Positions 1 to 64,000 of a DNA stretch of 64,000 nt are shown here, piece by piece (position 1 is the first letter of the stretch; every line of letters begins with the position of its first letter). Source of the DNA: Patescibacteria group bacterium. GTDB taxonomy: Bacteria > Patescibacteriota > Patescibacteriia > Patescibacteriales > WJLG01. The position numbers were made by a program, and so were the translations under genes. The notes under the pieces were generated by a model that saw nothing but the letters and a program-made list of their open reading frames with translations, was not told where the DNA came from and searched no databases. The DNA is taken from the NCBI GenBank assembly GCA_041652555.1, contig JBAZHE010000002.1:13409-77408 (forward strand), in the 5' to 3' direction.

Positions 1-2100
1 TTCGCCTATCCGGCGATTGCTCTAGCACTTGTTTTATCCGGATTTTTTTCTTATTTTTTTTCTCTTCATCCTGAGTTAAGTTTTTTTGGTAATTATGGCC
101 GTCGGCAGGGTTTTATTCAGTTGATTTTTTATGTGGTATTTTTTCTTTTGCTTTTGATGTTTTTGCAGAATAAAAATAAGGCAAGCAAATTGGTTTGGAC
201 AACTGTTTTATCTTCTGTTATCCCGGTGTTTTACGGTTTAGCACAATTTTTTCGTCTGGATCCGTTGCATTGGGCTGAAAATATGGGACGGGTTTTTTCT
301 ACCATGGGACAGCCGAATTTTTTTGGGCATTATTTAATCTTAATTATTCCATTAACAGTTCTGGCCACTATTTTTTTAACGCGCCGTTTTTGGCCGAGAT
401 TTTTTTTATCGTCATTATTTATTTTTCAATCAATTTGTCTTTATAGTACCTTTAGCCGAGCGGCTTGGGTGGCCTTAGCTGGAGAAATTTTTTTTCTGAC
501 TGTTTTTTTTCTTTGGCTCAAAAAAGGAAAAAGATTTTTGTTTTTATCTTTATTGGCGGTTTTGTTTGTTTTTGCTGGTATAGTTTGGCTGGTCGGCAAT
601 CCGCCGGGCAAAATGTCTATTAACAATAGTTTTTTTTCCAGAATTGAAAGTATTTTTGACGCAAATTCCGCTTCTAACCGCGCCCGTCTTAATTATTGGT
701 CAGCGGCGATGGCGGCTTTTTCCGAGGCTCCTTTGAGGACAAAGATTTTTGGCTATGGTCCAGATGTTTTGTCGGACGTTTTTGCTTCGCGGTATCAGTC
801 AGAGTGGGCATTGGTGGAAAGAATTTATTCCTGGCCGGATCGTGCTCATAATTTTATTTTAGATTCTCTTCTGCATTTCGGTTTATTCGGCCTTTGGGTT
901 AGCATTTTAGCGGTGATTTATTTTTTAAAAGAAATAATTTATTTTTTTCGCCATTCCGCGCGAGATAGTTATTATTATTTTGTAGTCTTTTGTTTAACGG
1001 CTTTGTTTGGCTATTTTATTAATAACTTGTTTAGTTTTTCCTTGACTATTCTGAATGTTTTTTTTGTTGTTATCCTGTCTTCAGCCATAGCAATTATTGC
1101 CAAGCGAGAGGAGCGGATAATCTCTTTGCCACTATCTTTTTTTTCGCGTCTTGCTTTATTGTTGGTTGCGTTTGTTTTGGGAATAATTTTTATTTTTATT
1201 CGGTCTGTAAAAGTGATGGAGGCTGATCATCAGTATTTATTGGCAAAAAAAGCTGTTTCATCTGGTGAGTGCCAGCCACTTTCGTCCTTAAAACAAGCTT
1301 TTATTTTAAACACGCGAGAAAATGCATATCGTGAAGAATATCTTCACCAAGGACTTCTTTGTCTAAAAAATATTTCCGCTGAAGAAGAAAAAAACGCGCT
1401 TGAAAGCAGTTTATTTGAAGTTTTTAGGCAAATACCGGAAAAAGAAAGAAATAGCTTTGCGCTTTTAGATGAGGTTAATTTGTTGTCAGTTGTAGCTTTG
1501 AGCGATAAAAAATTTGCTTCAATGGCGGAAAAAAAGTTTCAAGATTTTTTAAAAGTTTATCCGCATCTCGGCCAAATTTATATCAATTGGGCTGATTATA
1601 AAATACAAGCTGGGGATTCTGAGGGCGCAATCAATATTATTCTAGAAGGTTTGGAAAAAGCTTTTCCTAAAAATTGGGATGATGAAAAAATTTTCTCTGA
1701 ACGGAGGCAAGATATAGCTCGTGAAATTATTTATTTCTATGAACTTTTAGGCAATTCATATCAAGCGACCGGTCAATTAGATAAAGCCTTAGATTATTAT
1801 AGTCGGATTATAAAGCTCAACCCTCTATATCTGCCGATTTATAAAAAAATTGCTGATGTTTATTATTTAAAAAAGGACTACAATATGGCTTTGTGGTATA
1901 ATAAAAGGGGCTATTCTCTAAATCCGAGTGATTATGTCTGGCCATTAGCTATTGGACTAGTTTATCAAGAAAAAGGTGACCAAGAAGCAGCTAGGGTTTA
2001 TTTGGAAGAATCTTTGAATTTAGCGCCGGAAGACAAAAGAGGTGAAATAGAAAATATTATTGCCAGTCTGAACAATACCGGCAAAAAAAACAATGAATAA
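1..2100 (+). CDS. O-antigen ligase (Wzy_C/WaaL-like) family polytopic membrane protein with C-terminal TPR repeats; 5' partial, the reading frame is open back to position 1
   Basis: No in-frame stop from nt 1 to the annotated start at 121. Many TM helices. Wzy_C-like segment (FSRAAWVALAG ... NRARLNYW ... GYGPD). C-terminal approx 250 aa has TPR-like tandem helices (YYSRIIKLNP, ALWYNKRGYSLNP, ARVYLEESLNLAP). Confidence 0.6.
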   Translation, partial: FAYPAIALALVLSGFFSYFFSLHPELSFFGNYGRRQGFIQLIFYVVFFLLLLMFLQNKNKASKLVWTTVLSSVIPVFYGLAQFFRLDPLHWAENMGRVFSTMGQPNFFGHYLILIIPLTVLATIFLTRRFWPRFFLSSLFIFQSICLYSTFSRAAWVALAGEIFFLTVFFLWLKKGKRFLFLSLLAVLFVFAGIVWLVGNPPGKMSINNSFFSRIESIFDANSASNRARLNYWSAAMAAFSEAPLRTKIFGYGPDVLSDVFASRYQSEWALVERIYSWPDRAHNFILDSLLHFGLFGLWVSILAVIYFLKEIIYFFRHSARDSYYYFVVFCLTALFGYFINNLFSFSLTILNVFFVVILSSAIAIIAKREERIISLPLSFFSRLALLLVAFVLGIIFIFIRSVKVMEADHQYLLAKKAVSSGECQPLSSLKQAFILNTRENAYREEYLHQGLLCLKNISAEEEKNALESSLFEVFRQIPEKERNSFALLDEVNLLSVVALSDKKFASMAEKKFQDFLKVYPHLGQIYINWADYKIQAGDSEGAINIILEGLEKAFPKNWDDEKIFSERRQDIAREIIYFYELLGNSYQATGQLDKALDYYSRIIKLNPLYLPIYKKIADVYYLKKDYNMALWYNKRGYSLNPSDYVWPLAIGLVYQEKGDQEAARVYLEESLNLAPEDKRGEIENIIASLNNTGKKNNE

Positions 2101-3223
2101 GCGTTTTTTAAAAGATTTAGTTTTAGATTTAGTTTATTTTTTTGGACTTGTTTTTTTATTATTCGCTCCGAAAAAAAATAACGTGCGACAAGTTGATGAA
2201 AGCAAGCCATGGCTTTTTATATCTTGTTTTAAAATAGGCGATTCTTTGTTTTTAACGTCGGTTTATAGGGAGATAAAAAATAAATTTCCCGGCGTGCGCC
2301 TTTGGGTTTTAGTGAATAATTCCGGCGCGCGCGACATTTTAAAAAATAATCCGCACATAGAAAAGGTGATTTTTGTTAAAAATTATCTGTCTGGGTTTAT
2401 TTTTTTATTTAAAAATATAACAAGAGATTTCGGCGCTATTTTTGATTATTCAGCCATTTTTTATTGGAGTTTGATTGCTAAAAGTTTGCGGCATAAATTT
2501 TATCTTATCAGGGAAAATCAGCAGAAAATTGGACATTTTTTCTTTAAAAATTTTGAAAAATTCGGTTGGAGTCGCCGTTATGAAAATCAATATATAGTTA
2601 ATTATTATTTATCGCTAGTTGATTTTTTGGGGATTAAAACCTCTAACAATAGAATGAATATTTTTTTTAGTGCGGATGAAGCCATGAGATTTAAGGATAA
2701 ATTTTCTTTTTTGCCTGAAAAATACGCGATTTTCCATCTTAGCGCTGGCGAACCGAAAAATATCTGGCCGTATTGGGCGGAATTCGCTCCAGTCTTTAAC
2801 AAAGAGTTTGATTTGCCAGTGGTGTTTACTGGGTCTGACGAAAACAACAAAAATAATTCATTTTTAACTAAAAGATTGGTTGGTGGAGATAATAATTTTT
2901 TCTTTTTGGCGGGGAAAACTTCTCTCCGCGAAGCCTTATGGCTCGTGAGTCGCGCCGAATTTTATATTGGCGGCGATACAGGCATAACGCATGCCGCGAT
3001 TTCTTTTGATAAAAAAGTTGTTATGATTTTTGGCCGAGCGAGTGATAAGCTGTATTGTCCCGATAAAAAAAACATTGTTTGCCTTAAGCCAAAAACCCTT
3101 TGTTATCCATGCTATGCTTATGATAATGTTTACTATAAATGCCCAAATCCATCTGTGCCAGATTGTACAAAATCTATTACCCAGGAAGATATTTTAGCGG
3201 TTTCGCGTAAAATTTATGGATAA
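2093..3223 (+). CDS. glycosyltransferase family 9 (ADP-heptose:LPS heptosyltransferase-like)
   Basis: GT9 C-terminal signature LAGKTSLREALWLVSRAEFYIGGDTGITHAA. Overlaps the upstream gene by 8 nt (ATGAATAA). Cys-rich C-terminal tail. Confidence 0.65.
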   Translation: MNKRFLKDLVLDLVYFFGLVFLLFAPKKNNVRQVDESKPWLFISCFKIGDSLFLTSVYREIKNKFPGVRLWVLVNNSGARDILKNNPHIEKVIFVKNYLSGFIFLFKNITRDFGAIFDYSAIFYWSLIAKSLRHKFYLIRENQQKIGHFFFKNFEKFGWSRRYENQYIVNYYLSLVDFLGIKTSNNRMNIFFSADEAMRFKDKFSFLPEKYAIFHLSAGEPKNIWPYWAEFAPVFNKEFDLPVVFTGSDENNKNNSFLTKRLVGGDNNFFFLAGKTSLREALWLVSRAEFYIGGDTGITHAAISFDKKVVMIFGRASDKLYCPDKKNIVCLKPKTLCYPCYAYDNVYYKCPNPSVPDCTKSITQEDILAVSRKIYG

Positions 3224-4130
3224 AAAAGATTTTTACAAGGAAGATTTTAGTTTAAGCGAAAAAATTTTTTGGCGCTTAAAAAAAATATCGGCGCTGTTTG
3301 GCCGTATAGATTTTGATGTTTTATTATTCTCTTTGCAATCAGCCAAAAGACGCGGTGGCTGGCCATTAATGAAATTTCTCCGCCGGAAGAAAATTACCAA
3401 TATTGATGGTGGAGAAAATATTTTAAATTATGGGGCGTATAAATTTAAAGTTCCCGCCGATAGTCTGATCGTCGCTGATCTAGTGGCAATTTTTTCTTAT
3501 CGCGATAAATATTTTAAAAAAAATTTTTTACCAAGCTGTTCTTTTGACGGGCCTTATGAAATGAATGGTTTTGAGATGAAAAAAGGAGATTTTGTGATTG
3601 ATGCCGGAGCTAATGTGGGGATTTTTTCCTTATTGGCCGGTGATATTGTCGGATCTTCCGGCTTGGTCTTTGCTTTTGAACCCGTGCCATTAGCCGCTGA
3701 TTTTTTGGAAAAAAACATTTTGCTTAATAAAAGAAAAAACATAAAAGTTTTGAAGTTTGGATTGGGAAGCAAAGCCGGCAAAGCTGATTTTAATCTGTTC
3801 TCCAGTCTAGAGGAGAGTTTAGTTTTTTTCACTGGTGGCCGGGAAAAAATTGAATTAGATATTATAAGTTTGGATGATTTTGTAAAAAATAATAAAATAG
3901 AGAAAATTGATTTTATAAAAGCTGATATTGAAGGAATGGAAAGAGATTTGCTTTTAGGGGCGAAAGAAGTGATTAAAAAATTTAATCCAAAATTATCAAT
4001 TTGCACCTATCATCGTCCTGACGACCCCGAAGTTTTGTCGGCGATAATAAAAGAATTTTGTTCTGATTATGAAATTATTTTTAGTGAGAAAAAACTATTC
4101 GCTCAAGTTCAATTTAAAAATAATCGTTGA
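3216..4130 (+). CDS. FkbM-family SAM-dependent methyltransferase
   Basis: DAGANVGIFS motif typical of the FkbM methyltransferase domain. Overlaps the GT9 gene by 8 nt. Confidence 0.6.
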   Translation: MDKKDFYKEDFSLSEKIFWRLKKISALFGRIDFDVLLFSLQSAKRRGGWPLMKFLRRKKITNIDGGENILNYGAYKFKVPADSLIVADLVAIFSYRDKYFKKNFLPSCSFDGPYEMNGFEMKKGDFVIDAGANVGIFSLLAGDIVGSSGLVFAFEPVPLAADFLEKNILLNKRKNIKVLKFGLGSKAGKADFNLFSSLEESLVFFTGGREKIELDIISLDDFVKNNKIEKIDFIKADIEGMERDLLLGAKEVIKKFNPKLSICTYHRPDDPEVLSAIIKEFCSDYEIIFSEKKLFAQVQFKNNR

Positions 4131-4133
4131 TTT

Positions 4134-4928
4134 ATGTTTTATTTTTTTATATTTTTCTCTTTGGCTATTGGCGCTATTATTGGCAGTTTTACTAATTGTT
4201 TTATTTGGCGCCTACACGAAGATGAAAGTTTGTTGGGGCGGTCATATTGCCCGCTTTGCCGTAAAAAAATTCACTGGTATGACAATATCCCGGTGATAAG
4301 CTTTTTTCTTTTACGCGGGCGTTGTCGCTCTTGTGGGGAAAAAATTTCTTGGCAATATCCATTAGTAGAAGTCGCTATGTCTTTGCTTTTTGCCACCGCG
4401 GCTTTTTTTGCAATTTCCGGAAAAATTTACAGCGGTTATCTTTTTTTTGATGCGACAACCGCCTTACGCTTGACGCGGGATTGGTTCTTTATTTTTATTT
4501 TATTAGTTGTTTTTGTTTACGATTTGCGCTGGTATTTAATTCCAGATAAGGTTGTTTTGCCGGCGATTGTTTTTATTTTTATTGTTAATTTGTTTCTAGG
4601 TTTTTCTTGGTGGTTGCTTCTACTTTGCGGTTTGGTTGGCGCTGGTTTTTTTGCCATACAGTTTATTGTTTCACGTGGTCGCTGGATGGGCGGCGGAGAT
4701 ATTCGCCTAGGCTTGTTTTTTGGTGTTTTTTTTGGTCGTTTTAATACGTTATTCCTAGCTATTTTATTGGCTTATTTTATCGGTTCGGTCATTAGCTTGC
4801 TTTTAATAGCTATTGGACGTAAAAAATGGGGTTCTCAGGTTCCTTTAGGGGTTTTTTTGGCTCCTGGGGCGATTTTAGCTCTGTTTTTTGGGGAAAAAAT
4901 TATTTCTTGGTATTTTGGCTTAATTTGA
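4134..4928 (+). CDS. pilD: type IV prepilin leader peptidase (A24 family)
   Basis: N-terminal zinc-binding CPLCRKKIHWYDNIPVISFFLLRGRCRSCGEKISWQYPLVE motif, then polytopic membrane peptidase region (DLRWYLIPD, GGGDIRLG). Confidence 0.75.
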   Translation: MFYFFIFFSLAIGAIIGSFTNCFIWRLHEDESLLGRSYCPLCRKKIHWYDNIPVISFFLLRGRCRSCGEKISWQYPLVEVAMSLLFATAAFFAISGKIYSGYLFFDATTALRLTRDWFFIFILLVVFVYDLRWYLIPDKVVLPAIVFIFIVNLFLGFSWWLLLLCGLVGAGFFAIQFIVSRGRWMGGGDIRLGLFFGVFFGRFNTLFLAILLAYFIGSVISLLLIAIGRKKWGSQVPLGVFLAPGAILALFFGEKIISWYFGLI

Positions 4929-4952
4929 GAAAAAAATTATCCACAAAATATA

Positions 4953-4981
4953 TTGGCAATAATAGTAAAGAGGTGTATAAT
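4953..4981 (+). promoter_or_regulatory. sigma70-like promoter upstream of ftsA (TTGGCA-17-TATAAT)
   Basis: TTGGCA at 4953-4958, 17-nt spacer, TATAAT at 4976-4981. Confidence 0.45.
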
Positions 4982-5048
4982 TTTAATATAAGAAAAATGC
5001 GCAGTTTAGTTTTTTAAGTAAATAAAAAATTTGAATAGATATTAATAT

Positions 5049-6305
5049 ATGAAAGGAGATACAATTGCCGGTTTAGATATCGGTACAACTGAAGCTAGGT
5101 TGGTTGTTGGGCAGAGATTGGAGGGGACTGGCGGGCGTTTGCAGATAATCGGCGCCACTTCTGTGTCATCCGAAGGCTTGAATAGGGGGGTGATCAAGAG
5201 TATTGATGACGCGACTTCTTGTATTTCCGCTTTGTTGGAAAAAGCCGAACGCTTAATCGGTGCGCCAATCGGCGAGGTTTGTGTAAGTATTTCTGATCCT
5301 TATGTTCGTTGTGAAAAAAGCAAAGGCGTGGTAGCTATCGGCAGGGCTAATGGAGAGATTACTCAGGAAGATGTGGAAAGAACAATTGAAGCGGCCCGCG
5401 CCTTGAATATTCCCCCGAACTATGAAATTTTGCATGTTGTTCCGATAAAATTTACTGTGGACAATCAAGAAGATATCCGTGATCCAGTCGGTATGAGTGG
5501 TGTTCGTTTGGAAGCGGAAGTTTTGGTTATTCAGGGCATGTCTAGTCAAGTAAAAAATTTAACCAAAGCGATCTATCGCACCGGTTTAAATATTAGTGAT
5601 TTGGTTTTGTCGCCTTTGGCTACGGGGGAAGCGGTTTTGAGCCAGAAACAAAAAGACTTGGGTGTGGCTGTAGTTTCTTTTGGCGCCGCTACAACCACTT
5701 TATCGGTTTATGAAGAGGGGAAACTCATTCACGCGGCGGTTATTCCTATTGGCTCTGAGCATATTACTTCTGACATTGCTATTGGTTTGCGTTGCCCGAT
5801 AAATTTAGCGGAAAGAATAAAAATAGATTATGGTTGTGCGTTATCCAAGAATTTTAACACTAAAGACCAGATTGATATAAGAGAATTAGCTAAAGAAGAG
5901 GAGTCAGATGAAAGTATCGGTTCAATTTCCAAAAAATACTTAGCGGAAATAATAGAAGCACGCGTAGAAGAAATTTTTGAAAAAGTTGATGAGGAATTGA
6001 AAAAAATCGATCGTTCTGGAATGCTTCCGGCTGGTATTGTTTTAACTGGTGGCGGTGCGAAATTGTCAGGTTTAGTGGAGGCGGCTAAAGAAAAATTATG
6101 TTTGCCGGCCGGAATCGGCGTTTGTAAAAACGCTGACATTGTTTTTGATAAAGTTAATGATTTGAAATATTTAACCGCCTTGGGATTGGCGATTTGGGCT
6201 AATTCCGCTATTAGTAAAACTAAGGGCAATTCATTGAGCATTTCCGGTAATATCTCCGGTTTGTTCAAAAAAATCAAGGGTATTTTTTCCGCTTTTTCTG
6301 CGTAA
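5049..6305 (+). CDS. ftsA: cell division protein FtsA
   Basis: Actin-fold motifs IAGLDIGTTEARLVVGQ and VLTGGGAKLSGL. Immediately upstream of ftsZ. Confidence 0.85.
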   Translation: MKGDTIAGLDIGTTEARLVVGQRLEGTGGRLQIIGATSVSSEGLNRGVIKSIDDATSCISALLEKAERLIGAPIGEVCVSISDPYVRCEKSKGVVAIGRANGEITQEDVERTIEAARALNIPPNYEILHVVPIKFTVDNQEDIRDPVGMSGVRLEAEVLVIQGMSSQVKNLTKAIYRTGLNISDLVLSPLATGEAVLSQKQKDLGVAVVSFGAATTTLSVYEEGKLIHAAVIPIGSEHITSDIAIGLRCPINLAERIKIDYGCALSKNFNTKDQIDIRELAKEEESDESIGSISKKYLAEIIEARVEEIFEKVDEELKKIDRSGMLPAGIVLTGGGAKLSGLVEAAKEKLCLPAGIGVCKNADIVFDKVNDLKYLTALGLAIWANSAISKTKGNSLSISGNISGLFKKIKGIFSAFSA

Positions 6306-6367
6306 ACAGCCCTTGATATTTTTTTCTTAATAAGATAGACTGAAAAAATAAAAGGAGAATAAATTTT

Positions 6368-7564
6368 ATGGCTGAAGTAAAACCAATAATTGAGACTTTC
6401 GCGAAAATTAAAGTCGTCGGCATCGGCGGTGGCGGCAATAGCGCCATCCAGAGAATGGTGGAAAGGGGGATTAGGGGTGTTGATTTTGTCGCTATTAATA
6501 CAGACGTCCAGGCTTTGCATTATAATAAAGCCGGAGAAAAATTGCACATCGGTCGCTCTGTTACCCGCGGCTTGGGTGCCGGCATGAATCCGGATTTAGG
6601 TAAGCAGGCGGCGGAAGAATCGCAAAATGAGATTCGTGACATCTTAAAGGGCTCGGATATGGTTTTTATTACTTGCGGTTTAGGCGGCGGTACAGGAACA
6701 GGTGCGGCGCCAGTGGTGGCGGAAATCGCTCGCGATTTGGGTGCTTTAACTGTAGCAATTATTACTAAGCCGTTTTCTTTTGAAGGTGGCCAAAGAAAGG
6801 CGATTGCTGAGAGGGGTTTTGCTGAGTTGGCTGATAAAGTGGACACTATCATTACCGTTAATAATGATAAGCTTTTACAGAATATAGATAAAAAAACATC
6901 TTTACTTGACGCTTTTGCTTCGGCTGATGAGGTTTTGCGCCAAGGCGTGCAAGGGATTGCGGAAATTATTACCATTCCGGGCATAATTAATGTTGATTTT
7001 GCCGATGTCAAAGCGGTAATGTCTCAGGCTGGTTCAGCTTTGATGGGTATTGGTACAGCGACTGGAGAAAATCGGGCGGTGGATGCGGCGAAAATGGCAA
7101 TAAATTCTTCTTTATTAGACATGTCTATTGACGGCGCGCGCGGCATTGTGTTTACTATTACCGGCGGGCCTGGATTGGGTATGGCTGAAGTGAATGAGGC
7201 GGCTAAAGTAATTACGGCTTCAGCTGACCAGGATGCTAAAATAATTTTTGGCGCCGTGATTGACGATAAATTAAAAGACGAGATAAAAGTAACTGTCGTG
7301 GCAACCGGTTTTGACAGTGATAATTCTAACCCCAAAGTTCACCAGGCGCATGGTTATACGCCAAACAGCTTCATAGAGCAGACTAGTAAAGAAAATAAAT
7401 CAACCATTAAGGCTTCGTCCTGGTTTGGGAAAAAAGATGAACCCGGTCCGTTAAAAAAAGCGAAAATGCCTTCTTTGAAAATGATGCAAGAAGAATCTGC
7501 CGATGAAACAGAAGACGAAGGAGAGCTTGGCATCCCGGCGTTTATTCGGAAAAAAATGCAATAA
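6368..7564 (+). CDS. ftsZ: cell division GTPase FtsZ
   Basis: Tubulin signature GGGTGTGAAP; VVGIGGGGNSAIQRM N-terminus. Preceded by AAAGGAG RBS. Confidence 0.95.
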   Translation: MAEVKPIIETFAKIKVVGIGGGGNSAIQRMVERGIRGVDFVAINTDVQALHYNKAGEKLHIGRSVTRGLGAGMNPDLGKQAAEESQNEIRDILKGSDMVFITCGLGGGTGTGAAPVVAEIARDLGALTVAIITKPFSFEGGQRKAIAERGFAELADKVDTIITVNNDKLLQNIDKKTSLLDAFASADEVLRQGVQGIAEIITIPGIINVDFADVKAVMSQAGSALMGIGTATGENRAVDAAKMAINSSLLDMSIDGARGIVFTITGGPGLGMAEVNEAAKVITASADQDAKIIFGAVIDDKLKDEIKVTVVATGFDSDNSNPKVHQAHGYTPNSFIEQTSKENKSTIKASSWFGKKDEPGPLKKAKMPSLKMMQEESADETEDEGELGIPAFIRKKMQ

Positions 7565-7571
7565 ATTTTAT

Positions 7572-7612
7572 AAAAAAAATCAGTCCCGAGCAATCGGGAC
7601 TGATTTTTTTTA
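7572..7612. terminator. bidirectional rho-independent terminator between ftsZ (+) and the aldolase gene (-)
   Basis: 9-bp stem CAGTCCCGA/TCGGGACTG with GCAA tetraloop, flanked by an A-run upstream and T-run downstream. Confidence 0.75.
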
Positions 7613-7621
7613 TAAAATTTA

Positions 7622-8611
7622 CTAAAAAGAGAATGAGAGAAATGATTTTAGGGAAATTTTTTCTTTGGGCAAAGTTGGTTTTTTAATAGTTAATTTCTTT
7701 TTTCCTTGGTATATTTTATAGGCTTCTTCGGCGGAATAATCATAAAGCGTGACTGCGGAGATGGCATTGGCCATGCGGACAGCTTCGTTTAATGGCCGTT
7801 GATAAATATTCCGTCCGACCGCTACGCCACGTGTGCCGGAAATATGGATTTGATGATGCAATTGTTCCAGGAATTTTTTCTCAGGCATTTTTTTCCCGCC
7901 GATGCAAATCACGCCTGATCGTCCGGCCGCTGTTGTTACTTCGCGGAATTTTTTGGCAGTTTCTATTGTTGGCTGGCTGTAAGGGTAGCTAATTTTTACG
8001 AAATCAGTGTCCAAGCAGACCGCCACACCAGCGCCACCGGCCAGTAAGTGAATATCTTCTTCATTTTTAACTGCTTTACCGCGAGCGTAAATCCAAATTA
8101 CCGCGAGCATTCCTTCTTGATGAGCTTTGTAGATGACGCGCGCCGCCTGCCCGAAGGACTCTGATTCAAAAGTACTGCCGATATAAACAGTATAACCAAC
8201 TCCGACAATATTTAAACCGGACGTTTTTTTAAAATTAACTATGTCTTCCATAGCTAGCCAGCGGTTAGAAAAAGGATCACGTTCTTCTTTTTTGATTAAA
8301 TTAGTTTTAGAATTAATTTTTACTATTAAAGGCGTGTTTCTACAAAGATCATTGGCATAACGTGAAAGCAACCCGGCTTGTGCGGCCAAAACGCCGATTT
8401 CCGCCCCGCAGGCAATATTAAAATAATGCTTTGGATCGGCGACCTCCGCCGGTATTCCCGGACCGACAAAATCATCGTTTAAATGCTCAACTTTTTGGTC
8501 GCAGGCAAACATCATTAGTCGGCCAGTGCCACGAGTGGCAACCTTCCAATTTTTTAAATATTCTTTCCTTTTTTCCGGCGGAACAGAAGCCGGGACAAAA
8601 ACTTTTTCCAT
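7622..8611 (-). CDS. class I fructose-bisphosphate aldolase (DhnA/FbaB-type, DeoC/LacD aldolase superfamily)
   Basis: TIM-barrel aldolase pattern (GRLMMFACDQKVEH ... VKISYP with candidate Schiff-base Lys ... GGKK). Adjacent to gpmI (glycolysis). Confidence 0.55.
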   Translation of the reverse strand: MEKVFVPASVPPEKRKEYLKNWKVATRGTGRLMMFACDQKVEHLNDDFVGPGIPAEVADPKHYFNIACGAEIGVLAAQAGLLSRYANDLCRNTPLIVKINSKTNLIKKEERDPFSNRWLAMEDIVNFKKTSGLNIVGVGYTVYIGSTFESESFGQAARVIYKAHQEGMLAVIWIYARGKAVKNEEDIHLLAGGAGVAVCLDTDFVKISYPYSQPTIETAKKFREVTTAAGRSGVICIGGKKMPEKKFLEQLHHQIHISGTRGVAVGRNIYQRPLNEAVRMANAISAVTLYDYSAEEAYKIYQGKKKLTIKKPTLPKEKISLKSFLSFSF

Positions 8612-8672
8612 AGCATTTTTTATGTTAGAATGAAGATGATTACTAATATATTATATCATATAATAAAATATT

Positions 8673-10250
8673 ATGCTAAAACCAGTAATTTTAGTTATTC
8701 TTGACGGTTGGGGGGAATGGGATGTGGAAAAAGGCAATCCTTTGAAAAAAGCGTTATTGCCGACAATCGATCGCTTAAATAAATATTATCCCAAAACTTT
8801 ATTGCAGGCTTCAGGCCTGGCAGTTGGTTTGCCTTGGGGGGTGCGAGGGAATTCCGAAGTCGGACATCAAACAATCGGCACCGGCCAGATTATTTTTCAG
8901 TATTTGCCAGCGATTTCCGCCGCTATCGGCGACGGTTCATTTTTTAACAGCCCCGCGCTTTTAGAAGCCTTTGATCGGACAATGCGCCATTCTTCTAATT
9001 TACATTTTTTTGGTTTGCTCTCTGATGGCTCCGTGCATTCTCATATTGATCATTTATTTGCTTTACTGGAAGCGGCTAAGAGAAATAAAATTAAAGAAGT
9101 TTTTATTCATGTTGTCACTGATGGTCGCGATACTCATCCGCAAAGCGCTAAGAAATATATAGTTTCTTTGCAAGCAAAAATGGCCGAGCTAGGCTTGGGA
9201 AAAATTGCCACACTTTGTGGAAGATACTATGCGATGGATAGGAATAATAATTGGGAAAGAACCGAAGAATCTTTTTCAGTTATGACTGCCGGAAGTGGTC
9301 TGAAAGAAAAAAATCCACTTTTAGCAGTTGATTTTCAGTATGAGAAAAATATTTTTGATGAATATTTAAAGCCGGTTAATTTAATTGACGAAAATGATCA
9401 GCCGATAGGATTGATTAAAGACAACGACACGATTATTTGTTTTAATTATCGCGAGGACCGTTCGCGTCAAATGGCTAGAGCCTTTATTCTTCCGGATTTT
9501 AAGGAATTTGTGGCGCCTCGGCCAAAAAATATAAAATATATTTGTTTTACTGAATATGAAGAAGGCTTGACAAAAGACGTTGTTTTTCGTCCGGATAAAA
9601 TAACCGTCCGTTTGGGAGAAATTTTATCTAAAAAGGGGCTAAAACAATTGCGCGTTGCGGAAACGGAAAAATACGCCCATGTTACCTACTTTTTTAATGG
9701 TGGCCTGGAAAAGCCCTACGCTGGCGAAGATCATTTACTTATTCCTTCAAAAAAAGTTTCCACTTATGCCACGGTGCCGGAAATGAGTGCTGAAGAAATA
9801 ACCGAAAAGATTTTGGAGGCGGTTGATCAAAATAAATATGATTTTATTTTAGTGAATTATGCTAATTCTGATATGGTCGGGCACACTGGTAATTTTGTTT
9901 CAGCTGTAAAAGCAGTGGAGACTGTTGACTCCTGTTTGTCGCGTTTGATTGATAAAGTTATTTCTTTGCGCGGCAGTCTGTTGATAACCGCTGATCATGG
10001 TAATGTGGAAGAGTTGGTTAATATCCATACCGGCGATACTGATACTCAGCATTCCAAAAATCCCGTTCCTTGTTGGTATGTAACGCTGGATAATAATATT
10101 GAATATAAAGAGGCGCTAGAGCCTTCAATCGATGGCATGCTAGTTGATTTGGCACCGACAATTTTAGATATTTTAAAAATTTCTAAACCGAAAGATATGG
10201 TTGGCCGAAGCCTTTTACCGCTTTTCGGTGAAGTTAAAAAAGAAGAATAA
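8673..10250 (+). CDS. gpmI: 2,3-bisphosphoglycerate-independent phosphoglycerate mutase
   Basis: VILVILDGWGE N-terminus, metal-binding ADHGN and SDMVGHTG motifs. Confidence 0.9.
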   Translation: MLKPVILVILDGWGEWDVEKGNPLKKALLPTIDRLNKYYPKTLLQASGLAVGLPWGVRGNSEVGHQTIGTGQIIFQYLPAISAAIGDGSFFNSPALLEAFDRTMRHSSNLHFFGLLSDGSVHSHIDHLFALLEAAKRNKIKEVFIHVVTDGRDTHPQSAKKYIVSLQAKMAELGLGKIATLCGRYYAMDRNNNWERTEESFSVMTAGSGLKEKNPLLAVDFQYEKNIFDEYLKPVNLIDENDQPIGLIKDNDTIICFNYREDRSRQMARAFILPDFKEFVAPRPKNIKYICFTEYEEGLTKDVVFRPDKITVRLGEILSKKGLKQLRVAETEKYAHVTYFFNGGLEKPYAGEDHLLIPSKKVSTYATVPEMSAEEITEKILEAVDQNKYDFILVNYANSDMVGHTGNFVSAVKAVETVDSCLSRLIDKVISLRGSLLITADHGNVEELVNIHTGDTDTQHSKNPVPCWYVTLDNNIEYKEALEPSIDGMLVDLAPTILDILKISKPKDMVGRSLLPLFGEVKKEE

Positions 10251-10298
10251 AAAAATAAAAAACGCTATTTTTAAAATAACGTTTTTTATTTGGATTTT

Positions 10299-10478
10299 TT
10301 ATTCTTCTACAAAGATTGCCTCTACTGGACATTGATCAGCTGCACTTTTGGCGCATTCGGCATTTTCTTGGCTAATAACTTCGGATTTTCCCTCGGCATT
10401 TAAGCGAAAAGTGTCAGAACAAATTTCTGTGCACCGGCCGCAGCCGACGCACTTTTCTAGATCAACTCTGATGGTCAT
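10299..10478 (-). CDS. small single-cluster [4Fe-4S]/[3Fe-4S] ferredoxin (59 aa), absent from the supplied ORF track (below its length cut-off)
   Basis: Minus-strand translation MTIRVDLEKCVGCGRCTEICSDTFRLNAEGKSEVISQENAECAKSAADQCPVEAIFVEE; CxxCxxC...CP cysteine pattern. Confidence 0.6.
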   Translation of the reverse strand: MTIRVDLEKCVGCGRCTEICSDTFRLNAEGKSEVISQENAECAKSAADQCPVEAIFVEE

Positions 10479-10569
10479 GATGTTTTTTAATTTAAAAATT
10501 AATCTCTAATAAAATTATAGCATAAAGTTTATTAACAATGGAAGACCTTTTAAGAGAAAATTAAAAAGC

Positions 10570-10598
10570 TTGACAGATTTTTTTAATGTGTTAATATA
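10570..10598 (+). promoter_or_regulatory. candidate promoter for rplJ-rplL (TTGACA-16-TAATAT); a long leader follows
   Basis: TTGACA at 10570-10575, TAATAT about 16 nt downstream. The 160-nt leader before rplJ is a candidate L10(L12)4 autoregulatory leader (inference). Confidence 0.35.
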
Positions 10599-10728
10599 AG
10601 GTTATTCAATAAAAGCCATAGACAGTAGGCAAAAAATTAAGTCCTGCCGAGGCAAAAAAAACATTTTGTTTTTTATTTGCGTCTGTGGTTAAAAGCCAGA
10701 GATTTTTTTATTAATAAATTTTAATTGT

Positions 10729-10749
10729 CAATTGAAGATTGATAATTGA
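10729..10749 (+). repeat. copy 1 of 21-nt intergenic repeat CAATTGAAGATTGATAATTGA
   Basis: Identical 21-mer also at 44710-44730. Near-identical copies at 38472-38496 (reverse) and 44613-44632. Confidence 0.7.
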
Positions 10750-10763
10750 AAATTAAATAGTTT

Positions 10764-11291
10764 ATGCCTAAAACAAGAGCGCAAAAAAAGATAATTTTGG
10801 ACGAATTATCCCAAAAAATAAAAGACGCCAAGTCTATTATTTTTACTAAATTTGAAAAATTACCGGTTAAAGAAAATGAAGAGTTGCGCCGTCGCATCAA
10901 GGCTGAAGGCGGGGAGTATGTCGTTACCAAAAAGACTTTGTTAGATTTGACTTTAAAGAGTAACTCCTTGGCAGTTGATATGGATAGTCTAGATGGGAAA
11001 GTTGCCGCTGTTTTTGGTTATCAGGATGAAATTGCTCCAGCAAAAGTTATTGATACTTTTCGCAAAGGGTTGGAAGAAGAAAAGATTTTTTTCTTGGGTG
11101 GAATTTTGGATGGAAAATTTATTCCAGCCGAAATGGTGGAAAGTTTAGCCAAGCTTCCTTCCAAGCAGGAGCTTTTAGCTAGATTAGTTGGCTCTTTAAA
11201 TTCTCCTGTGTCGGGTTTTGTCAATGTTTTGGCTGGAAATTTGCGCGGTTTAGTTTGTTGCCTCAAGGCTATTAGTGAGAAGAAAGCTTAA
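10764..11291 (+). CDS. rplJ: 50S ribosomal protein L10
   Basis: MPKTRAQKKIILDELSQKIKDAKSIIFTKF typical L10 N-terminus. Followed by rplL. Confidence 0.9.
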   Translation: MPKTRAQKKIILDELSQKIKDAKSIIFTKFEKLPVKENEELRRRIKAEGGEYVVTKKTLLDLTLKSNSLAVDMDSLDGKVAAVFGYQDEIAPAKVIDTFRKGLEEEKIFFLGGILDGKFIPAEMVESLAKLPSKQELLARLVGSLNSPVSGFVNVLAGNLRGLVCCLKAISEKKA

Positions 11292-11341
11292 TAATTAATA
11301 GTTTAAATATAAATTGTTTCATGACTCATATTTAATGTTTC

Positions 11342-11758
11342 ATGATTAATAAAAATTTTATGGAAGAAGACAAAAAAATTGAAGTTCCGGCCAAATTTGA
11401 AAAATTGGTTGGAGAAATTGAAAAAATGAGTGTTCTAGATTTATCCGAATTGGTTAAAATCTTAGAAGAAAAATTCGGCGTGTCTGCCGCCGCTCCGGTT
11501 ATGGCTATGGCCGCCGGTGCCGTCGCTCCGGCCGAAGAAGCCAAAGATTCTTTTGATGTGGAGTTGACTGAAGCTGGTGCTAACAAGATTAATGTCATTA
11601 AGGCTGTTAGAATTATCAACCCGACATTAGGCTTAAAGGAAGCCAAAGATTTAGTTGACGGTGCTCCAAAAGTTGTCAAGGAAGGCGCGAAGAAAGAAGA
11701 AGCTGAATCTATTAAAAAAGCTTTAGAAACAGCTGGCGCGAAAGTTACTTTGAAATAA
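11342..11758 (+). CDS. rplL: 50S ribosomal protein L7/L12 (start may be the internal Met at 11360)
   Basis: Ala-rich hinge [19 protein letters not shown] and C-terminal domain [34 protein letters not shown]. Confidence 0.9.
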
Positions 11759-11774
11759 TAGTAGTTTATAAAAA

Positions 11775-11808
11775 AGACATTGTCCGAAAGGGCAATGTCT
11801 TTTTTTAT
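11775..11808. terminator. bidirectional rho-independent terminator (rplL on +, the 753-aa ORF on -)
   Basis: Hairpin AGACATTGTCC-GAAA-GGGCAATGTCT flanked by A-run and T-run. Confidence 0.75.
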
Positions 11809-11816
11809 TTTATGCT

Positions 11817-14078
11817 TTATAAGATATCCATCTCATAAATCGTTGCGCCGGACAAGATATATATTTTTTTATTCGCTTCATTAGCCGAAAAATCTTTTAC
11901 ATTAGATAATTTGTCAAAAATATATTGATTTAATAATTTGCCGGTGGCGAAATCAAAAATCGCTAGCCGTTTTTTAGACGCTTCCAAAATATAGACTTTT
12001 CTTTCCCCGACGATTAAACGCGAAGCTTCTGTGATCGGCTCTTCTATCGGTAAATCAGGGAAATTTTCTTTTTGGCCTTTGAGATATTTTTCCACTTGTC
12101 CGTTTTGGCGCAAGATATAAATATCGCCATTGATGAAAATATTCGCAGCATTGGCTAAGTCAATCTTAGCGTTAAGCCAGGCTGTCTGTCCGGAAAAGCC
12201 GCCTTCGGCCAGATTGTAGCGATAAATCTGGCTGTTTTGTTTGTCTACTAAGTAAACTCGGCTATTATAAATTTGAAAACCGCCGATATTTTTTATTTCC
12301 GTCGGCAATGAAATGCTTAATTTTTCTGCTTGACTTTGAGCATTTAATTTAAGAATTCCGTCTGATCCGAGAGAATAAACATCCTCTTTCTCTATTGCTA
12401 AAAAGTCTAAACCGCCGATATTCGGCAAATCATAAGAGGCGGTAACGATATTTTCTTTTAAATCAACTTTATAAATCGTTGGTGAAGATTCGTCCGTGGC
12501 ATAAATAATATTGCTGGTTAAGACGAGTTGCTGTGGTGCTGCGGCCGTATTTAGTTTGGAAAAATCAGCTGTTATTTTTAAGTCAGCGGAAACGCGAGTG
12601 ATAAGTCTAATTTTTTCCGACAGCTCGGTTTGTTTTTTAGTAAAAGCAATGATTGTTTCACGGCTGGATTTTTCTTTTTCTGGTATTTGGTTCAGAATTT
12701 TTTGGTTTTCCAGCCACAAGGCCTGTGCGTCGACATTGTTGCCATAAAGCAAATCAGCCTCTATTTTATCATGATTTTTTCCGATAGTTGACACTTTTTC
12801 ATTAAAAGTTTTTAGGGCTGTCGCGTTTTTATTGCTCTGTTTGGTGATGGCGAGGCTGGCGGAAAGGACCACGGCAATTATAACTATTGCTAAAGCAGCG
12901 AATTTTATCTTGTTTCGGCTCCAGTATTTTTTCTCACCGGTCGATTCCTCCTCGTTTTCATAATTGGAAGTTTTCATGATTGCGGAAAAAAGCTTACCTA
13001 AACCGGAGAATATTTTTTTGAAAAAATCCAATATTTTTTCCGGGGAAGCGAAACTTGGGCGTCTTTTGAAAAAAACCTTATCTTTCAGCATAAAAGGAAT
13101 CTTTGTTTGGCGTCCAGTTAGCGTTCCAACCACCGGAAAAGCTTGATTTTTTTGTCCGGGTTTTTTGAATATTCCATCTAGCCGTTTTTTAAGATTAAAA
13201 AATCCGGACGGCGCTAAAACCGATTCGGTTTTTTCTTCAATAGATACTATCTCCGGTTTGTAATCAAATCTTTCTAGCTCTTTTTCCGTTTTCTTTTTTA
13301 AATCTTCCTCGTTCATTGTTGAAAAAGCGGTGTTTTTTACCAACACCCCCAGGAAAGAAACATAAGAATTCACTTGCTCCAAAGTGTTTTTTATCTGTTC
13401 CATGGCGGCCGCTGGTGGCAACTTAGTAGCGATTTTTATCAGTTGTTTAGGTGAGAGATACTCCGACATTGCTTCGTTAACCGTTAAAAAGTATCCGGCC
13501 GTCGGTATTTTCCCACCAGAAATCTCCGAAAATATTTTATTAATCGCGATGCCTTCCCCAGCTGGTTTTTCCTGGCTTAAATCAGTGGCGCGATATTCTA
13601 TTTTTTCCGTTTCCAGCAAAGCTTGTCCGCGTTTGGGCGGTAGAGGTTCTTTTTCTTTATAGATTAAATAATTTTTATTTTTTCCAACCGAAGATAAATA
13701 AAGTTCGTTTTGATAAAGGACACCGACAGTCATGTTTAGAGAGTAGGGGCTGGTTTTTATTTTTTCTCCTTCTAAAAATTCGGTAAAATCTTTATTGGTT
13801 TTGGCTAGAGCGCCTTCAAAAATGCTTTCCACGGTGATAGTCTCAATTTTTTCTTTCAAGATTATTTTTTCACTATCGTAATAATTGGAATTCAGGCAAC
13901 CGATCAAAAAATTAATTATTTTTAAGCCGTCATTTCTCGGCGATTCTATTTCCGCCAAAACAAAAAGCTTGCCGGCTAAGGCTTCTTTGTAGCCGTCGGG
14001 TTGGGCGATGAAAATGTCAGCGGCGGTATTCGGTTTCTGTCCGCTGTTTAAAATTAAAGAGGCGATTTTATAATGCAT
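11817..14078 (-). CDS. hypothetical single-pass membrane protein with a cytoplasmic N-terminal domain and an extracytoplasmic C-terminal beta-propeller-like repeat domain
   Basis: Central TM helix FAALAIVIIAVVLSASLAI. C-terminal repeated blades (IYKVDL, VYSLGSDGILKLN, VYLVDKQNSQIYRYNL, IYILRQNGQVEKY, VYILEASKKRLAIFDF, IYILSGATIYEMDIL). N-terminal domain unassigned. Confidence 0.5.
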   Translation of the reverse strand: MHYKIASLILNSGQKPNTAADIFIAQPDGYKEALAGKLFVLAEIESPRNDGLKIINFLIGCLNSNYYDSEKIILKEKIETITVESIFEGALAKTNKDFTEFLEGEKIKTSPYSLNMTVGVLYQNELYLSSVGKNKNYLIYKEKEPLPPKRGQALLETEKIEYRATDLSQEKPAGEGIAINKIFSEISGGKIPTAGYFLTVNEAMSEYLSPKQLIKIATKLPPAAAMEQIKNTLEQVNSYVSFLGVLVKNTAFSTMNEEDLKKKTEKELERFDYKPEIVSIEEKTESVLAPSGFFNLKKRLDGIFKKPGQKNQAFPVVGTLTGRQTKIPFMLKDKVFFKRRPSFASPEKILDFFKKIFSGLGKLFSAIMKTSNYENEEESTGEKKYWSRNKIKFAALAIVIIAVVLSASLAITKQSNKNATALKTFNEKVSTIGKNHDKIEADLLYGNNVDAQALWLENQKILNQIPEKEKSSRETIIAFTKKQTELSEKIRLITRVSADLKITADFSKLNTAAAPQQLVLTSNIIYATDESSPTIYKVDLKENIVTASYDLPNIGGLDFLAIEKEDVYSLGSDGILKLNAQSQAEKLSISLPTEIKNIGGFQIYNSRVYLVDKQNSQIYRYNLAEGGFSGQTAWLNAKIDLANAANIFINGDIYILRQNGQVEKYLKGQKENFPDLPIEEPITEASRLIVGERKVYILEASKKRLAIFDFATGKLLNQYIFDKLSNVKDFSANEANKKIYILSGATIYEMDIL

Positions 14079-14147
14079 GTTGAAAATTACAAATTAGCCG
14101 TTTTTGATTGACGGTAGGGATATTATTGATTATACTATAAATATATT

Positions 14148-14744
14148 ATGTTGGCAAAATTATTTGGTTCTAACGCCAGGGCTAAGATTATCAAGCAATT
14201 CTTCTTCCATCCGGAAGAGGGGTTTTATCTTAGGCAATTGGCGCGCGACTTGAGTTTGCAGGTTAATTCAGTGCGACGGGAATTGGATAACCTTTTAGAT
14301 CTCGGGCTTTTATCTGAGCAGGCTGTTGCGCCGGAAGAGGCTAAAATTGGGGCAGGGCAGGAAAAAAAATATTATTGTGTGAATAAGACTTTTCCACTGT
14401 TTGAAGACTTAAAGGCGTTGGTGGCTAAATCGCAAATTCTCTATAAAGACAATCTTGTCAAAAGTTTAAAAAAGTTGGGGAATATTAAACTCCTGGTTTT
14501 AACAGGCATTTTTGTTAATCAATTCTCTTCGCCAGTAGATATTTTTATTGTTGGCAAAGTTAATAAAGAGAAAATAATCAAGATAGTTAATGATTTAGAG
14601 AAAGAATTGGGGCGTGAAGTTAATTATACCATGATGGACGCCACTGAATTCAAATATCGCCGTGAAATTATGGATATTTTTGTTTATGACATTTTAGATG
14701 GCGAGAAAATCGTAGTAATTGACGAAATGAATATTTTGGGTTAA
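14148..14744 (+). CDS. winged-helix (ArsR/TrmB-like HTH) transcriptional regulator with an uncharacterised C-terminal domain
   Basis: N-terminal ARAKIIKQFFFHPEEGFYLRQLARDLSLQVNSVRRELDNLLDLGLL winged-helix pattern. Confidence 0.5.
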   Translation: MLAKLFGSNARAKIIKQFFFHPEEGFYLRQLARDLSLQVNSVRRELDNLLDLGLLSEQAVAPEEAKIGAGQEKKYYCVNKTFPLFEDLKALVAKSQILYKDNLVKSLKKLGNIKLLVLTGIFVNQFSSPVDIFIVGKVNKEKIIKIVNDLEKELGREVNYTMMDATEFKYRREIMDIFVYDILDGEKIVVIDEMNILG

Positions 14745-14770
14745 TAACAGCCTATTAAAAATTGGGTGCA

Positions 14771-14799
14771 TTGACCGGTTTAAAAATATTTGATAAAAT
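14771..14799 (+). promoter_or_regulatory. candidate atp operon promoter (TTGACC-17-TAAAAT)
   Basis: TTGACC at 14771-14776, 17-nt spacer, TAAAAT at 14794-14799. Confidence 0.45.
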
Positions 14800-14805
14800 A
14801 GTGTC

Positions 14806-14822
14806 TTGATACGAAATATCAA
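14806..14822. promoter_or_regulatory. perfect palindrome TTGATA-N5-TATCAA overlapping the predicted atp operon transcription start (candidate operator)
   Basis: TTGATACGAAATATCAA lies 7 nt downstream of the -10 element and directly downstream of the HTH regulator gene. Confidence 0.3.
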
Positions 14823-14839
14823 TCCGGGCCTTAAAAAAG

Positions 14840-15157
14840 GTGAAGGATTTATTTTTTTTCCAGAAAAATTTTATGGGAAATAAGGTCATAAAAAATAATA
14901 ATTTTAGAGCTTACGCTTTGGCTACTTCATTATATGGCGGAGTTTCTATTTTTGGCCCATTATTGGTATTAGCCGGTGGCGGTTATTTTTTAGATAAATA
15001 TTTTCAAACCGGCCGCCTTTTTTTGTTTATTGGAATAGGCCTAGCCTTTATTGTGACTAATGTTTTATTATATCGTCGAGCATTTTCTATTATGAAAGAA
15101 ATGGAAAAAGATTTACCGCCGAAACCGGAAGAAGAAGACGATTTTAAAGATTTTTAA
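14840..15157 (+). CDS. AtpZ/AtpI-like small membrane protein of the F-ATPase operon (GTG start in the track; the first ATG is at 14873)
   Basis: Two TM helices with a GGGY motif. Position immediately upstream of atpB. Confidence 0.5.
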   Translation: MKDLFFFQKNFMGNKVIKNNNFRAYALATSLYGGVSIFGPLLVLAGGGYFLDKYFQTGRLFLFIGIGLAFIVTNVLLYRRAFSIMKEMEKDLPPKPEEEDDFKDF

Positions 15158-15160
15158 ATT

Positions 15161-15958
15161 ATGGATATATCTTTGTCTCCGGAAATATTGTTTTATATAG
15201 GATTTTTTCCGGTTACCAATTCATTTTTATCGATGCTTGCTCTGAGTGCGGGGTTGGTGCTTTTTTCTTTGATCGGCGTTAAGCGTTTAAAAGATGTGCC
15301 ATCAAAAATTCAGAGTGTTGCCGAATTAGTGTTTGAAGGTTCTTGGAATTTTGCCTTATCAACTATTGGCGATGAGAAAAAGACTAGAAAGATTTTCCCT
15401 TACGTGTTTACAATATTTATTTTTGTTTTGTTGGCGAATTTATTGACTTTAATTCCAGGGCAGAGTGCCGTTTCTTATCAATCTGCTGGCGGTGCGGTGC
15501 CATTTTTTCGAGCTATAATGGCTGACTACGGCTTGGTTTTTATAATGACGATTACGTCGGTAATAATGATGCAAATAATAACAATCGCCGCTGTTGGACC
15601 CTTAGGCTATGCCGGGAAATTTATTAATATCAAGAATTTGGCCGGATTTTTTGTAAACCTATTTAAGGGTAAATTAAAATTTGGAATGCTAGCCCAAGGT
15701 TGTTTGGATGTTTTTCTTGGCTTTATGGATTTAATTGGCGAATTGGCTAAAGTGTTTTCCTTATCGTTTCGTTTGTTTGGTAATGTTTTTGCTGGTGAAG
15801 TTTTGGGAGCAGTAATGTTGTTTCTTTTGCCGTTTTTTGGGCCCGTGCCGTTTTTGTTCTTGGGATTATTGAGTTCCTGCGTTCAGGCTTTCGTGTTTGC
15901 GGTTTTAACCTTAGTTTTTGTAAATATGGCGAGCGAGGCTGGAATGCAATCAGAATAA
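15161..15958 (+). CDS. atpB: F0F1 ATP synthase subunit a
   Basis: Conserved LSFRLFGNVFAGEV segment with the essential Arg. Confidence 0.9.
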   Translation: MDISLSPEILFYIGFFPVTNSFLSMLALSAGLVLFSLIGVKRLKDVPSKIQSVAELVFEGSWNFALSTIGDEKKTRKIFPYVFTIFIFVLLANLLTLIPGQSAVSYQSAGGAVPFFRAIMADYGLVFIMTITSVIMMQIITIAAVGPLGYAGKFINIKNLAGFFVNLFKGKLKFGMLAQGCLDVFLGFMDLIGELAKVFSLSFRLFGNVFAGEVLGAVMLFLLPFFGPVPFLFLGLLSSCVQAFVFAVLTLVFVNMASEAGMQSE

Positions 15959-15988
15959 TAATTTAAATAAAATAATTATAAAAATTTT

Positions 15989-16216
15989 ATGGATTCAGAA
16001 GTTTTTAAATTGTTAGCTGCCGGACTTTGTATGGGTTTGGGAGCTATTGGACCTGGTGTCGGTGAAGGTTTCATCGGTGGCAAGGCTTTAGAAGCTATTG
16101 GACGCAACCCTGAAGTGGCTGGAAAAGTCACTCCATTGATGTTCGTTGCTATGGCGGTAACCGAATCAACCGGTATCTACTCTTTAGTTATCGCTTTGAT
16201 TATTCTTTTTAGCTAG
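15989..16216 (+). CDS. atpE: F0F1 ATP synthase subunit c
   Basis: Two-helix proteolipid (GAIGPGVGEG, ion-binding Glu in MAVTESTGIY). Confidence 0.9.
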   Translation: MDSEVFKLLAAGLCMGLGAIGPGVGEGFIGGKALEAIGRNPEVAGKVTPLMFVAMAVTESTGIYSLVIALIILFS

Positions 16217-16228
16217 AAAATAGAAAAA

Positions 16229-16275
16229 CCGTCTTTTGCATTTAAAAAGCAAGAGACGGAAATTTTATTTTTTAT
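16229..16275 (+). terminator. intra-operon hairpin plus T-run between atpE and atpF (partial terminator/attenuator)
   Basis: CCGTCTTTTGC ... GCAAGAGACGG stem followed by a T-rich tract. Confidence 0.5.
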
Positions 16276-16289
16276 TTTGAAGATATTAT

Positions 16290-16781
16290 ATGGGATTAAT
16301 AAAAGTTTTAGGTCTTGATTGGAAGGTTTTATTAGCACAATTTATAAATTTTGCTGTTTTACTTTTTGTGCTTTTCAAATTTGCCTATAAGCCGATGTTT
16401 AAGTTTTTGGATGATAGAAAAGATAAAATAGAAAAGGGGATAGAGAATGCCGCCCGCGCCGAAGATCGCCTTAAAGAAATTACCGAAAAGGAATTAGAAG
16501 TTTTGAAAAAAGCCAAGGTTGAAGCTGTGGAAATATTAAATAAAGCGCAACTTGAAGCAGAAGAAATTCGTAAGCGAGAATTAACAAAAACTCGCGAAGA
16601 AATAGGTAAAATAATCAATCAAGAAAAGGAAAATATGCGCCAAGAAAAAGCCGAAGTTCTGCGCGACATAAAAAGCGAAGTTTCAAAATTGGTTATATCG
16701 TCAGTGGAGAAAGTTTTAGAAGAAAAAATTGATAGCAAAAAAGATGAGGAGATAATTAAGAAAATGATAAAGGATAGATGA
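16290..16781 (+). CDS. atpF: F0F1 ATP synthase subunit b
   Basis: N-terminal TM helix then long charged coiled coil. Operon position. Confidence 0.85.
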   Translation: MGLIKVLGLDWKVLLAQFINFAVLLFVLFKFAYKPMFKFLDDRKDKIEKGIENAARAEDRLKEITEKELEVLKKAKVEAVEILNKAQLEAEEIRKRELTKTREEIGKIINQEKENMRQEKAEVLRDIKSEVSKLVISSVEKVLEEKIDSKKDEEIIKKMIKDR

Positions 16782-16803
16782 TAAATGATAAATTATTAGA
16801 ATT

Positions 16804-17202
16804 ATGAAGATAGCCCCTAAACAATATGCCACTGCTTTGTTGGAGTCTTTGGATGAAAATTCTGGTAAAAAAAAAGAGGTTGCGGCTCGGTTTGCCGAAT
16901 CTCTAATTGATGATGGCCAAATTTCTAAATTAAAAGAAATAATGGAGATTTTTGATGATTTGTGGAATAAGAAAAATGACTTAGTTAAGGCTGAAATAAT
17001 TTCTGCTAATTCTTTAAGTAAAGAAATGCAAAAATCTTTAAAAGATTTATTAACAAAAATTAGCGGAGGAAATAAAGTTGAAGTTACAGAAAAAATAGAT
17101 AAACACCTATTAGGCGGAACAATTTTGCGCTACGGCGACAGAATCCTTGATTTGAGTTTAAAAAATAAAATAGAAAAATTAAAAGAAGATTTAAATAGTT
17201 AG
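16804..17202 (+). CDS. atpH: F0F1 ATP synthase subunit delta (short form)
   Basis: C-terminal LLGGTILRYGDRILDLSLKNKIEKL OSCP-like motif. Operon position. Confidence 0.75.
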   Translation: MKIAPKQYATALLESLDENSGKKKEVAARFAESLIDDGQISKLKEIMEIFDDLWNKKNDLVKAEIISANSLSKEMQKSLKDLLTKISGGNKVEVTEKIDKHLLGGTILRYGDRILDLSLKNKIEKLKEDLNS

Positions 17203-17231
17203 AAGGGAAATAATTTATAATTTTAAAATAT

Positions 17232-18758
17232 ATGTCTAATACTAAGGATTTCGTGATTGAAGAGATAAAAAAGAAGATTGGGGAATTCCAGTCTAATCCA
17301 GAAGAAAAAAATTTCGGCCGTGTTCGTTCGGTTGGCGACGGTATTGCTCGCTTGTCCGGACTATCTGGCGCAATGATGTCAGAGATGTTGGAATTCAAAA
17401 CCTCTGACGGCTCTCGTTATGGTGTAGCTTTGAATTTAGAAGAAGACGGTGTTGGTGCTATTATTCTTGATGATTATCAAGCAATTAAAGAGGGTGATGA
17501 AGTTGTTTCCACTGGAAAAATTTTGGAAGTTCCTGTTTCTGATAAAATCGTTGGCCGTGTCTTGAATCCTTTAGGTCGCCCGATTGATGGTCGCGAAGCA
17601 GTTGTTGCTGACAAATACTATCCAGTAGAAAAAGTTGCTCCCGGTGTTATTACTCGTGAATCAGTTAAAAAGCCTTTACAAACCGGTATCAAGGCTATTG
17701 ATGCGATGATTCCAATTGGTCGTGGACAACGTGAATTGATTATTGGTGACCGCCAGATTGGTAAAACCGCTATTGCCATTGATGCTATTATTAATCAAAA
17801 AGGTCAGAATGTTAAATGTATTTATGTCGCCATTGGTCAAAAAGAATCCAAAATCGCCGGTATTGTTGCTAAATTAAAAGAAGCTGGAGCAATGGATTAT
17901 ACAACCCTAGTTGTAGCTGGTGCCTCTGATCCAGCCTCATTATTGTATATTGCTCCATTTGCCGGTTGTGCTATGGCTGAATATTTCCTAGATAAAGGCG
18001 AAGATGTTTTAATTGTTTATGATGATTTAACTAAACACGCCGCCGCTTACCGTGAAGTTTCTTTATTACTCCGAAGACCACCAGGTCGCGAAGCTTATCC
18101 TGGTGATGTATTCTACCTTCATTCTCGTTTATTGGAGCGCGCTTGTAAATTAAACAAAGATTTTGGTGGTGGCTCTATTACCGCTTTGCCAATTATTGAA
18201 ACCCAATCCGGCGACGTGTCTGCCTATATTCCAACCAATGTTATTTCTATTACTGACGGCCAGATTTATCTTGAACCAGATTTATTCTATCAAGGTAATC
18301 GCCCAGCCGTTAATGCCGGTATTTCAGTTTCTCGCGTAGGTTCTTCCGCGCAAATTAAAGCCATGAAAAAAGTTGCCGGAAAAATGCGCCTAGAAGTCGC
18401 CCAATATCGCGAACTAGCCGCTTTTGCTCAATTCGGCTCAGACCTTGATGAAGAAACAAGGAAAAAATTAGAACGCGGACAACGCATTGTAGAAATTCTA
18501 AAGCAAGGTCAGTATCAACCGATGCCAGTAGAGGAGCAGGTCGCAATATTTTTCGCCGTCACCAATGGCCTAATGGATAATGTCCCAGTAGAAAAAATAA
18601 CCGAATTTGAAAAGAAAGTTTTAGAAAATATCAGAAACACATCATTAGATGTTTTAAAAGAAATAAAAAAATCCGGCGAACTGTCGGACGAAACACAAGC
18701 TAAGTTGAAGAAAGTTGTAGAAGATTTTAAAGATACGTTAGAATATGTTTCAAAGTAA
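17232..18758 (+). CDS. atpA: F0F1 ATP synthase subunit alpha
   Basis: P-loop GDRQIGKT and strong full-length alpha-subunit similarity. Confidence 0.95.
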
Positions 18759-18786
18759 AGAGAAAAATTAGTATTACGACTAATGT

Positions 18787-21224
<2,438 letters not shown>

Positions 21225-21235
21225 TTTTTAAGAGT

Positions 21236-21661
21236 ATGGATAAATTTATTAAATTTGAAATAGTTACTCCGGAGCAGACGATTCTAAAAGAAGAAATTCT
21301 TGAGGCTACTATTCCGACGGCAGAAGGGGAGATAACTATTTTGCCAAAACATTCACCACTGATTTCTTTTTTGAAGCCAGGAGTTTTGTCGTTAAAGAAA
21401 AAAGATGGGTCGCAAGATGTAGTTTTTGTGGCTGGTGGATTTTTGGAAGTTTTAAAAAACAAAGCGGTTATCTTGGCTGATACGGCTGAGCGGGCGGAAA
21501 ATATTGATTTAGCTCAAGCTGAAGAGGCGAGAGCGAGAGCGGAAAAAAATATTAAGGATTTACGCCACGAGGATGCTGAACAGTTTGCTGCCATCAGTGC
21601 TCAATTGGAACATGAATTGGCCAAGACTCGCGCCGTAAAAAAATGGCGACATCTTAAATAA
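21236..21661 (+). CDS. atpC: F0F1 ATP synthase subunit epsilon
   Basis: Beta-sandwich N-terminal domain plus C-terminal helical hairpin. Operon position. Confidence 0.9.
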   Translation: MDKFIKFEIVTPEQTILKEEILEATIPTAEGEITILPKHSPLISFLKPGVLSLKKKDGSQDVVFVAGGFLEVLKNKAVILADTAERAENIDLAQAEEARARAEKNIKDLRHEDAEQFAAISAQLEHELAKTRAVKKWRHLK

Positions 21662-21672
21662 AAAACAACGGA

Positions 21673-21780
21673 GGTGCCATAGTCCCGATAGGGCTGTGGC
21701 ACCTAAAATGCAATCGTTATTTTTGAAATAATGTTTTGCAAATAGAGTGCCACAGTCCTGAGTACAGGAACTATGGCACC
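21673..21780. repeat. two related palindromic hairpins (GGTGCCAYAGTCC ... GGACTRTGGCACC) about 75 bp apart, downstream of atpC
   Basis: Hairpin 1 at 21673-21703 and hairpin 2 at 21747-21780 share nearly identical arms. Not followed by T-runs. Confidence 0.5.
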
Positions 21781-21810
21781 CCCAACGAGACAAAAATGTT
21801 TAATATTAAA

Positions 21811-21845
21811 CAAAAAATAGGCTCTTAAAAGCCTATTTTTTGTTT
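21811..21845 (+). terminator. rho-independent terminator of the atp operon
   Basis: ATAGGC-TCTTAAAA-GCCTAT stem-loop followed by TTTTTTGTTTTT. Confidence 0.7.
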
Positions 21846-21925
21846 TTAGACCCAGCCATTGACAAAAAATTTAAAATATGCTATCTTAATATGATTGCTA
21901 CAATATTATTATCCATTATTTTTTT

Positions 21926-22651
21926 ATGACAATACATCAATTCTTAAAAGCTCTAAATAGCAGAAAGCGCGTCGTAATACTTTTAACGGCGATTTTTTTG
22001 TCGGCCGCAATTTTAATTTCCGCCATCCAGCCATTTAAATACGGCTCGTCTTTGACGCTTTTGACTGTGCATTCTTTTAAGGAAAATACCGATCCGTATG
22101 TCGCTTCCAAATCAAATGAATATTTGAGCGGACTTTTGGCGCAAATTGTTTATTCCAGCTCGTTTTTTGACAGTGTTATGAATAGTGGTTACAACATTGA
22201 TAAAGACTATTTTTCCGGCAGTGATAAGAATAAAATGAAAAAATGGAGTCAAACGGTTTCCGCTAAAAGTATCGCCGACTCCGGCATGATTTCCATTAAT
22301 GTTTATCACTTCGATCGCAGTCAGGCCGAAGAGATTGCTCGCGCCATCGCTTATACTTTGCAGACTAGCCATACTAGCTATCACGGTTTTGGCAAGAGCG
22401 TGGAAATAAAAATAATTGATAAACCGATTACTTCAACTTTTCCGGTGAAGCCGGATATTTTGCTTAATTTAGCCGTCGGCTTAGCCTTTGGTTTAATATT
22501 TTCTCTGTGTTTTGTATATCTTTTCCCGGAGAATAAAAAAAGAATTAAGAATTATAGAGAGGAGGCTGAAGAAGTAAAAGAAGAAATAGTTGAGCAGAAA
22601 TATAATTATTTAGATTATAATAATCAAGGGAATATTAATAATTTGAGATAA
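21926..22651 (+). CDS. Wzz-like polysaccharide chain-length determinant / co-polymerase-like bitopic membrane protein
   Basis: N-terminal and C-terminal TM helices flank a soluble domain. Located in a glycan biosynthesis locus. Confidence 0.35.
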   Translation: MTIHQFLKALNSRKRVVILLTAIFLSAAILISAIQPFKYGSSLTLLTVHSFKENTDPYVASKSNEYLSGLLAQIVYSSSFFDSVMNSGYNIDKDYFSGSDKNKMKKWSQTVSAKSIADSGMISINVYHFDRSQAEEIARAIAYTLQTSHTSYHGFGKSVEIKIIDKPITSTFPVKPDILLNLAVGLAFGLIFSLCFVYLFPENKKRIKNYREEAEEVKEEIVEQKYNYLDYNNQGNINNLR

Positions 22652-22772
22652 AGAGTTTTGGTCGTCAGGCTCGCTGAGTTGATTTTTTCAAAACAGCTTG
22701 CCCGAAAACCAAAAATGTTTTCTTGTAAATTGACAATTTGATTAACGAAAACAATTTTACTGAGGAGGATGT

Positions 22773-24761
22773 ATGTTTAAGAAGGCACAGTTTTTGTCGT
22801 TTTTAGTGATCATTCTGATTGCTGGCAACGTGTCCGCTGGTACATGGCAGAGTATCTGTGAATTTTTTAAAGGAAAAAAACAGGTACAACCGGTTACAAC
22901 GCAGGATAAAAAAGTTGATCCTTGCGATGGGTGTTATTACGGCAATGTCGTGGTTTTGAAACCAGGAGAATCCATTATGGACTTTGTTGTTAAACATAGT
23001 AATTGCTCGGACATTCCGGGTATTGCTATTATGGCAAAATTCAATGGGATTTCCGATGCGGTTTCTCCGATGACAGAATACAGAAATGTTAGAATTCCTA
23101 CATTAAAACAGGCTGACTCAATAAGAAATATTTTGGAATTCAAACAGTCACCAAAAAAACCGAAAATAGTTTCTGATGAGCCCAAGCCGATTATAAAGAA
23201 ACCTCAACCAACAGTCCAAGAGACTAAAAAAGTTCAGCAAGTAGGCCCTTTTCATTGGAAACATCCCGGAGCTGATCCGACTATTTATAATTCTCCGGAG
23301 CAGGTGTGGGTAAAAATGAGTTTTTCTAAAAAAGAGGGAGTTCTTGATTCTCTTCAGGCAAAAGTTGAAAGAGGAGATTGTATTCTTAACTATAAAAGTT
23401 ATAAAGGCGAAGGCTGGATAGAAATGTCCGGTGGCCGTGAAATAGATATTTATGGAAAGGATGGCCGAGGGGTCTTGAATGATTTCACAAATCTGGAATA
23501 TATCGAAGGGACAATGTATGAGGTTGATTATTCACCAACTCAAATAGCCCAAATATTCAAAGCTAATAACTGCGATAACTGGTGCTGGAGATTAGTGGAT
23601 CGTCCAATTGAGCCTCCGTGCGATACGGTTCGTGCTCCTGACACAGTTCGTGTTCATGACACAACTAAGGTTGTTGAGAAAGTCCCTCAGTATGTTGTGC
23701 CATCTGTCCCGGTTGCTCCGCCGAAAGATGAGAGAGGAATTTATGGTGAATGTTTCCTATGGACAGGGTATTACGCCCCGTTGCCGGTGATACATCACGG
23801 TCATTTCTATCTTGGTGGAATCGGTAATGTCTTTGCGCCCATCGGGAAATTTTCCGGTCTTGGTTTGAGCCTTAAGGCCAACGGCTATGCCGGTTGGAGC
23901 CCGAGGTTTTACGACAAGAAAGGAAATCCATTTTTTGGTGATTATGCCGGCGCTTTAGTTGGTATCGGTCCGATACTTGATCTGCAAAGCAGGAGTAAAA
24001 ACTTGAATAGCGGTATCAATACCAGAACAACCTTTGCTGGTAGAGTTTATTGGCAACATGATTGGTATCAGAACCAACATGATAAGTATTGGAATCGTCA
24101 AGGACCAAGGTCTTTTGCTCCGCAGTCGTTCGGGCCGGAGGTTACTTCCTATATAGCTAATTCTAATTGGACCAAGTGGGTTCAAGGATGGATTGGCTAC
24201 AGACAAGACGTAGCTTTTGTTAACGGCAATCTCTGGTATGTTTATAGAGAGGCTCATCTTAATGGTGAGAAACGAGCCCTGCAGGATGAACCGCCATGTA
24301 ATAAGACGGTGATTGACTGGGGCGTGGGGGTATTTCCCTGGCCGGTTTTCAAGGGAAGTTCAACTCTTGGAATTCAACATAAGGGTGACCATATGTTGGA
24401 AGATAATCGTTGGGAATTTTCTCTTGGATTTAGTTTAAGAGTCAAGAAGTTTTTCTTCGGCGCTGGTGTTAAAGAAACGATTGAATCTGTGTATAAAAAC
24501 CAGAATGGAAGATCAATTTATCTTTCAATTGACTTTGATCCGACGCCAAGAAACCAGCAAAAAAAAGTTATAGTTCAAGAATCCGCTCCTATTACCGAGG
24601 AGTTGCATGTTGATGAAAATCGTTATGTTGCCCCAGAACCAGAAGCGGATTCAGATGATGATCCATTTAGAGATTTAATCGATGATCCGAATTCTGGTAA
24701 TCAAAATCAGGAAAATTCAGCGGATTCAAATTACGTTCCGAGTATTCCATTTCAACGGTAG
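22773..24761 (+). CDS. large secreted hypothetical protein (signal peptide, possible degenerate LysM-like segment, aromatic/Gly-rich central domain, acidic C-terminus)
   Basis: Signal peptide MFKKAQFLSFLVIILIAGNVSAGTW. Perfect SD GAGGAGG 6 nt upstream. GC content visibly higher than the neighbouring genes. Confidence 0.5.
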   Translation: MFKKAQFLSFLVIILIAGNVSAGTWQSICEFFKGKKQVQPVTTQDKKVDPCDGCYYGNVVVLKPGESIMDFVVKHSNCSDIPGIAIMAKFNGISDAVSPMTEYRNVRIPTLKQADSIRNILEFKQSPKKPKIVSDEPKPIIKKPQPTVQETKKVQQVGPFHWKHPGADPTIYNSPEQVWVKMSFSKKEGVLDSLQAKVERGDCILNYKSYKGEGWIEMSGGREIDIYGKDGRGVLNDFTNLEYIEGTMYEVDYSPTQIAQIFKANNCDNWCWRLVDRPIEPPCDTVRAPDTVRVHDTTKVVEKVPQYVVPSVPVAPPKDERGIYGECFLWTGYYAPLPVIHHGHFYLGGIGNVFAPIGKFSGLGLSLKANGYAGWSPRFYDKKGNPFFGDYAGALVGIGPILDLQSRSKNLNSGINTRTTFAGRVYWQHDWYQNQHDKYWNRQGPRSFAPQSFGPEVTSYIANSNWTKWVQGWIGYRQDVAFVNGNLWYVYREAHLNGEKRALQDEPPCNKTVIDWGVGVFPWPVFKGSSTLGIQHKGDHMLEDNRWEFSLGFSLRVKKFFFGAGVKETIESVYKNQNGRSIYLSIDFDPTPRNQQKKVIVQESAPITEELHVDENRYVAPEPEADSDDDPFRDLIDDPNSGNQNQENSADSNYVPSIPFQR

Positions 24762-24798
24762 TTGTATTTTTTCATTTTTTAACTAATGAGGAGGAACC

Positions 24799-25200
24799 AT
24801 GAAACGGTTCAAATCAATTCTTGCAGTTGCAGTGTTTTCGGTGATTTTCACATCACTGTCCGCCTTTTCTTTCACCCCTCCGAACGGCAATTGTGTCGGT
24901 GCCAGTACCAGTGGAACGGCTTGGATATGCACCGAAGCAATCGCGGCCGCCAATAACGATCCGGTCGTAGCGGTTATGATTGGTCCCGACAACTGGTATT
25001 CAGCTTCCCTAAGCGGTCGTTGCTACGTTGCCAATTGCGGGTCAAAGCTTATTGCCGGAGAAGTAATCACTCTGTGTTTTCAGACAAAAAGCGGAAAGTA
25101 TATCCCGTTCTGTCTGCAGGCCAGGTTTAAATTTACCGGTGCCGAAGTGATAAGCAATGGTATCGGCGGAGAGAACATTAGATTAAAAGTTTCTCCGTAA
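24799..25200 (+). CDS. small secreted cysteine-rich protein (133 aa, 8 Cys)
   Basis: Signal peptide MKRFKSILAVAVFSVIFTSLSAFS. Perfect SD AGGAGG. Followed by a hairpin and T-run. Confidence 0.5.
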   Translation: MKRFKSILAVAVFSVIFTSLSAFSFTPPNGNCVGASTSGTAWICTEAIAAANNDPVVAVMIGPDNWYSASLSGRCYVANCGSKLIAGEVITLCFQTKSGKYIPFCLQARFKFTGAEVISNGIGGENIRLKVSP

Positions 25201-25295
25201 GTTCGTTCTTTAATGGGGTGTCTGGCTAAAACCGGCACCCTAATTTTTTTACAAATAAACTTTTTATATATATAATTTTGTGTTAATATAAGCTT

Positions 25296-26702
25296 ATGAA
25301 GGCTTTAGTTAAAAATAATAATCAAATAGAAAATAGTATTAAAACCGGCTGGTGGTTCGGTTTTTTTTGGCTGGCAATTTTTATTATTGCTATTTCTGTT
25401 TTAGCTTTGAATTTTGATATTCTCCGTTTAGCCTTGCCTTTTGTTTTTTTCTTGATTTTTTTAGTAATTCCCGAAGAATATGGATTATATGTTTTAGCAT
25501 TCTTTTTACCAACAATAAATTGGAATTTTTATTATCACGGCTTGGAAATTCCTTTAATTGATCTCTTGGGACTGGCGATTTTTTCCGCTTTTGCTTTAAA
25601 AAAAGTTTATGCTAGGTTTTTTGACCGAAAAAATTTTAATCTTCGTTTGCCTCTTTTTATTCTTTTTTTACCGTTTTTAGCGGTTACTTTGATTTCAGTT
25701 TTTTCTACTGCCATTCCTAAAGATAGCTTGTGGTATATTCTGCGTTGGATTTTATTTTTTTATTTTGTTTATTTAGTTCTACCGGTTAATATTGTTAAAC
25801 GCTCCGATGTTCTAAAAAATTCTATAGCTTGTTTGGTTTTTGGCGGCATGATTGTTGCTATTGGAGGATTTTTGACAATTTTTTCTCAAGACTGGAATTA
25901 TGAATTTGTCGGAATAATGCCGTTTAGTCTTTTTGGTTTTTTCCCTTTGGGCTCTAATCATAATTTAATAGCAGAAACGCTAGTTGTTTCAGTGGCATTC
26001 ACTCAATCTCTTAAATACTGGTTAACATCTCTGCGCACCCGCCGTTTTTTAGATGTTTTAACCGTCTTTCAATTCTTGGTGGCTATCGGAACTTTTTCTC
26101 GTGCTGTCTGGATTGCTTTTGGAGTAATGATTATTATATGTTTAATTGTTTATCGCCGGCGCATTAGTCGTACGGCTTGGGTAGGATTGTTTTTGATTTC
26201 GCTATTGGCTTCACCGATTTTTTTGTATATGTATAAATTACAGAGTGAATATTCAATCGGTGGAAGTTCTACGGAAAACAGATTAATAATGACAGAGATT
26301 GCTTGGGATAATTTTTTAGATAAACCGTTGTTTGGCCAGGGGAGCGGAACATTTATTAATTTTATTGGTGATAGTATAAGATTTACCGCTAAATATGGCG
26401 CTCCACTTGATTCTCACGGTGTTTGGCAGAAAATGATATTAGAGAATGGCTTATTCGGAGTTTTTACTTTTGCGTTAATTATTGGCGGGATGTTTATATT
26501 CTTTGCCAGAGCTTGGGTGAAATATGGCGCTCGTTATCCTTGGTTTCCGCCATTAATATTAGGAGTAGTTGGGATAATGGTGATGGAATTTTTTAATACT
26601 TCTTATTATAAAGGAAAACTTTGGTTGCCGGTGGCTTTTTGTTTGGTCGCTATAAATATTATAAGAATGAAAGAAAAACAAAGAAAATATGCTAAAAAAT
26701 AA
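25296..26702 (+). CDS. O-antigen ligase / Wzy-like polymerase family membrane protein (second paralog in the window)
   Basis: About 12 TM helices. FSRAVWIAFG ... ENRLIMTEIAWDNFLDKPLFGQGSGTF resembles the Wzy_C domain of the first ORF. Confidence 0.6.
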   Translation: MKALVKNNNQIENSIKTGWWFGFFWLAIFIIAISVLALNFDILRLALPFVFFLIFLVIPEEYGLYVLAFFLPTINWNFYYHGLEIPLIDLLGLAIFSAFALKKVYARFFDRKNFNLRLPLFILFLPFLAVTLISVFSTAIPKDSLWYILRWILFFYFVYLVLPVNIVKRSDVLKNSIACLVFGGMIVAIGGFLTIFSQDWNYEFVGIMPFSLFGFFPLGSNHNLIAETLVVSVAFTQSLKYWLTSLRTRRFLDVLTVFQFLVAIGTFSRAVWIAFGVMIIICLIVYRRRISRTAWVGLFLISLLASPIFLYMYKLQSEYSIGGSSTENRLIMTEIAWDNFLDKPLFGQGSGTFINFIGDSIRFTAKYGAPLDSHGVWQKMILENGLFGVFTFALIIGGMFIFFARAWVKYGARYPWFPPLILGVVGIMVMEFFNTSYYKGKLWLPVAFCLVAINIIRMKEKQRKYAKK

Positions 26703-27777
26703 AATAATTCATATCATTCCGACTTTGTCTGGCGGTGGCGCCGAAAGACTGGTTATTGATTTGGCAGAATTTATTGATAAAGATAAATTTGAAGTTTCAA
26801 TTATTTGCCTGAAAAAGGGCGGAGTTTTAGAGACTGAATTAAAAGAAAAAAATATTCCTTGTTATTTTATCAGTAATGGAAAATGGCCGTTGTTTTTATC
26901 ATTTTTTAAACTAGTAGTGGTTATAAAAAAAATTTCTCCGAATATTGTGCATACGCATCTTTTTGGTGGTGATTTTTATGGTTGTTTAGCGACGCGTCTA
27001 GCCGGTGTAAAAAATATTATTTCTACTGAGCATAATCTTAATTTTTCTGAAGGATTTTTGAAACTTTTTTTGAAAAGATTAACCGCTGGTTTAATTAAAG
27101 AGATTGTTGTGGTTTCGGAGTCTGTTAAAAAATATTTAATAGAAAAAGGTGGAATAAAAAAAGAAAAAATTACCGTTATTTACAATGGTGTAAAAGTTGA
27201 TAAATTTTTAAAGTCAGAAAAAAATTATTCTTGTCAAGATAGAGAATTTGTTATCGGATCAGTCGGGCGATTAGAAAAGCAAAAGGGCTACGACATTTTA
27301 TTAGAAGCTGTTTCTAGAATTAAAGAGCTAATAAAATGTTTGATTGCCGGTGATGGCAGTGAAAAAGAAAGTCTAGAAAAAAAAATTAAAGAGCTCGGTC
27401 TGAATAATAGAGTGCAACTACTTGGTTGGCAAAAAAATGTTTCTGGTTTTTTGAATGATTTGGATGTTTTTGTTTTGCCGTCCCGCTGGGAAGGTTTTGG
27501 TATTGTTGTTTTAGAGGCTGGTTTGGCTGGTTTGCCGGTGATTGGCAGTCGAGTCGATGGTATTGAGGAAATAATTAAAGACGGCGAAAATGGGCTGTTG
27601 TTTGATTCTGAAAATGTTGATGATTTGGCGGCTAAAATTTTGGATTTAAAAAATAACGAGACAGAACGGGCGCGGCTGGGAAAAAATATTCAGAAAAAAA
27701 TCGTGAAAAATTTTGATATTAGAAAAATTGTCAAAGAGTATGAGAAATTATATTTTAGTATGATTAATAAAATATGA
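26689..27777 (+). CDS. glycosyltransferase family 4
   Basis: GT4 C-terminal motif EGFGIVVLEAGLAGLPVIGSRVDGIEEIIKDGENGLL. Confidence 0.75.
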   Translation: MLKNKIIHIIPTLSGGGAERLVIDLAEFIDKDKFEVSIICLKKGGVLETELKEKNIPCYFISNGKWPLFLSFFKLVVVIKKISPNIVHTHLFGGDFYGCLATRLAGVKNIISTEHNLNFSEGFLKLFLKRLTAGLIKEIVVVSESVKKYLIEKGGIKKEKITVIYNGVKVDKFLKSEKNYSCQDREFVIGSVGRLEKQKGYDILLEAVSRIKELIKCLIAGDGSEKESLEKKIKELGLNNRVQLLGWQKNVSGFLNDLDVFVLPSRWEGFGIVVLEAGLAGLPVIGSRVDGIEEIIKDGENGLLFDSENVDDLAAKILDLKNNETERARLGKNIQKKIVKNFDIRKIVKEYEKLYFSMINKI

Positions 27778-28991
27778 AAATCCTTCTCATAAATAATTAT
27801 CATTTTTTACGTGATGGTGCTGCTCGCGCTTATTTTAGCATGGCTGAAATTTTGGAAGACCATGGCCATGAAGTCGCTTTTTTTTCTACTAAAAATGATA
27901 AAAATATTCCAACCAAATGGGATAAATATTTTGTTAATGCACCAGATTTTTCTAATCCGTCTCTAGGATTTTTTGATAAGATAAAAATTATTGGCAATAT
28001 TTTTTATAATTGGCAGGCTAAAAATAATTTAAAAAAAATAATTAAAGAATTTAAGCCGGATATTGCGCATTTACATAATATTTACCATCATATTTCCCCA
28101 TCTATTATTAGTGTTTTGAAAAAAAATAAAATTAAGATGGCAATGACTTTGCATGATTATAAATTGGTCTGCCCGAATTATAATTTGTTTATTCGCGGAA
28201 AAATTTGGGAGGGGAGCGGACCTGATAAATATTGGCGTTGTGTTACTGATAAGTGTGTTAAAAATTCTTATTTAAAAAGTTTAGTTTGTACGGGCGAGGC
28301 TTATTGGCACAAAGCTTTAGGGGTTTACAAAAAAATTGATGGTTTTATTTCCCCTAGTTATTTTTTGATAAAAAAATTTAAAGAATTTGGATTTAAAGAA
28401 AAAATTAATTATTTACCAAATCCTTTTATTTGGGAAAAGAAAAATTTTTCCGCAGAAATGTCGGAGAAGTATATTTTGTATTATGGACGTTTGAGTGAGG
28501 AGAAAGGAGTTGGCGATTTGCTTGCGGCCCATGCTAAGCTTCCTGAAAAATTAAAATTAAAAATTGTTGGCGCTGGACCACTTGCCGATAGTTTAAAATT
28601 AGAGGTAGCCAGAAAAAAAATTCTTGGTGTAGATTTTTTAGGACACCTGGAAAATGAGTCATTGCAAAAAATTATCGCCAGAGCGGAGTTTGTTGTCGTG
28701 CCTTCGCGCTGGTATGAGAACGCTCCTTATTCTGTTATTGAATCTTTGGCGCTCGGGAAAATAGTTCTTGCTTCTCGCCTTGGAGGTTTGGTAGAGTTAA
28801 TTAAAGATGGTCAGAACGGTTTTTCTTTTGAGGCTGGAAACATTAATGATTTGGTTTCTAAGATGAGATATCTAATAGATCATCCAGAGTTAAAAGAAAA
28901 AATTAAGCCGGTGGCGATTGCTTCTGTAGAAATTAACTCGCCAGTGGAATATTATTTAAGATTAATGGAAATTTATAAAAAAATTATTTAA
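27774..28991 (+). CDS. glycosyltransferase family 4
   Basis: ENAPYSVIESLALGKIVLASRLGGLVELIKDGQNGFSFE GT4 motif. Overlaps the upstream GT4 by 4 nt. Confidence 0.7.
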   Translation: MKILLINNYHFLRDGAARAYFSMAEILEDHGHEVAFFSTKNDKNIPTKWDKYFVNAPDFSNPSLGFFDKIKIIGNIFYNWQAKNNLKKIIKEFKPDIAHLHNIYHHISPSIISVLKKNKIKMAMTLHDYKLVCPNYNLFIRGKIWEGSGPDKYWRCVTDKCVKNSYLKSLVCTGEAYWHKALGVYKKIDGFISPSYFLIKKFKEFGFKEKINYLPNPFIWEKKNFSAEMSEKYILYYGRLSEEKGVGDLLAAHAKLPEKLKLKIVGAGPLADSLKLEVARKKILGVDFLGHLENESLQKIIARAEFVVVPSRWYENAPYSVIESLALGKIVLASRLGGLVELIKDGQNGFSFEAGNINDLVSKMRYLIDHPELKEKIKPVAIASVEINSPVEYYLRLMEIYKKII

Positions 28992-28996
28992 AATTA

Positions 28997-29089
28997 GCCC
29001 CCTCTAGAAACCTGCCTGCCGGTAGGCAGAGAGAGTGTGGTCGGACCCAACGGGTCGCCCTTGGCGTACCCCGAGACGGAGTGTGTTGT
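28997..29089 (+). repeat. GC-rich palindromic element, copy A (CCCCTCT ... nested hairpins ... CCGAGACGGAGTGTGTTGTT)
   Basis: Roughly 60% GC in an approx 35% GC genome. Shares 5' CCCCTCT and 3' GACGGRGTGTGTT with copies at 30502-30545 (inverted) and 51552-51603. Confidence 0.5.
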
Positions 29090-29211
29090 TATATTTTGGC
29101 TTATAATGGCCATTTTTTTGTATAAACAAATAGTTGGTAAAACTATTGACAGTTGTTTGATTTTGTGCTAACATAACATGATAATTTAAAAAAATTAAAT
29201 ATCTAAAAAAT

Positions 29212-30489
29212 ATGAAGAAAATCATTGTTATTGCGATTACGCTTTGTGTATTGGGCGCTTCTTTTTATCTATTGAAGCCTGAACCGACACAGAGTAAAAA
29301 TAAGCCGTATTATTCCGGCGAAGCTGTTAATTTTAACGGCAAAATATTCATCGGCTCCACTAATAGTGGAAAGTTTGAGCTTTTTGCTTTGGAGAATGGA
29401 AGCATTATTAGAAAGACTAATGTTGCTTCTAATGATCAAGAGAGTAAGGAGTTCTATGATTTGCTTTTTGAAAAAGCCGGCGGAAAACTCTTTGTTTATT
29501 TAGTTAATGGTCGCTATTTATATAAATATGACATTACTAATCCGATTGTTCCGATTGTAGTTTTGAAAATCAAGGACAATTCTTGGGATTGGTTTACTCG
29601 CCTAGATAAAGTTAACGGAAAATTAATTACCATTGGTTCAAAAGGAACAAAGATTTGGAATAATGATTTCCAGGTTATTGATTCTTATGCCATGATTAAT
29701 AATAGTGTTTTAGGTTCAGTAATTTTTGACAGCCAAATGACTTTTGTTTTGAATACTAAATTAAATGTTTATAACACTGTTTCTAGAGAAAAAGTTTCTG
29801 AATATTCCATCGCGGTTAACGATAAGCAGGCCACTCGTGGTTTGATTAGTAATTCTGACGACAAACTTGTTTATTTTGTTGATGATAAATCTCTTAAAGC
29901 TGTTGATGTTGCTGGTAATGTTAAAAAAGAATTTAAGCATACTTCAACTGTCGGCTATGATGTCGCTTTCTCTGTTGTTAATCCGGATTATATTTATTTT
30001 TCTGACGGCATTGGTATTGTGAAAATTGATAAAAATACTTTTACGCCGGTTGATTGGACTTACACTACTAGAAATACTCCGGCCGGTTCCTGGGCTATGG
30101 GTTTAAAAACCGTTAACGACGGTACCTCTGAAAAAATTGTTATTTTTAACGGTTCTAATATTTTAGTAGTTGATAAAAATTTAGATAATGTTGCTTTTTA
30201 TGAATCAATAGAAGAGGACACTCGCCCGGTTGAAAATCTCTTTTTGAATGTTGATAAGAATCGTGGTGCAGCCGGCGCACAGGTTTCTGTTGTTGGCGGT
30301 GGATTTGGACTAGGCGAAGAATTGACTGTTGAATTTTCTAAAATAAAACAGACAACTATTACTGCTGATCAAAACGGACGTTTTCAAATTGTTTTGACTG
30401 TTCCTAGTGTTTTGCCTGGTATGACTGATATTAAAGCCACTGGCAAGACCACTAAGAAAACTTACAGCACATCATTTAAGATTGAGTAA
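29212..30489 (+). CDS. secreted hypothetical protein with beta-propeller-like region and C-terminal Ig-like (Big/IPT-like) domain
   Basis: Signal peptide MKKIIVIAITLCVLGASFYLL. C-terminal GAQVSVVGGGFGLGEELTVEF ... ITADQNGRFQIVLTVP. Flanked by inverted copies of the GC-rich element. Confidence 0.5.
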   Translation: MKKIIVIAITLCVLGASFYLLKPEPTQSKNKPYYSGEAVNFNGKIFIGSTNSGKFELFALENGSIIRKTNVASNDQESKEFYDLLFEKAGGKLFVYLVNGRYLYKYDITNPIVPIVVLKIKDNSWDWFTRLDKVNGKLITIGSKGTKIWNNDFQVIDSYAMINNSVLGSVIFDSQMTFVLNTKLNVYNTVSREKVSEYSIAVNDKQATRGLISNSDDKLVYFVDDKSLKAVDVAGNVKKEFKHTSTVGYDVAFSVVNPDYIYFSDGIGIVKIDKNTFTPVDWTYTTRNTPAGSWAMGLKTVNDGTSEKIVIFNGSNILVVDKNLDNVAFYESIEEDTRPVENLFLNVDKNRGAAGAQVSVVGGGFGLGEELTVEFSKIKQTTITADQNGRFQIVLTVPSVLPGMTDIKATGKTTKKTYSTSFKIE

Positions 30490-30501
30490 TCATTTTGAAA
30501 T

Positions 30502-30545
30502 AACACACCCCGTCTCGGGTACGAGACACCCCTATCAAGAGGGGG
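30502..30545 (-). repeat. GC-rich palindromic element, copy B (inverted relative to copy A)
   Basis: Minus strand reads TCCCCCTCTTGATAGGGG-TGTCTCGTACCCGAGAC-GGGGTGTGTT. Confidence 0.5.
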
Positions 30546-30555
30546 ATTATAATAT

Positions 30556-31734
30556 ATGAGAATAGCGATTATCGGACAAAAAGGAATACCGGCCAAGTCT
30601 GGTGGCGTGGAAAAACACGTTGAGGACTTAGCTGTGCGCTTAGTGGCTTTGGGCCATGAGGTTTTGGTGTATGCGCGTCCTAATTATACCGATAAGAGTT
30701 TGCAAGAATATAAAGGTGTAAAAATAATTTCTTTGCCAAGTATTTCCACTAAGAATTTGGATGCGATAACACATACTTTTCGCGCCTGTTTGGATTTGGT
30801 TAAAAGAGATGTTGATGTAATCCATTTTCATTCTATCGGCCCATCATCCTTAATTTGGTTGGTCAAGCTTTTGAAACCAAGAACTCCGATTATCGCCACT
30901 GTCCATTGCCCTGATTATCGCCATCAGAAATGGGGGATTTTCGCTAAACTATATTTGAAATTCGGTGAAGTAGTCGCTTGCACTATGGCTGACAAAACAA
31001 TCGCTGTTTCTAAGATTCTGCGCGATTATGCAGTGAAAAATTATAACAGTAAAGTTGAATATATTCCCAGTGGCGTTTCTATTATGAATGGTGAAGCTAA
31101 TGAAAAGATGTTGAAAAATTTTAATTTAAAAAAAGATGGTTATGTTTTAGCTGTGAGCCGTTTAGTAAAACATAAAGGCTTACAATATTTAGTAAAAGCT
31201 TTTGAAAATATAAAAACTGATAAAAAATTAGTGATTGTAGGCGCAAGCGCACACACCGATAAGTTTGTTAGTGAATTAAAAGCTTTGACTCAAAATGATA
31301 AGAGAATGATTTTTACCGGCGAACAGACTGGAGAAACTTTGAATGAACTTTTTGCTAATTGCTATATGTTTGTTCAACCTTCTGAATCCGAAGGCTTGTC
31401 TATCGCTTTATTGGAAGCGATGGCGCACGGCAAGACTGCTTTGGTTTCTGATATTGCAGAAAATCAAGAAGCTATCGGCCATACCGGTTTTACTTTTAAG
31501 AATAAAAACTCTGCTGATTTATTGGGTAAATTAAATTGCTTATTGAGAAATTCGGAGATTGTTAAAGAAACAGGCATACGTGCTCGTGAGCGTGTTTTGA
31601 AAGATTATAATTGGAATGAAATTATTGATAAAGTAATTAACGTTTACGGTGAAGTTGTTTTACAGAAAAAAAAATCTTTCCGCAAATTAGCGAAACTAAA
31701 TTTTGCCGGAAGATTTTTGAATTTGTTTTTCTAA
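30556..31734 (+). CDS. glycosyltransferase family 4
   Basis: N-terminal MRIAIIGQKGIPAKSGGVEKHVEDL and C-terminal ESEGLSIALLEAMAHGKTALVSDIAENQE motifs. Confidence 0.75.
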   Translation: MRIAIIGQKGIPAKSGGVEKHVEDLAVRLVALGHEVLVYARPNYTDKSLQEYKGVKIISLPSISTKNLDAITHTFRACLDLVKRDVDVIHFHSIGPSSLIWLVKLLKPRTPIIATVHCPDYRHQKWGIFAKLYLKFGEVVACTMADKTIAVSKILRDYAVKNYNSKVEYIPSGVSIMNGEANEKMLKNFNLKKDGYVLAVSRLVKHKGLQYLVKAFENIKTDKKLVIVGASAHTDKFVSELKALTQNDKRMIFTGEQTGETLNELFANCYMFVQPSESEGLSIALLEAMAHGKTALVSDIAENQEAIGHTGFTFKNKNSADLLGKLNCLLRNSEIVKETGIRARERVLKDYNWNEIIDKVINVYGEVVLQKKKSFRKLAKLNFAGRFLNLFF

Positions 31735-31881
31735 AAAGAACAACACAAGTTTTTGTTTGAAAATTTATTTCATAAAATTAATTTTCAAATAAACCCTGGT
31801 GGGTTTGAAGGGCGCAAGTCCTTAAATAGCTGGCACATTACAATTAGTATCCACACTTCCAACTTAGAAAAGGAGGCGCAT

Positions 31882-33936
31882 ATGCGCTCCAAGTCATTAG
31901 TAGTTTTTCTGTTTTTTCTGGTTATGCTCGTAATTTTTAGTTGCGACAAAAGCCCTGTATCGCCATCATCGGAAGATGAACGTATTTTTTCCGGTGATCC
32001 ATTAATCGTTGAAGTTGAAAAAGAACCGGTTGATGGTAAAGTCGGAATCAGCTTTTATCTCACTTCTGAAAGTTTTGACTCGGTGAACACCAAGACAGAG
32101 CTTGTTGGATTTGATGACGGCAGGTTACAGGGGTCATATATCTCAAAAGACAATCGTTTGTTCTTTTGGGTTGAAGTGTCCCCCGGAATTTACGTCTTCA
32201 GCTTTAACGGAGATAAAGATGATCCCAAGGAATCAATCATTAGTTCGGATTCATTTTGGGTTCCGGAAATCGGCAAATTTGCTATCAAAGTTACCAAGGA
32301 TTACAAAGTTGTAAAGGCTTCATTAAGTGAAGTTTTGCATCTTGGCAAGGATACTGAGGTTGCAGATTCGGTTGATTCAGTGATCGTGGTTAAGGAAAAT
32401 AGCGACGGCAAGGTGATTATCAAAATCGTTAAGGAAAACGATACGATATTTGATACGGTTACCGTCTCAAAATCAAAGGGCACGATTGTTCTTCTGGGTG
32501 ATTCGGTTATTTATAAAAAACCGTCAAATCCATCCAGCCTAGGTTATGACACGATTAGGTTGTTGCCACCGCAAAGCATTGTTGATTATAACAATGTAGT
32601 CAGGAGTGTTTCATTTGAGGCGGTAACTGTAAATGGGGAAAAGAAGTTTAAAGAGAAGGTTACCATTGACTCTGTTTTGGTAAGAAAGATAAAAGATAAG
32701 GTTTTTAAACCTTTTGCAATCGGTCTGCCAAATTGGAAAGCTTGGAGTAACCTCGGGGTAATAGATTCTAGTACTGGTCGCTATCCATTTACCACTGAAC
32801 CGATGTCGCCAGGACTAATTACCTTTTGTGTTGGTGGCAACTATCAAGATAACTGGGCGGATTCTTCGAAACTAAAAAAGTCCGCTTGGGGTTTTAAAAC
32901 CAAGGATGGTTGGATAATGGCCGGTTGGTTATTTCCCGATGGAAGATTTGTAGCCTGGTCGCTTGTTGACACGACTACGGCAACAGTTAAAGACAGTGTA
33001 AAAATTGATACTGTTGTTATTCATGACACAATCGTTGATTATGACACAACGGTTGTCCGAGATACGATTGTGAAACAAGGTAAAATAATCATTCTTCGGG
33101 ACAGTGTAATTATCATCAGAACAAGAGTGGATACACTTTTAAAGGTGGACACTTTACATGATGTTGATACAATCACTGTTAACGACACGACGGTTATAAA
33201 AGATACTATTATTATCAGGGATACCGTTGTTGTCCGAGATACGATTGTGAAGCAGGGTGATACGATTATATTCCGGGACAGTGTGATTATTATCAGAACA
33301 AGAGTGGACACACTTTTAAATGTGGACACTTTGCATAATAGGGATACGATGTTCGTGTATGATCTTGGGGTGGAAGATGTAGATACAGCCTTTATTGTTA
33401 TTAGTACTTTTAAGGTTGCTGCGGTAGGGGAGATTGTTGTAAAAGATTCCTTTTATATAAAATGGAATTTTCACAACTTTTTAAATGTTGTGAACAAAGA
33501 TTCCTCCTATTTAAGAGATACTATATCTATTTTCCGCGATACAACAGAAATAGATCGTGACACGAATGACCTGGTTCTGGTATTTAAATCGGCAACGGCA
33601 GTAGGAGATAGCTTTGATGTTAAATTTAAAGTTGTCTCAATAGTCGTGCCTGATGATCGTAGTTTTATCAGTGCCATGGGCTTCAAGGGCACGGGAGTTA
33701 TTCAAAGCGACACGATAAATTCCACTTCCAAATCCGACGGGTATTTCAATTTTTCCGTACGGATAAAGAAGGGGACGAAATATCGTATAAATTTCCGTTC
33801 CGGAACTGCCTGGGCTGAACAAGTTGTTTTACGACAGTCCAAATTCGTTTTTGTAGAGGGAACCAGTGTTGATCTGGCAGTTTCCCTTAATAATGACGCT
33901 ACCGGTTTTGATTACGCCTCGCCAGCGGCGCAGTAA
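31882..33936 (+). CDS. hypothetical lipoprotein-like surface protein with internal Asp/Thr/Ile-rich tandem repeats (start moved to the ATG with a perfect SD; the track start at 31753 is an alternative)
   Basis: AAGGAGG SD 6 nt upstream of ATG 31882. Signal peptide with lipobox-like VIFSC. Repeats VRDTIVKQG..I..RDSVIIIRTRVDTLL.VDTLH. Confidence 0.5.
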   Translation: MRSKSLVVFLFFLVMLVIFSCDKSPVSPSSEDERIFSGDPLIVEVEKEPVDGKVGISFYLTSESFDSVNTKTELVGFDDGRLQGSYISKDNRLFFWVEVSPGIYVFSFNGDKDDPKESIISSDSFWVPEIGKFAIKVTKDYKVVKASLSEVLHLGKDTEVADSVDSVIVVKENSDGKVIIKIVKENDTIFDTVTVSKSKGTIVLLGDSVIYKKPSNPSSLGYDTIRLLPPQSIVDYNNVVRSVSFEAVTVNGEKKFKEKVTIDSVLVRKIKDKVFKPFAIGLPNWKAWSNLGVIDSSTGRYPFTTEPMSPGLITFCVGGNYQDNWADSSKLKKSAWGFKTKDGWIMAGWLFPDGRFVAWSLVDTTTATVKDSVKIDTVVIHDTIVDYDTTVVRDTIVKQGKIIILRDSVIIIRTRVDTLLKVDTLHDVDTITVNDTTVIKDTIIIRDTVVVRDTIVKQGDTIIFRDSVIIIRTRVDTLLNVDTLHNRDTMFVYDLGVEDVDTAFIVISTFKVAAVGEIVVKDSFYIKWNFHNFLNVVNKDSSYLRDTISIFRDTTEIDRDTNDLVLVFKSATAVGDSFDVKFKVVSIVVPDDRSFISAMGFKGTGVIQSDTINSTSKSDGYFNFSVRIKKGTKYRINFRSGTAWAEQVVLRQSKFVFVEGTSVDLAVSLNNDATGFDYASPAAQ
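33051..33347 (+). repeat. intragenic direct repeat (two roughly 120-bp copies, about 90% identical, period about 177 bp) inside the 31882-33936 CDS
   Basis: Copy 1 at 33051-33170 and copy 2 at 33228-33347 (GTTGTCCGAGATACGATTGTGAARCARGG ... GTGGACACTTTRCAT). Confidence 0.55.
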
Positions 33937-33963
33937 GATTCGTAGTGTTATAGTACATTTTTT

Positions 33964-34008
33964 TAGGCCCTCGTTCATAAGTTTTGAACGGGGCCTTTTT
34001 CTTTTTTG
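33964..34008 (+). terminator. rho-independent terminator
   Basis: AGGCCCTCGTTCA-TAAGTTTT-GAACGGGGCCT followed by TTTTTCTTTTTT. Confidence 0.7.
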
Positions 34009-34043
34009 TTTACTTTTTTTCTTTATTTTGCTAGATTAAGTGT

Positions 34044-34397
34044 ATGATTTTATCTATTAATACTACTAATAATTCTTTTATAGAAATTAGCCTGAAAAAG
34101 GCTGGTGAGGTTTTGGTTGTTGAAAAGATTGCTGTTGATCGGACGCAGGCGGAAAAACTTTTGCCGGCGATTGAGAAAATTTTAAAAAAGCAAAAAATAA
34201 AGTTAAAGGATTTGGAGAAGATTGAGGTGGAAAATAGGGGAGGAAGCTTTACTTCTTTGCGTATTGGAGTGGCGACAGCCAATGCTTTGGGTTTTTCCTT
34301 AGGAATTCCGGTTGTTGGTGCCGACGGTGAAAGTAAAGAAATTGACGGAATTAGTATTGTTGAGCCGGAGTATAGTGGGGAGCCGGACATCAAGTGA
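34044..34397 (+). CDS. tsaB: tRNA t6A37 threonylcarbamoyltransferase complex dimerisation subunit TsaB/YeaZ, short form (117 aa, N-terminal half only)
   Basis: GSFTSLRIGVATANALGFSLGIPVVG matches the YeaZ N-terminal lobe. Roughly half the length of E. coli TsaB. Confidence 0.55.
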   Translation: MILSINTTNNSFIEISLKKAGEVLVVEKIAVDRTQAEKLLPAIEKILKKQKIKLKDLEKIEVENRGGSFTSLRIGVATANALGFSLGIPVVGADGESKEIDGISIVEPEYSGEPDIK

Positions 34398-34519
34398 AAT
34401 AGGGTTGTGGACTAACTGTTTATAACCCTTGTCCGCATTAACAATCGGTTGAGGCCGGTTGTTTTTATTTTGGCTAATATTATTTGGTTGAGGTTTGTAT
34501 TGTTTTTGGTGAAGAATGT

Positions 34520-34548
34520 TTGACAGTGGTGGATTGGTGGTGTATAAT
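34520..34548 (+). promoter_or_regulatory. consensus sigma70 promoter of the dcw cluster (TTGACA-17-TATAAT) carrying GTGGTG direct repeats
   Basis: TTGACA at 34520-34525, 17-nt spacer, TATAAT at 34543-34548. GTGGTG at 34526, 34537, 34558 and 34568 (about 10-11 bp phasing) resembles MraZ-box direct repeats. Confidence 0.6.
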
Positions 34549-34585
34549 ATAAGTATAGTGGTGAAAAGTGGTGAATATAAAATAT

Positions 34586-35017
34586 ATGTTTATCGGCGAA
34601 TATCAGCACAACCTAGATAACAAAGGGCGCTTGGCTGTTCCAGCTAAGTTTCGTCAGTTGTTAGCCAAAGGAGCGGTGGTTACCAAAGGACTGGATAACT
34701 GCCTTTTTCTGTATCCTAAGACAAAATGGGAAGAAATGGCCCAGAAATTCGCCAACTTACCTATTAGTCAGGCTAAAGCGCGTGCTTTTGCTCGTCATAT
34801 GTTAGCCGGAGCGATGCCAGTTGAATTTGATAGCCAAGGTCGTATAAATTTACCAGAATATTTGCGTAAATTTGCTGGTTTAAAAAAACAAGCAATAATT
34901 GCCGGTTTGTTTGACCGTTTGGAAATTTGGGATGAAACAGCTTGGAATAAATATAAAGCCGGAACAGAAAAGGATTCTGGTGAAATTGCTGAAGCTTTGG
35001 GAGAAATGGGGGTATAA
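34586..35017 (+). CDS. mraZ: transcriptional regulator MraZ
   Basis: MFIGEYQHNLDNKGRLAVPAKFRQ and duplicated DxxxR-type halves. First gene of the dcw cluster. Confidence 0.85.
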   Translation: MFIGEYQHNLDNKGRLAVPAKFRQLLAKGAVVTKGLDNCLFLYPKTKWEEMAQKFANLPISQAKARAFARHMLAGAMPVEFDSQGRINLPEYLRKFAGLKKQAIIAGLFDRLEIWDETAWNKYKAGTEKDSGEIAEALGEMGV

Positions 35018-35035
35018 ATTTGAAATATTGAAATT

Positions 35036-35971
35036 ATGGAATATAAGCACGTAAGCGTAATGCTCGAGGAAGTCTTGAATTTTTTACAACCAAAAAGTGG
35101 CGGGTATTATATTGATTGCACTTTGGGTGGCGCTGGTTATACGCAAGCTATTTCTAAAATTGCCGGAGAAAATGGCCACGTTTTAGCAACTGATCTTGAT
35201 CCGGAAGCGATTGCTAATGCTCGTAAAAAAGATTTAAAGAATGTTGTTTTTGCCCAAGGAAGTTTTGGTGATTTAGCAGAAATTGTGAAAAATAATTTTC
35301 CGGTTGATACTTTTTTTGATGGCGTAGTAATGGACTTGGGTTTGTCTTCGGCGCAGTTAGATGATGAAAAAAGAGGATTTTCATTTTTAAACTCAGGCCC
35401 TTTGGATATGTCTTTCGATGGTCGAGGAGCAGAAAATTCTACAGCGTGTATAGTTAATGATTATAAAGAAGATAAATTAACTGATATTATTCGGCGTTAT
35501 GGTGAAGAAAAATTTGCTTTCAGAATTGCTAAAAAAATAATTGAAGAAAGAAAAAAAGAACCGATAACCGATAGCGCGCGTTTAGCCAAAATCATTGCCG
35601 CGGCGATGCCCTCTTTAACAAGGAGAGAGGGGATCCACCCGGCAACGAGAACTTTTCAGGCTTTGCGAATTGAAACCAATCGTGAATTAGAGGCTCTAGA
35701 AAAAGTTTTGCCAGCCGCTTTAGCTTTGTTAAAGAAAAATGGTCGCCTGGTTGTTGTTTCTTTCCATAGCTTAGAAGATAGAATAGTAAAGAATTTTTTT
35801 AAAAAAGAGAGCGTGGATTGTCTTTGTCCACCAATACTGCCGGTTTGTTGCTGTCATCATCAGGCATCTTTAAAAATTTTGACTAAAAAACCGGTGGAAG
35901 CGAGTGAAAAAGAAATCGTTGCCAATCCACGTTCTCGTAGCGCAAAATTACGCGTTGCCGAAAAAATTTAG
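35036..35971 (+). CDS. rsmH: 16S rRNA (cytosine1402-N4)-methyltransferase RsmH (MraW)
   Basis: SAM-binding YIDCTLGGAGY and the conserved Cys-rich C-terminal region. Follows mraZ. Confidence 0.9.
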   Translation: MEYKHVSVMLEEVLNFLQPKSGGYYIDCTLGGAGYTQAISKIAGENGHVLATDLDPEAIANARKKDLKNVVFAQGSFGDLAEIVKNNFPVDTFFDGVVMDLGLSSAQLDDEKRGFSFLNSGPLDMSFDGRGAENSTACIVNDYKEDKLTDIIRRYGEEKFAFRIAKKIIEERKKEPITDSARLAKIIAAAMPSLTRREGIHPATRTFQALRIETNRELEALEKVLPAALALLKKNGRLVVVSFHSLEDRIVKNFFKKESVDCLCPPILPVCCCHHQASLKILTKKPVEASEKEIVANPRSRSAKLRVAEKI

Positions 35972-36005
35972 GATTTAAAATAAAAACAAAAATAAAATAA
36001 ACAAT

Positions 36006-36347
36006 ATGACCGAAACTGTTAAAGGCGTGTATTGTGCGCCGCCCAAAGAAAAACATAATTTCAAAATAAATATTAAAGCGGCCAATTGTTTACTATGTTT
36101 AATTGTGGCCGTGGTTGGTGTGTATTATTTAACCACAATCAATGACTTGGTTGTTAAAAGTTTTGTTTTGCAAGGCCTTAAGGAGCGCGGCTCTTTTTTG
36201 GCTGAGGAAAATAAAAATTTCAATAATCAAATTGCCAGCTTAAAGTCGTATAATGAACTGGCTAAAAGAGTGAAAAAGTTAAATATGGTGGCGGCGTCTG
36301 ATGTTCAATATTTGAAAATTAGCAATGATACTTTGGCGTCAAGATAA
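36006..36347 (+). CDS. ftsL: FtsL-like cell division protein (bitopic, coiled coil)
   Basis: Single TM helix plus coiled-coil region. Located between rsmH and ftsI. Confidence 0.5.
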   Translation: MTETVKGVYCAPPKEKHNFKINIKAANCLLCLIVAVVGVYYLTTINDLVVKSFVLQGLKERGSFLAEENKNFNNQIASLKSYNELAKRVKKLNMVAASDVQYLKISNDTLASR

Positions 36348-36371
36348 GAATCCGCTTAATGATAAAAAAGT

Positions 36372-38471
36372 ATGATTTTGGAAAAATGGAGAAAAAAAGA
36401 GCGCGGTTTTCAAAAGAGAGGCAATAATCGCATTAATTTTTTAATCGCGATTGTTTTTTTATTTAGCCTGTTAATCGCCTGCCAACTTTTTTGTCTGCAA
36501 GTCATATCTTACGGTGATTATTCCGCCATGGCTTCTGGTCAGCATGAAGTTGAAAGCAAGCTTTTGCCTGAAAGAGGAGAAATATTTATCCAGGAAAACA
36601 AAAATAGTGAAGAAATTTTTTACCCCTTTGCCATTAACAAGGAGTATGCGCTAATTTATGTCATACCCAACCAGATAAATGATCAGGCGGTTTCGGAAAA
36701 GATTGCTTCGGCTTTATTTGAAGTCTTGGATCGTCCGACGGCGGAAATGGAGGTGGAGAATCTTTTTAAACAGAAAGATCTGGCTGAGTTGAATTATCAA
36801 TTATCCCTTTTGATTGGTTTACCAGCAGAGGAAAGGGCGGTTCGAGAGAAAGAGGTTAGAAAAAATCTTGATATTTTGCATAGCGATAAAACCTGGCGAG
36901 CAACGCAGGCAGATGATAAAAAAACAGAACTGGAGAAAAAGAAGCAAGAAAAAATTTCCGGCTATTATCCGATATTAAACAAAGGCAACGATCCTTATGA
37001 GCCGATACAAAAAAAAGTTGGCGAGGAAGAATTGAAAAAACTTTATGCCATTTTGCTTTCCGGTTCCGGAAAAGATTATAAAACTTCAGATTTTATCTTA
37101 AGAAGCGGAAAAATTTGTTTTGAGCAAGATTCTGTGACCGAAGATTCTTGTGAAGAAGTGATTATACCCGGGATTTCCCAGGAGATGGAATCTTATCGTT
37201 ATTATCCGGAAAATAATATCGGCTCCCATCTTTTAGGCTTTGTCCGTACGGAAAACGGTGAGAATAGCGGTAGCTATGGTTTGGAAGGATTTTTTAATAA
37301 AGAATTATCTGGCGTTTCCGGTTCGCTTAAATCAGAATTTGGCGCGAGAAGAAATATTATAATTTTAAACGGCCGGGAATATGTCGCGCCACAAAATGGC
37401 AAGGATTTAGTTTTAACCATTGATCGCAGTGTGGAATATTTCGCTTGCCAAAAATTGAAAGAAGCGCTAGAACAGGAAGAAGCGGAAAAGGGCGATGTGG
37501 TTATTGTTGATCCTACGACCGGAGCGATCATTGCAATGTGCTCTTTCCCTGATTTTGATCCTAATAATTTCTCTTCGGTGAAAGAAATGTCTTTTTTTAA
37601 TAATCCGGCTATTTTTGAGCAGTATGAACCGGGCTCGGTTTTTAAAGCTGTTACCATGGCCGCGGCCTTGGATGCTGGTAATGTTGTGCCAACTACTATT
37701 TATAACGATACTGGTAGCGTTAAGAAAAAGGGCTGGAATCAACCAATAAAAAATTCTGATTTTGAGACTAAGGGTGCGCATGGTTGGACAGATATGAGTA
37801 AAATTTTAGAATTGTCTTTAAATGTCGGCGCAATTTTTTTACGCGAACAATTAGGTGAAAAACCATTTGTTGAATATGTGAAAAAATTCGGTTTTGGCGA
37901 AAAGACTGGGGTAGAATTGGAGGGCGAGAGTAGTGGTGATATTAGTAATGTGGTACGCAAAAAGCCGGCTGAGATTGATTTGGACACCGCTTCTTTTGGT
38001 CAAGCTATTACAGTGACACCCTTACAGATGGTGATGTCCTACGCCGCTCTGGCTAACGGCGGAGTCTTAATGAAACCTTTTTTGGTTAAGGAAATAATTA
38101 ATGAAGATGGTAGTCGCGACATAACTAAGTCCAATGAGGTGCGTCGTGTTGTCTCGGAAAAAGTCGCTAATTTAACTATTGGAATGTTGATTAATGTTGT
38201 AGAATATGGCCATGCTAAAAAAGCGCAGATTCCAGGGTATTTTATCGGTGGTAAAACAGGCACAGCGCAAATTCCTGATAAAAGTGGCTATTCCAATGAC
38301 ACTATCCATACTTTTATTGCGATTGCGCCGGCAAATGATCCGAAGTTTGTTATTTTAACCAAGATAAATAAGCCGAAAAAATCAGTTTTCGCCGAGACTT
38401 CTGTTGTACCCCTGGCTAAGGAGATAATGGATTTTATGCTAAGATATTATCAAGTACCAAAAGAACGATAA
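36372..38471 (+). CDS. ftsI: penicillin-binding protein (FtsI/PBP2-type class B transpeptidase)
   Basis: N-terminal TM helix; SxxK (GSVFKAV), SxN (SLN) and KTG (GKTGTAQ) motifs. Confidence 0.85.
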   Translation: MILEKWRKKERGFQKRGNNRINFLIAIVFLFSLLIACQLFCLQVISYGDYSAMASGQHEVESKLLPERGEIFIQENKNSEEIFYPFAINKEYALIYVIPNQINDQAVSEKIASALFEVLDRPTAEMEVENLFKQKDLAELNYQLSLLIGLPAEERAVREKEVRKNLDILHSDKTWRATQADDKKTELEKKKQEKISGYYPILNKGNDPYEPIQKKVGEEELKKLYAILLSGSGKDYKTSDFILRSGKICFEQDSVTEDSCEEVIIPGISQEMESYRYYPENNIGSHLLGFVRTENGENSGSYGLEGFFNKELSGVSGSLKSEFGARRNIIILNGREYVAPQNGKDLVLTIDRSVEYFACQKLKEALEQEEAEKGDVVIVDPTTGAIIAMCSFPDFDPNNFSSVKEMSFFNNPAIFEQYEPGSVFKAVTMAAALDAGNVVPTTIYNDTGSVKKKGWNQPIKNSDFETKGAHGWTDMSKILELSLNVGAIFLREQLGEKPFVEYVKKFGFGEKTGVELEGESSGDISNVVRKKPAEIDLDTASFGQAITVTPLQMVMSYAALANGGVLMKPFLVKEIINEDGSRDITKSNEVRRVVSEKVANLTIGMLINVVEYGHAKKAQIPGYFIGGKTGTAQIPDKSGYSNDTIHTFIAIAPANDPKFVILTKINKPKKSVFAETSVVPLAKEIMDFMLRYYQVPKER

Positions 38472-38496
38472 ATTATCAATCTTCAATTATCAATTT
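38472..38496 (-). repeat. copy 3 of the intergenic repeat (reverse orientation) between ftsI and murF
   Basis: Minus strand reads AAATTGATAATTGAAGATTGATAATT. Confidence 0.65.
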
Positions 38497-38507
38497 AAAA
38501 CAAGGCT

Positions 38508-39800
38508 ATGATTAAGAAAATAATTATTTGGAAATTAAAGTTTTTTTCCAGAGCGATTCTAAAAAAGTATCAGCCGAGAGTTATCGGCATAACCGGGTCG
38601 GTTGGGAAGACTAGTGCGCGTGAGGCTATTTTTTGCGTGGTTAAGCAAAAATTTAATTCTCGGCAAAGTGTTAAGAATTATAATAATGAATTTGGTTTGC
38701 CACTGTCTATTATTGGCACTATTAAATCTCCGGGAAAAAATCTTTTTGGCTGGGTAATTGTTTTTTTGTCGGCTCTAGGGTTGATATTATTTAGAGATAA
38801 AAATTATCCAGAAGTTTTAGTTTTAGAAATGGGTGTTGATAAACCTGGTGATATGGATTATCTGAATAGTATTATTGCTTGCGACATTGCAGTGCTTACA
38901 GGTGTTGGCGAATCGCATTTGGAGAATTTTTCTTCTAAAGAAAAACTAGCAATTGAGAAAGGTAAAATTTTTAATAATTTAAAGAAGGGCGGTTGGGCAA
39001 TTTTTAATTTTGATAATGAAAAATCCGTAGCACTTGCAAATGAAGTAAAAAATAAAAAAATTAGTTATAGTTTTGGGAGCGGAACAGAGATGCACGCTGA
39101 TGATTTGATTTTTAAATTTTCTGGTGACAAGAAGGTGGAGAATCTATCCGGATTATCTTTTAGAATTAATTATAGTGGCTCTAGCGTAGTAGTGAATATG
39201 GCAAAAATTGCCGGTAAGCCAGCGGTTTATGCCTCTTTGGCTGCTACCGCTGTTGGTGTAGTCTTGGGACTGGACTTGGAAGATATTGCTTTGTCTTTGG
39301 GTGGTTTAGAGTCCGTAGCTGGACGGATGAAGCTGATTCCTGGAATAAAAAATACGATTATTATTGATGATACTTATAATGCTTCACCTGATTCTTGTTT
39401 GGCGGCTATTGATTTTATTGCGCGAATAGAGACGGACGAGCCGTTTCGTCGTGTAGCTATTTTGGGTGATATGTTGGAACTCGGTTCTTATAGTGAGGCG
39501 GGGCATAGATTAGTTGGTCGAGCTTTGGCTGGAGCTGAATTTGATTTGCTTGTAACTTCTGGAGAAATATCTCGTGACATTAATCGTGGCGCGATAGAGG
39601 CTGGAATGAGTGAGGATAAGGTTTTTAATTTTGCTAATAATTTGGCAGCCGGAAAATTTGCTCAAGACAGAATAAAAAAAGGCGACCTTATTCTAATTAA
39701 AGGCTCACAGGGGGCGCGCATGGAAAAAGTAGTCAAAGAGTTAATGGCCGATCCGCTTTTGGCAGAAAAATTATTATGTAGACAGAGAGATTTTAAATGA
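38508..39800 (+). CDS. murF: UDP-N-acetylmuramoyl-tripeptide--D-alanyl-D-alanine ligase
   Basis: Mur ligase P-loop GITGSVGKTS; C-terminal DDTYNASPDS typical of MurF. Follows ftsI. Confidence 0.8.
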   Translation: MIKKIIIWKLKFFSRAILKKYQPRVIGITGSVGKTSAREAIFCVVKQKFNSRQSVKNYNNEFGLPLSIIGTIKSPGKNLFGWVIVFLSALGLILFRDKNYPEVLVLEMGVDKPGDMDYLNSIIACDIAVLTGVGESHLENFSSKEKLAIEKGKIFNNLKKGGWAIFNFDNEKSVALANEVKNKKISYSFGSGTEMHADDLIFKFSGDKKVENLSGLSFRINYSGSSVVVNMAKIAGKPAVYASLAATAVGVVLGLDLEDIALSLGGLESVAGRMKLIPGIKNTIIIDDTYNASPDSCLAAIDFIARIETDEPFRRVAILGDMLELGSYSEAGHRLVGRALAGAEFDLLVTSGEISRDINRGAIEAGMSEDKVFNFANNLAAGKFAQDRIKKGDLILIKGSQGARMEKVVKELMADPLLAEKLLCRQRDFK

Positions 39801-39832
39801 TAAATGGTAGATGATAAATAAAAAAGCAATTC

Positions 39833-39861
39833 TTGACTATTTATTTTTTTTTGCTTATATT
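39833..39861 (+). promoter_or_regulatory. candidate promoter (TTGACT-17-TATATT) for the nucleotidyltransferase-GT2 pair
   Basis: TTGACT at 39833-39838 and TATATT at 39856-39861. Confidence 0.4.
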
Positions 39862-39869
39862 ATTGTAAT

Positions 39870-40601
39870 ATGAATATGAAAGGGATTATTTTGGCTGGGG
39901 GGCAGGGGACAAGGCTTCGTCCGCTTACCTATGTGACCAATAAACAGCTTTTACCGGTTTATAATAAGCCGATGATTTATTATCCTTTAAACACTCTTTT
40001 AAAGGCTGGGATCAAGAATATTTTGATAATCTCCGGTCCAGATAAAATTGGCGATTTTTCTGATTTATTAGGTTCAGGAAGAAAACTTGGTGCCAAAATT
40101 TCTTATGAAATTCAAGACGAGCCACGTGGCTTGGCTGAGGCTTTTATTCTTGGTGAAGATTTTATTGGTAAGAGTAATGTCGCGATGATTTTGGGAGATA
40201 ATATTTTTGAAGATGATTTTTCCGAAGAATTAAAGAATTTTAAATCAGGAGGGAAGATTTTTTTGAAAAAAGTTTCTGACCCGGAGCGTTTCGGTGTGGC
40301 AGAATTAAATTCTCGCGGTGGAATAAAAAAAATAGTAGAAAAGCCAAAAAAACATATTTCCGATCAGGCGATTACCGGTCTTTATGTTTATGATAGTCGC
40401 TCCGTCGAAATAGCAAAAAATATAAAACCAAGCTCTCGTGGTGAATTAGAAATTGTTGATATTCATAATTGGTATTTAAAAAATAACGAACTTGATTATA
40501 CAAAAGTGAAAGGTAAATGGCTTGACGTTGGAACTTTTGATAGTTTGCTTCAAGCACAAAATTTTGCCAAAGAAAAAATGCAAGGGAAAATGGTGATATG
40601 A
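39870..40601 (+). CDS. sugar-phosphate nucleotidyltransferase (glucose-1-phosphate thymidylyl/uridylyltransferase-like)
   Basis: MKGIILAGGQGTRLRPLTYVTNKQLLPVYNKPMIYYPL signature of RmlA/GalU-type NTP transferases. Confidence 0.7.
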   Translation: MNMKGIILAGGQGTRLRPLTYVTNKQLLPVYNKPMIYYPLNTLLKAGIKNILIISGPDKIGDFSDLLGSGRKLGAKISYEIQDEPRGLAEAFILGEDFIGKSNVAMILGDNIFEDDFSEELKNFKSGGKIFLKKVSDPERFGVAELNSRGGIKKIVEKPKKHISDQAITGLYVYDSRSVEIAKNIKPSSRGELEIVDIHNWYLKNNELDYTKVKGKWLDVGTFDSLLQAQNFAKEKMQGKMVI

Positions 40602-41551
40602 TAAAAGTTATAGTTGGATTTATTATTTATAACAATCATACGGCTAAGTATTTGCCGGATTTTTTGGGGTCTTTAAAAAATCAAACGACTCAAAATTTTA
40701 AGATTGTTGCTTTTAATAATGGGGATGAAGATGGTTCTAATTTGGAGTATATTAAAAATAATTTTCCAGAAATAGAAATTTTGGGGACTGGAGAGAATAT
40801 TGGTTTTGCTCGTGCCTATAATCAGATGATAAAAAAAGCGGTTAATGATGGTGCTGATTATTTTTTTATCACCAATCCAGATATAGTTTATAATTCTAAT
40901 GTTTTGGAAAAATTAGTTGAGCGGTTAAATAGTAATATGGAACTAGGGGCAGTTTGTCCAAAACTTTTGCGTTGGGATTTTGATAAAAAAATTAAAACAG
41001 GCTTTATTGATTCTCTAGGGCTTAATTTAAAAACTGGTTTAAAATTTTATGACGTCGGTCAGGGTGAAAAAGACTCTGCTCTATTTTCCCAAGAAAAAAT
41101 TATTGGTCCAGGAGGTGCGTCTGGATTGTGGCGAATTAAGACTTTGGAAAAAATAAAAGAAGGTGAGAATTATTTTGATGAGCGGATGTTTATGTATAAA
41201 GAAGATTGTGATTTGACCTATCGTTTACATCTCAGTGGTGATAAAGCCAAATTTGTTTCGGAGGCTATTGGCTGGCATGATCGGACGGTAGCGATTTTCG
41301 GAAAAGGGGATTTGGCTGTTATTCTCGCTCGCGCTAAAAAATCTCCATTAGTTCGCTGTTGGTCGGTTATTAATCAAGAAATATTATTTAAAAAATACTG
41401 GTCATTGCAATCCTGGCAATCAAAATTAGCCATAACTATTTATCGTTTAAAAGTTTTTGTCTGGATAATATTTGCGGAGAGGTTTTTGCTAAAAGAGTAT
41501 TTGACTATCAAGAAAATAAAGAGTAATCTTAACTGCTTTAAAAAAGATTAA
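40598..41551 (+). CDS. glycosyltransferase family 2
   Basis: GT2 fold N-terminus (VIVGFIIYNNH ... KIVAFNNGDEDGS ... FFITNPDIVY). Overlaps the upstream gene by 4 nt. Confidence 0.65.
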   Translation: MIKVIVGFIIYNNHTAKYLPDFLGSLKNQTTQNFKIVAFNNGDEDGSNLEYIKNNFPEIEILGTGENIGFARAYNQMIKKAVNDGADYFFITNPDIVYNSNVLEKLVERLNSNMELGAVCPKLLRWDFDKKIKTGFIDSLGLNLKTGLKFYDVGQGEKDSALFSQEKIIGPGGASGLWRIKTLEKIKEGENYFDERMFMYKEDCDLTYRLHLSGDKAKFVSEAIGWHDRTVAIFGKGDLAVILARAKKSPLVRCWSVINQEILFKKYWSLQSWQSKLAITIYRLKVFVWIIFAERFLLKEYLTIKKIKSNLNCFKKD

Positions 41552-41584
41552 TTTAAGGGGGTTTTAACTCCCTTTTCTTTTTTC

Positions 41585-41612
41585 TTGACTTTTCTGCGGA
41601 TTTTGTTATAAT
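41585..41612 (+). promoter_or_regulatory. promoter upstream of rplU (TTGACT-16-TGtTATAAT, extended -10)
   Basis: TTGACT at 41585-41590 and TGTTATAAT at 41604-41612. Confidence 0.5.
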
Positions 41613-41662
41613 GTATAACAGCTTGAAAGAGCTGTTTTTATTTATAAGTTTTTCTTAAAAAT

Positions 41663-41971
41663 ATGGCTAAAATTGCTGTTATTTTGGCTGGCGGTAAACA
41701 ATACGTTGTTTCAGCTGGACAAGAATTAAAAATTGAAAAGATTGAAAAAGAAGTCGGCGACAAAATAAAGCTCGAAGCTCTTTTGGTTGCTGATGACGCA
41801 AAAGTTTCTCTTGGTAAACCATCTTTGGGCGAAAAAGTTGAAGCTGAAGTTGTTGAACAAGGACGATCTAAAAAAGTCTCTGTAATGAAGTTTAAAAGCA
41901 AGGTTAGATATCGCCGCAACGTCGGCCATCACCAGGCTTTTACAAAGGTGAAAATAAACTCTATCGCATAA
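41663..41971 (+). CDS. rplU: 50S ribosomal protein L21
   Basis: MAKIAVILAGGKQYVVSAGQELKIEKI typical L21 N-terminus. Confidence 0.9.
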   Translation: MAKIAVILAGGKQYVVSAGQELKIEKIEKEVGDKIKLEALLVADDAKVSLGKPSLGEKVEAEVVEQGRSKKVSVMKFKSKVRYRRNVGHHQAFTKVKINSIA

Positions 41972-41983
41972 TAGATTTAAAAT

Positions 41984-42015
41984 AAAATCAGCCCAGATTA
42001 ATCAGGGCTGATTTT
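41984..42015. terminator. bidirectional terminator between rplU (+) and recR (-)
   Basis: AAAATCAGCCC ... GGGCTGATTTT 11-bp stem with flanking A-run and T-run. Confidence 0.7.
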
Positions 42016-42018
42016 ATT

Positions 42019-42627
42019 TTAAACTTCACTTCTATTTTTTAGAGCATTGTTTATGGTCATTTCGTCGGCGTATTCAATGTCAGAGCCCATGGCTAGGCCA
42101 CGAGCTAGTCGGGTGATTTTTACTTTTTCTTCTTTTAATATTTTAGCTAAATAAAGAGAAGTTGTTTCACCTTCTATCGTAGGTGAGAGTGCTAAAATTA
42201 TCTCTTTAATTTCGCCATTGCGTATACGTTTAATTAAAGCGGCGATGTTCGTTTTGTCGACATCAATACCCTCTTGTGGCCTTAAATTGCGTCCTAAAAG
42301 GAAATAAAGGCCATTATAGCGTTTGCCAGACTCAATGGCAAGCATTTCCGGTTGAGTAGCAACGACGCAAATTGTGCCTCGGTCTCTATTTCGATCAGCG
42401 CAGATTTTACAGACTAAAGATTCGGATATAGAAAGGCAAGATTGGCAAATTTTTAAATCTTTTTTTAAATTAGCAACATCGCCTGACAGTTTAGCTAAAA
42501 ATTCTTTAGGCTGTTTTAATAAATAAAAAACATAACGTTGAGCGGTTTTTGGCCCGACGGTTGGTAGTTCCGATAAGTCATTAATTAAATTTTGAATATT
42601 TTTAGGAAACTGCATGCTTAGCTTCAA
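42019..42627 (-). CDS. recR: recombination protein RecR
   Basis: HhH motif LPTVGPKTAQR, C4 zinc finger (CQSC ... CKIC), Toprim domain. Confidence 0.9.
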   Translation of the reverse strand: MKLSMQFPKNIQNLINDLSELPTVGPKTAQRYVFYLLKQPKEFLAKLSGDVANLKKDLKICQSCLSISESLVCKICADRNRDRGTICVVATQPEMLAIESGKRYNGLYFLLGRNLRPQEGIDVDKTNIAALIKRIRNGEIKEIILALSPTIEGETTSLYLAKILKEEKVKITRLARGLAMGSDIEYADEMTINNALKNRSEV

Positions 42628-42715
42628 GACTTTAATTTAAGATGATTAATAATTTGCCTGCCCTGACTCGTAGTGAGTCTTGTCGAACTAGCTTGTTGAA
42701 GGGATGATTGAAGAT

Positions 42716-42991
42716 TTAACCTAATCCTGGGATTCCGCCCATGCCTTTCATTTTTTCGGCCATGGCGCGCTGGGCTTTTTTAATAGTTTCATTAAAAATA
42801 TCCGGTAACCTTTTTTCCAGTTCTTCTTTGGACATTTCTTTTTCCAAAGTAATCGTTTTAACATTCATGTTGCCGTCCATAGTAATCTTAATCCCATTTC
42901 TTTCCTCGTTAATCATTACGCCAGATAAGGCGCTTTGAATGTTTTTGGCCTGACTACGCAGATCTTTGAGTTGTTTTAATTTTTCAAACAT
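42716..42991 (-). CDS. ybaB: nucleoid-associated protein YbaB/EbfC
   Basis: About 91 aa with C-terminal KMKGMGGIPGLG. Classically adjacent to recR. Confidence 0.85.
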   Translation of the reverse strand: MFEKLKQLKDLRSQAKNIQSALSGVMINEERNGIKITMDGNMNVKTITLEKEMSKEELEKRLPDIFNETIKKAQRAMAEKMKGMGGIPGLG

Positions 42992-43010
42992 ATTTTATTT
43001 AGTTAGTTAT

Positions 43011-44405
43011 TTAAAATTCAGGTGGCGCCTCTCCCTGGTCATGTTTAGAAATATTTTTAAAACTGGTCATTTCAGAATCAAAATAGAGATCAACTTTACC
43101 GGTTGGGCCGTTGCGGTGCTTGGCGATATAGATTTGCGTTAAATGTTTTTCTTCTTCGGTTAGCTCATCAAAAGAATAATGTCGATCAGCGGCTTTGCGA
43201 TAAATAAACATTACCACATCGGCGTCTTGTTCGATAGAGCCGGAGTCGCGCAAGTGTGACAAGCGAGGAATAGCTGGTTTTTCCGCTTCGGCCGCACGAG
43301 ACAGCTGAGAAAGAGCTAGTACGGGAACATTAAGTTCGCGAGCAATGCCTTTTAGACCGCGGGAGATTTCCGCTACTTCTTGAACGCGGTTGTCGCCGTA
43401 TTTTCCTCGGCCTTCCATTAATTGTAAATAATCAATTACGATTAAACCCAGCCCCTTTTCCAGTTTTAAACGGCGCGCTTTGGCGCGGATGTCCATTACT
43501 GTGGAGGCGGAGGAGTCGTCTATGTAAATAGAGGCTTCTGATAATTGTCCCATGGCTTCGCCGATGCGGGAAAAATCATTTTCACTGTCGTGGTCGGAAA
43601 GATTTCCGGTGCGCATTTTCCATAAAGAAACGCCAGCCTGTGCACAAAGCATTCTGTCCACAAGCTGTTCCTTACTCATTTCCAGAGAAAAGATGCCGAC
43701 AGTCTCTTTAGTTTTAACAGCGGCTTGGCGGGCAATATCCAAAGCCAAAGAGGTTTTTCCTACTGAAGGGCGGGCAGCGAGAATTATTAAGTCTGATTTT
43801 TGCAGGCCGGCCAAAAGATTATCAAGATCAGGATAGCCGGTTGGCAAGCCACGCAATTTTCCGCCTTGTTTATGCAGTTCATCTATTCTTTCAAAGGCTT
43901 GAGCAAGCAAACTGTCAATCGGCAAAAAGGCGCCACGCGAATAATTTTGTGAGATTTCAAAAATCTTTTTTTCCGTTTCATCCAAGATGATATCAATGTC
44001 ATCTTCTTCGTTAAAACTTAATTCAGAAATTTCCGCCGCGGCTGAGGCTAAGCGCCTTAAAGTCGCTTTGTGGCTGATTATTTTGGCGTAGTTATCAGCA
44101 TTAGAGGCGGTGGAAACAAAGTTTGATAATTGTGCTAGATATGTTCGTCCGCCAACGGCTGTTAATTGATTTTTTGATTCTAATTTATTAGACAGAGTCA
44201 AAATATCTATCGGCTCTTGTTTGGCAAAAAGATCGCGGGCTGTCTGAAAAATTATTCGATGCGTGTCTTTGTAGAAATCTTTTTCTGAAACGATATCTAT
44301 TATTTTGACAATAGCATTTTTGTCTAACAAAAGACAAGAAAGCAGTGATTGTTCAGCTTCAATGTTTTGTGGCGGTAATTTACCAATATTTTCTTGTCCA
44401 GGCAT
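43011..44405 (-). CDS. dnaB: replicative DNA helicase DnaB (start placed at the internal Met; the track ORF extends to 44525)
   Basis: N-terminal PPQNIEAEQSLLSCLL, Walker A ARPSVGKTS, RecA-fold helicase motifs. Confidence 0.9.
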   Translation of the reverse strand: MPGQENIGKLPPQNIEAEQSLLSCLLLDKNAIVKIIDIVSEKDFYKDTHRIIFQTARDLFAKQEPIDILTLSNKLESKNQLTAVGGRTYLAQLSNFVSTASNADNYAKIISHKATLRRLASAAAEISELSFNEEDDIDIILDETEKKIFEISQNYSRGAFLPIDSLLAQAFERIDELHKQGGKLRGLPTGYPDLDNLLAGLQKSDLIILAARPSVGKTSLALDIARQAAVKTKETVGIFSLEMSKEQLVDRMLCAQAGVSLWKMRTGNLSDHDSENDFSRIGEAMGQLSEASIYIDDSSASTVMDIRAKARRLKLEKGLGLIVIDYLQLMEGRGKYGDNRVQEVAEISRGLKGIARELNVPVLALSQLSRAAEAEKPAIPRLSHLRDSGSIEQDADVVMFIYRKAADRHYSFDELTEEEKHLTQIYIAKHRNGPTGKVDLYFDSEMTSFKNISKHDQGEAPPEF

Positions 44406-44597
44406 AAAGATTAGAAAGTTTAATAGACTTATTATAAGCGAGACCGCCAGCTTTGGCAAGGCGCGTTTCTTGTGCGTTAACTGTTGAAAAAGGCCATAAA
44501 AACTAGAAAAATACCCCCTTGTCAAAGTTAAAATTATTTGTTATTGTTTAAATTAAAGAAAAATCTCCTTTTGGAGTTTATTTTTTTGTTAAAATAA

Positions 44598-44626
44598 TTG
44601 ACAATTGTTAATCAAAGATTGATAAT
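44598..44626 (+). promoter_or_regulatory. promoter for the tRNA pair (TTGACA-17-GATAAT)
   Basis: TTGACA at 44598-44603, GATAAT at 44621-44626, about 10 nt before the tRNA-Lys 5' end. Overlaps copy 4 of the intergenic repeat (44613-44632). Confidence 0.45.
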
Positions 44627-44636
44627 TAAATTAAGA

Positions 44637-44709
44637 GCGCCCATAGCTCAGCTGGTAGAGCAACTCCCTTTTAAGGAGATGGTCACAGGTTCGAATCCTG
44701 TTGGGCGCA
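44637..44709 (+). tRNA. tRNA-Lys (anticodon TTT)
   Basis: Cloverleaf: acceptor GCGCCCA/TGGGCGC, D-arm GCTCAGCTGGTAGAGC, anticodon loop CTTTTAA, T-arm with GGTTCGAATCC. Confidence 0.85.
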
Positions 44710-44730
44710 CAATTGAAGATTGATAATTGA
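44710..44730 (+). repeat. copy 2 of the 21-nt intergenic repeat, between the two tRNAs
   Basis: CAATTGAAGATTGATAATTGA, identical to 10729-10749. Confidence 0.7.
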
Positions 44731-44740
44731 TAGTTTTTTT

Positions 44741-44813
44741 GCCACCCTAGCTCAGCTGGTAGAGCAACAGTTTTGTAAACTGTGGGTCGTCGGTTCGAAC
44801 CCGACGGGTGGCT
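44741..44813 (+). tRNA. tRNA-Thr (anticodon TGT)
   Basis: Acceptor GCCACCC/GGGTGGC, anticodon stem ACAGT/ACTGT with loop TTTGTAA, T-arm GGTTCGAACCC. Confidence 0.85.
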
Positions 44814-44856
44814 CATTTCAAAATACGAATTACAAAGTTCGAAGTTCTAATTTATA

Positions 44857-44884
44857 CTAGACGGGTTGCCCCCGTTTTTTGTTT
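44857..44884 (+). terminator. terminator after the tRNA pair
   Basis: ACGGG-TTGCC-CCCGT hairpin followed by TTTTTGTTTG. Confidence 0.5.
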
Positions 44885-44900
44885 GTTTAGTAAATTTTAT

Positions 44901-44929
44901 TTGACAACCTTATTATTTTATTCTAATAT
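44901..44929 (+). promoter_or_regulatory. candidate promoter (TTGACA-17-TAATAT) for the 44963 gene
   Basis: TTGACA at 44901-44906 and TAATAT at 44924-44929. Confidence 0.4.
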
Positions 44930-44962
44930 TATCGTAAGAATATTTTTTAATATTAGCCGATA

Positions 44963-47044
44963 ATGTTTAGATTTTTTTATAAATTTTTTGCCTTTTTTAT
45001 ACTATTTTTTTTCGGTTTTTTGTTGCCTACAAAAAGCCAGGCTTTTGTTGGCCGGGCGCAGGATACATATCCCAAGCTGGCTAATTATTATTTGCGTTGG
45101 GAAATTCCCGATACCGATGTTAATGATTTGTCTAAATGGGATCTTTTGATTCTTGATATGGAGGTTCAACATAATAGTTTGAATAATTTGCGTCGTTTGC
45201 GCCAGCTTAATCCGAATATTTTAGTTGCTTCTTATATCACTTCTGAAGAAATAAAAACTGATCTTTGGGATAGTCGTTATTCGGAATTGAGATCAAAGAT
45301 TTTGCCACAGGTTAATAATTGGTGGCTCAAAGATCCAAGTGGCAACCGAACATCTTTTTGGCCGGGGACATATATGCTTAATGTGGCCGCTAATTCAAGT
45401 GGACAAGATTGGAATGAATTCTTGCCGTCTTTTGTTAATCAAGAAATTCTTTCTACTGGGCTTTGGGATGGAGTTTTTTATGATAATCTTTTTGGTGATA
45501 TTTCTTGGTTTAATAGTGGCAATCTTGATTTTAATAATGATGGAAAAAGAGATGATGTGACGACAATAAATAATGCTTGGCGTCAGGGGAATATTAAAAT
45601 ATTATCTACTAGCGTTAATATTTTTGGCAGTAATTATTTAGTTTTGGCCAATGCTAATTGTATACCATCCTCATATACGCAAAGCTTAAACGGTTTTATG
45701 ACTGAAAGTTTTTCTGCTTCAGCTTGGACAAATTCTATGAAAGCTTATGTTGACACAAACAATCTTCGTCAGCCAGAAGTAATGGTTATTAATGCTAATA
45801 TGAATAATGGTTGGGATAGCACTAATTATCGCCGTCTGCGCTTTTCTTTTGGCTCGGCTTTATTGGGGGGTGGTTATTTTTCTTTTGATTATGGTACGGA
45901 GAATCATGGGCAGACTTGGTGGTATGACGAATATGACACGGTTTTGGGCAAAGCAGTTTCGGCACCTGTAAATATTTTAGACAAAAATAATAAAGATTGG
46001 AAAAAAGGTGTTTGGCGTCGAGATTTTGAAAACGGTATTGTTGTGGTTAATTCTACTGATCAAAATCAAAATTATGTTTTTTCTAATGAGGCATTTAGCA
46101 AGATTAGCGGTTCGCAAGATAGAGTTATAAATAATGGTTCTCGGGTTAATATGGTTTCTGTGATGGGGCAGGACGCGATTGTTCTTTTGGGAAACTTATC
46201 AGAAAGAAAATTGCCATCCGCTGCTCCAGTAGTCGCTCCAGCCTCTACGCCGTCGTCAGCTAGTTTTGTTATTAAAAATAGTGCTTTTACCAATGGTGCT
46301 TTTTATCGGGTTTTTAATTCTTCTGGTTCGCAAAAACAAAGTGGATTTTTTTCATATAGTGATAAATATCCAGCTGGTTCACAGGTTATTGCTACTGACA
46401 TAGATAATGGTGGGCATGAGGAGATTTTGGTTAATTATAATGGTGTCATCAGCGTTTATCGCAACGGAATTTTGTTACGCTCTTTTAAGCCTTTTGATGA
46501 AAAATTTAAAGGCGATGTTTCTTTGGCTGTGGCTGATTTGAATGGTGATGCAACTAAGGAAATAATTGTTGGTGCTGGCACTGGCGGTGGTCCGCAGGTG
46601 CGAGTTTTTGATGGAAACGGCAAACCTTTGACTGGCGGATTTTTTGCTTATGACCGCGCTTTTCGTGGCGGTGTAAATATTGCCGTAATGGATTTGAATG
46701 GTGATGGTACTAAAGAAATAATTACTGGTGCCGGAAACGGTGGCGGTCCGCACGTGAGAATTTTTTCTAAAGACGGAAAGGAATTGGGCGGATTTTTTGC
46801 TTATGATAAAAATTTACGCAGTGGCGCAGTTGTTACAGTTGGTAATGTTGATGGAATAGGGGATAAGGAAATAATCACTGCCACCAGAAACAGTTCTGAA
46901 ATAAGAATTTTTGATAAAACCGGAAAATTACTTAATCGTTTTAATGCTTACGAATCAGCAGTATCCGGGGGAATGAAAATCTCCACGGCCGATATTGACA
47001 ATGACGGCACCGAAGAAATTTTAACCGGAAATGTTAATTTTTAA
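44963..47044 (+). CDS. secreted protein with an N-terminal putative glycoside-hydrolase-like domain and C-terminal FG-GAP/VCBS-type calcium-binding beta-propeller repeats
   Basis: Signal peptide FFILFFFGFLLPTKSQA. Repeats of the type FFAYD ... DLNGDGTKEIITGAGNGGGPHVRIF (four or more). Confidence 0.5.
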   Translation: MFRFFYKFFAFFILFFFGFLLPTKSQAFVGRAQDTYPKLANYYLRWEIPDTDVNDLSKWDLLILDMEVQHNSLNNLRRLRQLNPNILVASYITSEEIKTDLWDSRYSELRSKILPQVNNWWLKDPSGNRTSFWPGTYMLNVAANSSGQDWNEFLPSFVNQEILSTGLWDGVFYDNLFGDISWFNSGNLDFNNDGKRDDVTTINNAWRQGNIKILSTSVNIFGSNYLVLANANCIPSSYTQSLNGFMTESFSASAWTNSMKAYVDTNNLRQPEVMVINANMNNGWDSTNYRRLRFSFGSALLGGGYFSFDYGTENHGQTWWYDEYDTVLGKAVSAPVNILDKNNKDWKKGVWRRDFENGIVVVNSTDQNQNYVFSNEAFSKISGSQDRVINNGSRVNMVSVMGQDAIVLLGNLSERKLPSAAPVVAPASTPSSASFVIKNSAFTNGAFYRVFNSSGSQKQSGFFSYSDKYPAGSQVIATDIDNGGHEEILVNYNGVISVYRNGILLRSFKPFDEKFKGDVSLAVADLNGDATKEIIVGAGTGGGPQVRVFDGNGKPLTGGFFAYDRAFRGGVNIAVMDLNGDGTKEIITGAGNGGGPHVRIFSKDGKELGGFFAYDKNLRSGAVVTVGNVDGIGDKEIITATRNSSEIRIFDKTGKLLNRFNAYESAVSGGMKISTADIDNDGTEEILTGNVNF
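46535..46860 (+). repeat. DNA-level tandem repeat (about 153-bp units) encoding FG-GAP repeats
   Basis: GATTTGAATGGTGATG..ACTAAAGAAATAATT..GGTGC.GG.A..GG.GGTCCGCA.GTG recurs in register. Confidence 0.4.
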
Positions 47045-47067
47045 TTAATTTGTTATAATAAATCTAT

Positions 47068-47454
47068 ATGACTAAAGAAAAAATTAAAAAGAATCAAGGA
47101 GAGAAGTTTAGTGCTGAGCAGGGGAATATGGAGATTGTTCCTACTGTTAAGGAAATAGAAAAAGAGCCGTCGATTATTAGGAAGAGCGGTAATGTTTTTA
47201 TTGGTACGCTTAACTTGGTGGCTAATCCTGTTAAATCGCACATCAAGAAGCGTCATGAAAAATTTTATAAGGATAGCAAATTTCATTTAGCAGCTGATGT
47301 TTTGTTTGTTTTGGGAATTTTGGTTTTAGCTGCTGTTTTTGTTATTATTTGGAATTTTCAACCAAAAGCTCAAATATTTTTAACAAGCTCTTTGGCTGGT
47401 ACTCAGGCGCAAAGCGGACAGGCCGTAGCTCTGGAAGTTGAATATATAGAATAA
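47068..47454 (+). CDS. hypothetical small membrane protein
   Basis: Single TM helix LAADVLFVLGILVLAAVFVIIW. Possibly the N-terminal anchor of the following ORF (split gene?). Confidence 0.4.
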   Translation: MTKEKIKKNQGEKFSAEQGNMEIVPTVKEIEKEPSIIRKSGNVFIGTLNLVANPVKSHIKKRHEKFYKDSKFHLAADVLFVLGILVLAAVFVIIWNFQPKAQIFLTSSLAGTQAQSGQAVALEVEYIE

Positions 47455-47482
47455 TGATAAAATATCAATCAAGAATGTTAAA

Positions 47483-48946
47483 TTGTCGTTAAATTTCCCT
47501 AAAGATTTTGTTTTACTCTCGGCTTTACCAGAAGATATTTTTATTGATCAGACCAATACTTTTAATTTTGGCGACCTTGATCGTGGGATGGGTGGAACAA
47601 TAAAAATTATCGGCGTTCCTTATGGAGAAATTGGTCAGCGTCAGATTTTTAGTTATTCTTTGAATTATACTCAAAATGGTCGAGCAGAAAATACCCTAGG
47701 GTCTTTTGAATTTATTCTGGAATCATCTGCTCTGGCTACTGAAGTTTCTATTCCGAGTGAAGTTTTTGCTGGTATTGATTTTGGCGGAAAAATTATAATA
47801 AAAAATTCCGGCCAAGCTGACATTGATAAAAATATTGTAATAGCCTTTGTTGATTCTCCGTTCAATATTAAAAGTATTGCCTCGGAAGTGGCGACTTTAG
47901 TTAACAATGAAATTAGTTTGTCAGGATTAAAAGCTGGAAAGCAAGAAGAGATAATCTTTACGGCACAAACAGAAAAAGAAGGGGAGAGTGGATTTCTAAC
48001 TGAGGTATATTTAAATGATGGTGGTAAGAAATTCTTACAACAAGAGATTGATAAACGCTTAAAAGTTTCTTTGTCAAAATTTAAAACCGAGGTGAATGTT
48101 GATAAAAATATTATTAATGATGGAGACGCGGTTAATTATAAACTCTTGTTTACTAATAATGAAGAGGGTGAAATTAGGGATGTTTCTTTTTATATTTCTC
48201 CGGCCGACAGTTCCCTTTCTTTGAAAAGTTTAGACTTAAAAAATGGTGGAGAAAAGTATTTGTTTGATAATAATACGGTGCGTATTGGTGTTTTGCCAGT
48301 TGGAGAAAGTGGAGAGTTAGAATTTGAAGCGGTTTTGGAAAGAAAAAAAGTTAATCCCGAACAAGAGGCTGGTTTGGCTTTTAACTTGAAATATCGTGTT
48401 GGTGAAAAAGATATTAGTTATGTTTTTTATAGTCCAAAGATGAGAATTCTTTCTGATTTGCAAGTGTCTTCCAAAGGTATTTATTATAGCGCCCAGGGTG
48501 ATCAACTTGGTATCGGGCCGTTACCGCCAGCAGCTGATGTACCAACGCGTTATTGGATATTTTGGGAAGTAAATAATTTAGGTAATGAATTAAAAGACCT
48601 TGTTATTAGCGCTGACTTACCGGTAAATGTTGGCTGGACAAATCAGAAATCACTTTTAGCTGGAGATATTCGTTATGGCGCAATTAGTAAAAAAGTTATT
48701 TGGAATGTTGATAATGTTTCTCGTGCTGATGGAATCTATCGCGCCGGTTTTGAAGTTGAGCTAATCCCATCACAATCCGATATCGGAAAAATTCCTGACT
48801 TGTTAACTAATATTCAATATAGTGCCACCGACGTTTTTGCTAACACCGAAATTAAAGGTGAGCTATCAAATATTACCGCCGATCTAAAAGACGACCCAAC
48901 GGCCTCCGGCAAGGGGACGGTAGTAAATATGAAGATAATAAAATAA
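47483..48946 (+). CDS. hypothetical protein (beta-rich, likely extracytoplasmic domain)
   Basis: No recognisable catalytic motif. Confidence 0.45.
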   Translation: MSLNFPKDFVLLSALPEDIFIDQTNTFNFGDLDRGMGGTIKIIGVPYGEIGQRQIFSYSLNYTQNGRAENTLGSFEFILESSALATEVSIPSEVFAGIDFGGKIIIKNSGQADIDKNIVIAFVDSPFNIKSIASEVATLVNNEISLSGLKAGKQEEIIFTAQTEKEGESGFLTEVYLNDGGKKFLQQEIDKRLKVSLSKFKTEVNVDKNIINDGDAVNYKLLFTNNEEGEIRDVSFYISPADSSLSLKSLDLKNGGEKYLFDNNTVRIGVLPVGESGELEFEAVLERKKVNPEQEAGLAFNLKYRVGEKDISYVFYSPKMRILSDLQVSSKGIYYSAQGDQLGIGPLPPAADVPTRYWIFWEVNNLGNELKDLVISADLPVNVGWTNQKSLLAGDIRYGAISKKVIWNVDNVSRADGIYRAGFEVELIPSQSDIGKIPDLLTNIQYSATDVFANTEIKGELSNITADLKDDPTASGKGTVVNMKIIK

Positions 48947-48951
48947 TAAGT

Positions 48952-49506
48952 TTATTTGGAATATTTTTTTACTAAAGTATCAACTTGAGCCAGGAATTCT
49001 TCCATTGTAGTGTTGTTGGTTATTTTTTCGTCGGCAGCAGCGATAGTTTCTACTATTTGTTCTTCGGTGCCAGCCTCTGAGTCTTTGGCAAATTCTTCAA
49101 AACTTTTTTCTGCATCTCCGGCGTTTTCATTGCGAGCGGTTAAGCGGTCGTAACGAATTTTGGTATCAGCATCAACTGCTATTAGGGTGAAATTTTTTAA
49201 ACGTTTCCAAGCTTCTACTTCGTCTTTATGGCGAATACCTTCAACAACAATTATTTTTTCTTCGGAATTTAAGACGCGCCAAATCAAGACGTCGGTCATA
49301 GCATAACGTCCAAACATCTCGCGTATTTTAGTACCGAGAACGGTTAAATTTTTTCTAGATTTTTCTATGTCGGCAGTATCTAATAGTTCACGTAAAAGAG
49401 AGGAGTATTTATAGGTTCTCGCTCCGTGTTTTTCGCTTAAATATTTAGCTACTATTCCTTTTCCGGAAGCCATTTCTCCAGTGACGCCAAAAATGATTTT
49501 GTCCAT
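48952..49506 (-). CDS. P-loop nucleoside/nucleotide kinase (dNMP-kinase-like / dephospho-CoA-kinase-like)
   Basis: Walker A FGVTGEMASGKG and VEGIRHKDE lid-like segment. Last gene of the minus-strand dCMP deaminase-dcd-thyX operon. Confidence 0.5.
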   Translation of the reverse strand: MDKIIFGVTGEMASGKGIVAKYLSEKHGARTYKYSSLLRELLDTADIEKSRKNLTVLGTKIREMFGRYAMTDVLIWRVLNSEEKIIVVEGIRHKDEVEAWKRLKNFTLIAVDADTKIRYDRLTARNENAGDAEKSFEEFAKDSEAGTEEQIVETIAAADEKITNNTTMEEFLAQVDTLVKKYSK

Positions 49507-49534
49507 GTTTTTTGTATCTTGTTATTTTTTTAAA

Positions 49535-51130
49535 TTATTTATTAAGTTCTTTCTCGAATTTTTCTTCTAAGTTATTTTTCATATCTTCATGAAATTGTTC
49601 GTCGTAATTTTTTACTGCTTTTTTAATTATCCAACAGGAATTTTTTTCTGGGCAGAAACCGGTATTGAAACATTTTGGTTCAATATGCCAATTAAGCCAA
49701 TCCAAATCCATTGTTTTTAGCTTGTGGTTTATTTTTACAGCTTCGTCGCGGGTGACGCGGCGCAATTGTTCATCGGCGGTAGTGCAGAGACGCAAAGGGA
49801 AATAGCCGGCGATTAAATTGTAAAAGTTAACATCTTGCAAAACATAAATTCTAACGGCACGAGGGATGACAAAGATAGCATCATGCTCGGGAACTCCTAG
49901 GGAGATTAATTTTTTATAAGCATCCAAGGATTTTAAAACTGTTTGGGTGTATTTTTTTAAATTTGTTTGGTCGTTGGCGATTTTAGTTGGAATATTTAAT
50001 GTAGTATCAAGATTTTTTATTTGTTCCTCGCTTAAAGTATTATTAGAAATATTTTTGGATAAATCTTGCCAAACCGAACAAGCTTGTTCGGTTGCGTAAT
50101 ACATAGAATCAACCGTCATTGGCATGGTGCGATGGCGTTTTCTTTCTCCCCAAACGCGCCAAGACAAACGAGAAATCATTTTTATATCAAGAGCGTTTTG
50201 GTAATCGCGGGCAATTTCGGCGCGCTTATCAATGGCTGTTGCCCAATTTTTTATCATTGTTTCTTTGTCGGCGTAAATTGCTTCTAAATCTTTTCGTAAA
50301 GAATCCATTTTTTCTTTTAAGGATTTTGTGGCTAGAGAATTGATTGAGACTATTTCACTTTCAGTACTGTTTAATTTTTCTTGAGCTATTTCTCGAGCTA
50401 GATTGACAGTCTTTGGGTTTTTAAAAATATTTGGGTAAGGATAGGTTGTTCGTGGAGCTAGGGAGCGAGATTTGAAAAGTGAGTCAACACCCATTTTTTT
50501 AAATTCCGTCTCTATGGCTTCAATAAAGAATCCTATTTCTTCAGGCATCCAAGCTTTTTCTCGGTCATATTCTCTTTTTAAGGTATTAAAAGACTCAATA
50601 CTATAAGAAATAATGCCGGTACCGTAAACGCCGTATTGTAGGATTTTTGAAGCTTGGTCTTTTTCTATTCCAACCTCTAAAAGTTCGTGAAAAGTGTCTA
50701 GTATTTTTTCAGAAGCTTCTTTATATATTTCTAGAGCTTCTTTGTTTTTGGCAATAGTGGTTGGGTAAACAATATCTTCATAAGTTGAATCAGTGCGACG
50801 TCCAGAGGCCATAAGGGAAGAGGAAAAAACCATACCAGTTAGGGCTGAGTCAATCATTTTTGAGGCTTCATAAGAAAATGAAAAAACTGGTGTTGTCGCC
50901 ATTGAAGCGTGGCCTTTTAAAGAAGAGTTTTTGAGAATGGTTTTAACTTTTTTGGTCATGTCTTGGCCTTTTTCTTCAGCTTCTTTCTTGAGATTTTCAG
51001 CTGATTTTCCTTTAAACGTCAAAAGGGCACCTAGAGCGCAAATGCTTTCTGGATCAAGTCCGCCGTTTTCATCTGTTAGCACCGGGTTGATGCCAAGGAA
51101 ATTTATTTTGAAATCTTTGGTAGATAACAT
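49535..51130 (-). CDS. thyX: flavin-dependent thymidylate synthase ThyX, long form (531 aa) with a roughly 230-aa insertion
   Basis: Exact ThyX motif RHR-X7-S (RHRTMPMTVDS). N-terminal GHASMATTPVFSF aligns with the ThyX HETPFEH region. C-terminal VPEHDAIFVIPRAVRIYV ... LR aligns with the ThyX helical core. Confidence 0.6.
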   Translation of the reverse strand: MLSTKDFKINFLGINPVLTDENGGLDPESICALGALLTFKGKSAENLKKEAEEKGQDMTKKVKTILKNSSLKGHASMATTPVFSFSYEASKMIDSALTGMVFSSSLMASGRRTDSTYEDIVYPTTIAKNKEALEIYKEASEKILDTFHELLEVGIEKDQASKILQYGVYGTGIISYSIESFNTLKREYDREKAWMPEEIGFFIEAIETEFKKMGVDSLFKSRSLAPRTTYPYPNIFKNPKTVNLAREIAQEKLNSTESEIVSINSLATKSLKEKMDSLRKDLEAIYADKETMIKNWATAIDKRAEIARDYQNALDIKMISRLSWRVWGERKRHRTMPMTVDSMYYATEQACSVWQDLSKNISNNTLSEEQIKNLDTTLNIPTKIANDQTNLKKYTQTVLKSLDAYKKLISLGVPEHDAIFVIPRAVRIYVLQDVNFYNLIAGYFPLRLCTTADEQLRRVTRDEAVKINHKLKTMDLDWLNWHIEPKCFNTGFCPEKNSCWIIKKAVKNYDEQFHEDMKNNLEEKFEKELNK

Positions 51131-51133
51131 AAT

Positions 51134-51194
51134 AATGCTAAATGCTAAATGATGAATGCTAAATAAAATAATTTAGCATTTAGCATTTAGCATT
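51134..51194. repeat. near-perfect 61-nt palindrome of heptad repeats, (AATGCTA)n ... (TAGCATT)n, filling the dcd-thyX spacer
   Basis: AATGCTAAATGCTAAATGATGAATGCTAAAT-AAAATA-ATTTAGCATTTAGCATTTAGCATT. Ends 3 nt before the thyX start codon. Confidence 0.55.
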
Positions 51195-51201
51195 GTTAAT
51201 T

Positions 51202-51810
51202 TTATATTTGTACCTCTTGTCCTTCGGTGCTTACTCTTCCGCCCATCCATTGGCCACGATATTGATTGCCTTCACCTAGAACTTCTTGAAAGGTGATATG
51301 GGCGATACGAGCACCGAAAGAAATTTTAACATTAGCTGGACCAAGATTGCAAACACCAAAAGTTAATTCTCCAGAATATCCCGGTTGAACAATCCCGTTA
51401 AACATTCCAAGGCCGGAACGAAACATTGTTGTGCGCGGGAAGACAACTCCGGAAAGAGTAGTCGGCAAATTAACTTTTTCCATTGTTTTAACAAGGTAAT
51501 ATTTTCCAGGTTCAAAAATAAAAATATCTTCGTTAACAGAAGTTGGCAAATCCCCTCTAAAAAGAGGGGTGGCGCGGTACTCCGCGACGGGGTGTGTTGT
51601 GTTGGAATTTTGAGCTTTGCCAACTAGTTTAGTGTTTGGTGTTTGTCTTTCTTCTACACCTAAAAATCCATCTCCTTCTAATTCATAAATTTCTCCCAAC
51701 CTCAAATCAAAACCCGCACCTTCGGGATTATTCATTTCCCGTTCGCACAAACCCCCAACCAGATTTATTTCCCTTACTAATTCGTGTAGTTTTTTAATAC
51801 CTAGAATCAT
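51202..51810 (-). CDS. dcd: dCTP deaminase
   Basis: GFDLRLG ... PRTTMFRSGLGMFNGIVQPGYSGELTFGVCN matches Dcd motifs. Contains an in-frame copy of the GC-rich element. Confidence 0.8.
   Translation of the reverse strand: MILGIKKLHELVREINLVGGLCEREMNNPEGAGFDLRLGEIYELEGDGFLGVEERQTPNTKLVGKAQNSNTTHPVAEYRATPLFRGDLPTSVNEDIFIFEPGKYYLVKTMEKVNLPTTLSGVVFPRTTMFRSGLGMFNGIVQPGYSGELTFGVCNLGPANVKISFGARIAHITFQEVLGEGNQYRGQWMGGRVSTEGQEVQI
51552..51603 (+). repeat. GC-rich palindromic element, copy C, lying in frame within dcd (encodes NSNTTHPVAEYRATPLFRGDLP on the opposite strand)
   Basis: CCCCTCTAAAAAGAGGGG-TGGCGCGGTACTCCGCGAC-GGGGTGTGTTGTGTT. The stem GCGCGG/CCGCGC replaces copy B's GTCTCG/CGAGAC (compensatory change). 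Confidence 0.45.
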
Positions 51811-52355
51811 ATTTTTTGGTTGATTTCTTTTCTTTCAAAATCACAATAAATTTTGCCTTCGTATTTGCTTATTTTTATTCCTTTAGCACGGGCCAGCTCT
51901 GTAGCTTCGTCTTCTTCTTCCATCTTTTCGCCGCCGGTTTGAGTTCTTAGATATACATCTTTGTAGATAATTTCTTTTATGCCAGCATTATTCAAGGCCT
52001 TCATGCAGTCATAGCAGGGGAATAAGACAGTATATAGAGTGCTCCCTCTTAGAGACTTTGGGTTAAGACAATTGATAATGCCATTGATTTCGGCATGAGC
52101 GCCACGACAACGTTTCAATTTTTTTGTTACTGGATCGCCCTCAATTTTAGCACAGCCAACTTCGTTGCAATGCAAGTCTCCCTCTGTTGGGCCATTGTAT
52201 CCCATGGAAAGAATTCTTTTGTCTTTATCAACAAAAACACAACCAGTCACTACTACTACGCAAGAAGTTCTCTTAGAGGCTATTACTGCTAGGTTCATAA
52301 ACATTTCATCCCAATTTAATCTTTGTACGCGTGGAGTCTTTTTAGAGTCTGTCAT
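51807..52355 (-). CDS. dCMP deaminase (ComEB-like)
   Basis: Zinc motifs CRGAHAEINGI and PCYDCMKAL. Overlaps the dcd start by 4 nt. Confidence 0.8.
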   Translation of the reverse strand: MTDSKKTPRVQRLNWDEMFMNLAVIASKRTSCVVVVTGCVFVDKDKRILSMGYNGPTEGDLHCNEVGCAKIEGDPVTKKLKRCRGAHAEINGIINCLNPKSLRGSTLYTVLFPCYDCMKALNNAGIKEIIYKDVYLRTQTGGEKMEEEDEATELARAKGIKISKYEGKIYCDFERKEINQKI

Positions 52356-52490
52356 ATTGTTAAATAAAATAATAAGAGAGGGTTAATCGTCCCCCTGAAA
52401 TATAATTTTAGCAAAATAAATTTTAATAGGCAATGGTTTTATTTTGAGTAAAGAAGTGATAAAAAATAGCTGTCTAAAAAATTTGTACAG

Positions 52491-52530
52491 CAAAAACAAA
52501 AAAACGCCTTTTAAGGCGTTGTTTTGTTGT
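52491..52530. terminator. bidirectional terminator downstream of rplA (-)
   Basis: AACGCC-TTTTAA-GGCGTT hairpin flanked by an A-run and T-run. Confidence 0.65.
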
Positions 52531-52545
52531 ATGTAATTTTTTAGT

Positions 52546-53346
52546 TTAAGAGATTTCTACTTTTACACCTTGTCCCATAGAAGATGCGACGGAGATGTTT
52601 TTTATGTAAAGTCCTCTGGCTGAGGATGGTTTTGATTTTTTTATAACTTCTAAAAAGGCGTTAAAATTATCAACCAACTTAGCATCATCAAAAGATTTTT
52701 TACCTATTAAGGCGTGTAGGTTGCCTGTGTCATCATTTTTGAAGCTTAATTTACCTTTTTTAAATTCGGTAATAGCTTTGATCGGGTCAACGGCGACAGT
52801 ATCGTTTTTTGGTGAAGGCATTAAACCGCGAGTACCGAGAATTTTAGCAATCATACCCATCTTTTTCATCATAGAAGGCTCGGCAATAGCCAAATCAAAT
52901 TCGGTTTTTTCGGTCTTCTTTATTTTTTCTATCATTTCTTCGTTACCAATCAAATCGGCACCGGCTTTTTTAGCCGCTTCTTCGTTGATAGGTTCAACAA
53001 AAGCAATTACGCGGACGGTTTTGCCTACGCCATGTGGCAAGACAACAGTTCCGCGAACTTGCTGTTCACCTTTAGCTGGGTCAATTCCTAGACGGAAGTG
53101 AACCTCTACGGATGCATCAAATTTTTCTTTTCCAGCTTCCTTAACGATTTTAATCGCTTCGGCAATTGGATAAGTTTTAGTTTTATCAAAATTATAAACA
53201 ATTTTTTTAGTTTTTGGCTTAGCAGGTTTTTTATCACTTTTTTTTGAAGATTTTTTTTCAGCTGAATCTTCTTTGGTTTCAGCCGTTTCTTCAAAGGCTT
53301 CGACCTCTTTTTTTTCAACGGCCTCAATCTTTTTTTCTTTAGTCAT
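52546..53346 (-). CDS. rplA: 50S ribosomal protein L1 with a roughly 45-aa Lys/Glu-rich N-terminal extension
   Basis: Core YPIAEAIKIVKEAGKEKFDASVEVHFRLGIDPAKGEQQVRGTVVLPHGVGK. The extension has no internal Met. Confidence 0.9.
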   Translation of the reverse strand: MTKEKKIEAVEKKEVEAFEETAETKEDSAEKKSSKKSDKKPAKPKTKKIVYNFDKTKTYPIAEAIKIVKEAGKEKFDASVEVHFRLGIDPAKGEQQVRGTVVLPHGVGKTVRVIAFVEPINEEAAKKAGADLIGNEEMIEKIKKTEKTEFDLAIAEPSMMKKMGMIAKILGTRGLMPSPKNDTVAVDPIKAITEFKKGKLSFKNDDTGNLHALIGKKSFDDAKLVDNFNAFLEVIKKSKPSSARGLYIKNISVASSMGQGVKVEIS

Positions 53347-53399
53347 AAATTTGTTTCGTGGTTAACGTCCCAAGTCCTCGGAACTCCCACAAGTAATTA

Positions 53400-53831
53400 T
53401 TATTTAATTTCAACTCCCATTTGACGGGCGGTGCCAGCGATAATTCTTTTAGCGGCTTCTAAGTCAGTAGTATTTAAGTCCGGCATTTTTATTTTGGCGA
53501 TTTCTCCTAATTGTTCCTGAGTAAGGACGCCGACTTTTTCCAATAAAGCGTTATGTGCGCCAGATTGCAACTTTAAAACTTTTTTAATTAAAGATGAAGC
53601 TGGCGGTTTTTTCATTATGAAGTCATAAGAACGATCCTCATAAACAGTAATAATAACCGGCAAAGTATCGCCGCGCATTTCTTGGGAAGCGGCGTTGAAT
53701 TTAGTAACGAATTCCTGAATATTTAAACCATGTTGTCCCAGGGCCGGACCAACTGGTGGGGCTGGGGTTGCCATAGCAGCTGGAATCTGCAGTTTGATTA
53801 GCGCTTTTATTTTTTTCTTAGGTTTGGCCAT
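53400..53831 (-). CDS. rplK: 50S ribosomal protein L11
   Basis: [35 protein letters not shown]. Confidence 0.95.
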
Positions 53832-53879
53832 ATAAATAATTTTTTAGAGTAAGAAGCGTACTCTTTTAGTATAATACTT

Positions 53880-54425
53880 TTATATTTTTTTAATTTGTAA
53901 AAAATCTAATTCAATCGGGGTTTCGCGTCCGAACATATTAACCAGGACTTTAACACGACCTTTTTCTTCGTCAATGTTGGTGATTTTTCCCTCTAGACTT
54001 TTAAATGGTCCATCCACAATTTTAACGGGGGAGTCGACCGAGAAATCAATTTTGAATTTTGGTTCGTCAATACCCATTCTTTTCTGCAAGCCTTTAATTT
54101 CTTCTTCGGAAACCGGAGTTGGAGTTGTGCCGGTACCAATAAAGCCGGTGACATTCGGGGTATTGCGAACAACATACCAAGACTTGTCAGTAACAACCAT
54201 TTCTACTAAGACATAACCGGGATAAATTTTTTCTTCCACCACCTTGCGCTTGCCGTTCTTGATTTTAATCTTTTTTTCGGTTGGCACCATAACGTTGAAG
54301 ATTTGATCTTCCACGTCCATAGTATCAATTCTTTGTAAAAGATTCTGCGAAACATTTTCTTCATAGCCGGAAGAAGTGTGCAAAACATACCAGCGGCGGC
54401 CTTGATTTAAAGTTTGTTTGGCCAT
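53880..54425 (-). CDS. nusG: transcription termination/antitermination factor NusG
   Basis: NGN domain RRWYVLHTSSGYEENV and KOW domain VKIVDGPFKSLEGKITNID. Confidence 0.9.
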   Translation of the reverse strand: MAKQTLNQGRRWYVLHTSSGYEENVSQNLLQRIDTMDVEDQIFNVMVPTEKKIKIKNGKRKVVEEKIYPGYVLVEMVVTDKSWYVVRNTPNVTGFIGTGTTPTPVSEEEIKGLQKRMGIDEPKFKIDFSVDSPVKIVDGPFKSLEGKITNIDEEKGRVKVLVNMFGRETPIELDFLQIKKI

Positions 54426-54448
54426 ATTTTTTGTTTTTTATAAGGAGA

Positions 54449-54637
54449 TTATCTTTGGATTATTTTTTCCAAAGGAATGTTAAAAATAAAATCCAGGGCG
54501 CCTAAAAAAGTGGCGACGCCGAGAGAAATCGCGATAACCAACACGATATATTCTCGAGTTTGTTTCTTGGTTGGCCAAGTAACTTTTTTCATTTCCTCTA
54601 AAGAGGACTTAATATAGGCGGTTATTTTATTGATCAT
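54449..54637 (-). CDS. secE: preprotein translocase subunit SecE
   Basis: 62 aa with a single TM helix. Located immediately upstream of nusG. Confidence 0.8.
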   Translation of the reverse strand: MINKITAYIKSSLEEMKKVTWPTKKQTREYIVLVIAISLGVATFLGALDFIFNIPLEKIIQR

Positions 54638-54831
54638 ATGTTTTCCAATAACAAAAACAGCCCTGTTGGGCGGTCTATTAAATTACACTATTATATTACA
54701 GGAAAAATCTAATTGTGTCAATAAAATTAGTAATAGGAAAAAGTAGCTAATATTAAATAATAAAATAATATTTTTAAATAATAACAAAAACATGCTATAA
54801 TTTTTTATATAAATAATAAAATAATAATTTT

Positions 54832-55059
54832 ATGGAAAAAATCTTTAGTGTTTTGGATAAAAAAATTAATCACTTCATCTGGGTTTTGGTCGGCAACGGA
54901 ATAGTGATATTAATGTTAGGCATTTTAATAGTCTGGACAGATTTTATGTTAAGGCTTATAATTGGTCTCGTCGCTATAATGGTTGCCTATATGTTTTTCT
55001 ATGGAGCCTATAAAGTGCGCCAATTTCGTAAACTTTTGGATAAATTTATAAAATTTTAG
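54832..55059 (+). CDS. hypothetical small membrane protein
   Basis: Two predicted TM helices. Confidence 0.35.
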   Translation: MEKIFSVLDKKINHFIWVLVGNGIVILMLGILIVWTDFMLRLIIGLVAIMVAYMFFYGAYKVRQFRKLLDKFIKF

Positions 55060-55063
55060 AATT

Positions 55064-55540
55064 ATGACTTACAAAAAAATCACTTTTTTCTTATTTGCCA
55101 CTGTCTTGTTGATTTCTTTAACAGGTTGTCGAGGAACAAAAATTGAATCGATGGATGAATTAAACGCGGAAAATCTTTATCCTTATAGCAATGATGATTT
55201 AGGTTTTAGCCTCTATTTGCCATCTGATTTTATTTATTTCCAAACACAAAGAAAAAATAATCAAGACTTTTCTGATTTAGAAATTTATATTCCGACCGCG
55301 GATATGAGCCAGCAAAAAGAAGTTTCCGGTTATGCCAAGCCGATTATTGTTCGCGTGTTTGACAAAAAATATTGGAATGATAATATGAACGACGAAGAAA
55401 GAGCCGAATATATAAAAGCCGGCGAAAAAGGCAATCGCGTTTATGGATTAATGTTTTGGAACAATATCCCAAGCGATTGGTCTGTTAAGTGGACAGAGGA
55501 TATGAAAAATCAGATAATCAAAGATTTTCAAATAAAATAA
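55064..55540 (+). CDS. hypothetical lipoprotein
   Basis: Signal peptide with lipobox LLISLTGC. Confidence 0.45.
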   Translation: MTYKKITFFLFATVLLISLTGCRGTKIESMDELNAENLYPYSNDDLGFSLYLPSDFIYFQTQRKNNQDFSDLEIYIPTADMSQQKEVSGYAKPIIVRVFDKKYWNDNMNDEERAEYIKAGEKGNRVYGLMFWNNIPSDWSVKWTEDMKNQIIKDFQIK

Positions 55541-55549
55541 AATATTTTG

Positions 55550-55590
55550 AGCCCGCCATAGAAAATTTATTTAAGGCGGGTTTTTTTATT
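55550..55590 (+). terminator. rho-independent terminator
   Basis: GCCCGCC ... GGCGGGT stem followed by TTTTTTTATTT. Confidence 0.5.
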
Positions 55591-55618
55591 TGATTTTTCT
55601 GTTGAAATAGGGTAAAAT
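55590..55618 (+). promoter_or_regulatory. candidate promoter (TTGATT-17-TAAAAT)
   Basis: TTGATT at 55590-55595 and TAAAAT at 55613-55618. Confidence 0.35.
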
Positions 55619-55655
55619 TAAAGCATGAATTTGATAAATATTTATAATTTTTCTT

Positions 55656-57335
55656 ATGGTTAGCCCGTATTTAAGCAAAAAAAAGAATGAATCATTAACA
55701 GTTTCTTTGCCGATAAAGAAGATTTTTCAGGCTGTTTATAGACAAAAAGAAAAAGGTGGTGATACTTCTGGAGAGGATGAGACTAAAATTGTTGTCTCTG
55801 AGCTTATTTCTAAGCTTACTTTTTTTTATGAAAAAATTCGCAATTACGTTGATTATAACGAAGAGCATCTGCATCGCAAGAACGCCATTAAAAGAATTTT
55901 AAAACGCCATCTGGTTATTGAAAGCGCGGTTGTTCGGGAATCAGCCGAAGATTTATCTAGAAATCTTTTGTGTGAACTGATTCGTGCCGGTTATCTGCCC
56001 AATAATAAAATTCCGGAAAAGAAAATAGATGATGTAAAATTGGTTTTAGAAAAGTATATAAAGCTTCGCCAATTAGCAATGCCACACGGTCTAGCCGAGC
56101 AGATGGAAAAAATAATCGATAAAGAGAAGCGTGAGTTTTCCGATTGGCTCCTGGGAATTGCCGCCAGCGAAATAGAAAGCACTTTGGAAATAAATAAGAT
56201 TGGTGAATTGGTTGTTGGCAATATCTATGAATATCTTTCCGGCAATGTTCGTTTGCCAATCAATTTTGCCGGTTATGAAAAAGATTTGCCGATTCAGATT
56301 TTTCTTTCCGTCCACCGTACGCATTTGAAATATGACGAAAGCATGTTGTCTTATTTGTTATTTAAATATTACAATGCTCAATGGTGGCTACCGCAAAACG
56401 AAGACATTGAAAAAATTGCTAAGAATATTTCTCTTTTACGCGCGGCTATCAGCCAGCAGCTTAATCATCCTCTGGTTAGACAACTGGATAAAATAACCAA
56501 CCGTTATTCGGTTTTTTATTCTATTTTAACTGATATGATCTCTGAAGATCCGGTGGCGCTTTATGAGAATATTAAAAATAAGCCGGAAGTTTTTTCTTCT
56601 CTAGCCAAAGAGCAATTTACGCAACGTTTTGAAAAAGCTAAGTCTCGCTTGTGGCGCGCCGGTATCAATAGTATCATTTATATTTTTATCACTAAGTCTA
56701 TCTTTGTTTTAGCCCTTGAAGTTCCGGCAACCAGATATTTCGGTCAGCCCTTGGATTATTTGGCCTTAACCGCGAATATGTTGTTTCCGCCTTTTTTACT
56801 TTTTTTAGTGATTATGTTCACGAAAGTGTCTAGTGAAGAGAATAATAAAAAAGTCGTGGCCGGCGTGGAAGAAATAACTTTTGAAGAAAAACATCGCCAC
56901 GATCCGATTGTCCTGCGCAAGCCGACTCGTCGCAACCCGATTGTGAGCTTTATTTTTAACATTTTATATTCTTTAACTTTTTTGATTTCTTTTGGCGCCG
57001 TGGTTTGGGTTTTGAATAAATTTAATTTTACCTGGGTGAGTACTGTAATTTTTTTATTTTTTTTAGTGTTTGTTTCTTTCTTTTCAATCCTTATTCGTCG
57101 CAACGTTCGTCGGTTGGTGGTTGTGGAAGAGCGGGAAAATCTTTTGAATTTTATATTGGATTTTTTCTTTATTCCTATTACCGTAGTTGGTAAATGGATT
57201 TCGCATAAATTTTCCAAGATAAATGTCTTTATGTTTGTAATGGACTTTATTATTGAAGCCCCATTTAAAGTATTAGTTAGCATTGCCGAACAATGGACAA
57301 GATATGTACGCGAACGTAAAGAAGACATTGAGTAG
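55656..57335 (+). CDS. hypothetical membrane protein (soluble N-terminal approx 330 aa, C-terminal polytopic region)
   Basis: No recognised motif. Several C-terminal TM helices. Confidence 0.45.
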   Translation: MVSPYLSKKKNESLTVSLPIKKIFQAVYRQKEKGGDTSGEDETKIVVSELISKLTFFYEKIRNYVDYNEEHLHRKNAIKRILKRHLVIESAVVRESAEDLSRNLLCELIRAGYLPNNKIPEKKIDDVKLVLEKYIKLRQLAMPHGLAEQMEKIIDKEKREFSDWLLGIAASEIESTLEINKIGELVVGNIYEYLSGNVRLPINFAGYEKDLPIQIFLSVHRTHLKYDESMLSYLLFKYYNAQWWLPQNEDIEKIAKNISLLRAAISQQLNHPLVRQLDKITNRYSVFYSILTDMISEDPVALYENIKNKPEVFSSLAKEQFTQRFEKAKSRLWRAGINSIIYIFITKSIFVLALEVPATRYFGQPLDYLALTANMLFPPFLLFLVIMFTKVSSEENNKKVVAGVEEITFEEKHRHDPIVLRKPTRRNPIVSFIFNILYSLTFLISFGAVVWVLNKFNFTWVSTVIFLFFLVFVSFFSILIRRNVRRLVVVEERENLLNFILDFFFIPITVVGKWISHKFSKINVFMFVMDFIIEAPFKVLVSIAEQWTRYVRERKEDIE

Positions 57336-57354
57336 GATTTTAATTTTGAATTTT

Positions 57355-58071
57355 ATGTTATATATAGTAGGAACGCCAATTGGAAATTTAGAGGATATTA
57401 GTTTTCGGGCTATTAGGATTTTAACCGAGGCTGATTTTGTGTTGTGTGAAGATACGCGCAACACCGGAGTTTTATTGAAGCATTACAATATTACCACTAA
57501 GAAAATTTCTTATCATCAGCATTCAGATAATGTTAAGGTGGACCAGATTATAAAATTATTAGAAGAAGGAAAAACATTAGCTCTAGTAACTGATGCCGGC
57601 ACGCCGGGTATTTCTGACCCAGGAGGAGTTTTAGTGGCGAAAGTTTTAGAACATTTTGGCGAGGATATGAAAATTGAATCCGTGCCTGGTCCATCAGCGG
57701 TAACGGCGGCATTATCTATTTCCGGTGTGCCGACGGATAAATTTATTTTTATGGGTTTTCCGCCCCACAAAAAAGGCCGTCAGACTTTTATTAAAAGAAT
57801 TTTGGAAAGCGAATATCCGGTTGTGGTTTATGAATCCAAACATCGGATAACAAAATTTTTAGAAGAATTAAAAGCCTTAAAAGAAAATACTGATTTTGAA
57901 GACGATGAAAAAACCGTTAAAAAGAAAAAGAGTTTAGAAAGCGTAGTTGTAGCGCGCGAATTATCCAAGATGCACGAAACTGTTTATCGCGGTGATATTA
58001 ACGATATTATAAATAAAATCTCCGCCACCACCGACGATCAAAGAGGGGAGTTTGTGGTTATTATTGGGTAA
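57355..58071 (+). CDS. rsmI: 16S rRNA (cytidine1402-2'-O)-methyltransferase RsmI (first ATG; the track starts at TTG 57283)
   Basis: MLYIVGTPIGNLEDISFRAIRILTEADFVLCEDTRNTGVLLKHY tetrapyrrole-methylase-fold signature. Confidence 0.85.
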   Translation: MLYIVGTPIGNLEDISFRAIRILTEADFVLCEDTRNTGVLLKHYNITTKKISYHQHSDNVKVDQIIKLLEEGKTLALVTDAGTPGISDPGGVLVAKVLEHFGEDMKIESVPGPSAVTAALSISGVPTDKFIFMGFPPHKKGRQTFIKRILESEYPVVVYESKHRITKFLEELKALKENTDFEDDEKTVKKKKSLESVVVARELSKMHETVYRGDINDIINKISATTDDQRGEFVVIIG

Positions 58072-58093
58072 TAAAATAAAAAACATAAAAATT

Positions 58094-58456
58094 ATGAAGG
58101 AGGAAATAACTTTATCCGGTCCTCATAAAAATTTTGAGGACATCAAAAAAATTAATAAGAATGGAGTGGAATATTGGGAAGCACGCGAATTGATGCCACT
58201 TTTAGGGTACCCAAATTGGGAAAAGGCAGAAGATGTTATCGCTAGGGCTGTTCGCTCTTGCATGAATAGCGGACAAGATGTTGATGACCATTTTCACCAT
58301 ACGGTGAAAATGGTAAAAATTGGCTTAGATTCAATGAGAAAGATTGTGGATAACTCTTTAGATAGGTATGCCTGTTATTTGATCGCTCAAAACGGCGATT
58401 CTAATAAACCGGAAATAGCCTTAGCTCAGACTTATTTCGCAATTAAAAATTTATAA
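58094..58456 (+). CDS. dinD: DinD-like (DNA-damage-inducible protein D family) protein
   Basis: YWEARELMPLLGYPNWEKAEDVIARAV ... DHFHHTVKMVKIG ... RYACYLIAQNGDSNKPEIALAQTYFAI resembles E. coli DinD throughout. Confidence 0.6.
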   Translation: MKEEITLSGPHKNFEDIKKINKNGVEYWEARELMPLLGYPNWEKAEDVIARAVRSCMNSGQDVDDHFHHTVKMVKIGLDSMRKIVDNSLDRYACYLIAQNGDSNKPEIALAQTYFAIKNL

Positions 58457-58469
58457 TTTATAATTTTGT

Positions 58470-60011
58470 ATGAAATTCTATATCACAACAACTCTCCCAT
58501 ACGTCAATGCCGATCCGCATATTGGGCATGCGGCGGAATTTATTAAGGCGGATTGTTTGGCTCGTTGGCATCGTTTAATTGGCGATGAGGTGTTTTTTAA
58601 TACTGGGACTGATGAGCATGGGCAGAAGATTTATGAGAAGGCGAAGGCGGCTGGTAAGGATACTTTGGAATATTGCGATGAGTATGCGGCAAAATTTGGG
58701 GCTTTGAAAGAGGCTTTGGGGCTTACTTATAATAGTTTCATAAGAACGACTGATAAGCATCATATTGAGGCGGCACAGGCTTTCTGGAAGCTCTGCGAGG
58801 CCTCGGGAGACATTTATAAGAAACAGTATCAGGTTAAGTATTGTGTGGGTTGTGAATTGGAAAAAACTGATTCGGAATTGGTTGATGGGAAATGTCCTTT
58901 GCATCCTAACGCTGAACTGGAATTAATTGATGAGGAAAATTATTTCTTTAAATTTTCAAAATATCAGAAGCCACTTTTAGATTTGTATAAAAATAATCCG
59001 GAATTTGTAAAACCGTCTGAACGCTTTAATGAAATCAAATCTTTTGTAGAGAGGGGATTGCAAGATTTTTCTATTTCTCGTTTGGCTTCTAAGATGCCTT
59101 GGGGGATTCCGGTGCCGGGAGATGAAACGCAAGTGATGTATGTTTGGTTTGATGCACTAGTGAATTATGTTTCTTGTCTTGGTTGGCCATGTCATTGTGA
59201 GAGGGTGAATAAATTTGGTGCTGAAGAAAGTTCAGATTTATGCTTATGTAATAAAGATGAATGTAATTATAAAAGATACTGGCCGGGGTTGCAGGTTTGT
59301 GGGAAGGATAATTTGCGTCAGCAGACGGCTATGTGGCAATCAATGTTAATGTCAGCTGGCCTACCAACTTCTAAACAAGTTTTGGTGTTTGGATTTATTA
59401 CAGCCAATGGACAAAAGATGTCTAAGTCTTTAGGTAATACTATTAATCCGATTGACCTTGTTGCTAAATATGGTGTTGATGCCACTCGTTATTTCTTATT
59501 AAGAGAAATAAAACCTTTTTCTGATAGTGATTTTTCTTTTGAAAAATTTGAAACTTTGTATAATGCTGAGTTGGCTAATGGTATTGGCAATTTGGCGGCG
59601 CGCGTTTCTAATTTGTTGGAGAAGAATGGAATTGAGACTAATTTAAAAAAAATTAATTTTGTTGGACCACTTGAGTTAGAAAAAGAAACAGAAGAATCGT
59701 TTAGTTTTTATGTAAATTTTCACTTAAAGATGAGTGAGTATGCTTTTGATGAGGCTATTGGAATTTTAATAAAAAAAGCAGCTGATTGTGATGTGTTTTT
59801 GGCTGAAAAAAAACCTTGGAAAATGGATAGCAAAGAAGAAATTAAAAAAGTTCTTGAGCCGGTGGCGCAAGATATTTTGGATATCGCTTATTTATTGGCG
59901 CCGTTTATGCCGACAACTTCAGAAAAATTAATTAAGCAATTTTCGGAAAAACAAATCAAAAAAGGCGAATCACTTTTTCCGAGATTGGATGTTAGCGTAA
60001 AAGGTGTATAA
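58470..60011 (+). CDS. metG: methionyl-tRNA synthetase
   Basis: HIGH (DPHIGHAAEF) and KMSKS motifs. Zinc knuckles CVGCE ... CPLH. Confidence 0.9.
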   Translation: MKFYITTTLPYVNADPHIGHAAEFIKADCLARWHRLIGDEVFFNTGTDEHGQKIYEKAKAAGKDTLEYCDEYAAKFGALKEALGLTYNSFIRTTDKHHIEAAQAFWKLCEASGDIYKKQYQVKYCVGCELEKTDSELVDGKCPLHPNAELELIDEENYFFKFSKYQKPLLDLYKNNPEFVKPSERFNEIKSFVERGLQDFSISRLASKMPWGIPVPGDETQVMYVWFDALVNYVSCLGWPCHCERVNKFGAEESSDLCLCNKDECNYKRYWPGLQVCGKDNLRQQTAMWQSMLMSAGLPTSKQVLVFGFITANGQKMSKSLGNTINPIDLVAKYGVDATRYFLLREIKPFSDSDFSFEKFETLYNAELANGIGNLAARVSNLLEKNGIETNLKKINFVGPLELEKETEESFSFYVNFHLKMSEYAFDEAIGILIKKAADCDVFLAEKKPWKMDSKEEIKKVLEPVAQDILDIAYLLAPFMPTTSEKLIKQFSEKQIKKGESLFPRLDVSVKGV

Positions 60012-60043
60012 TAGTAGAGTGATTATTTTATTTTTATTTTTAT

Positions 60044-60562
60044 ATGATTAATTGGCTTGATGCGGTTTTGTTAATTCTTCTTATTAGCTCTACCTGGCGC
60101 GGTTATTCTACTGGGCTGATTAAAGCTGTCGGCTCTTTTGCCGGTGTTATCGTCGGCGCCAGCATCGCTTCTTATTTTTATTTGCGATTTTATGGCTTAG
60201 TAGATCGGTTCTTCGGCGGTTTAGACAATATTGGTTATGTTGTTTCGTTTTTTATTATTTTTATTATTGCTAGTAAAATAATTTATTTAATTTTTGCCGC
60301 ACTTGATAAAACTTATAATTTTATCGCTATTATTCCATTTTTAAAATCTATCAACCATTTGGCCGGAGCTTTTTTAGGTTTAATTATTGGCTCTTTAATA
60401 ACCAGTCTTTTGCTTTATGTAGTCGCGAAATATTTGCCCATAGGTAATGCTTTTGATAGTGCCTTGGCCGCTTCAAAAATTTCTCCATGGCTATTGATTA
60501 TTGCTAACGCGTTTTTGCCAGTTTTGTCTGGCAGTTTGAAAAGTTTAAAAGCTATGATTTAA
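60044..60562 (+). CDS. cvpA: CvpA family membrane protein
   Basis: Four-TM topology with N-terminal WLDAVLLILLISSTWRGYSTGLIKAV typical of CvpA. Confidence 0.7.
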   Translation: MINWLDAVLLILLISSTWRGYSTGLIKAVGSFAGVIVGASIASYFYLRFYGLVDRFFGGLDNIGYVVSFFIIFIIASKIIYLIFAALDKTYNFIAIIPFLKSINHLAGAFLGLIIGSLITSLLLYVVAKYLPIGNAFDSALAASKISPWLLIIANAFLPVLSGSLKSLKAMI

Positions 60563-61152
60563 TGAAAACCATAAAAATAAACATAGATAATTTTAAAAAG
60601 CAAGAAATCGACCTCGTCGTCGATTTTTTGAAAAAGGGAAAAGTGATTGTTTATCCGACTGATACAATTTATGGTTTAGGTTGTTTAGCGACGGATAAAA
60701 AAGCGATTGATAAAATTTATCGCATAAAAAAACGGGAAAAGAAAAAACCTTTAATTATTTTTGTTTCAGATTTTAAAATGTTGGCAAAATATTCTATTTT
60801 TGATAGTGTGCAGAAAAAATTTCTAAAACAAATTTGGCCAGGGCCAATCTCGGTAATTTTAAATAAAAAAGGAAAATTATTAGACGAACTTTCTGGCGGA
60901 TTGTCTAGCGTCGCCGTGCGGTTGCCAAAGAGTCGATTTCTTACTAAAATAATTAAAGGAGTTGGTTGTCCTCTTGTTTCCACAAGCTTAAATTTAAGCG
61001 GCGAAAAACCTTTATATAAAGTGGATGATTTGGATGAATTTTTTAAGGGTTTAAAACCAGATTTAATTGTTGACTTCGGGGTTAAATATAGTCAACCATC
61101 AAAGCTGATTGATTTGCGAGATATAAATGATATAAAAATTTTAAGAAAATAA
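60562..61152 (+). CDS. tsaC: L-threonylcarbamoyladenylate synthase TsaC/YrdC
   Basis: VIVYPTDTIYGLGCLATDKKAIDKIYRIKKR ... PLIIFVSD YrdC/Sua5 signature. Confidence 0.85.
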   Translation: MKTIKINIDNFKKQEIDLVVDFLKKGKVIVYPTDTIYGLGCLATDKKAIDKIYRIKKREKKKPLIIFVSDFKMLAKYSIFDSVQKKFLKQIWPGPISVILNKKGKLLDELSGGLSSVAVRLPKSRFLTKIIKGVGCPLVSTSLNLSGEKPLYKVDDLDEFFKGLKPDLIVDFGVKYSQPSKLIDLRDINDIKILRK

Positions 61153-61165
61153 TTTTAATACCTAA

Positions 61166-62440
61166 ATGCTCTTTTCTAAAAAAACAGAAAATAAAAAAAG
61201 AAATTTAACTGGAAAAATATTTTTAGTAATCTTCGTTTTATTGCTAATTGGTGCGTCTTTTTTGGCTGGCGCTTATTATTCTCAAAAAAATAAAGTGATT
61301 AGTGATTTCGCTAAAAACGGTAATGTTTTTGTCGGTTTGTTGAGCGGAAAATATAATACTGATTCAGACGGTCGCTTATCGCAAAATATTGATTTTAATC
61401 TTTATTGGGATTTGTGGGATAAATTAAAGACGGATTTTGTTGATAATGGTCAGTTAACAGAAAAAGAAATGTTTTATGGCTCATTGCGCGGTTTAGCTGA
61501 TTCTCTGAAAGATCCTTATACGCTTTTTCTTGATCCGAAAGAAACCAAAAAATTTAGCGATGATCTGTCTGGAACTTTTGAAGGGATTGGCGCAGAGATT
61601 GGCTTGCGTGATGACATTTTAACTATTGTTGCGCCTTTATCCGGAATGCCGGCGGAAAAAGCTGGTCTTAAGGCCGGTGATCAAATTTTTGCCATTAACG
61701 GAACTTCTACGATTTCTTTGAGTGTGGACGGGGCGGTAAATTTAATTCGCGGGCCGAAAGATACAAAGGTAACCCTAACTATTTATCGCCAAGGCTTCAA
61801 AGAAACCAGGGATTTTGAAATTATGCGCGACGTAATTTACGTCAAAAGCGTGGAAACTGAATTTCGTGCCGATGGTTTGTATGTAATTAAAGTTTCTAAT
61901 TTTAATGAAGATACAGCTGGACTTTTTAGCGAAGCCGCGCGCGATATTTTAACAAAAAATCCCAAGGGTGTAATTCTTGATTTGCGCAATAATCCCGGCG
62001 GATTTCTAGAGACCGCGGTCGCAATGTCTAGCGAGTGGGTTGATAATAATAAGGTGGTAATAGAAAAATTTGGCGATGGCCACGAAGAAAGTTATGTTTC
62101 CGAAGGTCGCGCGCGCTTGAAAGATTATAAGACTGTAGTTTTGGTTAATGGCGGTTCAGCTTCGGCCTCAGAAATTGTCGCTGGCGCTTTAAAAGATTAT
62201 GGTTTAGCGGTGATTGTAGGCGAAAAAACTTATGGCAAGGGTTCGGTGCAGTCTTTGGAAAATATGGAAGACGGCTCAACTTTAAAAATAACTATTGCCA
62301 AATGGTTAACACCTAATGGCACCTCTATTAATAAAGAAGGGATAACGCCGGATGTAGAGATAAAATTTACTGGAGAAGATTATGCAAATAATAAAGATCC
62401 GCAAATGGATAAAGCGATAGAAATATTATTAACTAATTAA
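61166..62440 (+). CDS. ctpA: carboxyl-terminal processing protease (S41 family) with PDZ domain
   Basis: PDZ (GLKAGDQIFAINGTS) and S41 catalytic region (ILDLRNNPGGFLE ... GSASASEIVAGALKDY). Confidence 0.8.
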   Translation: MLFSKKTENKKRNLTGKIFLVIFVLLLIGASFLAGAYYSQKNKVISDFAKNGNVFVGLLSGKYNTDSDGRLSQNIDFNLYWDLWDKLKTDFVDNGQLTEKEMFYGSLRGLADSLKDPYTLFLDPKETKKFSDDLSGTFEGIGAEIGLRDDILTIVAPLSGMPAEKAGLKAGDQIFAINGTSTISLSVDGAVNLIRGPKDTKVTLTIYRQGFKETRDFEIMRDVIYVKSVETEFRADGLYVIKVSNFNEDTAGLFSEAARDILTKNPKGVILDLRNNPGGFLETAVAMSSEWVDNNKVVIEKFGDGHEESYVSEGRARLKDYKTVVLVNGGSASASEIVAGALKDYGLAVIVGEKTYGKGSVQSLENMEDGSTLKITIAKWLTPNGTSINKEGITPDVEIKFTGEDYANNKDPQMDKAIEILLTN

Positions 62441-62447
62441 TTATTCT

Positions 62448-64000
62448 ATGGTTGACAAAATTAAGAAAGATAAAACAAAATATGTCTTTGTCGTCGGCGG
62501 CGTAATGTCCGGCGTTGGTAAAGGAATAACTTGTTCTTCTATTGGAATGATTTTGCAGTCCAAGGGCTATAATGTCAGTGCCATAAAAATTGATCCTTAT
62601 ATTAATGTTGATGCTGGTACAATGAATCCGGTGGAACATGGGGAGGTTTTTGTCACGGAGGATGGCGACGAAACTGATCAGGATGTTGGAAACTACGAAA
62701 GATTTTTGAATAAAAATATTTATCGAGAGAATTATATGACTACCGGCCGAGTGTATCAGTCAGTAATTCAAAAAGAAAGAAATTTAGAATACGGTGGTCG
62801 TTGTGTAGAAGTCGTGCCTCATATTCCTTTGGAGGTTATCGATAGAATTCATAAAGCAGTAAAGAAAAGTGGCGCGAATATTATGGTTGTGGAAATTGGT
62901 GGTACGGTTGGTGAGTATCAGAATCTTTTATTTTTGGAAGCGGCTAGAATGATGAAATTATATAATCCCAAGAATGTCCAGTTTGTCATGGTTTCTTATT
63001 TGCCTATACCAAATAAGATAGGTGAAATGAAAACCAAACCAACGCAATATGCTATTCGTTCGCTCAATGCCGCCGGTATTCAGCCAAACTTTATTGTGGC
63101 GCGTGCTGATGTACCAATAGACGCTCCGCGTCGTGAAAAGATAGCTATGAATTGCGGGATAGAACCAGAGGATGTTATTTCCGCTCCTGATATAGATTCT
63201 ATTTATGATGTACCGCTTAATTTTGAAAAAGATCATTTAGGCGATCGTATTCTAAAAAAATTCGGTTTAAAGAAAAAGAAAGATGATTTGAAAGATTGGA
63301 CGGCTATGACAGAAAGACGCCGTTCTGCTAAAAAAGAAGTGGAGATCGGCATCGTTGGAAAGTATTTCCAAAGCGGTCAGTTTTGTTTTACTGATTCGTA
63401 TGTTTCAGTTATCGAAGCGATTAAACATGCCGCGACTGCCAATAATTGTAAGGTTAATTTACATTGGTTGTCCTCGGAGGATATAGAAAAAGACGGGTCT
63501 TCTTCTTTAAAAAAGTATGATGGAATAATAGTTCCTCAAGGTTGGGGTTCTCGTGGTGCTGAGGGGAAAATAAAAACAATCGAGTATTGTCGAAAAAATA
63601 AAAAACCTTATTTTGGTTTGTGCTATGGAATGCAAATGGCAGCTATAGAATTTGCCCGCAATGTTTTGGGTTTTACTGATGCTAATTCGGCTGAGGTGGA
63701 TCCAAAAACTAAACACCCAGTAATCCATATTATGCCGGGTCAGGCAGAAATGATTGCTAAAAAACAATATGGCGGAACTATTCGTTTGGGAGGCTGGCCT
63801 TGCAGTTTAAAGAAGGGGACTCATCTGTATAATGCCTACAAAGCGCAAAATCCGGCCGTAGAAACGGTTTCCGAGCGTCATCGCCATCGTTACGAGTTTA
63901 ATAATGAATACCGAGAAGCGATGGAGAAAAAAGGCTTAACAATAGCTGGCACTTCCCCGGACGGAAAAATTGTAGAAGCTATAGAAATAACCAATCACCC
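62448..64000 (+). CDS. pyrG: CTP synthase, 3' partial (runs off the window end)
   Basis: YVFVVGGVMSGVGKGITCSSIG N-terminus, glutamine amidotransferase domain with GLCYGMQ. No stop before nt 64000. Confidence 0.9.
   Translation, partial: MVDKIKKDKTKYVFVVGGVMSGVGKGITCSSIGMILQSKGYNVSAIKIDPYINVDAGTMNPVEHGEVFVTEDGDETDQDVGNYERFLNKNIYRENYMTTGRVYQSVIQKERNLEYGGRCVEVVPHIPLEVIDRIHKAVKKSGANIMVVEIGGTVGEYQNLLFLEAARMMKLYNPKNVQFVMVSYLPIPNKIGEMKTKPTQYAIRSLNAAGIQPNFIVARADVPIDAPRREKIAMNCGIEPEDVISAPDIDSIYDVPLNFEKDHLGDRILKKFGLKKKKDDLKDWTAMTERRRSAKKEVEIGIVGKYFQSGQFCFTDSYVSVIEAIKHAATANNCKVNLHWLSSEDIEKDGSSSLKKYDGIIVPQGWGSRGAEGKIKTIEYCRKNKKPYFGLCYGMQMAAIEFARNVLGFTDANSAEVDPKTKHPVIHIMPGQAEMIAKKQYGGTIRLGGWPCSLKKGTHLYNAYKAQNPAVETVSERHRHRYEFNNEYREAMEKKGLTIAGTSPDGKIVEAIEITNH

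What the first reader, a model, noticed from the sequence alone, without database searches (positions are those of the whole stretch)
28997..29089. Family of GC-rich palindromic repeat elements (three copies) with conserved termini and compensatory stem changes
Three elements share the ends 5'-CCCCTCT and GACGG(A/G)GTGTGTT-3': copy A at 28997-29089, copy B at 30502-30545 (inverted) and copy C at 51552-51603. They are about 55-60% GC in an approx 35% GC genome. Each begins with a CCCCTC ... GAGGGG hairpin followed by a second hairpin. In copy B the second stem is GTCTCG/CGAGAC and in copy C it is GCGCGG/CCGCGC, so the sequence differs but pairing is kept, which argues for selection on structure. 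Copy A is longer with extra nested hairpins. This looks like a small structured repeat family (REP/RPE/MITE-like, or a structured RNA) not explained by any gene.
Basis: seen in the sequence. Interest (0 to 1): 0.8.

Follow-up and report, generated by a model that had tools for sequence, protein, structure and literature searches.

The report
Triplex-forming DNA repeats, nuclease-linked
The three GC-rich elements are real copies of a widespread selfish DNA repeat whose single strand can fold into a hairpin plus a third strand (a triple helix); one copy sits in frame inside an essential gene, and relatives elsewhere bracket a small nuclease gene that may be what moves them.

Summary
The repeat family is real. 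Copies B (30502-30548, -) and C (51548-51598, +) score 52.7 and 51.2 bits (E about 1e-14) against a covariance model built from copies in other genomes. Copy A is a divergent form with extra hairpins nested in it.

No Rfam family matches it.

Each unit has a pyrimidine arm (CCCCTCT), a loop, a purine arm (AGAGGGG), a strongly covarying second hairpin and a GGGGTGTGTT tail. The tail covaries with the first hairpin by the purine-motif triplex rule: G over G-C, T or A over A-T.

That places it in the known BoxC / PIT / "TM" class of intrastrand-triplex DNA repeats (Holder 2015). It is a variant, because a hairpin sits in the second loop.

I did not find three points reported in the searchable literature:
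- Related copies bracket a ~125-aa DUF559 (Vsr-like) nuclease gene. This holds in 11 element-selected loci and in at least 51 of 80 protein-selected loci.
- Copies sit in frame inside genes. Copy C is inside a dCTP-deaminase-like gene; elsewhere they are in T9SS sorting domains, TGT, UvrA, OGG and ExoIII.
- The same deaminase loop was hit independently in both orientations.

A structured-RNA reading is not supported.

The parts
51548..51598 (+). Copy C, canonical unit. It has the conserved AAAT 5' flank, Py arm 51552-51558 (CCCCTCT), loop 51559-51562, Pu arm 51563-51569 (AGAGGGG), hairpin 2 at 51571-51588 and third-strand tail 51589-51598 (GGGGTGTGTT). The tail's GTGTT is duplicated out to 51603.
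   Evidence: The covariance model gives 51.2 bits, E 2.3e-14. All 7 of 7 triplets fit the triplex rule. The DNA fold is -15.1 kcal/mol with z -4.9.
30502..30548 (-). Copy B, a unit on the minus strand. It has Py arm 30544-30538 (CCCCTCT), Pu arm 30535-30529 (ATAGGGG, one G-to-T change), hairpin 2 at 30527-30512 (GTCTCG/CGAGAC with loop TACC) and tail 30511-30502 (GGGGTGTGTT). It lies between the stop at 30489 and the start at 30556 of two plus-strand genes.
   Evidence: The covariance model gives 52.7 bits, E 7.4e-15. The unit is found by the triplex scan. The DNA fold has z -2.4.
28997..29087 (+). Copy A, a divergent composite unit. It has Py arm 28999-29005 (CCCCTCT), with the hairpin CTGCCT/AGGCAG (29012-29029) nested in loop 1. 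The Pu arm is 29030-29036 (AGAGAGT). Loop 2 (29037-29077) holds two small hairpins, GACCC/GGGTC and CGCC/GGCG. The tail is 29078-29087 (GGAGTGTGTT). It begins 6 nt after the stop of the glycosyltransferase gene.
   Evidence: Both termini are shared with B and C. The covariance model gives only 7.9 bits, E 3.8. The G-to-A change in the Pu arm (29034) is mirrored by a G-to-A change in the tail (29080) at the triplet-equivalent position. This comes from reading the sequence, not from a tool.
51202..51810 (-). dCTP-deaminase-like gene (202 aa) that carries copy C, antisense and in frame, as residues about 68-88 (NSNTTHPVAEYRATPLFRGD).
   Evidence: Pfam DCD PF22769 matches with E 5.5e-21. Most orthologues are 182 aa and lack the insert. 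AlphaFold gives pLDDT below 50 for residues 69-93 only, apart from the C-terminal segments 182-195 and 198-200.
27774..28991 (+). Glycosyltransferase gene immediately upstream of copy A. It is context, not part of the element.
   Evidence: Pfam Glycos_transf_1 matches with E 3.8e-31.
30556..31734 (+). Glycosyltransferase gene immediately downstream of copy B. It is context, not part of the element.
   Evidence: Pfam Glycos_transf_1 and Glyco_transf_4 match.

Best explanation
The three elements are copies of a selfish, dispersed DNA repeat of the intrastrand-triplex class (BoxC / PIT / TM).

As single-stranded DNA, each unit can fold as follows. A pyrimidine arm (CCCCTCT) pairs with a purine arm (AGAGGGG). 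The strand then turns back, here through an inserted and freely covarying hairpin. The G/T tail (GGGGTGT) lies along the purine arm as a third strand, giving G·G-C and T·A-T triplets.

Shown here:
- the family and its sharp boundaries;
- covariation of the hairpin and of the third strand;
- spread across phyla;
- inverted doublets in other genomes;
- in-frame copies inside genes;
- physical linkage of related copies, as inverted terminal units, to a ~125-aa DUF559 (Vsr-like PD-(D/E)XK) nuclease gene.

Inferred:
- The unit made of two inverted elements around a DUF559 gene (about 430-630 bp) is the autonomous form.
- The nuclease recognises the folded ends and nicks them, for example on exposed lagging-strand template.
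- Solo units and gene-less doublets such as A, B and C are non-autonomous copies spread in trans.
- Copies survive only where they do little harm. That means between genes (A, B) or in a disordered surface loop of a protein when they happen to keep the reading frame (C).
For: Family and structure:
- B and C match model R1, which was built from other genomes.
- Conservation stops exactly at A-W-T|CCCC on the 5' side and at GTGTGTT| on the 3' side.
- Helix 2 covaries strongly.

Triplex:
- Next to DUF559 genes that were chosen by protein alone, the tail follows the pyrimidine arm.
  - CCCCTCT goes with GGGGTGTG in 55 of 72.
  - CCCCTCC goes with GGGGTGGG in 38 of 43.
  - CTCCTCT goes with GAGGTGTG in 4 of 5.
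  - CCCTTCT goes with GGGATGTG in 2 of 2.
- 120 of 143 units carry the tail predicted from their arm, against 53 ± 5 when arms are shuffled.
- The class is described in the literature, and triplex formation was shown in vitro for the E. coli member (PMC4666352).

Nuclease link:
- The only element-specific recurrent gene in 118 element-selected loci is a DUF559 gene. It sits between two inverted copies in 11 loci.
- Pfam PF04480 matches at E 1e-28 to 1e-31. PDB 3hrl matches at E 1.6e-24, and the homing endonuclease 3r3p at E 2e-3.
- D54, E65, D67 and H72 are invariant.
- In the reverse test on 80 protein-selected metagenome loci, 27 have a copy on both sides and 24 more on one side, with the tail pointing inward.
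- In cultured isolates, DUF559 genes are flanked by lineage-specific triplex units. This is seen in Pseudanabaena, Picosynechococcus and Deinococcus. In E. coli the units lie on the 3' side only.

Mobility and tolerance:
- The same deaminase loop carries a sense copy in L201 and L202, an antisense copy in the window, and none in L203.
- In-frame copies lie in a T9SS sorting domain, TGT, UvrA, an OGG-like glycosylase and an ExoIII-like nuclease.
- The insert is a low-confidence loop in the structure model.
- E. coli genomes hold 1 to 29 places each.
Against: - No transposition event, target-site duplication or clean filled/empty pair at strain level was found. Comparisons of orthologues and paralogues were too diverged to define insertion junctions.
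- No DUF559 gene lies in this 64-kb window. The rest of the genome was not available.
- A PD-(D/E)XK nuclease acting alone is not a known transposase.
- 25 to 29 of the 80 DUF559 loci show no model hit at E <= 0.01. The sequence-agnostic scan also finds units in the control orientation at 40 of 80 loci.
- The Deinococcus unit has the opposite polarity.
- The arm/tail correlation could partly reflect shared descent of sub-families.
- Holder et al. saw no stable triplex in double-stranded DNA or in vivo.
- The 80 metagenome loci are the closest relatives of the nucleases that were already element-linked, so generality across all of DUF559 is not shown.
Confidence: 0.62

Rival explanations
1. The repeats are host DNA structural elements, for example sites that pause replication or promote rearrangement. 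DUF559 is then a structure-specific repair or maintenance nuclease that processes them, not an enzyme that spreads them.
For: - Holder et al. link the E. coli members to local genomic variability and found no mobility genes.
- Vsr, the characterised relative, is a repair nickase.
- Some copies are conserved at orthologous sites across species. Examples are L100/L111/L116 and L053/L076/L090.
Against: - A host function does not explain why the nuclease gene itself is bracketed by inverted copies in more than half of the loci.
- It does not explain the patchy spread across phyla.
- It does not explain insertion into essential coding sequences in both orientations.
Confidence: 0.17
2. DUF559 is a free-standing homing endonuclease gene. 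Its target is the spacer of pre-existing tail-to-tail repeat doublets. The repeats are landing pads and spread by some other route.
For: - Tail-to-tail doublets with 13-80 nt spacers are common (19 within 120 nt).
- The gene always sits between tail-inward copies.
- A DUF559 relative, I-Bth0305I (3r3p), is a homing endonuclease.
Against: - This leaves the spread of solo units, which are half of all units, unexplained.
- It also leaves their sharp single-unit boundaries unexplained.
- Sub-type-matched ends travel with distantly related nucleases in cyanobacteria, Deinococcus and E. coli. That is more easily explained by co-transmission.
Confidence: 0.13
3. The elements are structured RNAs: a cis-regulatory motif, a small RNA, a ribozyme or a terminator.
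For: - Helix 2 covaries as in a functional RNA.
- A and B lie in intergenic regions next to gene ends.
- RNA folds of B and C on the element strand are only modestly better than shuffles (z -1.8 and -2.6). The complementary strands reach z -2.8 and -4.7.
Against: - No Rfam match was found, even at E <= 10.
- Copies occur in either orientation relative to neighbouring genes and inside ORFs.
- No T-run follows the tail.
- The conserved tail fits a purine-motif triplex, which is stated not to form in RNA.
- PIT elements showed no promoter or terminator activity.
- The GNA triloops closed by C-G are typical of DNA mini-hairpins. This rests on my own knowledge.
Confidence: 0.04

Closest known systems
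BoxC / PIT elements / TM (TMECO) intrastrand-triplex repeats (Bachellier 1990s; Hoyne and Maher 2000; Holder et al. 2015, PMC4666352)
   Same: - Three consecutive blocks: a Py arm, a Pu arm and a G-rich third block that obeys the purine-motif triplet rule.
- G/C-rich, about 35-50 nt, multi-copy and dispersed.
- Sometimes present as inverted pairs.
- Function unknown.
   Different: - The arms are 7 nt (CCCCTCT), not the 9-nt CCCTCNCCC consensus.
- The second loop holds a covarying hairpin of 16-18 nt or more, whereas the ITxF search allows loops of 1-6 nt.
- Found here in Patescibacteria and many uncultivated phyla rather than in Proteobacteria and Cyanobacteria.
- Found inside coding sequence, whereas TMECO is reported as always intergenic.
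- Linked here to a DUF559 nuclease gene, whereas the paper reports finding no mobility genes.
REP / BIME / REPIN elements with RAYT (TnpA-REP) transposases
   Same: - Short GC-rich palindromic units.
- Solo units or inverted doublets made of two alternating sub-types.
- A small nuclease gene bracketed by inverted units.
- A conserved linear motif next to a variable hairpin.
   Different: - No GTAG tetranucleotide.
- The bracketed gene is a PD-(D/E)XK (DUF559) nuclease, not an HUH Y1 transposase.
- A third-strand block is present.
- The sequence is conserved across phyla rather than being species-specific.
Rickettsia palindromic elements (RPE)
   Same: Palindromic repeats inserted in frame into housekeeping protein genes, tolerated as extra surface peptide segments, and found in both coding and non-coding DNA.
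   Different: - RPEs are about 100-150 bp and confined to Rickettsia.
- RPEs are not triplex-type.
- No associated nuclease gene is known for RPEs.
MITEs derived from insertion sequences
   Same: Gene-less doublets with inverted ends look like internal-deletion derivatives of a unit that carries a gene.
   Different: - No target-site duplication was found.
- Single ends also occur as discrete units.
- The putative enzyme is not a known transposase family.
Vsr and EDxHD homing endonuclease I-Bth0305I (relatives of DUF559)
   Same: The same nuclease fold clade. The 3r3p match has E 2e-3.
   Different: - Vsr is a mismatch repair nickase and I-Bth0305I is encoded in an intron.
- Neither is known to be flanked by triplex repeats.

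Membership tests
BoxC / PIT / TM intrastrand-triplex repeats | Three consecutive blocks (a Py arm, its Watson-Crick Pu arm and a G/T or G/A third block) giving G·G-C and T/A·A-T triplets, with the third block antiparallel to the Pu arm. | tested here: met
   - Copy C fits at 7 of 7 triplets.
- Copy B fits at 6 of 7, with one Pu-arm mismatch.
- Copy A fits at about 5-6 of 7, with a mirrored G-to-A change (reading).
- Family-wide covariation of arm and tail is shown.
BoxC / PIT / TM intrastrand-triplex repeats | Both loops short (1-6 nt in the ITxF search; 0-10 nt in Hoyne et al.). | tested here: not met
   - Loop 1 is 2-4 nt in B and C.
- Loop 2 is 17-19 nt and holds a hairpin.
- Copy A has long loops on both sides.
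- Short-loop relatives (TTA, TA, CA) exist next to DUF559 genes.
BoxC / PIT / TM intrastrand-triplex repeats | TMECO consensus CCCTCNCCC N3-6 GGGNGAGGG N3 GGGNGAGGG. | tested here: not met
   The window copies have CCCCTCT / AGAGGGG / GGGGTGT. The E. coli copy near the DUF559 gene does fit this consensus.
BoxC / PIT / TM intrastrand-triplex repeats | Triplex formation by the isolated strand, shown by CD, NMR or melting. | not testable with these tools
   This has been shown only for TMECO, in PMC4666352.
BoxC / PIT / TM intrastrand-triplex repeats | Multi-copy, dispersed and over-represented compared with chance. | tested here: met
   - There are 3 copies in 64 kb.
- 227 units were found in 831 kb of related loci.
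- Shuffled windows give about 0.7 relaxed hits each.
REP / BIME with RAYT | Conserved 5' GTAG (or similar) tetranucleotide at the foot of the palindrome. | tested here: not met
   The 5' boundary is A-W-T followed by CCCCTCT.
REP / BIME with RAYT | An HUH Y1 transposase (RAYT) gene flanked by inverted units. | tested here: not met
   - The only element-specific recurrent gene is DUF559.
- The other large ORF clusters are T9SS-tailed proteins, ABC ATPases and histidine kinases.
- The ABC ATPase and histidine kinase assignments come from reading the sequences and were not scanned against Pfam.
REP / BIME with RAYT | Inverted doublets made of two sub-types. | tested here: met
   There are 35 head-to-head and 19 tail-to-tail pairs within 120 nt. 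Two hairpin-2 sub-types are paired in doublets. No doublet is present in the window itself.
Rickettsia palindromic elements (RPE-like behaviour) | In-frame insertion into conserved protein genes that orthologues lack. | tested here: met
   - The window deaminase is 202 aa against 182 aa for most orthologues.
- In-frame copies also lie in TGT, UvrA, OGG, ExoIII and a T9SS tail.
- The behaviour matches, but sequence and size do not, so this is not a member of the RPE family.
Rfam structured RNA families | A match to any curated covariance model. | tested here: not met
   Searches gave no relevant match, even at E <= 10.

The most novel reading that the evidence does not exclude
BoxC / PIT / TM triplex repeats have had no assigned function since the 1990s. 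On this reading they are the ends, and the orphaned ends, of a previously unrecognised class of minimal mobile element. The element is about 450-600 bp and encodes only a Vsr-like DUF559 nuclease. It acts on a folded triplex-plus-hairpin form of single-stranded DNA. It spreads across bacterial phyla, into Patescibacteria and apparently into DPANN archaea. It also remodels proteins by in-frame insertion.
Probability: 0.4. Interest if true: 0.85.

Novelty: new variant of a known kind. Interest (0 to 1): 0.68.

Why it matters
Intrastrand-triplex repeats are abundant in E. coli, Neisseria, cyanobacteria and, as shown here, many uncultivated phyla. No function, origin or means of spread has been established for them. 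The 2015 survey explicitly reported finding no mobility genes nearby.

A consistent physical link to a small, conserved nuclease of unknown function turns that open question into direct experiments in tractable organisms. Two examples are E. coli ycjD with its BoxC copies and the plasmids of Picosynechococcus PCC 7002/7003.

The in-frame copies in a dCTP deaminase, TGT, UvrA, repair nucleases and T9SS sorting domains show that these repeats also add peptide segments to essential proteins in streamlined genomes. This matters in two ways. They generate spurious "hypothetical" peptides and length variants in annotation. They are also a source of loop variation in protein evolution.

Tried and rejected
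- **Rfam.** I scanned the whole window at gathering threshold, the A/B region at E <= 10, and five canonical loci. Nothing relevant was found.
- **Literature search by sequence string**. It returned only chance hits.
- **Viral contigs**. There were only 2 matches, so phages are not a major carrier.
- **Plasmid BLAST with a canonical unit**. Nothing convincing was found.
- **Length modulo 3 of in-ORF copies**, to infer the inserted unit and any target duplication. The result was mixed and uninformative, because open stretches include non-coding DNA and the loops vary in length.
- **Junction inference** from T9SS paralogues and deaminase orthologues. The loops are too diverged. An apparent ATTC repeat in L201 is not consistent with the sharp 3' boundary, so I dropped it.
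- **A DUF559 gene in the window.** A weak tblastn hit at 32917-33141 (E 1e-3) is not supported by Pfam.
- **Early guesses considered and dropped**, from my own knowledge plus the absence of Rfam hits: integron attC sites, CRISPR repeats (the tandem arrays in L117 and L039 have identical "spacers"), guanidine-III or other riboswitches, and small ribozymes.
- **GC-rich patch at 35597-35636.** It is ordinary coding sequence with a partial palindrome.
- **Other recurrent ORF clusters** in the element-selected loci. They are ABC ATPases and histidine kinases, which are ubiquitous paralogues and not specific to the element.

Full report
**1. The observation**

Reading the three sites confirms the shared ends.
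- All three copies begin with CCCCTCT.
- All three end with CCGMGACGGRGTGTGTT.
- The 13-mer GACGGRGTGTGTT occurs exactly three times. With up to two mismatches there are five matches, against a mean of 0.95 in shuffles.
- The copies are 57-62% GC in a window of 33-42% GC.

Some details in the finding needed correcting.
- Only copy C has the full CCCCTCT/AGAGGGG hairpin.
- B carries ATAGGGG.
- A has AGAGAGT, with an extra hairpin nested in the loop.
- The 3' arm of C's second stem is CCGCGAC.
- B and C alone therefore give one compensatory pair plus one added pair.

**2. Where the copies lie**

- A begins 6 nt after the stop codon (28989-28991) of a glycosyltransferase gene.
- B lies between a gene of unknown function and a second glycosyltransferase gene.
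- C lies inside ORF 51202-51810 (-). This is a dCTP-deaminase-like protein (Pfam DCD, E 5.5e-21).
- C reads through, antisense and in frame, as NSNTTHPVAEYRATPLFRGD.
- The organism is a Patescibacteria (CPR) MAG.
- Most orthologues are 182 aa. This one is 202 aa, and the extra residues fall in one loop.
- AlphaFold gives pLDDT below 50 for residues 69-93, between two confident strands. The only other low-confidence segments are C-terminal, at 182-195 and 198-200.

**3. A large family across phyla**

- I scanned one genome per species with CCCTCT... that is, CCCCTCT N15-45 GACGGRGTGTGTT.
- The loci come from:
  - Pelosinus;
  - Ignavibacteria;
  - Opitutaceae and Lacunisphaera;
  - Zixibacteria;
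  - Cloacimonadota;
  - Aminicenantes;
  - Thermodesulfobacteriota;
  - Kuenenia;
  - Nitrospinota;
  - Bacteroidota;
  - Alphaproteobacteria;
  - Falkowbacteria, Magasanikbacteria and Saccharibacteria;
  - one Nanoarchaeia MAG.
- Several genomes hold 6-7 or more copies.
- Between the fixed ends, the purine arm plus TG is nearly invariant. The second hairpin varies freely in sequence and length while staying paired.
- Conservation stops sharply at A(80%)-W-T(95%)|CCCC on the 5' side and directly after GTGTGTT on the 3' side.
- I built covariance model R1 from 60 of these copies.
  - In the window it scores B at 52.7 bits and C at 51.2 bits.
  - It scores A at 7.9 bits and finds nothing else.
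- On 100 loci R1 finds 184 matches.
- On the resulting alignment, 92.3% of cells pair, against 81.8% when shuffled.
  - There are 163 double-sided changes, against 41.5.
  - Two pairs of helix 2 show all four Watson-Crick types.
  - Helix 1 is conserved in sequence.
- No Rfam family matches.

**4. A third structural block**

Copies next to DUF559 genes (section 5) fall into sub-types in which the 3' tail tracks the pyrimidine arm.

| Pyrimidine arm | Tail | Count |
|---|---|---|
| CCCCTCT | GGGGTGTG | 55 of 72 |
| CCCCTCC | GGGGTGGG | 38 of 43 |
| CTCCTCT | GAGGTGTG | 4 of 5 |
| CCCTTCT | GGGATGTG | 2 of 2 |

- Read in the same 5'-to-3' direction, C in the arm corresponds to G in the tail, and T corresponds to T or A.
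- This puts G over each G-C pair and T or A over each A-T pair, with the tail antiparallel to the purine arm. That is the purine-motif triplex rule.
- 120 of 143 units carry the tail predicted from their own arm, against 53 ± 5 when arms are shuffled.
- Shared descent of sub-families inflates such a test. However, in four independent arm types the change falls at the mirrored position with the allowed base.
- B and C fit the rule.
- A shows a G-to-A change in the purine arm that is mirrored in the tail.
- In short relatives the link between purine arm and tail is only TTA, TA or CA. In the window copies it holds hairpin 2.

**5. The class is already known**

- A literature search led to Holder et al. 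2015 (PMC4666352).
- These are BoxC (1990s), PIT elements (Hoyne and Maher 2000) and "TM/TMECO" intrastrand triplex motifs.
- That paper reports the following.
  - Triplex formation was shown in vitro by CD and NMR for the E. coli member.
  - Purine-motif triplexes do not form in RNA.
  - The elements have no promoter or terminator activity.
  - The E. coli copies are always intergenic.
  - Flanks are more variable than control sites.
  - The authors "never found" transposase or integrase remnants nearby.
- The window copies are therefore a variant of a known kind.

**6. Link to a nuclease gene**

- I clustered all ORFs of the 118 element-selected loci. One element-specific family emerged: a ~125-aa protein in 11 loci.
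  - Each gene sits between two inverted units whose tails point inward.
  - The whole units are about 430-630 bp.
- The protein is DUF559.
  - PF04480 matches at E 1e-28 to 1e-31.
  - It matches PDB 3hrl (E 1.6e-24) and, weakly, the homing endonuclease I-Bth0305I (3r3p, E 2e-3).
  - It belongs to the Vsr clade of PD-(D/E)XK nucleases.
  - D54, E65, D67 and H72 are invariant.
- As a reverse test, I fetched 80 DUF559 loci from metagenomes by protein similarity only and scanned them with R1.
  - 27 have a unit on both sides and 24 more have one on one side.
  - Upstream units are always on the plus strand and downstream units on the minus strand.
- A sequence-agnostic triplex scan finds a unit next to the gene in 68 of 80 loci. 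The control orientation also scores in 40 of 80.
- More distant DUF559 genes in cultured organisms are flanked by lineage-specific units that obey the same rule.
  - Pseudanabaena and Picosynechococcus have CCCCC..GGGGG.CTA.GGGGG.
  - Deinococcus has CCCTCTCCCC..GGGAGAGGG.TT.GGGAGAGGGG, with reversed polarity.
  - E. coli has a degenerate unit at the stop codon and a BoxC/TMECO copy about 180 nt downstream.
- The E. coli repeat is present in all 5426 genomes searched, at 1-29 places each.
- I found no paper linking DUF559 or YcjD to these repeats.
- The window itself holds no DUF559 gene.

**7. Behaviour as selfish DNA**

- About half of the units in related loci are solo. The rest form head-to-head (35), tail-to-tail (19) or tandem (7) pairs.
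- Doublets often combine two hairpin-2 sub-types.
- Ignavibacteria:
  - The unit sits in frame at one position of many paralogous T9SS sorting domains (..NPFNPxTxIxFxI[PLLRGVSEGRGVL]TxLxIYD..; Por_Secre_tail, E 2.8e-9).
  - Neighbouring paralogues lack it.
- Other in-frame copies lie inside:
  - TGT (E 1.9e-140);
  - an OGG-like glycosylase;
  - UvrA;
  - an ExoIII-like nuclease.
- The deaminase loop has been hit repeatedly.
  - L201 has a sense copy.
  - L202 has a sense copy plus an antisense short unit of the CCCCTCC type.
  - The window has an antisense copy.
  - L203 has none.

**8. What could not be shown**

- I could not define junctions or target duplications.
- I observed no transposition.
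- The mechanism by which a lone PD-(D/E)XK nuclease would spread such units is inference.
- Two rivals remain open. In one, DUF559 is a maintenance nuclease for a host structural element. In the other, it is a homing endonuclease gene that lands in doublets.
- The structured-RNA reading is the least supported.

**Verdict**

This is a real family and a new variant of a known class. Two leads may be new: the nuclease link and the in-frame insertions. Together they make an old open question testable.

Noticed in passing
window 10598-10717 (+); 44637-44709 (+); 44741-44813 (+): A ribosomal protein L10 leader (48.2 bits) and two tRNA genes are the only Rfam matches in the window at gathering threshold.
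   Followed up: no
window 49535-51130 (-): A ThyX-like ORF of 531 aa with two Thy1 stretches. This is about twice the usual size. It sits next to the dCTP-deaminase-like and dCMP-deaminase genes.
   Followed up: no
alignment A1: P0011, P0013, P0096; 192-aa orthologues such as P0003, P0004, P0012: The same deaminase loop holds unrelated GC-rich inserts in other Patescibacteria. One type reads CHCEESPGRRSNP..IAS..RNDN; another is a 10-aa insert. The loop is therefore a general sink for different repeat families.
   Followed up: partly
L202 2724-2761 (-): A second, short unit of the CCCCTCC type lies antisense just upstream of the sense unit in the same deaminase loop.
   Followed up: partly
L023, L012, L006, L096, L081, L013, L074, L075, L005: Doublets pair two distinct hairpin-2 sub-types, GGCGCGnAGCGAC with GCCCGnnAGGGC. 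This is reminiscent of the alternating REP types in BIMEs.
   Followed up: no
L126, L141, L155: Units that carry a DUF559 gene are often asymmetric. The upstream end has hairpin 2, and the downstream end is the short GGGG-ATTTA-GGGGTGTGTT form. This suggests distinct left and right ends.
   Followed up: no
L206 1406-1440 and 1802-1844 (Deinococcus aetherius pDAETH-1): Here the flanking triplex units face the DUF559 gene with their 5' ends. This is the opposite polarity to all other cases seen.
   Followed up: no
L117 (four copies, 72-nt period) and L039 (two copies, 68-nt period): Tandem arrays in which the "spacers" are also repeated. They are tandem duplications of a longer unit, not CRISPR arrays.
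   Followed up: partly
L207 (E. coli, sapF side) and PMC12817139: The E. coli DUF559 gene ycjD occupies the site where the eefRABCD operon is missing. That paper infers at least two independent losses there, so the nuclease gene sits at a rearrangement-prone locus.
   Followed up: partly
window 51594-51603: The last five bases of copy C's tail (GTGTT) are directly duplicated.
   Followed up: no
L070 (Nanoarchaeia MAG) 2217-2266 and 330-379: Two good copies (53.3 and 52.4 bits) lie in a contig assigned to a DPANN archaeon. This could be real cross-domain spread or a binning error.
   Followed up: no
L053, L076, L090; L100, L111, L116: Some copies sit at orthologous sites in related species, so individual insertions can persist through speciation. 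L090 has lost the purine arm.
   Followed up: no

Follow-up and report, generated by a model that had tools for sequence, protein, structure and literature searches.

Intergenic ATTGAWR heptad arrays in a Patescibacteria genome and the period-7 excess of related loci

RESULTS

Tandem heptads underlie a repeated 21-mer

The window, i.e., the whole 64-kb stretch of DNA analyzed here, contains rplJ preceded by an L10 leader, a tRNA-Lys/tRNA-Thr pair, and neighboring genes identified through Pfam as those for an FtsI-like PBP, a MurF-like ligase, RecR, YbaB, and DnaB (Table 1). An exact 21-mer, CAATTGAAGATTGATAATTGA, occurs on the forward strand at 10729-10749 and 44710-44730, i.e., upstream of rplJ and between the two tRNA genes, as the original prediction stated. 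The latter copy begins within the final bases of tRNA-Lys. A third copy, with 2 mismatches, lies on the reverse strand between ftsI and murF (38469-38489), where a copy in reverse orientation had been described. None of 100 dinucleotide-preserving shuffles matched the 21-mer. Its 12-nt core, AGATTGATAATT, is found at exactly four sites of the window (10736, 38471 on the reverse strand, 44616, and 44717), all of them intergenic, against an expectation of 0.04. This core brings in the copy upstream of tRNA-Lys (44616), which had been called near-identical and is present as a degenerate array. Likewise, ATTGANNATTGA has 6 matches at 3 loci in the window, compared with 0.54 expected.

The pentamer ATTGA recurs three times in register at three loci of the window, and the heptad phasing originally described was confirmed (Table 1, rplJ array). 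Tandem Repeats Finder (TRF) independently reported period-7 arrays at 10730-10754, 38471-38495, and 44711-44732 (3.1 to 3.6 copies) and a period-14 array at 44604-44630. The repeated unit is ATTGAWR (TRF consensus, AATTGAA), with 3 to 5 units per array. All four copies are intergenic; the density in the window is thus three to four per 64 kb, with none in genes. Some details of the original prediction had to be revised. The copies flank tRNA-Lys and not, as proposed, the tRNA pair. The partial copy between recR and ybaB does exist as an 11-mer, GATTGAAGATT, but it falls within chance: matches with at most 1 mismatch number 6 against 3.2 expected, and 6 were reached in 12 of 100 shuffles. We therefore do not count it as a fifth copy.

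Table 1. Heptad arrays and neighboring features in the 64-kb window
Feature	Positions	Strand	Units	Remarks
L10 leader	10598-10717			Rfam
rplJ array	10724..10758	+	ATTGTCA ATTGAAG ATTGATA ATTGAAA ATTAAAT	TRF period 7, 3.6 copies; between L10 leader and rplJ ATG (10764); includes exact 21-mer
AAATGAT/GATAAAT array	16762..16798	+	AAATGAT/GATAAAT	TRF, 4.6 copies; spans atpF stop and atpF-atpH spacer
TTAAAAA/TTAAATT array	19795..19834	+	TTAAAAA/TTAAATT	TRF; atpG-atpD spacer
murF array, inverted	38469..38496	-	Minus strand: ATTGATA ATTGAAG ATTGATA ATTTA	TRF period 7; occupies 36-nt spacer from FtsI-like PBP stop (38471) to MurF-like ligase ATG (38508)
AAATGAT/GATAAAT array	39794..39821	+	AAATGAT/GATAAAT	TRF; at MurF-like stop
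ybaB-side 11-mer	42706..42716	+	1.5 heptads	Adjoins ybaB stop; not counted as member
tRNA-Lys array, degenerate	44597..44631	+	ATTGACA ATTGTTA ATCAAAG ATTGATA ATTAAAT	TRF period 14; carries 12-mer core
tRNA-Lys(UUU)	44637-44710			ARAGORN
tRNA-Thr array	44712..44732	+	ATTGAAG ATTGATA ATTGATA	TRF period 7; occupies most of 30-nt tRNA-Lys/tRNA-Thr spacer
tRNA-Thr(UGU)	44741-44814			ARAGORN
AATGCTA arrays, inverted pair	51131..51203	-	AATGCTA	TRF; between dCTP-deaminase-like and ThyX-like genes
AATTTAT array	58436..58471	+	AATTTAT	TRF; occupies spacer before gene starting at 58470

Beyond the 21-mer the 7-nt register goes on while the flanks otherwise diverge, and a discrete 21-nt element was therefore ruled out; an ungapped 48-nt similarity of 75% between copies reflects the common heptad register only. 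The term "small repeat element" in the original prediction holds loosely, the kind of element being a heptanucleotide tandem array with no 21-nt unit and no defined ends. A mobile repeat of the MITE or REP type was rejected because flank similarity ends at the array edges, and a DNA uptake sequence was rejected on the low copy number in the window and the absence of copies from its genes. Rfam matches at the gathering score were limited to the two tRNAs and the L10 leader. None of the arrays falls inside these features, which argues against a known RNA family. A literature search for the exact sequence returned unrelated primers only.

Promoters, folding, and translation starts around the arrays

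The tRNA-Lys array is the best sigma-70-type promoter of its region, with TTGACA (44598-44603) and GATAAT (44621-44626) separated by 17 nt (11/12 match; 10 nt before tRNA-Lys), and it is the only copy in which canonical -35 and -10 boxes lie 16 to 18 nt apart. The original prediction of two correctly spaced TTGACA/GATAAT pairs is therefore correct for one of them. At rplJ, TTGTCA is only 10 nt from GATAAT; the best match there, TTGTCA-17-GAAAAT (9/12), uses a different -10 box, located 10 nt before the ATG, and the main rplJ promoter lies upstream of the L10 leader (10570-10597). Nothing passed the promoter scan at the tRNA-Thr copy, and the 9/12 matches at the murF copy are antisense only. 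With canonical -35/-10 boxes in one of the four copies, and one copy inverted, the earlier view that the repeat is not simply a promoter was borne out.

Folding differs among the copies. Together with positions 10715-10723, the rplJ array forms an A/U-rich quasi-palindrome in which 10715-10733 pairs with 10737-10755 (18 bp; -11.9 kcal/mol; z = -5.07). The tRNA-Lys copy yields a weak hairpin (z = -2.65), and no fold was found for the tRNA-Thr copy (z = +0.30) or for either strand of the murF copy (z of about 0).

Of 62 crude gene starts in the window (e.g., 8673, 14148, 25296, 30556, 39870, and 47068), just 6 have a Shine-Dalgarno (SD)-like motif. Many have a TATAAT-like box 6 to 12 nt before the ATG, and promoters of the canonical form TTGACA-17-TATAAT are frequent. 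The scarcity of SD-like starts, together with these -10-like boxes close to the ATG, suggests that leaderless or short-leader mRNAs are widespread and that the organism relies on SD-independent initiation.

A general excess of period-7 repeats

ATTGAWR is one of at least five unit families in the window, which contains at least five further heptad arrays with other units (Table 1). The two AATGCTA arrays, inverted relative to each other, fold into a strong hairpin (-27 kcal/mol; z = -6.93) ending a few nucleotides before the downstream ATG; it is not a classical terminator, since it has no U-tract.

Self-matches of at least 16/21 in the window amount to 60 positions at period 7 and to 0 to 12 at the other periods from 3 to 14. 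In 80 related loci (0.99 Mb), obtained via the DnaB gene of relatives, the corresponding values are 662 at period 7 and 29 to 191 at other periods up to 13, with 301 at period 14, a multiple of 7. When these loci, the window, and four more relatives were pooled (1.07 Mb), 107 triples of 5-mers, comprising 63 distinct words, were counted at period 7, versus 8 at periods 6 and 8. Overall, period 7 exceeds its neighboring periods 5- to 13-fold in the window, in the approximately 1 Mb of related Patescibacteria loci, and in the 18-mer-bearing loci of other genomes described below. In the 1.07-Mb set, 31 of 50 arrays lie wholly outside crude open reading frames (ORFs), yet only 12% of the DNA is located there. 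Approximately 15 to 20% of the arrays have an inverted partner nearby (16, versus 3 in the control).

An extreme case was observed in a relative, L211 (GCA_028707065.1), in which direct and inverted heptad arrays with a wide range of units (AGAAGTA, GTGTTAT, AATTTTT, GAAATTA, TTAGTTA, ATTGTTA, TACGAAT, and others) make up many of the spacers.

Presence and units of arrays in orthologous spacers of relatives

At the rplJ site, the same-strain contigs (L119-L121) are identical to the window. In four relatives with 83%-identical L10 (L202-L205), the promoter, the L10 leader, and a terminator-like hairpin are kept, and the ATG follows directly with no array. The rplJ leader of L212 likewise has no array. 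In L206 (88%) and L211 (72%), a strong hairpin built from other heptads, ACGCATA/CATAACA, occupies the site (z = -3.5 and -4.8).

Each of the five closest DnaB relatives (L122-L126) has a tRNA-Lys/tRNA-Thr pair next to dnaB, divergently transcribed in four of them; ATTGA is present in none of the five tRNA-Lys/tRNA-Thr spacers. That of L123 holds four CTCAAAA/GTCAAAA units, and the homologous spacer of L122 holds one or two. At the ftsI-murF junction, synteny is retained only in L143, in which the genes abut and there is no array. The heptads in the atpB-atpE and atpG-atpD spacers differ among the window, L202, and L204, the last of which carries an expanded AATTTAT array at a position where the window and L202 have no expansion. 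The AATGCTA, ATGATAA, ATTGTAA/ATTGAAA, and AATTTAT families reappear in L202 and L204 at nonorthologous sites. What is kept is thus the period, and in some cases the spacer, whereas the unit sequence changes.

Separately, a heptad-built hairpin between the L10 leader and rplJ was seen in three of six related lineages (window, 10715-10755; L206, 1-95; L211, 9880-10003), ending about 8 to 9 nt before the ATG and drawn from two unrelated unit families.

ATTGAWR arrays in other phyla

The 18-mer common to the three strong copies was scanned over one genome per GTDB species, which yielded at least 118 loci, the source genome not being among them. In 85 of the 118 matches listed, the ATTGA register extends into the flanks. 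Such register-continuing matches include (i) Prevotella and other Bacteroidota; (ii) Peribacteria (6 to 7 loci per metagenome-assembled genome [MAG]), Gracilibacteria, and Saccharibacteria; (iii) Acidobacteriota, Myxococcota, Chloroflexota, Fibrobacter, and Desulfobacterota; and (iv) a region upstream of a tRNA in Methanosarcinaceae. Some of the other matches listed are coding coincidences (Nostoc and Thermoplasmatota). Heptad positions 6 and 7 are mostly AG, AA, or TA among the matches listed, and ATTGA is kept, although the search seed biases this pattern. With the seed masked (±150 nt), the 118 loci listed still contain 245 period-7 triples, versus 18 to 48 at other periods, which indicates that ATTGAWR-bearing genomes are generally rich in heptad arrays.

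Among the GTDB matches listed that lie between co-directional frames, 17 are in the sense and 4 in the antisense orientation. This bias is offset by another 18 listed arrays inside antisense open frames, some truly coding and others 5' extensions, and a strict orientation rule was therefore ruled out. A function in supplying stop codons in three frames was also rejected, since sense-strand stop-richness among arrays between co-directional genes in the relatives is only 8 versus 5 and one copy of the window is inverted.

Several individual loci deserve mention. In Bacteroidota (L044/L112, L039, and L017), the reversed 18-mer can be coding, its reverse strand having no stop codons; one example encodes a lipoprotein-like signal peptide (MNNFQLSIFNFQFF...SGC), and another lies close to a C-terminal ...NPFNPSTTI motif. 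In Peribacteria and Gracilibacteria (L023, L095, L098, and L111), most copies are forward, 10 to 25 nt upstream of an ATG, with CCCC or CCCCTC in place of an SD sequence. Arrays in two Peribacteria MAGs (CAYWLU01 and CAYFMH01) lie within longer dispersed repeats with common flanks. In a Methanosarcinaceae MAG (L090, ~1291), a four-heptad ATTGAWR array located 12 nt upstream of an apparent tRNA start mirrors the tRNA-Thr copy of the window.

DISCUSSION

Relation to known heptanucleotide repeats

The closest described case is that of the TAACTGA repeats of marine Beggiatoaceae, some Cyanobacteria, and Bacteroidetes (MacGregor 2015, PMC4679880). These occur in 2 to 6 copies, often split by related heptads, mostly just upstream of start codons without a ribosome-binding site (RBS), and in BOGUAY they show a forward bias, with about 147 oriented toward start codons and 12 toward stop codons (PMC4679880). 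TAATTGA, i.e., the ATTGAWR unit read in another register, is one base away. Both repeats have a 7-nt unit with TGA that gives stops in three forward frames and none in reverse; both are tandem (2 to 6 copies, in many cases broken up by related heptads) and intergenic and can lie just upstream of RBS-less starts, including those of ribosomal protein genes; and both are scattered across phyla, with RNA that is predicted to be almost unstructured. However, the units here are TAATTGA, AGATTGA, and AAATTGA rather than TAACTGA, and the window has only four sites in 64 kb. A forward array before an RBS-less start is found at rplJ, whereas the murF copy is inverted and the other two precede tRNAs. The strong forward bias of BOGUAY is also unlike our wider sample, and one heptamer dominates in BOGUAY whereas many unit families coexist in the window.

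A broader class is the excess of heptanucleotide simple-sequence repeats (SSRs) in bacterial intergenic DNA (LSSR 5-11; Mrazek 2007, as cited in PMC4679880), for which polymerase slippage has been tentatively proposed (Mrazek 2007 via PMC4679880; PMC4692102). Our arrays resemble LSSR, the cyanobacterial STRR, and the GGGAATC/GGGGAYT repeats of Xanthomonas and Nostoc (PMC4692102) in their intergenic period-7 excess, lineage-specific units, and occasional inverted pairs, and probably also in varying in length and sequence from one close relative to the next. Unlike those repeats, the arrays of the window are short (3 to 5 units), very AT-rich, and without G-quadruplex potential, and their host has a Patescibacteria genome of roughly the 1-Mb class rather than a large genome. 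ATTGAWR is best seen as a further unit family within this known class. The phenomenon is here seen in a very small, SD-poor Patescibacteria genome in which whole intercistronic spacers are made of arrays.

Two other comparisons are more distant. The omega repressor binds WATCACW heptads of inc18 plasmids. These heptads, and the TTTTGAT heptads of the Vibrio cholerae ctxAB promoter (ToxR/ToxT/H-NS), are contiguous 7-bp units found in either orientation in promoter regions, the latter also sharing TTGA/TCAA with ATTGAWR. Both are conserved at one or a few defined promoters and have a known cognate protein, whereas the heptads here are unconserved and mostly outside promoters. As in REP/BIME elements, some heptad arrays are inverted pairs forming intercistronic hairpins (51131-51203 and the rplJ leader in the window, L206, and L211); in contrast, a REP is a single conserved imperfect palindrome of ~35 nt rather than a tandem of 7-mers, and the tRNA-Thr and murF copies have no hairpin.

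Slippage-born repeats as the favored explanation

The arrays are tandem, specific to period 7, restricted to intergenic DNA, not conserved at orthologous positions, and diverse in unit sequence. We consider it moderately probable that they are lineage-specific heptanucleotide SSRs that are born by slippage, tolerated in spacers, and without a dedicated reader. Arrays would arise and turn over when strands slip during replication and misalign by 7-nt (and 14-nt) units, and the unit sequence would drift in concert within an array. The identical 21-mers would then be draws from three common variants (ATTGAAG, ATTGAAA, and ATTGATA) and/or products of copying between arrays, with no 21-bp recognition site involved. 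Arrays would persist because they are harmless in spacers, and they are barred from genes in the sense orientation because they carry TGA in all three frames. Presumably no dedicated factor reads them, and their local effects would be generic: one array-like sequence probably serves as the tRNA-Lys promoter, the rplJ copy may contribute a modest A/U hairpin to an SD-less leader, and the tRNA-Thr and murF copies would be unstructured transcribed spacers.

Some observations count against slippage. The exact 12-mer occurs at four sites and the 18-mer at three, for which a lottery among three variants gives an estimated chance of roughly 1 to 4%; sharing on this scale suggests that sequence was copied from site to site or is under constraint. 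Nor can purely local slippage account for the same unit families at nonorthologous sites in L202 and L204. Furthermore, the rplJ leader, the tRNA spacer, and the atpG-atpD spacer repeatedly hold arrays in different lineages. The retention of ATTGA beside variable positions 6 and 7 (subject to the seed bias), the mostly forward copies before ATGs in Peribacteria and Gracilibacteria, the share of arrays with an inverted partner, and the identity of the same-strain contigs at rplJ weigh in the same direction. Exact 12- to 21-mers at unlinked sites, the recurrence of families, and the repeated occupation of particular spacers keep the following alternatives alive.

Alternative readings

Foremost among the alternatives is an element acting at the RNA level, which we regard as rather unlikely. 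AUUGAWR arrays would be unstructured multivalent sites for the 30S subunit, S1, or a cold-shock-domain protein (~7-nt footprint) and, by analogy with the role proposed for TAACTGA repeats, might promote or tune initiation on mRNAs without an SD sequence. Bacteroidota and Patescibacteria are lineages with low SD use, and array-type matches are frequent in both among the matches listed. The reading is also consistent with the 6/62 SD-like starts of the window, with the rplJ array ending 5 nt before an SD-less ATG, with other heptad arrays ending 1 to 9 nt before ATGs (16804, 38508, 58470, and 51130), and with the predominantly forward copies 10 to 25 nt before ATGs in Peribacteria and Gracilibacteria. 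Forward arrays are essentially without structure. In addition, TAATTGA is a one-base variant of TAACTGA, which lies forward just upstream of RBS-less starts, including those of ribosomal protein genes (PMC4679880). However, two of the four copies precede tRNAs rather than ORFs, and the orientation of another is opposite to that of murF. The 83%-identical relatives, which are equally SD-less, have no rplJ array, and the wider data have no clean orientation bias. In spacers this short, no array can lie far from a start codon, and the unit sequences are so diverse that no single sequence-specific reader fits.

A bolder version, distinctly unlikely in our judgment, posits a cis-acting heptad code operating across phyla, read per unit by an OB-fold/cold-shock-type protein or S1 with a ~7-nt footprint. 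As single-stranded RNA (or as DNA), such a code would stand in for SD pairing, or flag sites of processing, in lineages poor in SD sequences (Patescibacteria, Bacteroidota, and Cyanobacteria). It would explain why the period and the spacer position persist while the unit drifts. If a protein or the ribosome does read the arrays, they would bear on SD-less initiation.

The original prediction favored a protein-binding site or a small repeat element. Omega heptads are indeed a known protein-binding platform, and an operator- or iteron-like DNA site would have a putative dimeric or oligomeric protein, e.g., a ribbon-helix-helix protein of the type of pSM19035 omega or, as at V. cholerae ctx, a nucleoid protein, sitting on consecutive heptads and co-regulating rplJ, the tRNA operon, and murF. 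The exact, strongly nonrandom word is confined to regulatory spacers, its orientation independence suits a DNA site, and the tRNA-Lys promoter shares its -10 box with the 12-mer; at ctx, heptad arrays are described as binding platforms (10.1101/2021.05.14.444153). Nevertheless, the site is conserved at no orthologous position in the relatives, there are only three or four sites per 64 kb, and two of them are downstream of a promoter or within operons. Because the period rather than the sequence is conserved, because arrays are missing or replaced in orthologous spacers, and because both orientations occur, we find the protein-binding reading unsupported and consider it very unlikely. An annotation lesson follows: identical 20-mers in such spacers need not mean operators or promoters.

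It is highly improbable that the copies are promoter modules, in which the GATAAT -10 box of each, with a weak or absent -35 box, would drive a short-leader or leaderless transcript and the inverted copy an antisense RNA into ftsI: the tRNA-Lys promoter, the 9/12 match before rplJ, and the many genes with a -10-like box near the ATG fit this reading, but the obvious promoters of the window all have a near-consensus TTGACA at 16 to 18 nt, which the tRNA-Thr copy lacks, a strong promoter ahead of the leader already serves rplJ, and the spacing from GATAAT to the downstream feature (10, 13, and 17 nt) is not fixed.

Scarcely more than a slight chance attaches to a copying mechanism that would make the arrays footprints or cargo of a mobile process, e.g., of an element that inserts and excises repeatedly with a 7-bp target duplication, or products of gene conversion between arrays: the identical 12- to 21-mers at unlinked sites, the shared families at nonorthologous sites in relatives, and the dispersed repeats surrounding the arrays of CAYWLU01 and CAYFMH01 speak for it, but the flanks in the window diverge directly outside the array, neither terminal inverted repeats nor an associated transposase are present, and the excess at period 7 spans dozens of unrelated units, which favors a general mutational bias instead.

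GC-rich islands in AT-rich spacers

Apart from the heptad arrays, GC-rich islands that appear self-complementary by eye are present in AT-rich spacers of the window (21662-21800, 28992-29100, and 30490-30555) and of L202 (6035-6190 and 8775-9348). They had no match in Rfam at the gathering score. A similar-looking GC-rich element (cccctc..gaggggtggcgcggtactccgcgacggggtgtgtgaggc) occurs twice in L202, and the islands could represent a small noncoding RNA or REP-like family.

Follow-up and report, generated by a model that had tools for sequence, protein, structure and literature searches.

The cluster described here lies in a window of 64,000 nucleotides (the whole stretch of DNA that was analysed) and comprises four minus-strand genes, whose coordinates in the list of open reading frames match exactly those given in an earlier annotation made without database searches (the sequence-only reading). 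They encode a ComEB-like dCMP deaminase (51807..52355, 182 aa), a DCD/dUTPase-fold protein with non-canonical active-site residues (51202..51810, 202 aa), a long ThyX with two ThyX (Thy1) folds in one chain (49535..51130, 531 aa) and a P-loop kinase of the UPF0200/SSO1041 type, similar to phage dNMP kinases and with the Walker A motif GEMASGKG (48952..49506, 184 aa). The genes had been described as coupled by 4-nt overlaps and short spacers; one such overlap was found, between the dCMP deaminase and DCD-fold genes, whereas at the remaining junctions the genes are separated by 71 and 28 nt. The cluster sits beside secE-nusG-rplK-rplA. Consensus scans alone placed a terminator-like hairpin after rplA (52503-52520, minus strand), and then a promoter-like site upstream of the dCMP deaminase gene (52405-52433, minus strand). 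This arrangement (52405..52520) suggests that the four genes may form their own transcription unit. RNA folding revealed that the spacer immediately preceding the thyX start codon is filled by a repeat-built hairpin (51131..51198, minus strand), with arms of 24-28 nt that are 89-92% complementary. Its minimum free energy is -27 kcal/mol (z-score -6.6), and 0 of 200 shuffled sequences were as stable; in a comparison with close relatives the hairpin was not kept.

Proteins of approximately 530 aa related to the long ThyX are present in 67 Patescibacteria species-representative genomes (42-83% identity), more than 120 clusters (90% identity) cover 95-100% of the query, and distant relatives occur in DPANN archaea. 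The long ThyX is an undescribed form that is widespread in bacteria and archaea with tiny genomes. It is encoded by a single uninterrupted open reading frame of 510-560 aa in these 67 independent species genomes, including the closed 639-kb chromosome CP179888.1. Some shorter relatives (approximately 230-290 aa) cover just one half of the protein, either N or C, and one of these, on a 905-bp contig, is overlapped by a downstream open reading frame, as an assembly or frameshift artefact fusing two adjacent genes might predict. For the present locus, this explanation has a negligible probability and is ruled out by the recurrence of the intact gene in 67 genomes and more than 120 clusters. The linker, with the motif APRxxYPYPNIFKNP, also shows high conservation among homologues, and the short matches, most of them on tiny contigs, look like fragments. 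The length of the protein, roughly double that of a normal ThyX and already recognized as unusual, is therefore real.

Assignment of the 531-aa protein to the ThyX family, within a pyrimidine-deoxynucleotide gene cluster, was borne out. It scored 88.7 bits against Pfam Thy1 (cut-off 24.8) in two stretches, and the AF2 model (pLDDT 91.9, pTM 0.90) found ThyX structures as its best PDB matches in Foldseek, with Thermotoga maritima ThyX at the top (TM-score 0.73, target-normalised; probability 1.0) and PolB (4p5b) among the top structural matches. Together with HHalign, these searches showed that the protein models as ThyX well beyond the short motif. The NCBIfam thyX equivalog TIGR02170 matched residues 319-460 only and scored 49.2, below its cut-off of 87.9, and phmmer gave no sequence-level match to solved ThyX sequences.

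The entire ThyX fold is present in the protein as an internal tandem duplication, with two copies joined head to tail: an N-terminal domain at residues 1-256 (50363..51130) and a C-terminal domain at residues 257-531 (49535..50362). Both halves taken alone exceeded the Pfam Thy1 cut-off: residues 26-175 of the N half matched profile positions 8-152 of 191 (39.3 bits, E 7.6e-10), a match that takes in the motif position and the long helices beyond it, and the C half matched positions 64-179 of 191 (E 8.3e-14). Aligned by HHalign to a canonical ThyX profile, the N half reached a probability of 99.9% (E 2.9e-31, 188 columns) and the C half 99.8% (E 4.9e-30), and the two halves aligned with each other over 208 columns (96.9%, E 1.4e-10). 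The order of strands and helices at residues 8-224 of the AF2 model recurs at residues 258-473, giving the ThyX topology twice; the N half modelled by itself had a pLDDT of 51. The sequence-only reading had proposed instead a single ThyX domain in which a foreign domain of approximately 230 residues separates the N-terminal His segment from RHR, and indeed the canonical RHR-x7-S motif is present only once (residues 332-342) and the TIGR02170 match is confined to the C-terminal half of the chain. Such an insertion is nevertheless extremely improbable and was rejected on the basis of the Pfam searches with separate halves and HHalign: the N half is a near-complete Thy1 domain that aligns throughout with canonical ThyX and with the C half, no other Pfam family matches the supposed insertion, and in the AF2 model RHR is preceded by a strand and two helices that belong to the C half itself. 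The His segment, read earlier as part of the N-terminal core, is the His53 region of a separate first ThyX domain, which also has its own Ser-Gly-Arg loop.

Among the neighbours, the dCMP deaminase was assigned by Pfam dCMP_cyt_deam_1 (68.5 bits), by phrog_174 'dCMP deaminase' (E 6e-39) and by direct reading of its zinc motifs HAE and PCxxC, present as HAEINGI and PCYDCMKAL. The 202-aa protein, named 'hypothetical protein' by NCBI, scored 75.7 bits against Pfam DCD and shares with dCTP deaminases and bifunctional DCD:DUT enzymes (4xjc; 1xs1/2qxx) the fold signature of the trimeric dUTPase superfamily and the motifs R-[ST]-[ST]-x-x-R-x-G and P-G-[FY]-x-G. Unlike these enzymes, it has Gly152 in place of the catalytic Glu of T-L-E-L and Gln142 in place of the Asp of v-D-P-G, in 120 of 120 homologues, and it stayed below the NCBIfam cut-offs for both dCTP deaminase (TIGR02274, 69.8 against 92.8) and archaeal dUTPase. 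Because the canonical catalytic Glu and Asp are missing, the label 'dCTP deaminase' given to it earlier is insecure, although the DCD/dUTPase fold stands. Its best PDB match was 4xjc (E 2.6e-12), deposited as a dCTP deaminase, which we take to be the DCD:DUT of Bacillus halodurans, an organism that presumably also has a dCMP deaminase; the presence of dCMP and dCTP routes side by side had been considered notable, but their co-occurrence alone is nothing unusual.

The closest matches of the kinase were the archaeal UPF0200/SSO1041 family (PDB 3lw7/3h0k, E 2e-13; NCBIfam PRK08356, 68.8 against a cut-off of 189) and the phage PHROG phrog_139 'deoxynucleoside monophosphate kinase' (E 9e-21). Its former description as T4-dNMP-kinase/CoaE-like holds only in part: the protein stayed below the Pfam cut-offs for DNMK and CoaE. 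The kinase and the dCMP deaminase also match the N- and C-terminal parts, respectively, of the PADLOC dCTPase (60.5 and 61.8 bits) and reach 33.7 and 54.1 bits against NCBIfam antiphage_deaminase, which might indicate an anti-phage role of the four-gene cluster, as a nucleotide-depletion module akin to the defence dCTP deaminase. We regard this as very doubtful. The latter scores are far under the family cut-off of 400, each of the two domains is encoded here by a gene of its own, and in just 4 of the 67 loci does the kinase gene adjoin the long thyX. Moreover, the cluster holds a thymidylate synthase and adjoins secE-nusG-rplK-rplA, and housekeeping and phage dCMP deaminases are a much better match for the deaminase.

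For a characterization of the active site, the residues of both domains were mapped to those of T. maritima ThyX. The C domain contains the motif RHRTMPMTVDSMYY (residues 332-345, 50096..50137, minus strand); its first part, RHRTMPMTVDS, was found as previously read at residues 332-342 (window positions 50105-50137) and aligns in HHalign to R78-H79-R80...S88. In addition to R332-H333-R334...S342, the C domain keeps R447, the Arg174 equivalent, but it no longer has His53, and Y344 and I419 stand in place of Arg90 and Arg147, respectively; the motif is followed by a helical insert of approximately 25 aa, and the C-terminal part is rich in cysteine. The N domain, on the other hand, keeps the equivalents of His53 (GH74AS) and of Ser88-Gly89-Arg90, but in it RHR is replaced by G99-M100-V101 and Arg174 by Y188. 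Its loop S109-G110-R111-R112 (50795..50806, minus strand) corresponds to the substrate loop S88-G89-R90-Y91, with Arg112 replacing Tyr91, and is the sole segment of the AF2 model with a pLDDT below 50, in keeping with the flexibility expected of a substrate loop. The S-x-R-Y loop is thus rearranged in both domains (N domain, S-G-R-R; C domain, S-x-Y-Y). Across 74 diverse long forms (25-100% identity), S109 and R111 are conserved in 100% and H74 in 94%, and R332, H333 and R447 of the C domain in 100%, 90% and 97%, respectively. Every residue known to be essential for dTMP synthesis occurs somewhere in the 531-aa protein. In published ThyX enzymes, Gln75 and Arg182 (T. maritima Arg174) are contributed by monomer A and Ser88, residue 89 and Arg90 by monomer B; Ser88, Arg90 and Tyr91 form the conserved catalytic loop (PMC11940539). 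As judged from the alignments, the split between N and C domains matches these roles.

This tandem ThyX with complementary residue retention, then, probably has composite active sites and would be fed and drained by the products of the neighbouring genes. The thyX gene would have been duplicated, and the two copies would then have retained complementary catalytic subsets. The C-terminal copy would act as the monomer A part, with the RHR triad for flavin and nucleotide binding and R447, and the N-terminal copy as the part of the neighbouring monomers, with the S109-G110-R111 loop and H74. Two chains would assemble into a pseudo-tetramer (a dimer of pseudo-dimers) that binds FAD and synthesizes dTMP at two composite sites, each built from C, N and N', compared with four sites in the homotetramer. 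The remaining two site positions would be dead, an assignment that is not clean since the Ser88 equivalent is kept in both domains. The dCMP deaminase, and possibly also the DCD-fold protein, would supply dUMP, and the kinase might phosphorylate a dNMP.

Compared with canonical homotetrameric ThyX (T. maritima TM0449, PDB 1O26; PF02511 Thy1), the long form has the same fold in both halves, equivalents of RHR-x7-S, Arg174, His53 and Ser-Gly-Arg, and a shared gene context of deoxypyrimidine metabolism. It differs in having two fused, diverged copies per chain rather than one and, because the catalytic set is split between them, would have no more than two complete sites for every four domains. 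It also lacks Arg90 beside the C-domain Ser, carries Arg for Tyr91 in the N-domain loop, falls under the TIGR02170 cut-off and adds the post-motif insert, the conserved YPYPNIFKNP linker and a four-cysteine motif. This motif, R447-L-C449 ... K486-C487-x5-C493-P-E-x3-C499 (49634..49786, minus strand), was identified in the alignment of homologues; the four cysteines are invariant in 106 close homologues, 93-97% conserved in the 74 diverse long forms and missing from every solved ThyX sequence that was matched, and they have no role within the composite-site model. The motif (R-x-C ... C-x5-C-P-E-x3-C) is shared by short ThyX proteins of approximately 230 aa (for example P0241, P0244 and P0245), which among single-domain proteins are most closely related to the C half (query residues 380-505, approximately 30% identity) and among which no solved structure was found. 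Unlike the long form, these carry the complete GH-S / RHR-x7-S-x-R-Y set in one domain and are presumably ordinary homotetramers. The long form thus looks like the product of a duplication of a short four-cysteine thyX gene followed by complementary loss.

Phages also appear to have two-domain ThyX-like proteins, as BFVD models of the 'thymidylate synthases' of Microcystis phage Ma-LMM01 (gp020, 491 aa) and Bacillus phage SP-15 (413 aa) align across the full length of the two-domain model (approximately 440-570 columns, query-normalised TM-score 0.38-0.47, probability 1.0), with only 7-12% identity and a high rmsd (8-15 Å); tblastn of the long ThyX gave no sequence-level match to the phage proteins. 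Bacillus phage SP-15 contains hypermodified uracil. A tandem ThyX-fold flavoprotein with a role other than dTMP synthesis, or with other chemistry, is a rather unlikely explanation that would accommodate these proteins, the score below the equivalog cut-off, the rearranged S-x-R-Y loops and the conserved cysteines. It might catalyse a different C5 pyrimidine modification, as does the structurally similar ThyX homologue PolB (UMP/dUMP methylase), or carry a metal or Fe-S centre on the four cysteines and use an electron donor other than NAD(P)H. Recruitment of ThyX-like domains to other redox roles is exemplified by a ThyX-MSRB fusion (PMC6211008). On the other hand, the full complement of essential residues is present, and the cysteine motif is common to ThyX of ordinary length with the full canonical motif. 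Comparison of the 67 loci showed that the long thyX adjoins ribosomal-protein genes in most genomes and the DCD-fold gene in 50 of the 67, with the dCMP deaminase gene nearby in 11 of the 67; from this position beside dUMP-producing enzymes and ribosomal-protein genes, a housekeeping function is expected. Furthermore, neither thyA nor a second thyX was seen within the 64-kb window.

Chlamydia ThyX, which has been characterized biochemically, is about 529 aa and hence similar in length to the long form. No Chlamydia-named protein was among the homologue matches of the long ThyX; if the Chlamydia enzyme is also tandem, it would be a characterized double-length precedent.

The product of the long minus-strand ORF at positions 49535–51130 (531 aa, referred to as long ThyX) is an internal tandem duplication of the ThyX domain with complementary loss of catalytic residues. 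The whole protein matched the Pfam profile Thy1 (PF02511) with 88.7 bits (cut-off 24.8), and each half did so alone: the N half (aa 1–256) aligned with profile positions 8–152 of 191 (E 7.6e-10, 39.3 bits) and the C half (aa 257–531) with positions 64–179 (E 8.3e-14, 52.2 bits). Profile–profile comparisons (HHalign) were based on 74 diverse long forms aligned with one another. The N half matched the canonical ThyX profile with 99.9% probability (E 2.9e-31, 188 columns), residues 9–222 being placed onto T. maritima 11–205, and the C half with 99.8% probability (E 4.9e-30). Compared with each other, the two halves gave 96.9% probability (E 1.4e-10) over 208 columns; this similarity is clear only with the diverse 74-sequence alignment, as a shallow one (A2, ≥47% identity) yielded only 16.5% probability over 38 columns. 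The sequence-only reading had recognized a double-length ThyX protein, but what it described as an insertion is, according to the Pfam matches of the halves and HHalign, an internal duplication.

Structure prediction, which had been proposed as a check of the 531-aa protein, revealed the ThyX fold. The AlphaFold2 model of the full protein (106 homologues) reached a pLDDT of 91.9 and a pTM of 0.90 and contains one strand/helix order occurring twice, in residues 8–224 and 258–473. The N half modelled alone from a 20-sequence alignment had a pLDDT of 51 and formed no sheet. The best solved matches of the full model in Foldseek were T. maritima ThyX structures including 1o26 (target-normalised TM-score 0.73, approximately 240 columns, probability 1.0); PolB, a homologue of ThyX, was also among the best. 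The C half begins with 56 residues that form a strand and two long helices; these are topologically equivalent to the canonical ThyX N-terminus but do not match it in sequence. A phmmer search of the 531-aa protein against the PDB found no ThyX, and a profile of 106 homologues gave just a marginal match to 6j61 (E 0.52). Thus, the family is too diverged for sequence searches against the PDB, and profile–profile and fold comparisons were needed. The two domains are joined by the motif APRxxYPYPNIFKNP (aa 225–239, window positions 50414–50458, minus strand), which is highly conserved and specific to the long form; its residue F236 is 91% conserved over all long forms and canonical ThyX has no counterpart of the motif.

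A frameshift or an assembly join of two genes, which the sequence-only reading had considered, is excluded by the recurrence of the long ORF across sequence clusters and by full-length homologues in 67 species genomes. The best 120 clusters all comprise proteins of 510–560 aa with 95–100% query coverage and identities down to 47%. The 67 genomes come from a scan in which each species was represented by a single genome, and they include one closed 639-kb chromosome; as far as can be judged all of them are Patescibacteria, with some records titled Gammaproteobacteria, Pseudomonadales, Desulfobacterales or Nanoarchaeia. When representatives of 50%-identity clusters were searched exhaustively, 368 matches were obtained, among them about 66 long forms (420–590 aa, 25–46% identity), of which those with names belong to DPANN archaea (Nanoarchaeota). 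The same search contained shorter proteins matching only the N half (P0166, P0184, P0202, P0223 and P0225; 266–291 aa) or only the C half (P0145, P0180 and P0182; 228–254 aa). One half-length relative was traced to its locus (L068); it lies on a contig of 905 bp, is overlapped by an ORF downstream and ends in seemingly out-of-frame sequence. These half-length N-like and C-like proteins (230–290 aa) may be true two-gene versions of the enzyme or mere fragments.

NCBI contains an identical 531-aa protein under the name 'FAD-dependent thymidylate synthase [Patescibacteria group bacterium]'. For the annotation of CPR/DPANN genomes it is relevant that proteins of this kind owe the name to a Pfam match and do not pass the thyX equivalog model; long ThyX scored 49.2 bits with TIGR02170 (cut-off 87.9), residues 319–460 only being matched.

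For a detailed comparison of the catalytic residues, both domains were mapped onto T. maritima ThyX (TM0449, PDB 1O26). The numbering of the reference sequence reproduces the published positions H53, R78-H79-R80, S88, R90, Y91, E144, R147 and R174. The ThyX motif R-H-R-x7-S, reported as kept by the sequence-only reading, is indeed present in the C domain, where R332-H333-R334 correspond to Arg78-His79-Arg80 and S342 to Ser88. It is not kept in the N domain, where G99-M100-V101 and S109 stand instead. His53 is represented by H74 of the N domain and is without equivalent in the C domain, and Ser83 was mapped to S104 of the N domain. At the loop Ser88-Gly89-Arg90-Tyr91, the N domain has S109-G110-R111-R112 and the C domain S342-M343-Y344-Y345. 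Arg147 is replaced in both domains (S161 and I419, respectively), and Arg174 corresponds to Y188 in the N domain and R447 in the C domain. Hence the N domain retains equivalents of His53 and the Ser-Gly-Arg loop and has lost RHR and Arg174, whereas the C domain retains RHR, Ser88 and Arg174 and has lost His53, Arg90 and Arg147. Equivalents of Arg174 and His53 are both present in the protein, each in a single domain, and the Ser88-x-Arg90-Tyr91 set, lacking the Arg in the C domain and with the Tyr replaced in the N domain, is full only when the domains are combined. Among the 74 long forms, the retained positions are highly conserved both in the N domain (S109 and R111 100%, H74 94%) and in the C domain (R332 100%, H333 90%, R334 82%, S342 83%, R447 97%), as is Y344 of the C domain (91%), which stands at the position of Arg90.

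ThyX is an antibiotic target and a homotetramer in which each active site is built by three subunits. Gln75 and Arg182 (Arg174 in T. maritima) are supplied by monomer A, and Ser88, residue 89 and Arg90 by monomer B (PMC3498832); the conserved catalytic loop consists of Ser88, Arg90 and Tyr91 (PMC11940539). The distribution of residues in long ThyX is the pattern that would arise if the part of monomer A were always played by the C domain and the other roles by N domains. With the sites of the D2 tetramer numbered (1,2,3), (2,1,4), (3,4,1) and (4,3,2), C domains in positions 1 and 4 would combine with N domains in positions 2 and 3 into two complete sites (C, N, N'), and the other two sites would be dead. 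From the residue split and this site geometry we infer that long ThyX would assemble as a dimer of pseudo-dimers in which both active sites are composite. Such an enzyme would be a minimal two-site version of ThyX and a handy scaffold for asymmetric mutagenesis. To our knowledge, the assignment of ThyX residues to subunits has been worked out solely via mutagenesis and mixed-tetramer experiments, and a natural sorting of these residues into two linked, unlike domains would test it independently.

By the tests run, long ThyX largely appears to belong to the ThyX family and to work like it. What sets it apart from every characterised ThyX is its build of two fused domains that have degenerated asymmetrically. 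None of the solved ThyX proteins is longer than 270 residues, and searches of open-access full texts brought up no report of a tandem or double-length ThyX. In predicted viral structures (BFVD), phage 'thymidylate synthases' of 413–502 aa aligned structurally over the whole two-domain model. These include protein A0A7D4 of Microcystis phage Ma-LMM01 (LMM01; 491 aa) and A0A127AWA5 of Bacillus phage SP-15 (413 aa), as well as A0A6B7EUB9 (461 aa) and A0A8S5THH6 (502 aa), each aligning across both domains. The whole-length fold matches suggest that double-length ThyX-like proteins are not confined to CPR/DPANN. A tblastn search of long ThyX against phage genomes gave just four weak partial matches, in the C-terminal 100 residues. 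Chlamydia ThyX is presumably about 529 aa long; if it shared the tandem build, the architecture would already have a characterised precedent and its novelty would be lower. Apparently, tandem ThyX is a new, widespread and undescribed form within a known enzyme family, which matters to ThyX enzymologists and for the reconstruction of CPR/DPANN nucleotide metabolism.

The C domain contains a four-cysteine motif, R-x-C ... K-C-x5-C-P-E-x3-C (C449, C487, C493 and C499; aa 449–499, window positions 49634–49786, minus strand). The four cysteines are invariant among close homologues, 93–97% conserved over all long forms, and shared by those ordinary-length ThyX proteins that are closest to long ThyX. 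No solved ThyX has them; in M. tuberculosis ThyX, for example, MRASEHA stands in place of R-L-C. The composite-site model gives the cysteines no role. They may be ligands of a structural zinc or of an Fe-S cluster, and they mark an unstudied feature in a large ThyX clade. It is conceivable, though we regard it as rather improbable, that a Cys-bound metal or Fe-S centre feeds or gates flavin electrons both in long ThyX and in the short ThyX proteins closest to it, which would then represent a separate, structurally uncharacterised clade. In that case, thymidylate synthesis in these CPR and DPANN organisms, which are anaerobic and metabolically minimal, would draw on an electron donor different from NAD(P)H, and the tandem form would in addition be reduced to two asymmetric composite sites.

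Long thyX is one of four minus-strand ORFs whose coordinates in the sequence-only reading proved exact, the others encoding a dCMP deaminase (51807–52355, 182 aa), a protein with the DCD/dUTPase fold (51202–51810, 202 aa) and a P-loop kinase (48952–49506, 184 aa). The first of these labels was borne out: with 68.5 bits to PF00383 (cut-off 25), the zinc-ligand motifs HAEINGI and PCYDCMKAL (HAE and PCxxC) in its translation and a match to phrog_174 dCMP deaminase (E 6e-39), the 182-aa protein is, by its sequence, a conventional dCMP deaminase. It missed the cut-off of the ComEB equivalog (87 against 219).

The label 'dCTP deaminase' given to the second neighbour holds for the fold but not for the catalytic residues. 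The 202-aa protein matched PF22769 (DCD) with 75.7 bits (cut-off 27) and PF00692 (dUTPase) with 39.8 bits (cut-off 22), and its best PDB match (E 2.6e-12) was 4xjc, which is deposited as a dCTP deaminase. It missed the equivalog cut-offs of TIGR02274 (69.8 against 92.8) and of the archaeal-type dUTPase PRK02253 (58.8 against 130), and its NCBI name is hypothetical protein. Aligned with 4xjc, all 120 close homologues carry G152 at the position of the catalytic Glu in the T-L-E-L strand, which we take to be E. coli Glu138, and Q142 at the Asp of v-D-P-G. The 50 thyX-linked homologues have G/A and A/S/Q, respectively, at these two positions, and Glu148 is invariant in 120 of 120 homologues. The protein belongs to a large CPR-specific subfamily. 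CPR bacteria have been found to carry relatives of Dictyostelium Dcd2, which complements an E. coli dcd mutant (2023 study; PMC10733785). With a DCD-fold neighbour devoid of the canonical catalytic residues, the dUMP route in CPR/DPANN cannot be taken as given. The DCD-fold gene is the most faithful neighbour of long thyX, adjoining it in 50 of the 67 genomes, and a functional link between the two proteins is therefore likely.

For the kinase, likeness to T4 dNMP kinase and CoaE had been claimed. In profile searches the cut-offs of both DNMK (PF21448, 14.0 bits against 27.1) and CoaE (PF01121, 15.0 against 27) were missed and only the P-loop segment aligned. The best matches were the archaeal UPF0200 protein SSO1041 (PDB 3lw7, E 2e-13), PRK08356 (68.8 against 189) and phrog_139 'dNMP kinase' (E 9e-21). 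In PADLOC, models of the anti-phage dCTP deaminase were matched by the kinase in their N-terminal part (60.5 bits) and by the dCMP deaminase in their C-terminal part (61.8 bits), and NCBIfam gave dCTPase matches as well. A defence-system role of the cluster was rejected, as these scores lie far under the cut-off and the gene context is housekeeping. The matches are consistent with the defence dCTP deaminase being a fusion of housekeeping genes like these two.

Of the four genes, the dCMP deaminase and DCD-fold genes overlap by 4 nt, and the remaining junctions have spacers of 71 and 28 nt. The cluster is preceded on the same strand by rplA, rplK, nusG and secE. A consensus scan placed a terminator-like hairpin behind rplA, followed by a promoter-like site, which suggests that the four genes probably form a separate transcription unit. 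Since the dCMP deaminase gene is linked to long thyX in only 11 and the kinase gene in only 4 of the 67 loci, the tight four-gene module appears particular to this lineage. The window has a G+C content of 33–42% and encodes functions typical for small-genome bacteria. Four large ORFs of 559–753 aa, at 11817–14078 (minus), 22773–24761 (plus), 31753–33936 (plus) and 55656–57335 (plus), matched no Pfam family with an E-value of 1e-5 or lower.

The 71-nt spacer between the DCD-fold gene and thyX consists nearly entirely of a hairpin (51131–51198, minus strand), in which three ATGCTAA(A) units precede three units of the reverse complement. Its RNA has a minimum free energy of −27 kcal/mol (z-score −6.6), its 3′ arm stops 4 nt ahead of the thyX ATG, and it occurs once in the window. 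A conserved regulatory element of the family was ruled out, because the hairpin is missing at the loci of the closest relatives (L001 and L002). At the locus of another relative (L003), a different long hairpin occupies the same position.

Follow-up and report, generated by a model that had tools for sequence, protein, structure and literature searches.

The 71-nt spacer between dcd and thyX in this genome is taken up almost entirely by a palindrome built of 7-nt units, which raises the question of whether it is a control element for thymidylate synthesis or a sequence of another kind that happens to lie there. We addressed this within the window, by which we mean the whole 64,000-nt stretch of DNA analyzed, an AT-rich sequence (36.8% GC) that comes from a Patescibacteria metagenome-assembled genome, according to the source name of its ThyX protein.

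Results and Discussion

The dcd-thyX spacer and its palindrome

The spacer spans positions 51131-51201, as defined by the limits of the flanking open reading frames, 49535-51130(-) and 51202-51810(-), within a minus-strand cluster of nucleotide metabolism genes (Table 1). Because the window and its relatives share both the ThyX N terminus, ML(S/T)TKDF, and the DCD C terminus, ..QI*, we regard these boundaries as sound. An identical spacer sequence was present in an independent assembly, L001 (JGI Ga0376279_0002183), which argues against an assembly artifact, and heptad copy number did not differ between the two assemblies of this organism.

Read on the plus strand, the region runs from the thyX start codon (CAT, 51128-51130) through AAT and four heptads (AATGCTA AATGCTA AATGATG AATGCTA, 51134-51161) to a 12-nt center (AATAAAATAATT, 51162-51173), and then through three copies of TAGCATT (51174-51194) and GTTAATT to the dcd stop codon (TTA, 51202-51204). 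A repeat search and TRF recovered both heptad arrays, with TRF copy numbers of 4.4 and 3.4, as well as inverted arms of 24-28 nt that were 89-92% complementary. The palindrome as a whole reaches from 51130 to 51198, taking in the T of the thyX start codon. An earlier note on this DNA, made from its letters, had described nearly the whole spacer as one palindrome, and the sequence and both searches bear this out. Its account of a four-copy arm facing three TAGCATT units also stands, except that the third heptad is the variant AATGATG; the AAAATA that it placed at the center has to give way to the 12-nt segment above.

Table 1. Coordinates of the features discussed and lengths of orthologous dcd-thyX spacers
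Feature	Sequence	Position	Strand	Remarks
Terminator of L1 gene	Window	52520-52503		Upstream of dCMP deaminase gene; terminator-like hairpin
Promoter-like site	Window	52433-52405		Upstream of dCMP deaminase gene
dCMP deaminase gene	Window	51807..52355	-	Operon gene 1; 4-nt overlap with dcd; ORF and Pfam
DCD-like gene (dCTP deaminase/dUTPase superfamily)	Window	51202..51810	-	Stop codon 7 nt upstream of stem; ORF and Pfam DCD/dUTPase
Sigma-70-like match in element	Window	51170..51199	-	TTAACA, 18 nt, TGcTAAATT; consensus match only
5' arm of mRNA hairpin	Window	51171..51194	-	AAUGCUA x3 + AAU (plus strand ATT + TAGCATT x3)
Hairpin loop UAUUUU	Window	51165..51170	-	Variable part among family copies
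Four-heptad arm, 28 nt	Window	51134..51161	-	mRNA UAGCAUU CAUCAUU UAGCAUU UAGCAUU
Upper stem	Window	51156-51164	-	Subdivision of the 28-nt arm
7-nt bulge	Window	51149-51155	-	Subdivision of the 28-nt arm
Lower stem	Window	51134-51148	-	Subdivision of the 28-nt arm
UUAUGUU including thyX start codon	Window	51126..51132	-	Predicted pairing with AAUAUAA (51202-51208, including dcd stop), giving an outer 7-bp helix
thyX	Window	49535..51130	-	531-aa tandem-duplicated flavin-dependent thymidylate synthase; ORF and Pfam Thy1, two stretches
AAA_18/AAA_17 nucleotide-kinase-like gene	Window	48952..49506	-	Last gene of operon, 28 nt past thyX; ORF and Pfam
Degenerate heptad array, possibly related	Window	16763..16797	+	AATGATA AAGGATA GATGATA AATGATA AATTATT; junction before gene starting at 16804; without inverted partner
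Degenerate heptad array, possibly related	Window	39796..39822	+	AATGATA AATGGTA GATGATA AATAAAA; just past stop codon at 39800; without inverted partner
Family copy	L110	1189-1249		Between T-box-like leader with its terminator and aspS; 2 nt to ATG
Family copy	L144	8656-8721		map-ruvX; gap to ruvX 2 nt
Family copy	L144	18317-18344		8 nt from ATG of POR-family gene; 5' arm decayed
Family copy	L148	9298-9363		ruvX-recO; gap to recO 2 nt
Family copy	L148	2120-2196		rpsN-rpsH spacer; 28-mer is one arm of a 4+4 copy
dcd-thyX spacer, closest relative (ThyX 83%)	P0002			85 nt, known by length alone
dcd-thyX spacer (ThyX 82%)	L002			55 nt, unrelated
dcd-thyX spacer (ThyX 82%)	L003			23 nt, unrelated
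dcd-thyX spacer (ThyX 74%)	L005			15 nt
dcd-thyX spacer (ThyX 73%)	L007			31 nt
dcd-thyX spacer (ThyX 69%)	L008			86 nt, different AT-only heptad palindrome
dcd-thyX spacer (ThyX 47%)	L004			Essentially none

Predicted structure of the intercistronic RNA

In a 106-nt context, the minus-strand RNA folded at -30.6 kcal/mol, compared with -11.8 ± 2.9 kcal/mol for 200 dinucleotide shuffles (z = -6.48), and none of the 200 shuffles folded as well. The predicted hairpin has a 24-bp stem, a 6-nt loop, and a 7-nt bulge (UCAUCAU) on its 3' side; the stem begins 7 nt past the dcd UAA, and its last pair lies 3 nt ahead of the thyX AUG. The fold thus agrees with the stem of about 24 bp that the earlier note had drawn on the minus-strand mRNA, and the folding energy, which it had proposed to calculate, is far outside the shuffled range. 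The hairpin core alone gave -26.7 kcal/mol and a bulge-free slipped register -22.2 kcal/mol, and the 3' arm by itself was nearly unstructured (-5.5 kcal/mol). The 5' arm carries UAA stops in all three frames, together with three AUGs. The plus strand folds equally well.

In the predicted ensemble, positions -17 to -4 of thyX were unpaired less than 3% of the time, and the AUG was unpaired only 12-18% of the time, since UUAUGUU and the dcd stop region form an outer 7-bp helix. The ribosome-binding region that the earlier note had supposed to be sequestered is thus paired in the prediction, but there is no Shine-Dalgarno (SD) sequence to sequester, as most window genes lack one: an SD-like motif lies upstream of only ~10 of the 61 window genes, and ~50 are without it. 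Neither the bulge nor the heptads have any apparent complementarity to the anti-SD sequence of the 16S rRNA.

When all 70-nt segments of the 64 kb were compared, the site fell in the extreme tail (-29.5 kcal/mol versus a mean of -9.6, SD 4.8). The places that ranked above it include a classical GC-cored terminator at 7561-7630 and an unexplained structured spacer at 21661-21810. None of the Rfam 15 covariance models matched at the site in the window at gathering score.

The orthologous spacer in relatives

The order dcd-thyX is kept in six relatives whose ThyX proteins are 47-82% identical to that of the window, with spacers of ~0-86 nt and unrelated sequence (Table 1). The element was absent from this spacer in all six relatives with readable DNA (L002, L003, L004, L005, L007, and L008), so that the search for the same palindrome upstream of thyX, which the earlier note had named as a check, found it kept in none of them. 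No ThyX relative closer than P0002 (83%) was found among 5.8 billion protein clusters. The absence in relatives implies that the element was gained after a split at ~17% ThyX divergence. Judged by these comparisons, it is a recent gain at the dcd-thyX spacer, lineage specific here, and not an ancestral thymidylate control element.

Copies of the element at unrelated gene junctions

(AATGCTA)3 matched exactly in at least 120 metagenome contigs, whatever their GC content, and in 14 viral ones. Most of the matches listed were plain, unrelated, microsatellite-like heptanucleotide arrays. The 14 viral matches were plain arrays as well, except for L136, which carries a different, high-GC element, and in the viral contigs there were no matches to a variant-heptad 21-mer or to a gapped palindrome pattern. 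Among the matches listed was also the whole palindrome, in L110 (Ga0224523_1015791), whose sequencing project differs from that of the window. Both of its arms are 100% identical to those of the window, the odd CATCATT heptad included, and the sole difference is in the loop, with pairing kept. The T-box-like leader that precedes this copy scored 45.8 bits (E = 2e-8), which is below gathering score, but its GGUGGUACCGCG box is present. The copy itself matched Rfam models for microRNAs and snoRNAs at chance level only, below threshold.

We then took a census of the family with the 28-mer TAGCATTCATCATTTAGCATTTAGCATT, allowing one mismatch, and located it at five places beyond the window (Table 1). 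No base of the 28-mer differs among the window, L110, L144, and L148. Decayed copies were also seen ahead of aspS in L144 (9942) and between ruvX and recO in L145 (1089-1143). There are in total at least six copies in four genomes, at a density of two to three per 22 kb in L144 and L148 and one in the 64-kb window, and a family profile scored strongly at these loci only across the 1.03 Mb examined. Gaps to the downstream ATG were 2, 2, 2, 3, 8, and 8 nt, most such spacers being filled completely. Our use of "dispersed" for the window genome thus rests on the copies in other genomes, with one copy in its 64 kb.

L110, L144, L145, L147, and L148 are all Patescibacteria by the source names of their AspRS homologs, and their AspRS sequences are 81-90% identical to that of L110. 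L110 has the full element ahead of aspS (three units), L144 a half-decayed one (two), and L145 none at all. The ruvX-recO spacer holds an intact copy in L148 and a decayed one in L145, and other heptad palindromes stand there instead in L144 and L147. Turnover of the family at orthologous sites is thus fast. The identical 28-mers in four diverged genomes would have to be explained by either strong constraint or recent transfer. We saw neither a target-site duplication nor a common insertion motif in the flanks of the window, L110, L144, and L148 copies, and no GTAG at the element ends. No transposase was seen either, Y1_Tnp being absent from the Pfam listings of the L144, L147, and L148 genes and of the five window genes scanned.

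In a six-copy alignment, 95% of cells were paired and 16 of the 24 pairs never varied, while loops differed with pairing kept. Covariation across the six copies was not significant (57 of 500 shuffles reached the observed score), the stems being almost invariant. Selection at the RNA level therefore lacks support from covariation, and a role at the DNA level would fit the data equally well.

Heptad arrays as a wider feature of these genomes

Among tandem repeats in L144, L147, and L148, a period of 7 dominates. Period-7 or period-14 arrays were found in 12/25, 14/26, and 14/26 of their same-strand spacers (≥20 nt), respectively, and ~95% of the period-7 arrays in these contigs lie outside coding sequence. 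Many are inverted pairs of other heptads (AATGTAT/ATACATT, AATTTTG/CAAAATT, ATACGAA/TTCGTAT, TATGTGA, and others), and they occupy spacers even within the cluster of ribosomal-protein genes, secY, adk, and map. Across 46 spacers there was no bias toward start codons, with 21 arrays nearer the start and 21 nearer the stop. The window genome is much poorer, with such arrays in 6 of 32 spacers, and its spacers minus this locus still showed a modest excess at lags 7 and 14 (z = 2.6 and 3.1). In many prokaryotes, long simple sequence repeats most often have a heptanucleotide unit (PMC4679880). The element itself belongs to the heptanucleotide simple sequence repeats, having at least three tandem 7-nt units, an intergenic position, and a copy number that varies between relatives.

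Probable nature and effect of the element

Taken together, these observations make it likely, in our judgment, that the spacer recently gained a member of a dispersed family of heptanucleotide palindromes with fast turnover, and that the hairpin it forms in the mRNA probably limits thyX initiation or marks a site of processing or stability. The plan of the family is (AATGCTA)3, a variable loop, and then TAGCATT-CATCATT-TAGCATT-TAGCATT, placed at unrelated intra-operon junctions in several Patescibacteria genomes. It is probably part of a wider habit of those genomes, in which direct and inverted heptad arrays fill same-strand spacers. Here the element could have been gained, built in situ by slippage and inverted duplication, or copied from another copy, presumably after the split from relatives whose ThyX is 82-83% identical.

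The element would be cotranscribed in a dCMP deaminase-dcd-thyX-kinase mRNA, where the bulged 24-bp hairpin is predicted to form. With translation initiation that appears to be mostly SD independent, an open start region probably matters; since initiation is SD poor and the start region is paired, the hairpin should reduce independent loading of 30S subunits on thyX. Translation of thyX may then need either ribosomes that have just read dcd or a cut in the duplex, such as RNase III could make, and the dcd message upstream might also have its 3' end protected by the hairpin. By analogy, the functional effect could resemble that of REP/BIME, Correia, and ERIC elements. The element cannot block strongly, given that elsewhere its copies are found 2-8 nt ahead of essential genes.

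A farther-reaching interpretation, which we consider doubtful, is that some Patescibacteria lineages use portable heptad-array modules as general intercistronic punctuation, 2-8 nt before starts that include those of ribosomal-protein and tRNA-synthetase genes, and that a dedicated factor reads them. The punctuation would comprise the fixed 3+4-heptad hairpin alongside sister families made from other heptads. Candidates for the factor are RNase III or another duplex nuclease, trimming polycistronic or riboswitch-led RNA to near-leaderless messages, and a heptad-binding protein. Were this true, it would amount to an undescribed translation-initiation or mRNA-processing system in SD-poor, ultra-small bacteria, and the exact conservation of the 28-mer would reflect the specificity of the factor.

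Alternative explanations

A strong hairpin exactly between two cistrons and abutting an AUG could have evolved as a dedicated thyX riboregulator or intercistronic attenuator, adjusting the dcd:thyX ratio or causing partial termination, and the unrelated palindrome in the same spacer of the distant relative L008 speaks in its favor. We nevertheless find this highly improbable, given that the element is not conserved in the six relatives and that in other Patescibacteria the sequence stands ahead of aspS, ruvX, recO, rpsH, and a POR-family gene; the same two facts speak against the earlier note's picture of a structure designed for thymidylate regulation. Attenuation by termination, which that note had also raised, is unlikely on further grounds. 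A terminator scan called none at 51131-51201 on either strand; the stem has ~6 GC pairs among its 24 (~25%) and its tail is AUUAUGUU, with no long T-run, whereas the real terminators of the window have GC cores and runs of at least 7-8 T. Moreover, the L110 copy has a T-box terminator on one side and the essential aspS on the other, so that constitutive termination there would be lethal, and copies in the rpsN-rpsH, map-ruvX, and ruvX-recO junctions are unsuitably placed for ending transcription. An intrinsic terminator was accordingly rejected on composition and context. The contiguous 7-bp units, direct and then inverted, would instead suit a DNA operator whose successive units are coated by a multimeric protein, ribbon-helix-helix-like or other. 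The heptad sequence is exact in four genomes, as expected of a protein recognition site, and both strands fold equally, so the RNA is not marked as the functional form. Even so, an operator seems to us quite improbable: the many heptad families in neighboring spacers of L144, L147, and L148 (AATGTAT, AATTTTG, ATACGAA, and others) would need many regulators, copies are found inside operons or behind a riboswitch and not at promoters, a DNA-binding protein is encoded by none of the five neighboring genes scanned, and the heptad does not match the omega consensus, WATCACW.

Alternatively, the element might be a portable promoter, with an extended -10 (TGcTAAATT) in its 5' arm and transcripts that start in the loop and carry an unstructured four-heptad leader of ~30 nt. 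The coding strand does hold the sigma-70-like arrangement TTAACA-18-TAAATT with an upstream TG, TGCTAAATT is kept in five of the six copies, the four-heptad arm adjoins the downstream ATG (2-8 nt) in five of the six asymmetric copies, and the 3' arm that would form the leader is nearly unstructured when folded alone. Such matches are common in this AT-rich window, however (18 found versus 12.8 expected); the copies do not share a conserved -35, the count of orientations falls short of significance (p ~0.1), and transcription started downstream of a T-box would escape riboswitch control. We give this account only a slight chance of being correct. It is also conceivable, though in our view unlikely, that the palindrome is a neutral by-product, a residue of heptad slippage and template switching that is tolerated with no measurable effect on expression. 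This would be in keeping with the fast turnover at orthologous sites, with the occurrence of exact (AATGCTA)3 in at least 120 metagenome contigs that are unrelated and of any GC content, and with heptad arrays that favor neither starts nor stops. However, a -27 kcal/mol duplex 3 nt from an AUG is unlikely to be free of effect in an SD-poor organism, and independent slippage cannot account for a CATCATT heptad shared at the same position in four genomes.

Comparison with known repeat elements

Several known systems resemble the element in part; in behavior it comes nearest to REP/BIME sequences or to a miniature version of a Correia or ERIC element. The REP/BIME sequences of enterobacteria are short imperfect palindromes dispersed among intra-operon spacers, often just after stop codons, that turn over fast between relatives, stabilize the upstream message through mRNA hairpins, and can affect adjacent translation. 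The element is likewise a short imperfect palindrome with several copies at nonorthologous intergenic sites, but its arms are AT-rich tandem heptanucleotides, whereas a REP is a single GC-rich stem with a 5' GTAG; REPs are, moreover, associated with a RAYT (Y1) transposase, which the element is not known to have. The window holds a single copy of the element. The Correia/NEMIS elements of Neisseria and the ERIC elements of Yersinia and E. coli are intergenic miniature inverted-repeat elements, cotranscribed as long hairpins that RNase III or RNase E cuts, altering the stability and translation of flanking cistrons. Correia and ERIC elements are 100-150 bp long, with inverted repeats of unique sequence and target-site duplications, in contrast to the 61-69 bp, the simple-sequence arms, and the lack of a visible duplication in the present element. 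A miniature inverted-repeat transposable element of the Correia/ERIC type was accordingly rejected, as inverted arms are present but the flanks show no target-site duplication.

The omega repressor of pSM19035 (inc18 plasmids) uses contiguous direct and inverted 7-bp units as cooperative binding arrays. Its consensus is another one, and omega sites lie at plasmid promoters and centromere-like sites, whereas the element is situated within operons of the chromosome; none of the five neighbors scanned is a ribbon-helix-helix partner gene. Phage T7 early mRNA has intercistronic RNase III processing hairpins. In Haemophilus influenzae, a 5'-UTR element with heptamer repeats is reported to be cleaved by RNase III, and the repeat number to alter UTR structure and processing (PMC12721329). 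What the T7 and Haemophilus cases have in common with the element is its predicted hairpin, ~20-25 bp long, located in a 5' UTR or between two cistrons and bulged asymmetrically on the 3' side; the stem sequences are unrelated.

Closer in composition are the TAACTGA heptamer arrays, which abut non-SD gene starts in Beggiatoaceae, Cyanobacteria, and Bacteroidetes (MacGregor 2015, PMC4679880). They too are intergenic tandem 7-nt units that contain stop codons; they often lie a few nucleotides from non-SD starts and are scattered across unrelated phyla (PMC4679880). These arrays comprise 169 direct sets versus one indirect set and are predicted to be single-stranded binding sites (PMC4679880), whereas the element is made of inverted pairs that form a duplex and, unlike the TAACTGA arrays, is a fixed 3+4-heptad composite with one variant unit, copied whole. 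TIGR arrays, found in CPR bacteria and phages beside the Nop-domain gene Tas, alternate 8-12-nt repeats with 9-nt spacers in 36-nt units (PMC12045711). A TIGR array was rejected, as the element consists of contiguous 7-mers without spacers in a single palindrome and has no Tas-like neighbor. The literature searched held no account of this family or of inverted heptad arrays in Patescibacteria, which does not mean that none has been published.

Significance

The main significance of these findings lies mainly with the family rather than with the thyX locus. For thymidylate metabolism the element is of little importance, being a recent passenger that probably lowers or couples thyX translation in this organism. 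Patescibacteria genomes are regarded as stripped-down and repeat poor. Against that background stands one lineage in which about half of the examined same-strand spacers are filled by heptad arrays, including spacers of a ribosomal-protein operon. The composite 61-nt palindrome, found base for base in at least four diverged genomes, offers a marker for repeat dynamics and possibly for DNA exchange, and the family is a candidate handle on the expression of non-SD genes from polycistronic RNA. There is also a warning for annotation in the ruvX-recO copy of L148 (9298-9363), whose 5' arm overlaps the 3' end of ruvX and supplies the ruvX stop codon.

The dcd-thyX spacer and ThyX in relatives

The dcd-thyX spacer of contig L008, whose ThyX (flavin-dependent thymidylate synthase) is 69% identical to that of the window, holds a palindrome of its own, built of TTTAAAA-type heptads. 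As its sequence is unrelated to that of the window element, the (AATGCTA)3-type heptad palindrome of the corresponding spacer, this spacer has been colonized more than once. The window ThyX contains two Thy1 stretches, which represent a tandem duplication, and ThyX homologues of about 530 aa number in the hundreds, those with a named source being mostly from Patescibacteria. Record titles give "uncultured Gammaproteobacteria" or "Candidatus Nanoarchaeia" for the Patescibacteria-like contigs L002, L003, and L008/L009; here the source records are probably wrong, through an error of binning or of taxonomy.

Heptad repeats at gene ends and in spacers

In L148, a Patescibacteria contig with a copy of the element between ruvX and recO, the 5' arm supplies the final residues and the stop codon of ruvX (..DKMLNAKC*), and therefore such repeats can remodel gene ends. 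Stop codons are present in all six frames of the element-type repeats. At one locus common to about 14 contigs, three of them labeled as human-gut metagenome, (AATGCTA)3 lies within the mini-ORF ATGAAGAAAACTGAAATGCTAAATGCTAAATGCTAA (MKKTEMLNAKC*), and a gene starting MKQTRLLFIDRDG sits about 45 nt downstream.

A different build from that of the window element was seen in contigs with a GC content of 0.57 to 0.64 (L136, L117, L128, L098, and L072), where the order is an (AATGCTA)3 array, a GC-rich hairpin, and a TTCAGCC/TTTAGCC heptad array. This high-GC composite wholly occupies its spacers, including two successive ones in the viral contig L136, and looks like a terminator-type hairpin lengthened by partly complementary heptad arrays. 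For the appearance of terminators in the window genome itself, two palindromes that are textbook bidirectional terminators served as an internal standard.

Positions of repeats, genes, and structured spacers
Feature	Sequence	Position	Context
Heptad palindrome (AATTTTCAAT..ATTGAAAATT)	L008	1415-1500	dcd-thyX spacer
ThyX, 531 aa	Window	49535-51130
Element 5' arm	L148	9296-9319	Overlaps ruvX end
Mini-ORF locus	L010, L018, L020, L033, L035, L038, L040, L046, L073, L079, L086, L097, L103, L113
High-GC composite	L136	8083-8184 and 8817-8929	Same-strand intergenic spacers
High-GC composite	L117	1268-1358	Same-strand intergenic spacer
High-GC composite	L128	4657-4749	Same-strand intergenic spacer
High-GC composite	L098	8375-8470	Same-strand intergenic spacer
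High-GC composite	L072	about 690-790	Same-strand intergenic spacer
Long perfect palindromes, GC core between A-runs and T-runs	Window	7571-7612 and 41985-42017	Between convergent genes
Hairpin spacer, 264 nt	Window	21661-21925
Rfam L10 leader, 48.2 bits	Window	10598-10717
AATTGA(C/A) heptad-type repeats	Window	10723-10754	Directly after L10 leader, just upstream of gene starting 10764
AATTGAT heptads, 3.1 copies	Window	44711-44732	Occupy 31-nt gap between tRNA genes 44637-44709 and 44741-44813
Spacer with tRNA-like segments, 936 nt	L147	19536-20471

Other features of the window and of L147

Across all gene starts in the window, the upstream regions of most genes are AU-rich and lack a Shine-Dalgarno motif, a strong GAGGAGG being found only at gene starts 22773 and 24799. 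Further heptad arrays in the window lie next to an L10 leader and between tRNA genes.

One window spacer holds two strong GC-rich hairpins and then a separate terminator. The hairpins have GTGCCA(T/C)AGTCC..GGCAC motifs in common and fold at about -35 kcal/mol per 70 nt. Rfam returned no match for this spacer, which is possibly a small RNA or a repeat that has escaped annotation.

In L147, a Patescibacteria contig rich in heptad arrays, a long spacer includes repeated tRNA-like segments broken by GC-rich insertions (CCCCGCCCACTGATGGGGCGGGG), together with a short ORF-like stretch, and recalls the group I introns that PMC13011429 reports in Patescibacteria tRNA genes.
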